A stretch of DNA of 64,000 nt from Isurus oxyrinchus (lineage: Eukaryota), in NCBI GenBank assembly GCA_026770705.1, contig JANJGN010000047.1, positions 3,782,001-3,846,000 of the forward strand, given 5' to 3'. Shown piece by piece: positions 1 to 64,000 of this stretch. A program made the position numbers and the translations under genes. A model generated the notes under the pieces. The model was not told the origin of the DNA and ran no database searches. It was given only the letters and a program-made list of their open reading frames with translations. Within the stretch, counting starts at the first letter, position 1. The number at the start of each line of letters is the position of its first letter.

Positions 1-1170
1 CACAGGTTTCCAGCATTCTGAGCCAGTGACACTGAATTAAAGGCAATAAATTTCCAAGTCAGAAAGGCTTGTGGCTTGGAGGGACATTCCAAATGTCGGT
101 GATCTCATGTATGCTATTCCCGTGTCCCACTAAATGGCCCTGGTCCGGCGCTCAGATGGTGCTGCCACAGGGGAGTTAGTGAGATTCTGCAGTACCTCCT
201 ACAGATGGTGCACATTGATGCTACTGTTCTTCGATGTGATGGGAGTGAATGTTTGTGGAAGGGATAGCAATCAAGCAGAGTTCCTAGTTCCGTATGTTGA
301 TGAGCTTCTTGGGTGTTGTTAGTCGTGCAATCGTCCACTCAAGTGAAGAGTTTTCCATTAGGCTCCTGACTTGTGCCTTGTCGACTATGTACAGGTTCTG
401 TGGAGTCAGGAGTTGAACTGCTCACCTCAGGGTTCCGAGAATCTGACATGCTCTTGTAGTCAAAGTGTTTACCTGGCTATTCCAGTTCAATTGATGGTCA
501 ATTGGAAGCACCACGATTTTGATAGTGGGGGATTCAGAGATGACCATGCCATTAAATGTCAAGGTTAGATTCTCCCTTATGGGAGATGGTAATTGTCTGG
601 CACCTTTGTGGAGTGAATGTTACTTGTCACATGTCAGCACAAGAGTGGATATTTTCAAAATTGTGCTGCATTTAGTCAAGGACAATTTCAGATCCTGAGC
701 TGTTGTGAACGGTGATGATCACGGTGCAATCAACAGCGAACATTCCCTATTCTCACCTTCTGATGAAAGGAAGGTCATTCATGAAGCAGCTGAAGATGAC
801 TGGGCCGAGGGCACTAATCCGAGGAACTCCTGCAGTGGTGCCCCATAACTGAGATCCATGGCCTCCAAAAGCCACAGCCATTTTTCCTGTGTGGTATATG
901 TTACTCCAAGCAACGGCAAGTTTTTTTTCATTCCCTTGGATCCCAAAGACTCCAGTTTCACTCGGGCTACTTGAAGCCGCGCTGCGGTCACATAACGCCC
1001 TGATGTCAAAGGCAGTCACTGACCCCTCACCTTGGCAGTTCAGGTTTGTTGTCCATGTTTGAGCCAAGGCCGAAAATAATAATGAACCCATACTGATCGA
1101 CACTGAGCAGGAGATTGCTAAGCATGAGTCTCTTCTGATTTTACTGATGATGGAGAGTAAACTGATTGGG
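1..1170 (-). mobile_element. Degenerate CR1/L2-clade LINE, RT region and 3' part
   Basis: ORF 753-1490(-) contains RT motifs AQTWTTNLNCQGEGSVTAFDIRALCDR and AGVPRISALGPVIFSCFMNDLP (cf. GVPQGSVLGP..F..INDLP); frameshifted. The same family recurs at 11920-12480 and 27780-28260. Confidence 0.85.
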
Positions 1171-2894
1171 ATCGGGTTGGCTTTAGTCATTGATAAACTT
1201 AATGCTGTTTGCTGTGATTTTCTCATTTGTTCAGACCCCAAGCAGGAATACGTCGAGTGCTCAACATGAAACATCAGGCTTTGCAGGACGTCGTCTGTTG
1301 AATCCCAGCAGCACAACACAGCCCGGGCAAAAATAAACATCATTTCTCTTTCACTCATAAATAAATAAATTCTAACTTCTTTATGGTGCTGTCCCACACC
1401 CACACACATGCTTACTCGCTTGTGCACAAACACACCAGGCACCTGAAATGCACCCGCTCTCAGCCCATTATTAACCAATAATATGTTCATCCTAAGTGCA
1501 TAACACTCAGGTTATTTTTGATTACGCCTTATCGCTTCCTCCCATTCCTGATATGTATGACAATGTCCTCTGTGAAACATTCAAAAACCCGCCCAATCTG
1601 TCCCCAGAAAGCAGTGAGGGTAAACTTTACAACATATGCATTAAACTGGGAAAGTAATGCTTTATTACCGGCTACAAGCTTGTTCCGCATAGTTAGGGAC
1701 TATGAAGCCCTCTCTGGTCTTTACCATATCATTACACGGAGTTGTTCCCATGCTTTTAATGTTGCGGAAATTATCAGTCATAATTTGCTGTTTTTTATTT
1801 TCAATTCAACAAACAACAAAAAAAAAACTATTTGATTTGGAAATAGTCCGAAGAATAAAATGAATGCATCGCTTTCATTTAGATGATGGCAGAAATAGTT
1901 GCAACCCTCTCTCTAAAGCAATATTATTTTAACCCATCTTTCAGGTAAAATACATCGACAAATCGAGGATCCGACGTCCCACGCATGTGACTAACTGTGT
2001 GATATCTGAGGGAACGACCTTAAGTTTTCAATAAATATATCCATATGGAAGATGCTTAACTTTCCGACATAAACATGTTTTGAGAAAAAAAAAACAAACG
2101 TTATCTTGTGTGGAGACATCTAGATTCGTTTCTTAAATCTATAAATTATCTTAAAAAGTATAAATACTGCCTAATCAGAATTAAAGGACAAAGGATTTTT
2201 TTCGAGCATTTTCATGTATATAATTAAACTGTAGCACACTCCGCTGTATCGACAATACAACCCATCAAGAGAATTGAAGAACCGATGACTATCATTAAAA
2301 GTTATTTTCAGCTCCATTTTGTAATAGTTTTTTTTTCCAAATGCCTTACAAATGAAGGGTTGGAACAGGGAAATAAATGGAATATTTGTTTTACCTCCAT
2401 TTAGTGTACTTTCTCTCTAGACTGCCACATACGTGGGACACAGAGAGCTGCATTCTCATAGCAGCTCAAAACAGCACGATGTTGCTTGACAGCACAACAT
2501 CTAACTGTCGGTTTATCGAGTCTGGAGGGAGGAAAACATTCAGAATTCAATATGTCTCCAATACTTTACTATTATAACATAACTGCTCAGTTGTCCATCA
2601 GTGGAGCTCAGATCTAACTGACTCAGGAGAAATAATTCACCGTGCACTATCCCCCAGCAGCTCTTATTTTAGTTCCATGAGGTTGGCGATTGTATCAGGC
2701 ATGACCACATGCAGAGGGCCACCATTATAACAAATATAGCACAAAATAGAGACAAAATGTTCAAATAATGACATAACATAGACTGTTAGAGAAACAGTGC
2801 TCATGTTTTCTGTCTGTGAAAGGGTCATGGGCCGGATTGATTAAATAAACGCTCAGCTCTAGCACTCTGTGTTCTGTCCCTATGAACTTGCTGT

Positions 2895-3920
2895 GCTATG
2901 TCAGAAACAGGTGATTTATGATTGAGAACGAAAAGGTGGCTGACCAACCAGATGGATACTTTTGTTCTGACTTCACAAAGGAGGATGTGGATGACGTGCC
3001 AGAAATGTTGGAGAGCAGGGTCTAGAGTGTAAGGGAGGAGCTGTAAGGGACCAGTATGGGCACAGAAATGGTGTTGGAGGGATTGATGGAATTGAGGGCC
3101 AGTGGAACCCTGGGGCCTGATTTTCTACCTCCCAGTGTACTTGGGGAGGTCGCCCTTTAAGTGATGGATGCACTGGTGGTCATATCCCGAGATTCTGTAG
3201 AGTCGGGTAAAGTTCCTGCGGGTTGGAGTTTAACTAATGGAACAGCAAAATTTGGAAGGGCAGTTAGAGAGAAGGCAGGGAGTTGTTGACCAGTCGGGCT
3301 GACAACGGTGGTGTGGAGAATTCAGGAGTTGAATTTGGAATATTTGGTAGGTGAGCCCTTGGGAAGCAGTGGCAGAATCGGACAGAGTCAGAGACGGACA
3401 GAAGACTGGTTGGCAGGCAAGAATTAGGGAGCGGTCATGAGCAGGTCTTTTACCGAATGGCAGGCAGTGAATAGAGCAGTGCTGCGGGGGTCGTTGCTGA
3501 CATCCAAATTATTCAGGGTGTGTGTCGATGGTTTGGATGAGGGAGCTGGGTGTGGTGTCTCCGAATTTGCAGATCGCATGGTTCTGGTTGGGAGGGTGAG
3601 CTGTGTGGAGGATGTGGAGATGCTTCGGTGTGATTTGGACAGGTTGAGTGGGTGGGCTGCTGCATGCCAGAAGCAGTGTGCTGGGGACGGATGTGAGTTT
3701 GTCCACTCTGGTCGCAGGGATGGGAGGGCAGATCGTTATCTGAATGGCCTTGAATTGAGTGAGGGGAGTGGGCAAAGAGGTATGGGGATCCTTGTGCACC
3801 TGCCATTGAGGGTAAGCATGCTAGTGCAGTGGTCAATGGGGGAGGCGGATTGTGTGTCGGCCTTCATAGCTGGAAGATTCGAGTAAAAGAGGGGGGATGT
3901 ATTGCTGCAAATATACAGAT
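2895..3920 (+). mobile_element. CR1 LINE ORF2 (RT) fragment with internal deletion and strong A-to-G skew
   Basis: ORF 3437-3886 FTEWQAV..GSLL..LFRVCVDGLDEG..VSEFADR..DLDRLSGWA..CEFVHSG..YLNG aligns by eye with the CR1 RT FADD region; the upstream part matches the pre-RT region (KSPGPD-like, NYRPVSLT-like). Confidence 0.85.
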
Positions 3921-4369
3921 TATCAAACTTCATATCCGAGTGTCACAAACACTGCTCATCATAACAAGGAGACACAGGAAAGGCACATTCTGGGGAGTTA
4001 ATTTATACTAGTGAAGTAGAAGGGATTAACACACTTGCCCAGGCTCTGCAAGTCCATTTCCCAAACTTCCAAACTCTGCCCATACGTATTGTTGAACCCC
4101 AGAATGCAGATCAGAAGTGGACGCAGCCTGTTGATTGTGTTTACCTTGACGGGCAGCCTCTGGAGGTACCCAGCCTGCTTTCGTGGTCCTACAATGTGGA
4201 AGAGGTACCCTCCTCGGCATGTGGAGTTGGGGCTGCTGAGGTCACCGGAAGGGGGACTCGGAGAGGACAGGTGCGCGTGGAGCCAATGGATTGTATAGAC
4301 ATGGTGATGTGCATTGTGGGATTATCCTGCATATTGGTGACTGAAAGTCCTTGTCTGAGTCATTGGCTG

Positions 4370-4880
4370 CGTGTGTGAGATAATGTGTATGTATGTGCCT
4401 GTGTGTGCATGTGTGTGTCTGTTCATTTGTGTGTTCATGAATGTGTGTGTGTAAGAGAGAAGGAGAGACGTGTATGTTTATTCCTGTATATTTCTGTGTG
4501 TGAAAACGGGTTTTTATCTTCAAATTTCTGCGAATGTGGAAACTCACGTGTGTTTATGTACCTGATATATGTGTAATGCTGTTAGTGTGTGCACGTGTGC
4601 TTTTCTGTGTGTTTGTGTGTCAGGGAGTGCTTGTGAGATTTTGTCCGTGTGCTTGAGTATCTCTGCTTGTGACAGTAATTATGTGAGCAGGTGTGCATCA
4701 TTTTTTGTTTGCCTATGTGTATTCATATGTGTGTCTGCGCATTTGCGCGTTTGTGTGATTTTTTGTGTGTGTGTGCGTGTTGTGTCTGTGTGTGTATTTC
4801 TGTGTGTGTTTGTGTGAGTGAGTGTTTCTTTGCACATGTGTGTTTGTGTGAGAGAGAGAGCGATAGGGAGAGAGTTTATG
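4370..4880. repeat. Degenerate (GT)n/(GA)n low-complexity tract
   Basis: Continuous gtgtgt-rich sequence ending in gagagag; generates spurious C/V-rich and H/T-rich ORFs. Confidence 0.9.
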
Positions 4881-4883
4881 TGA

Positions 4884-5550
4884 AACATAGGAACATAGAA
4901 ATATAGAAATTGGAGCAGGGGTAGGCCATTGGGCCCTTCGACCCTGCTCCATCATTCATTATGATCATTGCTGATCATCCAGCTCAATATCCTGCTCCAG
5001 CTTTTTTCCAACATCCTTTGAACCATTTCACCCCAAGAGCTATATCAAGTCTTCCTTTAAAACATGCAATGTTTTGGCCTGTACTAATTCATGTGGCAGC
5101 GAACTCCAAAGGATCAAGAACGATAGAGGTGTTGAAAACACAGCTTGACAAATACATGAATAGGACGGCAATAGAGGGATAGTGCAAAATGTTTTAGTTG
5201 ATGGTCAATATGATCGACGCAGGCTTGGAGCCGGAAGGACCTGTTCCTGTGCTGTACTTTTCTTTGTACTATGACATCCATTCCGTCTACCTCTCCAGAC
5301 CACGCCGGAACAACCAATCTTTCTGCAAGTTCATCGCTCACCAATACACTAAGTCGCTCCACAACTCTATCACTGAGTTGGAAATCCATTCCTTCTAACA
5401 CCTCAGCTTCTGTTAAGAACAGCCTGGCATGGCACCCACTACCACCATCCCTCAGGTTTACGTTCAAATCCAGTGCAGCACAATACTTGGAAAAGCCACT
5501 TCTGTCTCTTCTCAGAATGGGTAGTCTCGATCTCTCCCTCATCCCTATTA
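4884..5550 (-). mobile_element. CR1 3' end (minus) interrupted by a short plus-strand CR1 3' end (~5110-5272)
   Basis: Tail aacatagaacatagaaatatagaa followed by ggagcaggggtaggccatt..gccc; the nested piece ends in cctgttcctgtgctgtacttttctttgtactatg, a typical CR1 3' terminus. Confidence 0.7.
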
Positions 5551-5599
5551 ATTATTATTCACCAAGATTACAAGTGGATTTTTAGCCTCCTACATTACT

Positions 5600-6700
5600 G
5601 GGAATTCTGTGGATTGCTTCATCGCTGACCCCTTCCACGCTTTCCAAACGACCCATCTTTTTCATTCATATACGTCAGTCCAAATAATTGCCTTGTAACA
5701 GCAACAATCTTCATCTGTCGAAGCTTAACTCTTATTGGAAAAATCACCTTTGCATCTACAGCATTTCTCCAATAAAAGCAGAATAATTACATTAAATCCT
5801 TAAGAGTCCTAGCTATCCCTTTGTTTATGTGAAGTGAACATTATTTCTGATATTTTAACTGCTATGTTATTCTGCCTTTAGTTTACTGGTGTTGACTTGG
5901 AATAGACCACCTATCTATTATATAAAATAATTCAATTCCTGTCCTCCCTATGCATGACTTATCTGTGAGGCCTCCCGCTTCCTCCCTCGACTTCCTATTT
6001 CCATTTGTGGGGATAGACTGTTTACAATACGTATAACAATGCTGCTGTCATGCACACCAATCTTTATCATTATTCCTGCCATTCTGCTTCCTGTAATTTC
6101 TCAGCTGATTTTTCATATTCCTCCACCTTCATCACATCTGTATTAATTGGGCCACGTTCCACAACACTACTATAGAAATTATTTCCTCCATGCTCTGCCC
6201 ATAAGTCGGCTTCATTGGGGCACACAGGGATCTCGACCATGACTGTCCCATATCCTGCACTTCCGCCCTCGACCTGCTCCTCTGCATCAGCATCATGCTA
6301 GACTCCCATCTATACCTACTTTCCACAAATCTAAAGATCAATTATTTTACTGTGTTTGCAATTGGCACCTACTACATCAACAAATGCACTTTCTTCGTCA
6401 CCTGGTCTCTTTTGCTAATCATACGTGGACCGTTTTTCCTCTGGAAATCAGCTTTATTTCTGTACGAAACGGCAGAGCCCCCCTTAGAGGAATAATAAAT
6501 TTCACCCACATGCGTTACATTCAGAGCACTCTTTCCCTGATGTCTGTCATTTTTCAGGGCCACAACAAATCCATCCTGGTGAATTAGTCATGTTGGTGTA
6601 CTGCTTCTGCTTTCCTATACTGGATTCATTGAACATGCGGATATTGCTACAACTCACTAATGAGTCATTTTGTATCAAAGTTAGACGTTGTACTCATCTG
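5600..6700 (-). mobile_element. Highly decayed CR1 endonuclease/linker region
   Basis: Remnants such as ggcacctactacatc (cf. GVYYRPP on the minus strand); pyrimidine-rich antisense LINE composition. Confidence 0.45.
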
Positions 6701-6774
6701 TCACTCAGCAACGCGGCAAATTATGTATGGAATTTAAAAGCAATTTTGTGCAGTCAGTGGAGGCCTGTAATAAG

Positions 6775-6960
6775 TACACAACATGCTGGATAAGCTCAGA
6801 AGGACTGGCAGCTTCCGTGGAGAGAGAAAAAGAGTTAACCTTGCCAGTCCAATATGTTTCCTCTTTGGAATTCAGAGTTCCAAAAAAACTGAGTTCTTAT
6901 TATCTGAACTGATGCTGCCAGGCATACGGGATCTATTCAAACATGTTCTGTTTTTTAAAT
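6775..6960. mobile_element. Old Penelope-like pLTR remnants in inverted orientation
   Basis: atgctggataagctcagaaggactggcagcttccgtggagagag... followed by gatgctgccaggcatacgggatctattcaaacatgttctgttttt; homologous to the younger pLTRs at 19.4, 29.5 and 41.3 kb. Confidence 0.55.
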
Positions 6961-7617
6961 GGAGGAAGCATCTTGTTATCTGTTCTAGTGAGCCCTCTAC
7001 TTGGTCGCTGTATTGCAAGGTACAAACTAATGTTTGATATGAAGTAAGAACTATGAACATAACTGGCTTGCAAGGGTTCCTGAGACACGCTAAAGCATTA
7101 AAACAAATTGAACTGAGCTGCTATGTATGTCAAATTGCAGGAGTCACTCAAGGGGCATATTTTGTTTATAAGCTACATCCTTTTTTGGAAAACTGAAATA
7201 TAGAATAGTTTCCATTATCTGTAATCCACATTGCCACAGTAATTATAATGTGTTCTTTCCTTTCCCTACTACTACCTGTTTGTGATTGACGTTTTCCAGC
7301 TCCGATATAAAATCTGCAGTGACATGGCTACAAGGAAAGAAACGCTGCGAACTGATTATTGAATGGCATTGAACAATCAGGTAGAACAGGCAGATGTTGT
7401 GGATAGCACAGTTAATAAAACAGTATTGATACTGTAGTGACAGATAACCTTGGATCCGAAGATAAATGCATGGAATTAACTTAGGTGGAATTACCAAACA
7501 GCAAGCTCCAAAAACAATGCATGAAACAGCAACTGCAAAGTAAATCATAAAATAATTCAGGAAAATTTTAGTGCTTGTAACAATAATACTACCATAATCA
7601 CGGAAGCATGGCATCGG

Positions 7618-9010
7618 AATCACAGCATCTCAGCGCAGAACAGGCCATTCGGCCCATCGAGTCTGCAACGACACGAGATTACAACCAGACCTAACAACCT
7701 ATTTCCATTTCCCAGAACTTGGCCCATAGCCTTAAATGTTATGACGTGCCAAATGCTCATCCTTGTATTTTTTAAAGTATGTGAGGCAACATGCCACCAC
7801 CACCCTTCCAGACAGTGCAATACAGACCGTTACCAGCCTCTGGTAAAAAAAAGTTTTCCTCACATCCCCCCTAAACCTCCTATCCCTCACCTTCAAGTAT
7901 GCCCCCTTGAGAGGTCAAATATGGGGAACATCTATTCCCTATCCAACCTGCCCATGTCCCTCATAATCCTGTAAACCTCGATCATGTCGTCCCTCAGTCT
8001 TCTCAGCTCCAACAAAAACAACCCAAATCTATTCAAACTCTCTACAGAGCTTAAATGTTTCATCCCAGGCAACATCCTGGTGAATCCCCTTTGCACCATC
8101 TCCAGTGTAAACACATCCTTCCTTTCATGTGGCGAGTAGGGTTGCACACATTACTCCAGCTGTGGTCTCAATAATGGTCTTTAAAGCTCCAACATGTCCT
8201 CCCTCCTTTTCTAATCTGTGCCTTGTTTTATAAAGGCAAGTCTCCAATAAGCCTTTCTCACAGGCCCACCAACGTGCCCCTCTGCCTCCAGGGAACTATG
8301 GACACACACGCCAAGTTTCCTTTGTTCCTCAGAACATCCAAGTGACATTCTGTTCATTGAATACTTCCTTGACAAAGTCATCTTTCCAATATATATCACC
8401 TCACACTTTTCATGGTTAAATTCCATCTGTTTCTTATTTGCCCACTTGACCTTCCCATCTATATCTTCCTGATCCACAAGACACTGAAACTCACTGCTAA
8501 CTAGCCAGCGAATCTTTGTGTCATACGCAAAATTACTAATCATAACCCCCGCATAGTCAAATATGTCATTTATATGATTGACAAAAATGGTGGACCGAGC
8601 ACAGATCCCTCTGGTACGCCACTGGATGGACCGGGTTTCCAGCCACTAAAGCATCCTTCTGTCATCACGCTCTACCTCCTTCACTTTAAGCAATTTTGAA
8701 TTCACCTTATCAAATAACCCTGAATCCCATGTGCATTTGCATTCTTTATACGTCTCCAATGTGGGACCTTGTCACAAGCTTTGCTGAAATCCATTTAAGC
8801 TACGCCAACTGCACCATCATCTACACATCTGGTCACCTCCTCAAAAAATTGAATCAAACTTGTTAGGCATGACCTCACTCTGACAAAGTCATGCTGACTA
8901 TCACTGAGCAAAACTTGCCTTTCCAAGTGGAGGGAGAGACTCTCCTTCAGAACTTTTTCTAATTTTCCCTATAACTGACCTGAGACTCACTGGACTGTTC
9001 TTCCCTGGCT
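7618..9010 (-). mobile_element. 5'-truncated CR1 LINE (RT C-terminal half plus 3' UTR)
   Basis: ORFs MISNFAYDTKI..QEDIDG..WANKKQMEFNHEKCEVI and LEMVQRGFTRMLPG..LELRRLRDDMIEVYRIM; 3' end aggccattcggccc near 7640. Confidence 0.9.
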
Positions 9011-9039
9011 TATATCAGTAATCATGAGGATGTTCAAGG

Positions 9040-9430
9040 TACAATAAACTGGGAAATACTAATCAGTACTAATGTTGTGTAGGTATATATATTGGGGTGC
9101 ATGTAAGATTGTTTCCTGAACTTGCATCTTGAAGAACCAACTCGACAACTGGCAATTTTAGATCTAGTATTGTGCAATCAATGGACAGAATTAATATTTT
9201 TGTTGCAAACTACCCATTAGGAAAGAGAGACCATAAATTGCAAAAAAAAAAGTATTCATTCACAACATGTTTTTGCTCAATGGGATATTGATCTAAAAGT
9301 CAAATAAAGGAATATGTGAGGGCAGGATCTTCAAGTTGACTTTGTTTTTGCAAAGCTTCGTTAAAAGGCATGATTGTAGACAGTCAATAGCTAAAACGTA
9401 AGGAAGGCGTGCATAATTTACTACAAAAAT
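9040..9430 (+). mobile_element. Decayed CR1 endonuclease C-terminal/linker fragment
   Basis: gaagaaccaactcgacaactggcaattttagatctagtattgtgcaat (EPTR..AILDLVLCN) and ttaggaaagagagaccataa (LG..DH). Confidence 0.6.
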
Positions 9431-10789
9431 ACAAGACAATTATTTTATTTATATTTTTGTGAAGTCAACTTGGAAGATCCATGATTTTTTTTTCTGTGCA
9501 TTGTACGTGATACAAACAGTTGGAGAGATGCATTGTTGCTCAAATTGTTAAACTGCTCACCGCGGCTGAACAACTGCACAGATTGTGAATACTAAAGTTT
9601 GAAAACTGGCTGGCTAATAGAATGGAGAAGCATGATGTAATGGCCAAAATCATCGTTGAAAACAGATTGGAGAGCATTGGAGAGAACAAAATAATGCAAA
9701 GCTATCATCAGTGTGAATCATGCATAAGGTGGGACAGCTGATTTGCTCACAACAATTATTGAGACAAAACTGATTTTAAGTTGCACATACGATGGTGCCA
9801 CATATAGTGCAGAGTAATGGTGGATCTGCTCGGTGTGAGTTAAAACTGTCAAGCCTTCAAGAGAGTTTTTTATTGAAGCTTCATTTTCCTTCCTTACTGC
9901 AGACTAGGCATAATAGCGTCATGTTTTCATTTCCATGATGTCAGTTGACAGCTTCACTATCGTGATTTTAGTACCATCTGACAATTCAGTAGAAAAAACA
10001 ACATGATTTCAAGAACATGTTTAAATTTAATGCTCGAAAATGTGCTGAGGGAATTGATCACACATGATTTCTTCCCAGCTTACTGGTTCCATAACACAAA
10101 TGTGCACAGGTAATGATGTTTTCTTGTGAAATTCAACTGTTAAAGGCATTTTTGCACTATTATTCTGCTGAAATATATCCCTTTTTATCTAATCCTACTC
10201 TGATTTTAATCAGTTTATCCAACTGCCAAATCCATCAGCTCCAGCCTTCCTTCCAGCTCGGATATGACATTGCCCCTGTCTTCCTAAATATATGATTCAT
10301 TGTCTAGGCCTCCAAATTACTCTCCCAATGGTATCCAGAACCTTGAACTCAATTCGATGTGAGTTCATTTATTTTATTTTAAAGACTGTTTCGGCAAAAC
10401 ACTCATTGATTCGCATGTACCAGTAGAACGAAGCAGCTGTAGTAAACGTTGTCACAAGGAATCCCTCCCGTTCGAATGCAGCCCAAATGACAATTTCAGA
10501 CGTTGGATTCCGCCTGTGTAAACTGACTTCCGCCTCTCGGCTGGCACTGCACTGCAGAGTCACTCAGTCCTTTCTGTGGAATCGATAAAATTGATACAAA
10601 TTGTTTCAAGATTTCCTGAATCATTGCTGGTTTTAAAAATAAAACCCAATCAAAGGTTCAAAAAAAAACAGCGTGAATCGGATGATGCTCCAGTAAAGTA
10701 CTAACATCAACCACAGATTGTGCCACCTCCTGCTGTGGCCCCACATCTTAACAATAACATCATTGCTTTATCTTTCCCTCTCTCCAATT

Positions 10790-11590
10790 TAACATGGCGG
10801 CGATTGCATTCCTTTCCCGAGGAAAATGCGTTCTGCCTAAATGTATAAGTGGGCACCAGCTGGGAAAGGCTGTGACCGATCTCCCTGTCGTTCTACCTGA
10901 AGCGATATTGCAATGGATAGGGGCGCTTTATTTCCTAGATTACTTCCTGAAAATTACTCCTGTGTGCTACCTCATTATCACCTTGTCCTTTGAAGCAACA
11001 GTGCTTTCCATATGTTTCACAGTCGCTTTCAACTTTGACCGATTCATGGCCATTTGTTGCAAAAAACTGAGAACAAAGTATTGTACCGAGAAAACTGAAG
11101 CTGTCGATTTCGGAACAGTGAGCGTGGTGGGCTGCTTTGTTATGATCTCGTGGTACTTTATCCGGGAACCAATAAGTAAACTTGATAATATATTGTTACT
11201 TCACCCGTATCATCCGTATATTTGATGCTCTTCTGATTTTGCTTCTCAATCTCCCAATGATCAGACATCTTGTGGTTTCCAATAGTATCCGTTGAAGTCT
11301 CCAGGGCTGTAATAAGAAAGAGGATCGCTAGGAACTAGAGCTGTTGAGCCGAAGGATGTCCACCATTTTAATGTTCAGAATTTCTGGCAATTTAATTCTG
11401 TTAACGGCATTCCACCTAGTTTATAGCAATTATCTGTATTTCCACAAACTGTTAATATAACAGAAATCAGAGCAGCAATGCTGCAGCGTCTCAATAATTG
11501 CACCAACACGTATTCACATTCTTACCCGGATTAAATTCAGAGAGGAGTTGGTGGACGATGTAAAACGCCCATTCAACCTTTATCCAAAAA
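10790..11590 (+). pseudogene. GPR139-like GPCR pseudogene (main 7TM exon)
   Basis: ORF 10794-11225 LSRGKCVLPKCI..TPVC..FTVAFNFDRFMAICCKKLRTKYCTEKT..GTVSVVGC..WYF is clearly paralogous to 48589-49487. It continues out of frame as LILLLN..IRHLVVSNSIR*SL..SRRMSTILMFRISGNLILL..MLQRLNNCTNT..KFREE. Stops, frameshifts and deletions; expected acceptor AG after the pyrimidine tract reads AA (ctctccaa-tt-taac). Confidence 0.85.
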
Positions 11591-11919
11591 GGGCAAAGAT
11601 TCGATTCGAATGATGGCCATCGAGCTGTGTGAGATCCTCGCCCAAGAATACTGGAGCCTGATGATGGTGTTGGTTTTGACTGACTGAATCATAATCAAAG
11701 AAGAGCAAACTCAGCAAGATGGATCGGAATGTGGGGGACGAGGTTTGGGGGTGGTGGGTAATGCTTCAGTTGCTACTTGGTCCTCGAACATCTCAGTCAG
11801 CCGTGGGCGTGATGTGCGAAAGTGGAGTTGTTCTGTGAGTGGACAGTTCCATTTATGTTAAAGGTGACGCTGTGAAGTAAGGGTCTTTGTGTCCACAGTG
11901 CTCTCTGTTAACCATTTAT

Positions 11920-12480
11920 GCAGCCATAGGCTTTGAGCGTCGCTGGCAAGGCCAACAATTATTGGATATTCCTAATTGTCCTTGAGAATTTTGTGCTGAG
12001 CTGCCTTCCACAGCCGCTGAATTCCATGTTGTGTAGTTACACCTACAGTGCGGTGAGGTAGAATTCCAGGAATTCACACAGCGAAAGTGATTAAAAGGCA
12101 GTTTATTTCCATGTAATTATGGTGTGTCATGCTGGGGAAAATGGAGGTGGCGGTCTTCCAATCTGTCAGCTGCCCTTGCACTTGGAGGCTGTAGTGGGCG
12201 TGAGATTCTAAGGTGCTGTGTAAGAAGGGTTGTGGAACCTGCAGTCTTTGCTATTGATGGTACACACTGCTGCCAATTTGCGTCGATGGTGGAGGTAATG
12301 AATGTTCGTGGAAAAGGCAAACAAAGAGCGGCCTGCTTTGTCCTGTATGTTGGCGAGTTTCTCGAATTTTGTTGGACTTACACTCTCACAGGCAAATGCG
12401 GAGTACACCATCACACTCCTGACTGGTTCGTTGGAGAAGATTGAATCTCAGGGATTGTGTTGGAGATCAGAAGTGCTCGC
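11920..12480 (-). mobile_element. CR1/L2-clade LINE 3' end (same family as 1-1170)
   Basis: gcgtcgctggcaaggccaac..cctaattgtccttgagaa terminus; ORF 12208-12414 SPTKFEKLANIQDKAGRSL..NIHYLHHRRKLAAVCTI. Confidence 0.75.
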
Positions 12481-25500: not shown

Positions 25501-27779
25501 CTATCAGTCAGATTTCTCAATGCAAATGTTGTCAACCCTCCTGGTCATACAGCGAAACAAAGAAACAATTACATAATTTATTCTGCATCAGAAGGCGGGC
25601 TAGAATTTTTGAATATAGTATGATAAAATATTAAGCATTCTCAGAATCAATATGGCTTGAAATAATATTTATCATCAGTAAAATTACTGACTGCAATCCC
25701 CAAATATTAACTAGGTAAACTAGTTCTTTTTTCTACATAATTGGCGTGTTTAGTTTAGCTTCAATTTTCTTCATAATTAGGATGATTTGATATGAAGTTA
25801 GTGATTCGACTTCATACATTTTACATGTACAGATCCAGGAAATTATCATCTTTTCTCCTCCTCCTTCCACATTGCCGATAACTTTTATATCGAGTTGTGC
25901 TATGTTAAGGGGATCAAGGGGATTGTCATTTTCTCCATCTCCTTGCAGCGGGGCATGGAGGATTTTTTTGCTGCTTTCTCGTTCGAAGATTCAATAATTA
26001 AGTTTGTTTCACTGACAGTGAATACATTCCAGCGCTGTTATCAGATAAATATTTTATTTACCAGAAATCATTTTCATTGGCTATTTAGTTTAATTAAAAA
26101 AGATAGAGAAATAAATGTCTAAATTCTGAAACCCTGATTGTATTGGTTAATGACCATTTTCTTCACAGGGTTGAAAGGAGATTTACGTTATCCAGACTAA
26201 TTTTCACAGACCCAGTGCAGATCAAGTTCAAATTACACAAGCAGGCCTGTTCTGTTCAAATTTGGAATAGGTTGTCTCAGGGCAAGCAAAATTTGAGAGG
26301 TCTTATTTAATTTCTAGACATTTCATTGAAGACAGTTTATGGTCTGTTTTATTTTCGGTTCATTCGGCTTTTAACAGAAAAATTATTTTCTCCAATTCGA
26401 TTAACAATTTTGACGTGCATTGTGTAGCTTGCATCTGCTGAACAAAAAGTTTGACTTCATGACAATGTTCATATCAAATATAAATTTCATACAGAATCCA
26501 ACTCAAGGAAAGAGAGGGTTAGCTTATCTTGACCCCTGCGGTTCTTGTAGACAAAACAGAATGTAATTGCAAATCTTGTTAAACCCAACATGCTCGAAGC
26601 AGAGCGCCGTCATTCTTAAAATAGCATGTATCACATTCTGGGATGTAAGTTCACTCACTGACTGTAGAAACCAAGTTAATTTTGCAGTTGCTGCCAACTG
26701 AAATAACACACACATTTTTCAAAAATATATTCATCAGTGATAGTGCTGTGTGAATAATGTGAGTTGTAATGAGCGGAAAGACTATGAATCGTGTTTTCAG
26801 CTTTGGACTTCTGGGAATGCCTGTAAATTTGGCAAAAAGTTAACTTAAAACGAGATAGATCAATATTGGCTTTGAAAGTATAATTAAGGTTATAATAAGT
26901 ACCATCTGCACGCTGAAAAATGAGAAGACTGAAAGATCTCACATCTTCCCAGGAATTAACCGATGAAAATTTTTTGACTTTTTTTTACGGAGATTCTAAA
27001 ATTAAAATCAAGTTTCCTTAGACACACAATTAATGCATGTTATGTACGTGAACATGAATACTTGTCAGCCTCTTCCATATACCCAACATTTTTTTAAATA
27101 GGATCATCTTGTATTTAATGAGATATCAGGTCTCCATTCTCTATCTCGTTATACTCCATGTCACTTTGTATCAGGATTTTAAACTCATTTGTATCTAGAA
27201 TGCATGAAAACGTTATTCAGTTTTGTAAGTATTGGATAAATGGTTAGTAGTTTTCTAACGTTAGTAACTATTAATCCAACATAAATACATTGGGTGGGAA
27301 ATATATATATATATTTTAAATTTGCAATAGTAGATTGCGAGCCTCATCAGTCCTGAGCTTAATGGAGAACATAACATGAATAATTTCTTTTTTAATTCAT
27401 TTTGCTCGCAATTCTACCATGCAGTTTGTGACAGCTATTGAAATCAGGCCTCATAGCTTGGGAACTGTTTTCATCACTACCTATCGAATAATCCCTCATG
27501 AGAAAAATATATTAATTAACATTTTGTGTTAGCTGGATTTATAACCGTTATATTAGTCCTGTATTCAATGTTAACGATCTACATAATCCGTGGCCCTAAG
27601 TCTCATTCTGGGAGTTAAATTCCCGTGCAAGGAACTGCTCATCTTTTCATAATTTAGGATATGTTCCGTGACATCCTTGCCTGTATTTGTTTTTCTGTGG
27701 CTCCCGGGATCTGTAGTCATTAGATCTGCCAGCAATTGTTGCCCGGCCCCAGCTTCCCTAGATAAAACTGTTCCAAATC

Positions 27780-28260
27780 GTCTTTTTGGAGCCCAGCAAT
27801 GTCTGAGGTTCACTTAAACACATCATAATGTTAAGGAGGGAAGCCAATGCAGTGAAGGAAAATCGATATAGTTCCAAGTCAGCATTGTGACTGGCGTGGA
27901 GTTTCGGCGTGTGGGGTGTTGGGGGGAACCTTAAGTTTGTGGTACTACCATTCGCCTGCTGCTCATGTTCAGCGAGGCATTTACGCTCGCCAGTCTGGAA
28001 AGAGCTGCTGAAAGAGACTTGGCATGTTGTTGCAGTGAATCTTGTAAATGCGATAGCGACTGATATAGGAGATGCTTGGACAGCCAATCAAGGGCGTTCC
28101 TGTAATGCAGATTGTGTGGAATTCCTTGAGCATTGTTGCGACTTCCATTACTCAGACAATTACAAACTATTGCATCACACTCATGACTTATACATTCTAA
28201 CTAGGCGCAGGCTTTCGGCAGAAATATTTTAGCCTAGTCAGTTTTTCCTGGAAAGGTGAC
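27780..28260 (-). mobile_element. CR1/L2-clade LINE 3' fragment (family of 1-1170)
   Basis: cagtgaaggaaaatcgatatagttccaagtcagcattgtgactggcgtggag..ggggaaccttaagtttgtggtactacca, colinear with 12080-12420 and 30-370. Confidence 0.7.
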
Positions 28261-29429
28261 ACAAGGTTACTGGGGCAGGTTATTCAACAATGGATATGTC
28301 ACACATATTAATGGAATTCTACTGTGTTGTGATACGGTGCAAGAGTCAATCAATATGGAGCATTAAAAAAGTTGTACAGGATGTATTGGATATGTACTAG
28401 CTGGTAGTTTAAAACTAAAGGAGAAAATAAAAAGAAGGCGTTGGATTTTGGCAACATCAAAAGAGAAATTGCTGGAAAAACCCAGCAGACCCGAGAACAT
28501 CTGTGGAGAGAGTCAATATTTCGATTCTATATGGTCCTTCTTTAGGTCTGGATGAAGGTGGTTCAAGATTTCATGCAGGATAATTGAGCAGGACCAATGT
28601 GGCTGGCATTCTGTCGTTCTGCATTCTGTAATGCCCGAAGTGCGTGACTTACTTCAACTACAGGAAAGCCTCACACGCCCTTAGCAACTCTACACTGACA
28701 GCAAAGATTGCCCCCCAAATCCCCCTTCTTGTGTTAGGCTTTGACAGAACCGTGAGGTTAATCTTTCAGAATGCGGTAGCGCCAGCGAATAATGGGATCA
28801 TTTGAAGTGGGAGAAGGAAAACTGGGAATTTTGCAAGGAGGTGCAGCAATCCATCTGAGGGCTGGAATCAGTGTCAAATGTTCTACAAAACAGCAAATTT
28901 GGAATTTAGAGAGACTAGAAGGTTATTCAGGTAAAATTAAAAAAAAAAACTAACACCTTTTGGAAAAGGTTAACGCTCTGTCAATGGTGTGAAACTAACA
29001 AATCGAAAGTGACCAAGAAACCGACAGGTCACAATGTCAACAAAAATGAACAGGGGCATGAGGGCAACGTACCATCGATAGAATGTCGGAGGGGCTATAT
29101 ATAGTGAGAAGTTGATCTCTCAGATGGCGTATTCTCCAGAACTCCTGCAAAAATGTTGACATGTTAGCAAGATGAACTTGATGTTGAGGCTGCATCGGTT
29201 GTTTTATTGGCAGTGGGGAACAGGAGAAATCACAAATTCCGAGATTATTTCTTCAGAAAAATGACAGAGATTCTACCTTCCGATAACAATGGGAACTTTG
29301 GCCTTTGCGAATTTTGTTAGCATAATGTTCTTGCAACCCTTTGGTTCAAAGAAGGACAAAATAACCTCGTTGTTGCTTTTAAGAAATAACATTTCTTGCA
29401 TGTCCATTTATCTCCTCGCCCAGCGAACA

Positions 29430-29675
29430 TTAATTCTCAATAGAGATAAAAACAAAAAAACTGCAGATGCTGGAAATCCAAAACAAAAACAGCATTACCT
29501 GGAAAAACTCAGCAGGTCTGGCAGCATCGGTGGAGAAGAAAAGAAGAGAAGAAAAGATGGTTCTGTCGAAGGGTCATGAGGACTCGAAACGTCAACTCTT
29601 TTCTTCTCCGCCGATGCTGCCAGACCTGCTGAGTTTTTCCAGGTAATTCTGTTTTTGTTTTGTTAATTCTCAATA
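29430..29675. mobile_element. Short inverted Penelope-like pLTR pair with 13-bp TSD
   Basis: TSD ttaattctcaata at 29430-29442 and 29663-29675; left arm ~29480-29545 (plus tail 29448-29479) is the reverse complement of 29597-29661. Confidence 0.9.
29560..29597 (+). ncRNA. Minimal hammerhead ribozyme-like motif (best-preserved plus-strand copy)
   Basis: gtt-CTGTCGA-a-gggtc-atgag-gactc-GAAACGTC-aac; palindromic ACGT in place of helix III; predicted GUC cleavage site at 29591-29593. Confidence 0.7.
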
Positions 29676-29789
29676 TTACATTTCAGGCAAACATGGCAGC
29701 AGTCAGGAAAATCCATCAGGTGATCACTCTCAATTTTCATATTATGTGATAACTTCCTGCTCTAATCCACGTCAATTAAAATGAACCAA

Positions 29790-30495
29790 AATAAAAGATA
29801 AAAGCAAAAAAAAAACCCTGCGTATTCTGGTAATCCAAAACAAAACAAATATACCTGGAAAAACTAAATGTGTCTGAGGGCATTTGCGTAGAGGAACACA
29901 CTTAATGTTTCGAGTCCGTATAACTCTTCAACAGAACTAAGAAAAAGTAGAAAAGTGGTGAAATATAAGTTGGTTTAGAGGGGAGGGATGGGACAGGTAG
30001 AGCTGGATAGAGGACCAGAGATAGGTGGAGATAGCCAAAACATGTCACAGACAAAAGGACAAAAAGGTGTTGAAGCTGGTGATATTATCTATGGAATCTG
30101 ATAATAAAGATACAGATAGGCCTAATGGGGGTGGAGTGTGGGGATGGGATAGAAATAGACTAAAAGGCAGAGATAAAGCACTGGACAGAAATACTAATGA
30201 AAGTAATGGAAATAGGTGGGAAAATAAAAACCTATATAAATATTTGGAAAAAAGGGGGATTGGAAAGTGGTTGGGGATGGAGGACAGAGTTCAATACCTG
30301 AAATTGTTGAACTGGATATTCTGCCCAGAAGGCTGTAAAGTGCCTACTCGGAAGATGAGGTGCTCTTCCTCCAGCTTGCGTTGAGCATCACTGGAACAAT
30401 GCTGCATGCCAAAGACGGACATGTGGGCATGAGAACAGGGCGGACTGTTGAAATCGCAAGCGACAGGGAGGTCTGGGTCATGCTCGAGGACAAAC
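29790..30495 (-). mobile_element. 5'-truncated Penelope-like element (GIY-YIG C-terminus, 3' UTR, pLTR), second subfamily
   Basis: Colinear with 58430-59110; the minus strand reads HDPDLPVACDFN..SHAHMSVFGMQHCSSDAQRKLEEEHLIFRVGTLQPSG; hammerhead-like motif at 29900-29938(-). Confidence 0.85.
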
Positions 30496-31217
30496 TAAAT
30501 ACCGGAGACAATTGCAGTGTCTATTTGATCATTGATGAACTCGGTTTCCATATAGCTACCAGTGCCGAATGCAGTTTCTTCCTGAAGTTTCTTTCTGAAC
30601 ATATTAAAATCATGTTGAGAGGGAATTGGTGCCCAATGCAGAGCGAAAATGACTGGGGCACCAGAGTGGCGAATGTGAAAAACAACTGATGCTGCTGCCA
30701 ATGCAAATGGGCTGCCACCTCGCGAGTTACAACATCCTTGTCATGGAGATTGCATAATGATCCATTTCCGGGTCGGGCTGGGAGAAGGGTTAGATATCTT
30801 CCAATTTGCACTCGGGCTGGGATCTCTCACGTCCAATCAGTCAGTTAGCAATTACAGTCATGTCTCTCTGATCTCTGGGGGCTGGAACATATTGTGAATT
30901 ATGGACACGCTGTCCCTGAGGGGACATCTCTGGTGCTGTGAACTTCCCACTTATTACCTAGACGTTCACAGGGTTTATTACTATCAGAATCTTATCTTTC
31001 ACACGTATTATACTTATTCTAATTTTGAATGAGAGTCTGGGCACAGACCAATATTGCAAATTATTGAGCACTGACCGACCGAACCCGATTGCTGGGGATC
31101 TGATGTTTATTAAGTTGCAATTCTACCAGTATTATGGTGTTTTACGGAGACAGTGAAGCTAAGACGGTCGAATGTGGGCAGTAGGTGCTCAGGAAGAGTG
31201 GCGATTCACTACATGGG

Positions 31218-31346
31218 GAAGTGGCGGACTGTAACACAAACAGAATTAGCAGAAAAAACTCAGTAGGTCTGGCAGCATCGGCGGACAACAAAAGAGTTGA
31301 GGTTTCGAGTCCTCATGACCCTTCAACAGAACTGAAGTGGGGGACT
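31218..31346 (-). mobile_element. Solo Penelope pLTR fragment with hammerhead-like motif and imperfect 13-bp TSD
   Basis: gaagtggcggact (31218-31230) / gaagtgggggact (31334-31346) flank a ~100-bp pLTR; minus strand reads agtt-CTGTTGA-agggtcatgaggactc-GAAACCTC-aact (31296-31333). Confidence 0.8.
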
Positions 31347-33489
31347 CAGTTTGGTCTCAGCTGGGACATGCAAGACACCGCTGTGGTGTTTCGGGAGCTG
31401 GACTACGGGTCTGCGCACGATGCACCGGGCGGGGCTCACTGTGGGGAAGGCACGGGAAACATTCGTATGCACACTGTTCAGTGCAGAGGTTACGCGGACT
31501 CTCTGGGGGTGGGGGTGGGAGCTGTGAATGATGTGACTGGGATCACCATTCCTTGCACCCACCCATGTTGCCATAACGATCTGCTCAGGAAAAAGAAAAA
31601 TAATGTTCTGTCTCTCTTCGCCCTCCGTGTCTGACTATTTTCCCGACCGTAAAGGAGGAAAGGTTATTATGGCCAAGGGCAAAGAGGATAAATTAGAATT
31701 CGGGCCCGATGTTATAATGAGAGTTTATGCTATATTCATTTAGAATCAATGCATGTAATAAATTATTTTAAGTAATTGCGTTTATCAAAAAAAGAGCTCA
31801 CACCGTATGGCACGTGAGGCCCCTCTTTATAACGCTGCAGGCCGCTTGCTGTGAGGTGAGCCGGATTTTCCAAGCAGAGGCAGTAATTTTCGGAAAGTCC
31901 CCGACCAAAATACACTCTTCCTCTCTACTCGCCCGGGTATTTCGGGATGTTCTTAGCGTGTTCAGTGAGAGCCAATTGCGCGGCCGGTTGTCCACTTGCC
32001 CAGCTCTTACATTATTGTTTTTTTCTCCCTCTCTGTAAAAATGTCCTGGCTGGCTACCCAGGTGATTACATCAGATCACTGATACTCGCAAGTAGGACAA
32101 GGCGCCAATACTTGCAGAGGGTTCCGATGCGAATTTCTGTCCTACCTCTGGTGTCTGACAGTCCGTGTTACGGAAGATTGGAGTCGATATTTTTACAGAA
32201 TTTGATACGGGATCTGGGGAGAGAGGTTCCTCAGCACAGAGAGAGCCTGAGTCATGTGGCAGTACGGGAATAAGCTGCACCACAGGATCCCGATGTTAAC
32301 TGATCATTCCCAATCATTTCAAGATTGAATCAATATTGAAATCGTGCGATGTGCAGCAATTCAAAAAATATGTCAAGTGCTGTGCACGAGACAATTGCAC
32401 TGAATAAACTTAAGAGCGTTATATTACTCAATGAAAGGCGGAGAGTTCCCCATCCCCAACCGCAGGAAATCCTGACATATATAATTTCACCTGGTCGTCA
32501 TCAGAAAAGATTAATTACCAAATTAACAATATTGGTGGATATTGCTGTACAGAGCTGAAATTGTAAAACTGAACAAGTCTATTAAAATCAATGTCCATAG
32601 GGCTTTAGCGGAAGCTACACTTTCTAAGTTACTGCTCAATGTTGAACTATCTTCAATTGCTTCATCACTGCCCTTTCTAACGTTATATATTCAGAAATGT
32701 ACTTGTTCACTAATGATTGCTCAGTGCTCAGCTACATTACAAATTCCTCAAATTAGGAAGCAGCCCAAGTCCACACAGTGCAAATCCCGGACTACACCCA
32801 GGCCTCAAATTCTCGGGGATAAGTAAGAATTGTACCACACGGATATGTGCAAGGGGCTAACGACAAGAACACAGTGAAAGCCTCCGCTTGGCATTCAGTT
32901 TCTTCGCGATATAACAGTCCCTCGCCATCTTAAACTTGGGGAAAACCTTTGGCTAAATTCGCAATTGCAAGACTCATTTCAATGCTGTCGGCACTTGAGC
33001 AGGCCGGAGGCTGAATATGCCGTGAATTTCGATCATCACCTCGCTCTCCAGAGCTTATCAGGTCCAAATTCATTAGAGATCGTGCAAACTCCACTTGCCC
33101 TGAATTGGCGCTGCTGAAGCAACAATCGGGAGCCTTGCCACCCCCAGGCAAAGTATTGTATTTGACAGGGATTTCATTCACCGCCACCAACCTCCATTCT
33201 CTCACTCAAAGGGGCACGACGACTGCATTCTGTATTATATAGAGGGAGGACGGGATCACCAGTGCAAACATTCGTTTAACGTATCTCCAAGCCACGTCCT
33301 TTATTCCGCGAGTTCAAATTCAATGAACTATCCATCTTACAATAAATCTGGAGTCCCTGCTCCGCACGTAATGCAGCTGTTTTTAAAAACCACCAATCTT
33401 CTCAATTATACAAAGGATGTAATAATAAATACAGGCCTTGTTAGCCAAGGTTACAAATGTGGAATTGTTGGGAATATGACACATAACTA

Positions 33490-33720
33490 CACAAACTGGA
33501 GGACAAATTTACTGTCCACGTGGGCCAACTGGTCCATCTTGGTGTTAATGATCGAATCGAGCCTCTCTCCATCCCCAACCCTCACCCGATCCCACCCCAA
33601 CAACACCGCCTCGTCTGTCGCCATTAGTATAACTTGAGGATACTTTGTCCCACACCTGATCATAAATCGGCCCCTTAAATATAGCCATGTCAACCACCTG
33701 ATCTTCTGGGGTCACGAATT
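33490..33720 (+). mobile_element. Decayed L2-like LINE fragment
   Basis: atcttggtgttaatgatcgaatcgagcc..accctcacccgatcccacccc resembles the L2 NLGVIFD..LS..NIA.LRP region. Confidence 0.35.
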
Positions 33721-33949
33721 CCACTTTCAAACAACTATGCCGTAATAGCAATTTTTCTGAATACATGTTGGGATGTTTTGTGTGGTTTTTTTTAGATTTC
33801 TAGTTTGGACATAGTCCAAAGTCCCGGGTTCTCTTCATTAGTGAAACATAATAAAGCCTGGCTATTGATTGTTTCCCCTCGGCCCTCCTCGCAGAACTGT
33901 CACAATCCTTACAGATAGTGTTCAACATTTTCTGTTGTCTCTTGGAATT

Positions 33950-34060
33950 TGACGGCCCCGTTGCGGCGGGGGCGGGGCGTAAATGGCGGCGACCTATTCA
34001 AATGTCCATTGACTTCGGCGTCACAGTAAAATCCCGCTGGCGCAAGCGTCCGATGACCGA
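33950..34060. mobile_element. GC-rich MITE-like (Harbinger-type) remnant
   Basis: cggcggggcggggcgtaaatggcggc..aaatgtccattgacttcggcgtcacagtaaaatcccgctggc; a short GC island in AT-rich surroundings. Confidence 0.35.
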
Positions 34061-34779
34061 AACGTAAAAAAAACGTATCAAACTTTTCAATTCTGTCCAT
34101 CCAGTAATGAAGGCCGGTATTTTCTATCCTTTTTGTTTGGTTTTTCTTGATCTATATTTTCGATGATTTGTTTATCTCTCCGCCGAAATCCGATTCTGCA
34201 CCTAACTTATTTGCACTTTCATTTTTCAAGGAGTACATGACATCTGAATTAAGCCTAACAAAATGAATTCATTGCCCTTAATTATGGTCACACATTTTGT
34301 AAAAGCATTGCAATTACTGTTTATTCTGCCACTGTAATTACTGTTCTTCAGTACTTCGCCGCAATGTTCCTGAGTTTCAATCGTGCTTCTAATTTCACTT
34401 CATCCAGTAATTTGGAACAGTTTCTTGTGAATAATTCGGTGGGAAATTTTGTTCCTGGCACCTGTAGGTCACAACGTACTAACTTTGTGCTGGTCTGAAT
34501 ATCTACCCTCAACCCCTAATCAATACTTTCTGTTTGCTAACCAGTTTGGAATTGATTCTGCTACCTGTACCCTAACTCCATATGGGTTGTCACGGTAGTG
34601 GCTTTTTTTTTCCCTTGTACACGAGAGGATAGAAAGGCTACTGCTAAATTAAAAGAAAATGATATAACTGTGGTTCCTGGAAATCAGAAGAAAAAAAAAA
34701 CAGAACGTGCTAATAACCCTTATGAGGCTAAGGGGTTCCTGTGGAGATGTGGTGTTCACGTTTCACGCCAATAAAATTT

Positions 34780-34940
34780 TGGCATTACAGCTGCGTAAGG
34801 GATATTCAGGGGATACAGTTGTTATCGCAGAAACTTTCCTTCAGCAACAATGGTAACCATTTTGGAAGGTACCGGTCTGATAATCTGTTATCCAAAATGT
34901 TGCCTGGGTCCCGAAGTGTAAATGATGTCCTGGATTAAAA
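34780..34940 (+). mobile_element. Decayed CR1 ORF1 (esterase) fragment
   Basis: gatattcaggggatacag..aaaatgttgcctgggtcccgaagtgtaaatgatgtc, cf. GDSIVRG..CLPGARVKDV. Confidence 0.45.
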
Positions 34941-35837
34941 CTAAATTAGTTTATTGAGGTTTTTTCTATTTGTTCTCTGCTCCCCTACATTATTGAATAT
35001 AATTCAGGTCACGTAATGGAAAGTTACCGGTCAGTAATTGCCAAGGAAGGGGCGTAATGCAGTTGCTTTCTCATTGCCTCACACTGACCCGATTAAACGA
35101 GTTGAGAGGGCGGAGTGAGGATGAGAGAGAATATAGCTGCTGTTTTCCCAGTCATTTTCACGTTGCTTATTACATTAAGAGGTGGAAGTGTTTGATTATA
35201 TAATTAAGCGTCTGCAGGAATATCATCATCCTACTTTGAATCTGATGTGAACACTCTAACTACATGACCGCACTGGGCTATTTCAGTCGAGTCCGCTTGT
35301 AACCCTCTCAGGAAAGAAAGTCAGAAATGCTGCAGGAATCTTTTAAATTTAAAACTGCGGGAATTGAAGAGAACATGAAACAATCCATATACACTTCCCT
35401 CTCAAGTTTTCACGGAGAAGACGGTGTAAAATTTCTTGTGTGCCCGCTCTAAAGCTTTTTCGATGAGTTTACGTTTTCTAATGCTTTCTTCTCAGAACTG
35501 GACATGTATTCCGGTTATGTTCTCATCCAGGCTCCTTAAATATGCAGCCAAACAAGCTTCTTTATATGATAGCTGCCTAGATAAAAACAAATACAAAAAT
35601 AACAAGAGCCATTTTATTTTTCCATTGTGTGTGGCCATTACTTTCACTGATCTGTTTAGATGAAGTGTTAACATTACTTTCGAAATACCATGTTCAGAAC
35701 TTTTCAGCTGGAACATTCCCGGATTTATCATTTCATGCCTGAGGTTGCACCGTGACTTTGTTCGTCAATATGTTAGTTGCACAATCAGACATCAGATCAA
35801 ATGGTGGACGACAATTATCCGAGGACAACAGACAGGT

Positions 35838-38800
35838 GACAGAATCACAACTTTACAGAATCACATTGTGAAGAAGAGGCCCTTCGGCCATTCTAGTTTG
35901 TACCAATACGTGAGAAACACCTGACCTACCTACCAAATCCCATTTATCGGCACTTGGCCCATAACCTTGAACGTTAGGACATGCCAGGTACTCATCCATT
36001 TTTTTTAAAGGATGCGAGGCAACCCGTTTCCACCAACCTCCCAGGCAGCGCATTCTAGACGGTCACAACACTCTGGGTAAAAACGTTTTTCCTCACAGAC
36101 CCCTAAACCTCCTGCCCCTCACATTGGAATTCGGCCCCTCACGACTGACCCTTCAGCTAAGGGGAACGACTGCTCCCGATGCATCTTGTCAAAGCCCCTG
36201 TCAATTTTACACACCGCAATCAGGTCGACCCTCTGTCTTCTCTGCTCCATCGAAAACCAATCAAGTCTACTGACACCTCTTCATGACCTGAATGTTTCAT
36301 CCCAGGCAAAATTCTGTATAATCCCTCTGCACCCCCTTCAGGGCAATCACCTCATTTATTTAATGTGGCTGCCAGAGCTGTACACATTACTCCAGCTGTG
36401 GCCTCACCAAGGTTCGATACAACTCCAAAATGACCTCCCTACCTTTGTAATCTATGCCTCGATTGATAAAGGCAAGTGTCCTCTATGCCTTTTTCTCCAC
36501 CCAAATAATTTGCCCCTCCACCTTCAGAGATCCATGGACGCACATGCTAAGGTCCCTTTTTTCCTCAGAACAACCTAGCGATGTGCCATTGATTGAATAC
36601 TGCCTCGTCAAATTAATTATGCAAATTGTATCAACTCACACTTTTCAAGGTTAAATTCCATCTGCCACTTATATTCCCATTTGACCATCCTGTCTATTTT
36701 TCTTTTCGCCCAAGACACACGACCTAACTCTTAAACTTCGTGCAAATCTTTTTTGTCATCCGCAACATTCCTAAACCAATCCCCCACATAGTCTTCCACG
36801 GCATTTATATAAATGAGGAATAATAGCGGAACGAGCACAGATTTTTGTGGTACGTCACTGTTCATGGGTTTCCAGTCACTAATGCAGCCTCCTTGTCATC
36901 ACCCTCTGTCTCCTACAACTAAGTCAATTTTGAATCCACATTGTCTAATTACCTTGTTTCCCATCTGCATTTGCCTTCTTTATATGAATCTCTTGTGGGA
37001 TCTTGTCAAATGTTTTGCTGCAAACTATACTAACCACACGAACTGCAACTCCCCCATCTACACACCTGGTCAGCTCCTCAAAAAATTCAAACAAATTTGT
37101 TATCTATGACCTCACTTCAGGAAGCCATGCTCACTATCCCTGACCAAACCTTGACTTTGCAAGTTGAGATAGATTCTCTCCTTCCGTATTTGCTCGAAAA
37201 GTTCTGTGCCGCTGACGTGAGACTCACTCGCCTCTAGGTCCTTGGCTCATTGCTGAAGCCCTTATTAAATAGTGGAACTACTTTAGATGTTCTCCAGTCC
37301 ACTGGCACCTCCTCCGTTGCGAAATAAAATTAAAAATTTGTGTCACAGCCCCTGCGATCTCAACCCCTTACTTACCTCAGCATTCATGGCCACAAGTAAT
37401 CAGAACTGGGGGATTTGTCCACATTTAAGCCCGCCAAAACGTGCAATAACTGATCACTCCCTCCGTCAATTTGATCAGGAATCGTGCAGTCCCTCCCCCG
37501 AGTTCATTACTTTCATTTTCATTCTCTTGGGGAAAGCCTGAAGTGAAGTATTCGTTCAACAGTCTACAGATGTCCTCTGGCTCCACCCATAGATTGCCAA
37601 CTTGATCATTAATGGGCCCAACACCATCCCTCGTTATCCTCTTCCCATTGATAAACTTGTTGCATTTTTGAGATTTTTCTTTTTTTTCCCAGCCAGAGCT
37701 TTCTCATATCCCCTCTCTGCTCCCCTAATTGTTTTCTTAAGCTCCACCTTTTCTGTACTCCACTAATGGAACGGCTGATTTGTTTCTGTTGTACCTCAAA
37801 AGGGCCTCTCTTTTCCATTTCGTCGTATTCTGGTCATCCATGGCTCTCTGGTATTGTTCCTCCTTCCCATCACTCTAGAGGGAACATGCTGAGTCTGTAC
37901 CGTCCCCATCTACGTTTTGAATGCTCTCATTACTCATATGTAGATTACCAAACCAGTAAGTCTTCCGAGTCGACTTTGGCCTGATCCTGCCTTGTTTTAT
38001 TGAAATCCTCTCTCCACCAATCCAGAACATTTTTTTGTAATGTGTCTATTTATTTGTTCATAGCAACTATAAATTATACCATGTTGTGTTTGCTGTCACG
38101 GCAATGCTCCCCCACTACAACCTCAGCCACTTGCCTGGCTTCAGACACCAGTATCAAGACCAGCAATGCCCCGTCCCTTGATGGACATGTTAGATATTGC
38201 CCTAAATGTTTCTCCTGTACACATTTCAAGAAATGCATTCCATCTAAGCCCTTCACACAAAGTCTATTGCTAATAATGTTGGGAAAGTTGAAATCACCGA
38301 ATACAATTACGCTTTGGTGTTTTTTTAACACTCATGCCCAAATTGTGACTTTATTTTATCCTGCATTTCCCGCTGACTATTTGGGTTTCTAGAAGAAACT
38401 CCTAAAAAAGCGGCTGCACATTTTCAATTCCAAATCTCTACCTGTATCTTCCAAGATATCATCTCTCCTGATGACAGTAACAGAATCCTTAATAATTTAT
38501 TCAATGCCTCCTCTCCTTTTACGCCCTTCACTCACTTGCCTGAAGATTTCATATCCCGAAAAGTTCAGCTGCCAATTTTGCCTCTCCCTCAACTACGGCC
38601 CAGTGATGTCTACCTTAACACAATTCCACATGTTAATCCTCACCATTAAATCATCCGCTTTACCTGCAATACTCCCGATATTTAAAGTAAAGGCATCTTG
38701 CCTTGACTTACTACCTGGAAACTTAATGTAGCTGCACACTCTCTGACTTGATTGTTTCGATGAATGATGATGTGTCCCTACTCTGCTAACGGGTGCCCAC

Positions 38801-40100
38801 TCCCGCTGCCGAATAAGCTAAAACTGATCCCAACAGCTCTCGCAATCCTGCCTGCAAGGATATTAAACCAATGTTGATTCAGAAGTAAATTGTCCCACTT
38901 GTAGAGGCCCCATCTTCCCCAGCAACGGTCCCTGTGATCTAGCAATCTAAAACCCTCATGCATCAAATATAAAGCCATGTATTCATCTGCGTTATTCTCC
39001 TATTTCTATGCTGACTAGCACTGGCACTGGGAGCAATCCAGAGATTATAAAACAAGAGGTCCTCCTTTTCAGTCCATTGCCTAACTCCCTGAATCCTTGA
39101 TGCATGGCCTCATCACTCTTTCTAACTATGTCATTGGTTCTAACATGTACCATGACCCCGGCCATATCACCTGCCACCTTCAGGATGTCCTTCAAACGTT
39201 CACTAAAATCCAGGAACCTGGCACATGAAAGGCAACACACCATCCTGGAGTCACGTTGGCATGCACAGTACCACCTATCTGCTCAGCTGACTATAGAATC
39301 ACTTATTACTATAGCTCTACTTCACCTCCTCCCCTCCTGTTCAAACAAACTGCTTGTGCTGCCAGAACATTAGCTCTGTCTGCACTCCCTGGAGGAACAA
39401 GCGCCCCCATCAGACTTCCAAATACAATAAGGATTTGCAAGTGGGACATCAGGCGAATCCGGAATCACCTGCCTGTTGCTTTTGGACTGCCTGTTGGTCA
39501 CCCATTAACTTCGTTTCTGAAGTCCTTCAGCCGCAGTGTGACTGCCTCTCTAACGTTGCTATCCACGATGCTCTCAGGCTCGTAGATGCTCCATAGTGTC
39601 CCCAGACGCCATTCCAGCTCTGAAACCCAAGCTTCCAGGAGCTGCAGCTGGGCACAGTTCCAGCAAACATGCTCCCCTGTCACTGGAAATGTTTCTGACT
39701 TCCGACATGCAATACAACGAGGACACCACAGCTTTCAGCTTTACTGCCATGACTTATGCCTTTAAATTAAACATCTAAAGTTAATTACTCTAGGCATCAT
39801 CTTTCCTGGTCCTCGTTACGGCAGAATGTACAAGCTTTAAAACGCAAAATAACTTGAACAAGAAGCAATGAAAGTATTAAATACTTGCCCAGCCTTACCC
39901 ACTGCTTTCCAGTCAAGTATCTCCCTTGTAACGTCTACTGCTGCAGCAGGCAAGGTCCACTATCTGAAGATTTCAGAAGTTGGATAGCAAAGAAAAAAAT
40001 GCAGCGAGCACCTCTACCCCTCTGCACCGAATTTCCACTGTGCACTAAACAACCAAAAGCCACATTTGCGGAAGTGCTGTGACTGATCTGGGTCTTAGTA
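35838..40100 (-). mobile_element. Near full-length but inactivated CR1 LINE (5' UTR, ORF1 zinc-finger/SGNH esterase, ORF2 APE-RT, 3' UTR)
   Basis: ORF1: HVCWNCAQLQLLEAWVSELEWRL (39498-39683), VMVHVRTNDIVRK..IISGLLPVP (38992-39243), EGFRLLDH..WGRWGLYKWD.LLLNQ..NILAGRIARAV (38778-38978). EN: VIVFGDFNFPNI..SRDGALLVLIL (38074-38331). RT ~36200-37300 is homologous to 7618-9010. 3' tail cagaatcac repeats near 35840-35865. Confidence 0.9.
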
Positions 40101-40299
40101 CATTTTATTGTCTCTTAATCTAGGCGTAAGCATTGGAACATTGAGATTTACTTGCCACTGGTCGGTATGTAACTGCCCATAGATGGTCGAGAGGTGTGCT
40201 AATGTAAACCATATTATTCAGAATGGAAATGGGCGCCGTTGTCTTCAGGCTGTACAGCTGCATGTCCAAATAGATGCTGCACATTGAAAACACGGACCT

Positions 40300-41250
40300 A
40301 ATATTGATCAGTTAACATAAATATTTTTGTTAGGGGACGACAGAACTTAACACTCTGTTGATAATTACAGCTTTTCAAGGCAGAATTGTAAAGTCCCAAG
40401 ATGCTAATAGTGATTGGACAGAGTAGTGTCCGTTGTGCTTAATTTTTAGCGAGGTCAGTGTGAAGCTCCCCATCAGCATTTACATCCAAAGAATGCATGT
40501 GCCTTAAACCTGTCATGCATTTTATTGTTTCTGAGCGCTCAGAAGCTAGAATCAGCCTTCTCCAATAGGCTAGATTAATGACATTATTGTGCATGCCAGC
40601 TGAAATACTGGTTTTCTGAGATACAGAAAATTTGACAAAATCAAACTCCAGAGGGAACGTCACAAACATGAAGGATGAGGCTTTCTTTGGTGAGATATCT
40701 GTTGAAATAAGTCTGGCTTTATCTATCACCTTAAGCATAATTTGCGCACCTAATTGTCACGCTAACGCTATCCACTGTCCAAAAACATCCAGTACAGTAC
40801 AGAATACACATTGGTTATCTTCCAGACACAAACCATCCTCTAAACCCAATCTCCAAACGGCGTTCTGCCGTCACTCTTGATCCGTATGCAGAGTTCATGG
40901 ACACTTTGTCACATTACCTGTATTCACTCCTGCCTGTACCCCGTCTCCACAGCATCAGCCAGGAACTTCCTTTAAGTTTTCTGCATGACATGAAACTCAA
41001 ATTCTCACTTCTGCTTTCTCTCGCCCTTTCTCCACGCCCTTTGCAAGATAACAATGTCAATTAAACCCATCTCTTGGTCTGACTAAATGTTATTTTTGAA
41101 ACTGCTAAATATCTACCTTCGCTTTCTAATTCAAAGCCAGTTTTTATAGCGAATAATCCTCGCTCCTCAGATTCGGACCTCTTCAATTCTGTTTATTCTC
41201 TGTCATCAACCCCATAATGGAGAACATGCCATCAGCGAGCGATCTGTCAT
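40300..41250 (-). mobile_element. Very old CR1 endonuclease-region relic
   Basis: agtcccaagatgctaatag (cf. ..MGDFN) and tccagtacagtacagaatacacattggttatcttccagacacaaaccatcc; recognised by eye. Confidence 0.4.
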
Positions 41251-41262
41251 TTTAAATTAAAG

Positions 41263-41435
41263 TTATGTTTCTAAAACAAAAACAGAATTACCTGGAAAAA
41301 CTCAGCAGGTCTGGCAGCATCGGCGGAGAAGAAAAGAGTTGACGTTTCGAGTCCTCATGACCCATCGACAGAACTTGATTTCGAGTCCAAGAAAGAGTTG
41401 AAATATAAGCTGGTTAGCTGGTTTATGTTTCTAAA
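41263..41435 (-). mobile_element. Young solo Penelope pLTR with hammerhead-like motif and 13-bp TSD
   Basis: TSD ttatgtttctaaa at 41263-41275 and 41423-41435; nearly identical to the 19.4 kb left arm; agctggtt is duplicated at the junction; motif at 41337-41375(-) is agtt-CTGTCGA-tgggtcatgaggactc-GAAACGTC-aact. Confidence 0.9.
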
Positions 41436-41559
41436 TTCATTATCCTAACAAAGTAATTCATTCTTGGATCTAATCTTTACAGGTGCCTGAAGGGAGCAGG
41501 GGAAATCGGAAACATCTGTGTAAATTCAAATGGAATATTTCATTTATTTTAGCCGAGGC

Positions 41560-41905
41560 ATAGCATTTTATTGCAAAACGGTTATTTTGCATCTATATAA
41601 ATGTTCCATTAACCTGTAGCTTCAGTGCCTTTTGCAGTTCTGGGAACCTCATTGGTGAAAGGATGCAATTGCACTGGAGACTGCACAGTGGAGTTATGTG
41701 ATGATTTTCCAGTGACGGAAAATTGAGGAAAAATGTTTAGTCTGAGTTTTTTCTCCCTGGTACGTTGAAGACTGAGGCGAAATATGATTGTGTTGAGCAG
41801 AATTGTGAGGGCCCTGGATATATTAGATTAGAAATAAATATTTACCTTAGCAGAGAGGCCCGTAAATCCGTAGCATTGATACAAAGTCATTTGTTGAAAA
41901 ATTAG
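41560..41905 (+). mobile_element. Decayed CR1 3' fragment
   Basis: gcagttctgggaacctcattggtgaaaggatgcaattgcactggag..gaagactgaggcgaaatatgattg (QFW.PH..KD.IALE..RLRG.LI). Confidence 0.6.
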
Positions 41906-41911
41906 AGTTGA

Positions 41912-42200
41912 TTAGAGAGAGAGAGAGAGAGAGAAGTAGAGAGGAAAAGAGAGAGATGCAGTGAAAGGAAGTGAGAAGGGGAATGGGCAGCAAAATAGGA
42001 AGAGAGAGACAGGGAGAGAGAGAAAGAGAGGGAGAGGAAAGGGGCAGAGTGTGGAGAAACAGAGAGACAGTAAGTCAAAGCGGGAGTGTGTGGGTAAAAC
42101 TGGGTTTGAGCGAACAAGGTGGGAGAAGAGCGAGGAACAGGACAAAAGGGAGAAAGGGGATAAAATGATGTTGACACAGAGGGGGTGGTGAGTGGAGGGT
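41912..42200. repeat. GA-rich polypurine tract
   Basis: (ga)n and gagagacag-type degenerate repeats. Confidence 0.85.
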
Positions 42201-42459
42201 GGTGTTTGAAGAAAGACATCCTTCCTGAAATAGTTGTTTCCAAAAAAACATGTCGTTGATTTAAAAAAAAAATATTTCAAAGTGATCATTTTTTCTTTCC
42301 AGTTTGAAGACAGAGTTCTAATATTTGTAGAGCCAGGAGGGGAGGGGTTGTGTGGGCAACCGCAAGCGTGGAACACACATAGAGCGGGGAGAGGCGTTTT
42401 CAGCGGGTCGGGCTGTGCGGTGGACAGGCTTCCCGTGTCCTTTCCAAATAGAAACTCAT

Positions 42460-44560
42460 TGTTTCTTGTGGGATCTTGATGTGCACACACTTTTATTTTC
42501 TCCACGTCTCTTGCTTTCTCGCTCTCTCCTGCACATTCTCTCTCTCACTCTCTGGCTCTCTGCTCAGCTATTTTCTTCCATATTTATTATTTTTATATAT
42601 GTAATATTTATCCACTAATGATATTTATTGTTATTTTAATTGTGTGGAGGATGAGATGGGAGCAGTCGGCATCGGATGTGGTAGGACTGGATACCATTTG
42701 CCATCTGCTACTCCCAGCACTGTCTGTGAAGATTTGGGATTGCGCTGTACTTACAGGGGATTGTTCTGTGTGACTGGCCCCTGTTCTGGTCCCTGAGGAT
42801 TTAGTGCGGGATCTGTGACTGGGACTCAGAAGGTTAGAATGCTTCAAACTGCAGTTTCTCTTCCGTGTTTTGTTCTGGCAAGATTGACGCCTTCAATCGA
42901 CATCACTGAACCAGTTTTACCTGGAGATTAACATATTTCTGCTTTTGGGATCTTGTTCTGACCACAAAATGCCTGCATCCTTCCATGGATTGAGGGACTG
43001 AGGGGAACAGCAAGAGAGTCCAGAACCGAGAGTTCAATGAGGGGGCAGTGGTGAGGGGGCTGACAGATATGGATCTTGGAGTGTCCGAGTGTGAAGTCAC
43101 TGCCCATCTCCCAGTCTAAGGAGGAAATCCCCTCATCACATTCTTCCGGAAGAATGGAGCATTTACATAAATCACACTCGGACATGGAGAGGGTCAATCC
43201 CGGGATCTTGCTGTGCTACCCCGTTCATGAAGACATTTTCCCTACGCTGTCTTTGAATCAATTCTCAGCTAAGGCAGTTATATCTGGCAGTTCACACCGT
43301 TCAGGTTGCGGTATCTCGCTGTGCACAAACACGCACGAGACAAAATGAATTTCATCAGTGATCACACTTAAAAAGATGTTGATTCATCGTGTGTAAAGCA
43401 CCAGGAAGGTCTCGAAGTTAAATTTGTTAACGTGATGATGTTTTATTTCGAAATAATGCGGACATCTTAGACAGTGCGATGGATTGAGGCTTCAATGAAA
43501 TTTTAATTCACTTTATTTTGTTCCATCCTGCCTTTCTCTCCCTTTCTGCATCTCCAACCACTGATATTTGAGAGAGAGATGGAGAGAGATGTGGGGCCGG
43601 AGTCGGGGGGAAGGGGGCAGGGTTTGCCATTGGTAGCATGGCCTGGGTGTCAGTGGGGTTGGTATGGGGAAGAGAGAGACAGAGAGAGAATGGAAGATAT
43701 ACAGACGGAAGAAACTGATGGAAACAGCGAGAGCGAGGGAGATACAGGGTGAAAGTAGCGCTTGAAGGGAAGGAATACAACATCAATGGAGCCAGAGAGA
43801 CAGCAGGACAGTGTGAGAGAGGGACAGTTTGAGAGAGGGTCAGGAATAGGGAACATAGGGAAAGAGAGATGGAAACAAAGATTGAAGATACAGTGTGTGA
43901 GAAAGAGGAAGACAGATAGCGACAGATCGAGAGAGAGGGAGAGAGAGAGATAAAAATACAAAGTTAAAAAAGAGGGATTGATGGAAACACTGAGAGAGGA
44001 AGACAGAGGGAGGAAGAAATGGAACAGAGGGGCTGAACGGACAAAATGTATCTATTGGGAGAGGGGGGAGGGACAAGTTCTCCAAAGCTCCAATGTCCCT
44101 GGTGGCACTCGCTGTGGGATCTTGCTTTGCATAATTCCCTGCAGCTTTATCTGCATTGCAACTTGAAAAGCACTTTAATTCATGGAAGGTGGAGCTTTAC
44201 CGAGGGCCTGGAATTCAATTTCGAATGTGAAGGGGCTCTGTAAATTCCTTGTTGTCATCGCCGAATAATTCCCAGGTTTTAGTTTCACTGACACATTAAG
44301 CGGGTGAAATGTTTTAGTGGGGAGTGTGATGTGAGGGTCGTTTAGAAACCATCCTGCCGTTTCATCCCCCAACCTAGTTTTAAAGATGGAAATTAGACAT
44401 TTCTGAGTTATGGGGATGATGGGGGAAGGACACCTAGCTATTGAATAATGGCTGCTTGTGGGACCTTGCTGTGCGCACTGTGCCTTCAGCCTCCCTTATT
44501 CTTTGACAGTGACGACATTGCCCCAAGTGAATTTTACTTTAGGACTGACGGTGCATTGTT
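42460..44560 (+). mobile_element. Cluster of Deu-domain SINE (SacSINE1/AmnSINE1-like) relics
   Basis: Recurrent tgtgggatcttgctgtgc-like core at ~42466, 42733, 42944, 43201, 43307, 44112 and 44456; several have flanks matching the recalled Deu 3' domain (acagattatctggtcattatcacattgctgtttgtgggatcttgctgtgcgcaaattggctgcc..cacttcaaaag). Confidence 0.55.
43570..44072. repeat. GA-rich polypurine tract
   Basis: gagagagacagagagag-type degenerate repeats. Confidence 0.85.
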
Positions 44561-44899
44561 TTCATTTCCCCAGGCAATCTCCCTCCACCCCTACACCTCT
44601 CTACATAAATCATTATTAAATAAAAATCATGGCCACAGATTTTTGTGCCAATACTTAAACTGTGAGATAAAAAAAAACTGTTCCGAGTGTTTTTAATTCA
44701 AGATTCGCCCTGAAACAGGGAGAGAAAGTTAGAGATACAGCGACTGGACTGAGCGGGTGTGCAGTGAAGGGCATTGAATGGGACGGTCTTTCCTCGAATG
44801 AGTGGGAAAGAGTGAAATCAATGGTTTGGATGAGAGGGTGGAAATGTGGCACACTGAATTCAGTCCAGTGAAGTCTGAGGGAATGGATTTCGGAAGGAT

Positions 44900-45660
44900 G
44901 TTCAAAGCAATAGAAAACTCAAAGATATTTGTAGGGCATTGAAAAGGGTAGATCAAGTTAGAGACTTTCGAACAAATGTCAACAGGCCATTGAAGGTGGC
45001 AGGACAGGTGGATCAGTTATTATAGAAAGCAAATGTAATGTTTTGTTTTTAATTCGATGAGGTACTGAATACAATAGCTTGAACCTAATGCTGGAACGGT
45101 GGAAATGAGGCGCTGGTTGTGCCACAGCTGGATTCTTTTGTATATTTCTGTTCAGCACATTTGGGGAAGGACATATTTGCTTTTGAGAGATTACAGAGGA
45201 GATTCTCAAGAATGTAGCCAGGGCTGGAAAATTGCAGTTTTGAGAAAGACTGGATAGGCTGGTGTGATTTTCCGTGGAACTGAGGAGGCTGAAAGGTGAA
45301 GTAATTAAGATGTACAGGATCATAAGGAGCCTAGATAGGGTAGAGAGGAAATATTTGTTTCCCCAGCGGAGAGGGCAATTAACAGGTGCATAACTTACAG
45401 TTGATGGGTAGAATGATTGGAGGGTACAGGGGGAATTATTTTTTCACCCATAGTGGGGGGTGGGTGTCTGGATTTCACTGTCCTGGTTGGTGGCTGAGGC
45501 AGAAACTCTCAGCTCAATGAATAAGTGTCTGGAGCAACATGTGGAGCTCTCTGACCAGCAAGGATGTCTGATTGTCTTCACAATGGACCGCAATACATTT
45601 TCATACTTTGCAGATACGATGGGCAGAATGGCCTCTTTCTGTGCTGTAACATTTCCATTG
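44900..45660 (+). mobile_element. Decayed CR1 3' portion
   Basis: gaggaggctgaaaggtgaagtaattaagatgtacaggatcataaggagcctagatagggtag and terminal atgggcagaatggcctctttctgtgctgtaac. Confidence 0.7.
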
Positions 45661-46199
45661 TTGCAAGGAATACGAGACGCACAATAAGAATCTGACTGGG
45701 TATGGAGGAGTTGCTGGGGGGGGAGGGGTAAAATGGATAGGGCACAGTCTTGGGCTGAGGTGGAATAGGGAGGGTTGTGGTAGTAAAAATTGGAGAGGGA
45801 CAGTCCTGGACCGAATGGGGATGGGCTAATTTGATGTGAGGTAGGCAGTGAATGACCGCAGGCCTGAGATAAATCAGCATCTTGTGTGCATAATGTTGCA
45901 AACCGTCAGTAAAATAAATGAAGGGGCCATCAGAATTAATGATGTGGAGCTGAGAATTATTGAGTTTGGGTGCGTAGGAAAAATGGGGACCTCAAAATTA
46001 ATAGGGCGTCTCAGCATTATTGTGACATGAACCTAACTAATGGAGACCTCATTGTTAGAAGGTGTCGTCGGAACATGTAGGGCCAACCACGAGGACTTTG
46101 GAGGGGCCATTCATTCCAGCACCAGCAGTTTAAAGACAAAGATATTTCTCTCTCCCTGTCTAAGTGATACTCTGAGACTGTCCAATCCGATATTTCCCC

Positions 46200-47152
46200 C
46201 ACCCTCCCACGTTCTCAGTGCCTTCTGCTCCAAACGTCTGTCTGCACTCTCTCATCCTCTTGATATACCATACCACATCACCTATCTCTCACTGTTTCTC
46301 TCTCGCACCGCTTCACTATCTCTGTCACTGCCCCCCTCAATATCTATCTGTCCCTTTCTCTTTCACCCACTCTGTCTCTCCCATTCTCTCTCTGTCCCAT
46401 TTATTCTCTGTCTCTATCTCTCTCTCACTCTCCCCCATCCTTTCTCTCTCTCACTCTCAGTCAGTCTCAGCCTCTCTCTCTGTCTCCCACTCCGCCTATG
46501 AGTCTCTTATCTCTATCTGTCCCCCTCTCTCACTCCATCTCTCTCTCTCTATCTCACTATCTCTATGTCCCTCACTCCATCTGTCTCTCCGTTTCTCGCT
46601 CACAATCTCTATGCTCTCTGCCTGTCCCTCTCTTTCTCTGCCTGTATGTGTGTTTGTGTGTGTGTGTCTCTCACTCCCTGTCAACCTCTGTCTCTCTCTC
46701 TTCGCTCTCTCTCTGTGTGCCTGTCCCTCTCCTACTCCGTCTGCCTCTCCCTCTGCCTTTCAATCTCTCTCAGTGCATCTCCCTCTGTCTATCTGTCTCT
46801 GTTACTCTATCTTTCTCTCTCTGTCACACTCTCTGAAATTTTCTCCCTCCCTCTCTCACAGACATTATTTGTGCCCTCTCTCTTGCTGGCCCTCTGACTA
46901 TCTCTCCGTCTTGCTCTCTCAGTGGGCGTCTCTCACTCTGTCTTTGTCCCTCTCTGCCTCTGCCTCTTCCTCTGCCTCTCTCTCTCTCTCTCCCTGTCTT
47001 TGTGTCTCTCTGCTGCTCTCTCCATGTGTCTCTTTTCCTGTATCTCCCTCTCTTTGTTCCATTCTGCCTCTCCATGCTCTCTCTGGTTCTTTCTTTCCAA
47101 TTCTCTCCCTGTCTATCCTATTTCTGTCTTTCTCTCTATCGTTTCCATTCTG

Positions 47153-47186
<34 letters not shown>

Positions 47187-48190
47187 ACTCACTCTGCCTA
47201 TTTCTCCCTCTTTCTCGCGCAGACATTATCTCTGTTTCTGTGCCATCTCTCTGTCTCTTCGTCTCTGCCTCATCCTATCTCTCACTGTCTCTCTCCCTCT
47301 TTGTCTCTCTTTTTCTCAGTCTATCTGTATCTCTCTGCCCCTGCCACACTCCCTCGCTCCTCCTTTCCCTCTCTCTCTCTCTCTCTCCCTCTCTCTCTCA
47401 CTCACTCACTCTCTCACTCACTGCCTCTTTCTCTCTGTCTCCCACTGTGCTTGTGAGTCTCTCTCTCTCTGTCCATCTCTCTCACTCCCTTTCTGTCTCT
47501 ACCTCACTATCTCCATGTCTCTCACTCACTCTGTCTCTCCCTTTCTTGCACACACTCTCTATTTTCTCTGTTGTCGCTATCTCTCTCTCTCTCCTTCTCT
47601 TTGCCTTTGTGAGAGTTTATGCCTGCATGTGTCTCTCTCCTTCTCAATCTCTGTCTCTCCCTTCGCTCTCCCTCTGCCTCTGTCTGTATGCCTGTCCCTC
47701 TCCATCTCCATCTGTCTCTCTCTTCCTCTCCCTTTCCAACTCTCCCTGCCTCTCTCACCCACAATCTCGTTGTCCCCTCTCTCTGTTTCTATGTTTCTGT
47801 AACTCTCTTCCTTTCTCTCCCTGTTCACCCAGTCTCTCTTTATCTCCATCTCTGACCTCTCTACTTTTCTCTCTCTTTCTCTCTCGCTCTGCACCCTCTC
47901 TGTCACTCAAACTCTCTTTTGAACTCCTGCTCTCACTCTTTGTGACCTTCCACTCTGTCCTCTCTCTCCCCCTGTCTCTCTGTCTGGTTTCACTTTCTCT
48001 GTCTCTCTCTCTCAGTCTCTCTCTCTCTATCTCTCTATCTCTCTTTCTCTCTCTCTGCCTCTATCTACCTCTAACTCTGCTTCTCTCTCTCTCTCACTTT
48101 CTCTCCACCTTTTTCTCTTTCGCTCTCTGTTTCTCTGTATCTCCATTTCCCCTTTACCACCAATATTGACCCTAAATTTACTCCCTCTCC
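46200..48190. repeat. ~2 kb (CT)n-rich polypyrimidine low-complexity tract
   Basis: Almost uninterrupted ct/tc repeats; source of the 412, 415 and 266 aa S/L-rich spurious ORFs. Confidence 0.95.
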
Positions 48191-48588
48191 CTTAACTCTG
48201 GAACCCTACCTTCCTTACTTTTCATGGCCTCACATCCTCTGATCCCTCTCCTGGTTCTCTCTGAGGACTGTTCTCCTGTTTTCTGATGAAATAATTGTTG
48301 ACCAATCAGTTGTCAGGGATCGCTCAACTAATGTGTCGACAGAGCTGCTTTGAGGTGGGTATTTCGTTCCAATCAGCTTGAGGGATCGCGATGACAGACA
48401 GGCACATCAGCCAATGGAAATGTGGAAATGTACAGTGTCAGGAATTCAGTCAAATCACTGAGCATCAGCTCGGCCACTGGGAGGACAGTGATTTCATGAT
48501 GTGGATTTTCCTCTCCAATGATTGTGGTATATCCAGAATTGACAGGCAGCCCGGACATTGGAAACTCTCAGTGATTGAGTTCTTCTCA

Positions 48589-60880: not shown

Positions 60881-61019
60881 TAGCCTCCCGCCCGGAAATT
60901 TGCCCCCCGAAAATTTTTCCCCCCTTAAGTTCCCCCCCCCCCCCGCAAATTCTTCCCCGCAATTTTATCCCCACCCGCCGCGGAAATTCTCCCACCCCCC
61001 CCCCCCCCGCTTCGAAATG

Positions 61020-62437
61020 CGAGCTGCCAAATGTAGATTGAGTCACCACTTTTAACGATATGATGGTGGACAAACGACAGTTACCATGAAAAGAATTAAT
61101 GCGCAATTTTTAACAAGCACACATCCCTTTAACACGTACACATCAGCCCCGCGGCTAAATGAGAATTCCGCTACCGTGACCAACAGAAGTGGTTCACCAT
61201 ACCATGGCGACAAACTCCTGGAAGGGAAAGCTTTTACAGTTCAGCAAAAGAGGACCTACGATTTACAAGGATGCAGTAAAGAGAATATGATATTACACCA
61301 ACTGCCATCTTTAAATCAGTTTGGAAACATTTCTCTAAATTATGCAGATGAAAAAAAATCAATCGTGAGATTCAACATTGAACCATTGGACACAGGGAAA
61401 GGTGAATTTATAATGGGGAATAGGGAAATGGCTCAAGAGCGATTCAGAATCAACGTGAGACCAAATATCAAGTGAATATAAGGAACTTGTGTAAATCGGT
61501 ACCAGCAAGTAAACCGTGCTGGAGACATTCATGGGACTTAGTGGGAAGCAATCTTCTGGACCTTCCCACTTGCAGCATAGAATATTACAGAAGAAGGAGC
61601 TGCAAAGATAGCGGATGAATTGGATTCGATCTATCAGAATTACTTCGAATCCAGAACAGTTCTGAAGGACTGGAGGGTAACAAACCCTAACATTTAGGAA
61701 GGGTGGTAGAAAGAAAACGGGGAACTATTAGCTTCACATCACTGCCAGGCAAAATGATATATATTTTTTTCTATTCGGGATGTGCTAATAGAACAGTTGG
61801 AAAATCACAATGTTATTCAATAATTTCAATACAGATTTGTAAAGGGGAAATTGAGTATGGCAATTTTATCAGCATTTTTAAGAATGCAATTATGTGGGGG
61901 TTAAAGCGAACACAATTGAATGTACTAACTTTGGATTTTCAGAAAGCATCCGATAAAATATTTTTAAAGGTCCTTACGCAAATTTAGGAATTATGGTATT
62001 TGACGTAATATATTAATATGGAAAATGAAGTGGTTAATGGATTGACAACAGAGAGCAGGAAGAAAGGCGACATGTTTACCTTAGCACGCTGTAATTAGTG
62101 AGGTGCCAGATGAGTGAATAAATGGGTCTCAGCTATTTGCATTCGATATTAATGGATGCGATGTTGGAGCTGAGTTCGAAGTGTAGAATAAGGGTTAATG
62201 TTAGACTGGCCGCAGTGTGATGTAAAGAGTCATATGACAGTAGACCAGGGACAGGCAGGTTCGCATATCGGACAGACATGAACGAGAGGCACGTGTAGAA
62301 AACAGCATGGAGATAGCACTTATTCTGGCTGTACTGATGCTTTTGCATAGAGTTATGTGTTACCAATAAACAGTGACTGTTCAATAGTCTGAACCTTGTA
62401 ATTTCTGTTCCTATGTCTTATGGTCTTATGGTCTTCG
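61020..62437 (+). mobile_element. Decayed CR1 ORF2 (linker to RT) with 3' tail
   Basis: GEFIMGNREMA (61086-61475), LDFQKASDKI (61703-61987), ggtgccag..gggtctcagctattt; ends in tatgtcttatggtcttatggtctt. Confidence 0.75.
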
Positions 62438-62885
62438 TTCGACCAATGGACAAAACCCTTACAACTTGGTGGCAACTCATGGCCGAACCCAGAACTCAAG
62501 GAAAGCTGGGAAAAAGACCCCGAAATCTGAAAGACTAAAGCAACCACACCCTGACCTGAGGTAGTCACCATACGTGAAGGGCACAGATGGAGATCGACTG
62601 AGAAGAAACCCCATTGCAGAACTGGAGGGATACGGGCGGAGGAGAAATCCACTGTGGAGCTGAAGGACTGCAGCAGAGCACATCGCGGGCTTTGTGAAAC
62701 CCCATCCAATACAGAGCCAAATAATCCAGACAGATCGCAAGGGTGAGCAAGCTAAAGAATATAAAACATCGGTACAAAGGGTGAACTGATATTTCAAAGT
62801 ATTGAGGACATTAATCAGGCAGAACCGTCCTTTTCTTTAATCACTGCGCCCAGTCCGAATCCAGATTCGGCGGCCGAGAACCATT

Positions 62886-62933
62886 GGGTGGCGGGGTTGG
62901 GGTGGGGTAGGGGGTGGGGGGGGGGGTGGGCGG
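62886..62933 (+). repeat. G-rich tract with G-quadruplex potential
   Basis: gggtggcggggttggggtggggtagggggtggggggggggtggg: more than four G3+ runs with 1-3 nt loops. Confidence 0.6.
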
Positions 62934-63199
62934 ACTTTTAACGCCTGAGTGAGAGCCGGGAACAACATTTGATCAGTTGAACACTCTCGGAAATAGTCTG
63001 GAAGGCACCAAGGCGTTGCTGCAAAGAAAGTAGATCACTTTATGATCGGGTCTGCGATCGCTGCTGGATCCCTCCAAAACCAGAAAAGCGCTGGAAAAGG
63101 TGAAACAAACGGTTGCTGCAGAGCGATCTTTAAAAGTGCAAAAACAATTACATGTGTTCCTCCCTCTGCTGGAAAAAAGTCATGGATAATAAATCAGAG

Positions 63200-64000
63200 C
63201 TACCAGATCGAGATTTATGACCCACTGGGCAGATCAGGCGCGGTATTGGTGGCTTTAGTGGACATTTTTTATAAGTGACAAATGAAATTGAACCCTGAAA
63301 AGTCTGAGGTGATACAGTTTGGAAAGAGTAATTTGACAAGGCACTATTCAATGAAACACATGGCACTAAGAAGTCATGAGGAACAAAGCAACATTGGCGT
63401 GTGTGTCCATACATCCATATATGAAGGCGGAGTGGCATGTTAGTGCATTGTTTAAAAAGACATTTGCGACACTTGGCTTTATAAATTGAGGCAGAGATAA
63501 CAAAATTAGAAAGGTAATGTTGGAATTGTATAGAACCTTGGTGAGGCCACAGCTGGAGTACTGTGTGCAGTTCTGGTCGCCACATTATAGGAAGGATATG
63601 ATTGCACTGGAGGGGGTGCAAAGGAGATTCACCAGGATGTTGCCTAGGAAGAAACATTTAAGTTATGAAGAGAGCGTGGATAGATTTGGATTGATTGTTT
63701 TCTAGCAGAGAAGACTAGGGGGCGACCTCTTCGAGGTGTACAAGATTTTGAGGGGAATGGACAGGGTGGATTAGGGATCAGCTGTTCCACTTAGTTGAAG
63801 GGCCTGTCACGAGGGGACACATGTTCAAGGTGAGTGGTAGGATGTTTAGCGATAAGGAGAGGAAAAATATTTTTACCCAGAGGGTGTTGATCTGCTGTCT
63901 GGGAGGGTGGTCGAGGCGGGTTGCCTCAGATCCTTTATAAAGTAACTGGATGAACACTTGGCACGTCATAACATTCAAAGGTAAGGACCAGTGCTTATAA
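63200..64000 (+). mobile_element. CR1 LINE 3' part (same subfamily as 7618-9010 and 35838-37300), running to the window end
   Basis: MLELYRTLVRPQLEYCVQFWSPHYRKDMIALEGVQRRFTRMLP (63517-63705); the 3' UTR matches the reverse complement of 35900-36200. Confidence 0.9.

Follow-up and report, generated by a model that had tools for sequence, protein, structure and literature searches.

Three components of the phenomenon reported here are known: edited proviruses, edited pseudogenes made by L1 in culture and APOBEC scars in endogenous retroviruses (ERVs). Among 235 processed pseudogenes that L1 inserted in cultured human cells, 3 carried ADAR-type edits, and these lay only within the stretch of RNA that had been paired; L1 also builds inserts from two transcripts (PMC11702581). 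A>G-hypermutated retroviruses comprise RAV-1, avian leukosis virus and HTLV-2/STLV-3 (as cited in PMC8586724). In ERVs, APOBEC deamination of C in the cDNA of LTR elements has left sense-strand G>A changes; in that screen other cluster types were negligible, and LINEs lay outside its scope (PMC4866542). An A>G-rich endogenous retrovirus end without ADAR context is described (PMC12548423), and A>G clusters have been taken as RNA editing or as a control (PMC2873906).

In transcripts, ADAR hyper-editing is accompanied by depletion of 5' G and occurs on inverted-repeat substrates (PMC4365171; the 5' G depletion also in PMC8586724 and PMC5625713). CR1 pairs are ADAR targets in chicken, hyper-editing occurs in elephant shark RNA, and the 3' neighbour preferred is G in mammals and reptiles and A in a second group of species (PMC5625713). 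RNA editing is treated as non-heritable, and in the published screens for edited retroelements consulted here the subject is G>A change by APOBEC in LTR elements. No description of a germline-fixed A>G-hypermutated LINE copy was found in the literature searched, in which coverage of subscription journals is incomplete.

Here we analyse such a candidate in a 64 000-nucleotide stretch of the Isurus oxyrinchus assembly GCA_026770705.1 (contig JANJGN010000047.1, positions 3,782,001 to 3,846,000), referred to below as the window. With the L1-made pseudogenes it would share clustered ADAR-type changes introduced through a LINE reverse transcriptase (RT) and an insert made of two RNAs; those inserts were somatic, arose in induced culture and involved Alu pairs (PMC11702581), whereas the present one is CR1-based, old, germline-fixed and edited at one third of A over 1.5 kb. 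The hypermutated retroviruses likewise record ADAR-type A>G in DNA via reverse transcription, but they are exogenous and mostly from culture (PMC8586724), and this is a non-LTR fragment in a host genome. APOBEC-edited ERVs are also strand-specific, context-biased fossils of hypermutation in germline retroelements (PMC4866542), there of G>A in LTR elements and here of A>G in a LINE. Hyper-edited transcripts offer the same 5' G depletion, an inverted-repeat substrate like the one proposed here and, in chicken, the same CR1 target (PMC4365171, PMC5625713); what is known there in RNA would here be a product in DNA, with the partner arm outside the insert. PittSINE, attributed to template switching by the CR1 RT, similarly joins a CR1 3' tail to unrelated RNA-derived sequence, but it is unedited (PMC5729268) and the chimera in the window founded no mobile family.

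Materials and methods

The reference for family A was the column majority of 31 dispersed copies, comprising 11 of 21 copies from a search with window 3480-3920 and 20 of 21 from a search with the upstream half. Because membership was decided by similarity to the edited copy, the set is skewed towards young members and, if at all, towards those richer in G. Donor-diagnostic sites were defined as changes common to at least three of four donor clades.

Genome-wide scans used a 25-base family motif with any purine allowed at A positions; a strict version demanded G at three TA sites. From the per-site rates, the chance of detecting an edited copy was 0.71 x 0.71 x 0.55 = 0.28.

Results and discussion

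The A>G-hypermutated CR1 fragment

Window 2900-3918 encodes a decayed CR1 ORF2 on the + strand. This fragment, referred to as the arm, consists of an upstream ORF2 piece (2900..3391, +; family-A columns 779-1271) and an RT-domain piece (3392..3918, +; columns 1460-1987), joined across an internal deletion of ~188 bp (columns 1272-1459) that is common to the paralogs and is spanned by contigs from three public sequencing runs. The last family column in the arm is 1987 (of ~2567), so that the family-A 3' end is missing. In the paralogs it is ~510 bp longer at its 5' end, reaching column ~268, and the whole arm there covers columns 268-1987 minus 1272-1459. Compared with the paralogs checked, the window copy has lost ~2.3 kb at 2900/2901, made up of the 510 bp of the arm and ~1.8 kb of host flank. 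No Pfam domain was found in the edited reading frame at 3428-3883. Splicing was considered as the cause of the 188-bp deletion or of the junction at the 3' end of the arm and was rejected, no GT-AG fit being seen by eye.

The arm contains 23.8% A and 37.1% G, compared with 32.7% A and 29.3% G in the family majority over the same columns, and is G-rich and A-poor as a first-pass annotation of the window had described it. TA and AA, which it named as the dinucleotides hit, fall from 67 to 30 and from 104 to 55, respectively. The five parental peptide motifs that it gave all occur in the translation of the family majority, and the altered peptides of the window read as it quoted them.

Duplicated copies and assembly check

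Among 40 scored matches to window 3480-3920, 19 were at 94-100% identity and 21 at 74-76%, the latter across the large chromosomes; the search with the upstream half gave the same split of close and distant matches. The close matches are the window copy and 18 more, located on contigs C47, C62, C87, C114 and C303. All 18 share both flanks with the window copy over many kilobases and are therefore segmental duplicates, pairwise identity among the duplicates being 94.7-99.9%. There was one insertion site, duplicated 19-fold later together with its gene cluster.

The position of the copy in a highly duplicated region could point to an artefact of assembly or sequencing, but the chance of this is negligible: of the 516 A columns of the arm, 154 read G in at least ~90% of the 19 copies, which are spread over five contigs (329 are G in none), and the G-rich arm recurs in contigs of 4/4 public runs. 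These runs come from four studies and represent a second sample under the same organism label and samples under two other labels. One of these contigs, at ~95% identity, spans the 3' junction of the arm at 3918. An assembly artefact is excluded by these contigs. The data further suggest that the insert predates a species split. At several A positions in window 2933-3888 the contigs of another organism label have G, from which the original editing would have been slightly denser than the window copy displays.

Composite insert and donor loci

In 3/3 distant paralogs of the cluster (L068-L070) the 5' host flank runs directly into the sequence that begins at window 5273. This empty site defines an insert of ~2.9 kb with four modules, in the order edited sense CR1, spacer X, antisense family-A CR1 end and sense family-B 3' tail. 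Spacer X (3919..4891, +) is an unedited segment from a multi-copy donor locus and is divided into a non-repetitive part (3919-4350), which we take to resemble a decayed Harbinger-type transposon, and a TG-rich simple repeat (~4350-4870). Module C (4892..5116, - strand) is the unedited 3' end of a family-A CR1 (columns 2341-2567). Family B, a second CR1-type family, contributes the last module, an unedited 3' tail (5121..5272, +) whose terminal repeat ends at the 3' border of the insertion, and the 3' host flank (5273..5700) adjoins the 5' host flank directly in the empty-site paralogs. The end of the tail coincides exactly with the border of the empty site and no host sequence was lost. No target-site duplication was seen at the border on comparison with the three empty-site paralogs, at most 1-3 bases being shared. 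CR1-clade inserts often lack such a duplication.

Module C is continuous with X in the donor loci. In 15/23 of these (11/16 and 4/7) X is directly followed by a long antisense family-A CR1, 2.4 kb or more, which spans the edited columns. Module C shares 4/6 donor-diagnostic changes and the edited arm 1/26; the arm is therefore a different CR1 copy from that of the donor. X and module C originate together from a multi-copy donor locus. The family-B tail was present in 0/23 donor loci read at length. An unedited sense arm was found neither beside X, in 40 scored junction matches of 1196 candidates, nor upstream of X in 17 + 16 + 7 donor stretches (partly the same loci), nor in 20 further 10-kb stretches. 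The sense CR1 pieces near the donors belong to other families (58-74% identity) or share only 3/49 derived states.

Some further features were observed at these loci. At 13-20 kb upstream of two donor loci, CR1 pieces from related families adjoin in sense and antisense orientation and are unedited (L178:3087-6558 and L188:5593-9037). Near a donor locus a 630-codon stop-free frame lies on the - strand (L102:4047-5943), presumably a Penelope-type reverse transcriptase. At the join of module C to the family-B tail (window 5090-5150), the antisense CR1 end reaches column 2341, and the tail takes over from a roughly homologous place (~column 2385) on the opposite strand. The two RNAs would thus have been able to base-pair here, and this may have eased a template switch.

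Substitution spectrum and neighbour context

Relative to the family-A majority, 111 of 333 A in the window arm are changed to G and 15 of 234 T to C (Fisher p = 1.2e-15), a roughly five-fold difference and not the symmetry of GC-biased conversion. The majority of the 19 paralogs, 510 bp longer, gives 169/516 for A>G against 19/345 for T>C (p = 6e-24), which corresponds to a net A>G excess of ~141 sites. Symmetry holds in the arm for the three further pairs compared, G>A with C>T, G>T with C>A and A>T with T>A, and A>T and A>C do not exceed their complements; the excess is thus of A>G alone. The substitutions had been called overwhelmingly A>G in the first-pass annotation. A>G is indeed the only type in excess, but it accounts for 44% of the substitutions in the window arm (111/251), the rest being a strand-symmetric, transversion-rich background of ~13%. 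An APOBEC-type signature was not found in the arm (G>A 23/299, C>T 16/154, p = 0.38).

The A>G rate depends strongly on the 5' neighbour (chi-square p = 1e-8), being 0.61 after T (37/61), 0.45 after A (44/98), 0.29 after C (18/63) and 0.14 after G (12/88) in the window arm, and 0.56, 0.44, 0.27 and 0.16, respectively, in the paralog majority. The survival of A after G, with the depletion of 5' G at changed sites, had been noticed from the letters and is borne out by these counts. Among triplets TAA is changed most often (20/28), and GAG and CAC least. The 3' neighbour has no significant effect on the rate in the arm (p = 0.10-0.21); a 3' G is not preferred, and the highest values stand before A (0.41-0.45; odds ratio 1.39 after allowing for the 5' base).

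In the paralog majority the A>G changes are spread evenly over the three codon positions (69/189, 54/184 and 46/143), and they make 115 codons non-synonymous and 28 synonymous, which excludes an origin in an active lineage. Changes in the arm that date from after the duplication have no excess of A>G. The one-strand burst of A>G in 2900-3918 is confirmed as real and well controlled.

Controls

The family-A majority has an ORF open across ~820 codons, and the 31 dispersed copies lie 3-7% away from it, with 1.0-2.9% A>G and 0.7-3.6% T>C. Eleven age-matched donor CR1s, 12-18% diverged and with the same transversion-rich background as the arm, have 5.1-6.9% A>G, 3.8-7.3% T>C and a flat 5' context. 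The A-rich copies originally offered for comparison proved unsuitable, since they belong to other CR1 families (61481-62171 is 58% and 63454-63890 is 63% identical to family A); the dispersed family copies and age-matched donors, as proper controls, nevertheless lead to the same answer.

Spacer X (A>G 5/94, T>C 5/86) and module C (5/62 and 3/57) are unedited, as is the family-B tail, in which 0/41 A are changed. In the host flanks A>G amounts to 15/269 (5') and 5/95 (3'), and these non-LINE flanks are symmetric, the outcome on which the first reading depended. Outside the arm A>G lies close to the T>C rate of the same module or flank where this was measured. Editing is confined to the first module and ends at its border.

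An origin without editing, through a G-rich CR1 subfamily, GC-biased conversion, transcription-linked asymmetry or an error-prone polymerase (Pol eta, with its WA motif), is highly improbable. Pol eta also favours a WA context, but polymerase errors would also raise A>T and A>C, which are without excess. Neither a raised T>C rate nor asymmetry in the flanks and neighbouring modules was found, although the background of the region is transversion-rich. An active subfamily is excluded by the wrecked ORF together with the lack of third-position bias, and the 18 near-identical relatives that might have represented one share both flanks and are hence segmental duplicates.

Background divergence is alike in the arm, module C, X and the tail (12-16%). 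With 15/124 against 161/1010 (p = 0.30) the tail does not come out as younger than the arm, so that decay of the arm in the genome before the insertion is not supported. Repeats of the duplicated clusters (that of the window; L088-L097, L101 and L134-L138) have about as many transitions as transversions, and young dispersed copies a ratio of ~2:1. Age, hit selection or a regional mutation process could explain the transversion-rich background of these clusters.

Origin of the insert

We consider it very probable that an ADAR-edited RNA was fixed in germline DNA by reverse transcription, and in this the inference of the first-pass annotation stands. Its other part, that the CR1 retrotransposed its own edited RNA, is not supported: the arm lacks its own 3' end and is one module of an insert that ends in an unedited family-B tail. 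For the edited fragment we somewhat favour a passenger route, by way of a chimeric insertion for which the family-B CR1 tail provided the priming. The best explanation as a whole, in which ADAR-edited duplex RNA became the passenger of the RT of another LINE, giving a chimeric insert that was later duplicated, is assigned a probability of about 0.6.

According to this explanation, the sense CR1 fragment would have paired with the long antisense family-A CR1 beyond X, as a hairpin in cis or, equally possibly, in trans, and ADAR would have deaminated the sense RNA along the long dsRNA. The A>G changes lie on the CR1 sense strand, which implies deamination of the sense RNA before copying. X and module C would have escaped editing because they were unpaired, the sense arm stopping at column 1987; a donor layout with an arm ending at this column predicts the editing boundary observed. 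The RT may then have started on the family-B tail RNA, which was the likely handle for reverse transcription, as its place at the target border suggests, and have moved onto the unpaired part of the edited RNA by template switching or through prior RNA ligation. Two-transcript L1 inserts (PMC11702581) and CR1 chimeras (PMC5729268) are precedents for such a transfer. The spacer would have been copied first and the edited arm afterwards, with inosine read as G. The insert, which looks functionless, would since have decayed neutrally. For the enzyme, 28 matches to A_deamin (PF02137) on seven contigs lie above the Pfam cut-off, and ADAR1/2, ADAD and ADAT are all possible among them. Two details of the proposed duplex were examined. 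No gaps in editing were seen where donor clades have deletions (13/43 and 11/30 sites edited), although these deletions may be later, and the A:C-mismatch preference could be read at five sites, too few, of which two agreed.

The arrival of all four modules in one event is inferred; no locus with an intermediate form came to light, but nested events at the DNA level are also possible, the ~13% of later mutation blurring the junctions. In one such history an autonomous family-A RNA, 3' end included, was edited by ADAR and retrotransposed in cis, and X, module C and the tail replaced the 3' part later. It would account for editing over the whole arm, for an arm that matches the family majority and not the donor (1/26), as expected of a master-derived RNA, and for a background divergence of the arm no different from that of the tail. 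We nevertheless regard it as unlikely. The tail lies exactly at the empty-site border, where later independent events would place it only by chance; the family-A 3' end that is present is antisense, unedited and donor-derived; and no second edited copy occurs among ~2,205 other motif-intact sites. In human cells, moreover, ADAR1 restricts L1 without editing (PMC5224506).

Alternatively, the deaminated strand could have been DNA in an RNA:DNA hybrid, either within an R-loop or as cDNA formed when an antisense donor transcript was copied by twin priming. DNA in such hybrids can serve as an ADAR substrate, and the order of sense arm, X and antisense C would match the geometry of twin priming with the arm as the cDNA strand. 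This origin is very unlikely, however, as it requires the CR1 to come from the donor and the arm is without 25/26 of the donor-diagnostic changes; X and module C, which hybrid copying would equally have produced, show editing on neither strand, and a net editing density of 27% over 1.5 kb is typical of dsRNA hyper-editing. Twin priming from donor antisense RNA was itself rejected for the lack of donor changes in the arm, although its geometry fits.

The insert is of wider interest. A clean ADAR signature, a traced donor of the flanking modules and an empty site together indicate that RNA rich in inosine can pass through reverse transcription and become a fixed part of the germline DNA of a vertebrate. 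More tentatively, and with odds slightly below even, the CR1 RT captured the loop and one arm of a hyper-edited inverted-repeat host transcript, and genomes of the lineage hold a fossil editome; if this is true, the paired region, source locus and neighbour preference of the enzyme could be read from DNA alone. Such copies would offer a DNA-only measure of past ADAR specificity and a way to ask if LINE intermediates are destroyed by editing or if it does no more than mark passengers. Repeat copies shifted by A>G also risk being mis-aged or falsely split into subfamilies.

Frequency of edited copies

The genome contains 2,224 motif-intact sites, the family motif being A-rich. The strict triple-G version occurs at 19 sites, and 19/19 are flank-sharing duplicates of the window insertion. 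The genome motif search revealed no G-rich CR1 subfamily, of the kind whose dispersed copies would carry these G states between unrelated flanks, and the scan for further edited copies returned none at strict-motif sites beyond the 19 duplicates. With 0 among ~2,205 others, similarly edited copies make up less than roughly 0.5% of motif-intact copies, an estimate biased to young copies. A second motif gave 17 matches, of which 11 were paralogs; of the other six, five aligned and were unedited and one had no alignment above threshold. In 99 non-paralog alignments, from 67 partly redundant loci, no comparable asymmetry was found (lowest p = 0.03). Editing is rare in family A and gives no sign of bulk restriction; the earlier suggestion of ADAR restriction of a LINE is accordingly not supported.

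The surrounding gene cluster

The window region is a segmentally duplicated receptor cluster. It carries an intact 308-residue ORF for a rhodopsin-family GPCR (48592..49515, - strand; Pfam 7tm_1, E = 2.7e-15) and a decayed GPCR relative found by tblastn (10761-11574, +). We take the receptor type to resemble the expanded GPR139-like genes of cartilaginous fish, and receptors and repeats alike suit a shark genome. A short young repeat, with copies 90-99% identical, is present at window 19404-19978, 29445-29977, 31233-31333, 41270-41415 and 58438-58581; some of its copies form inverted pairs and are possible present-day ADAR substrates.
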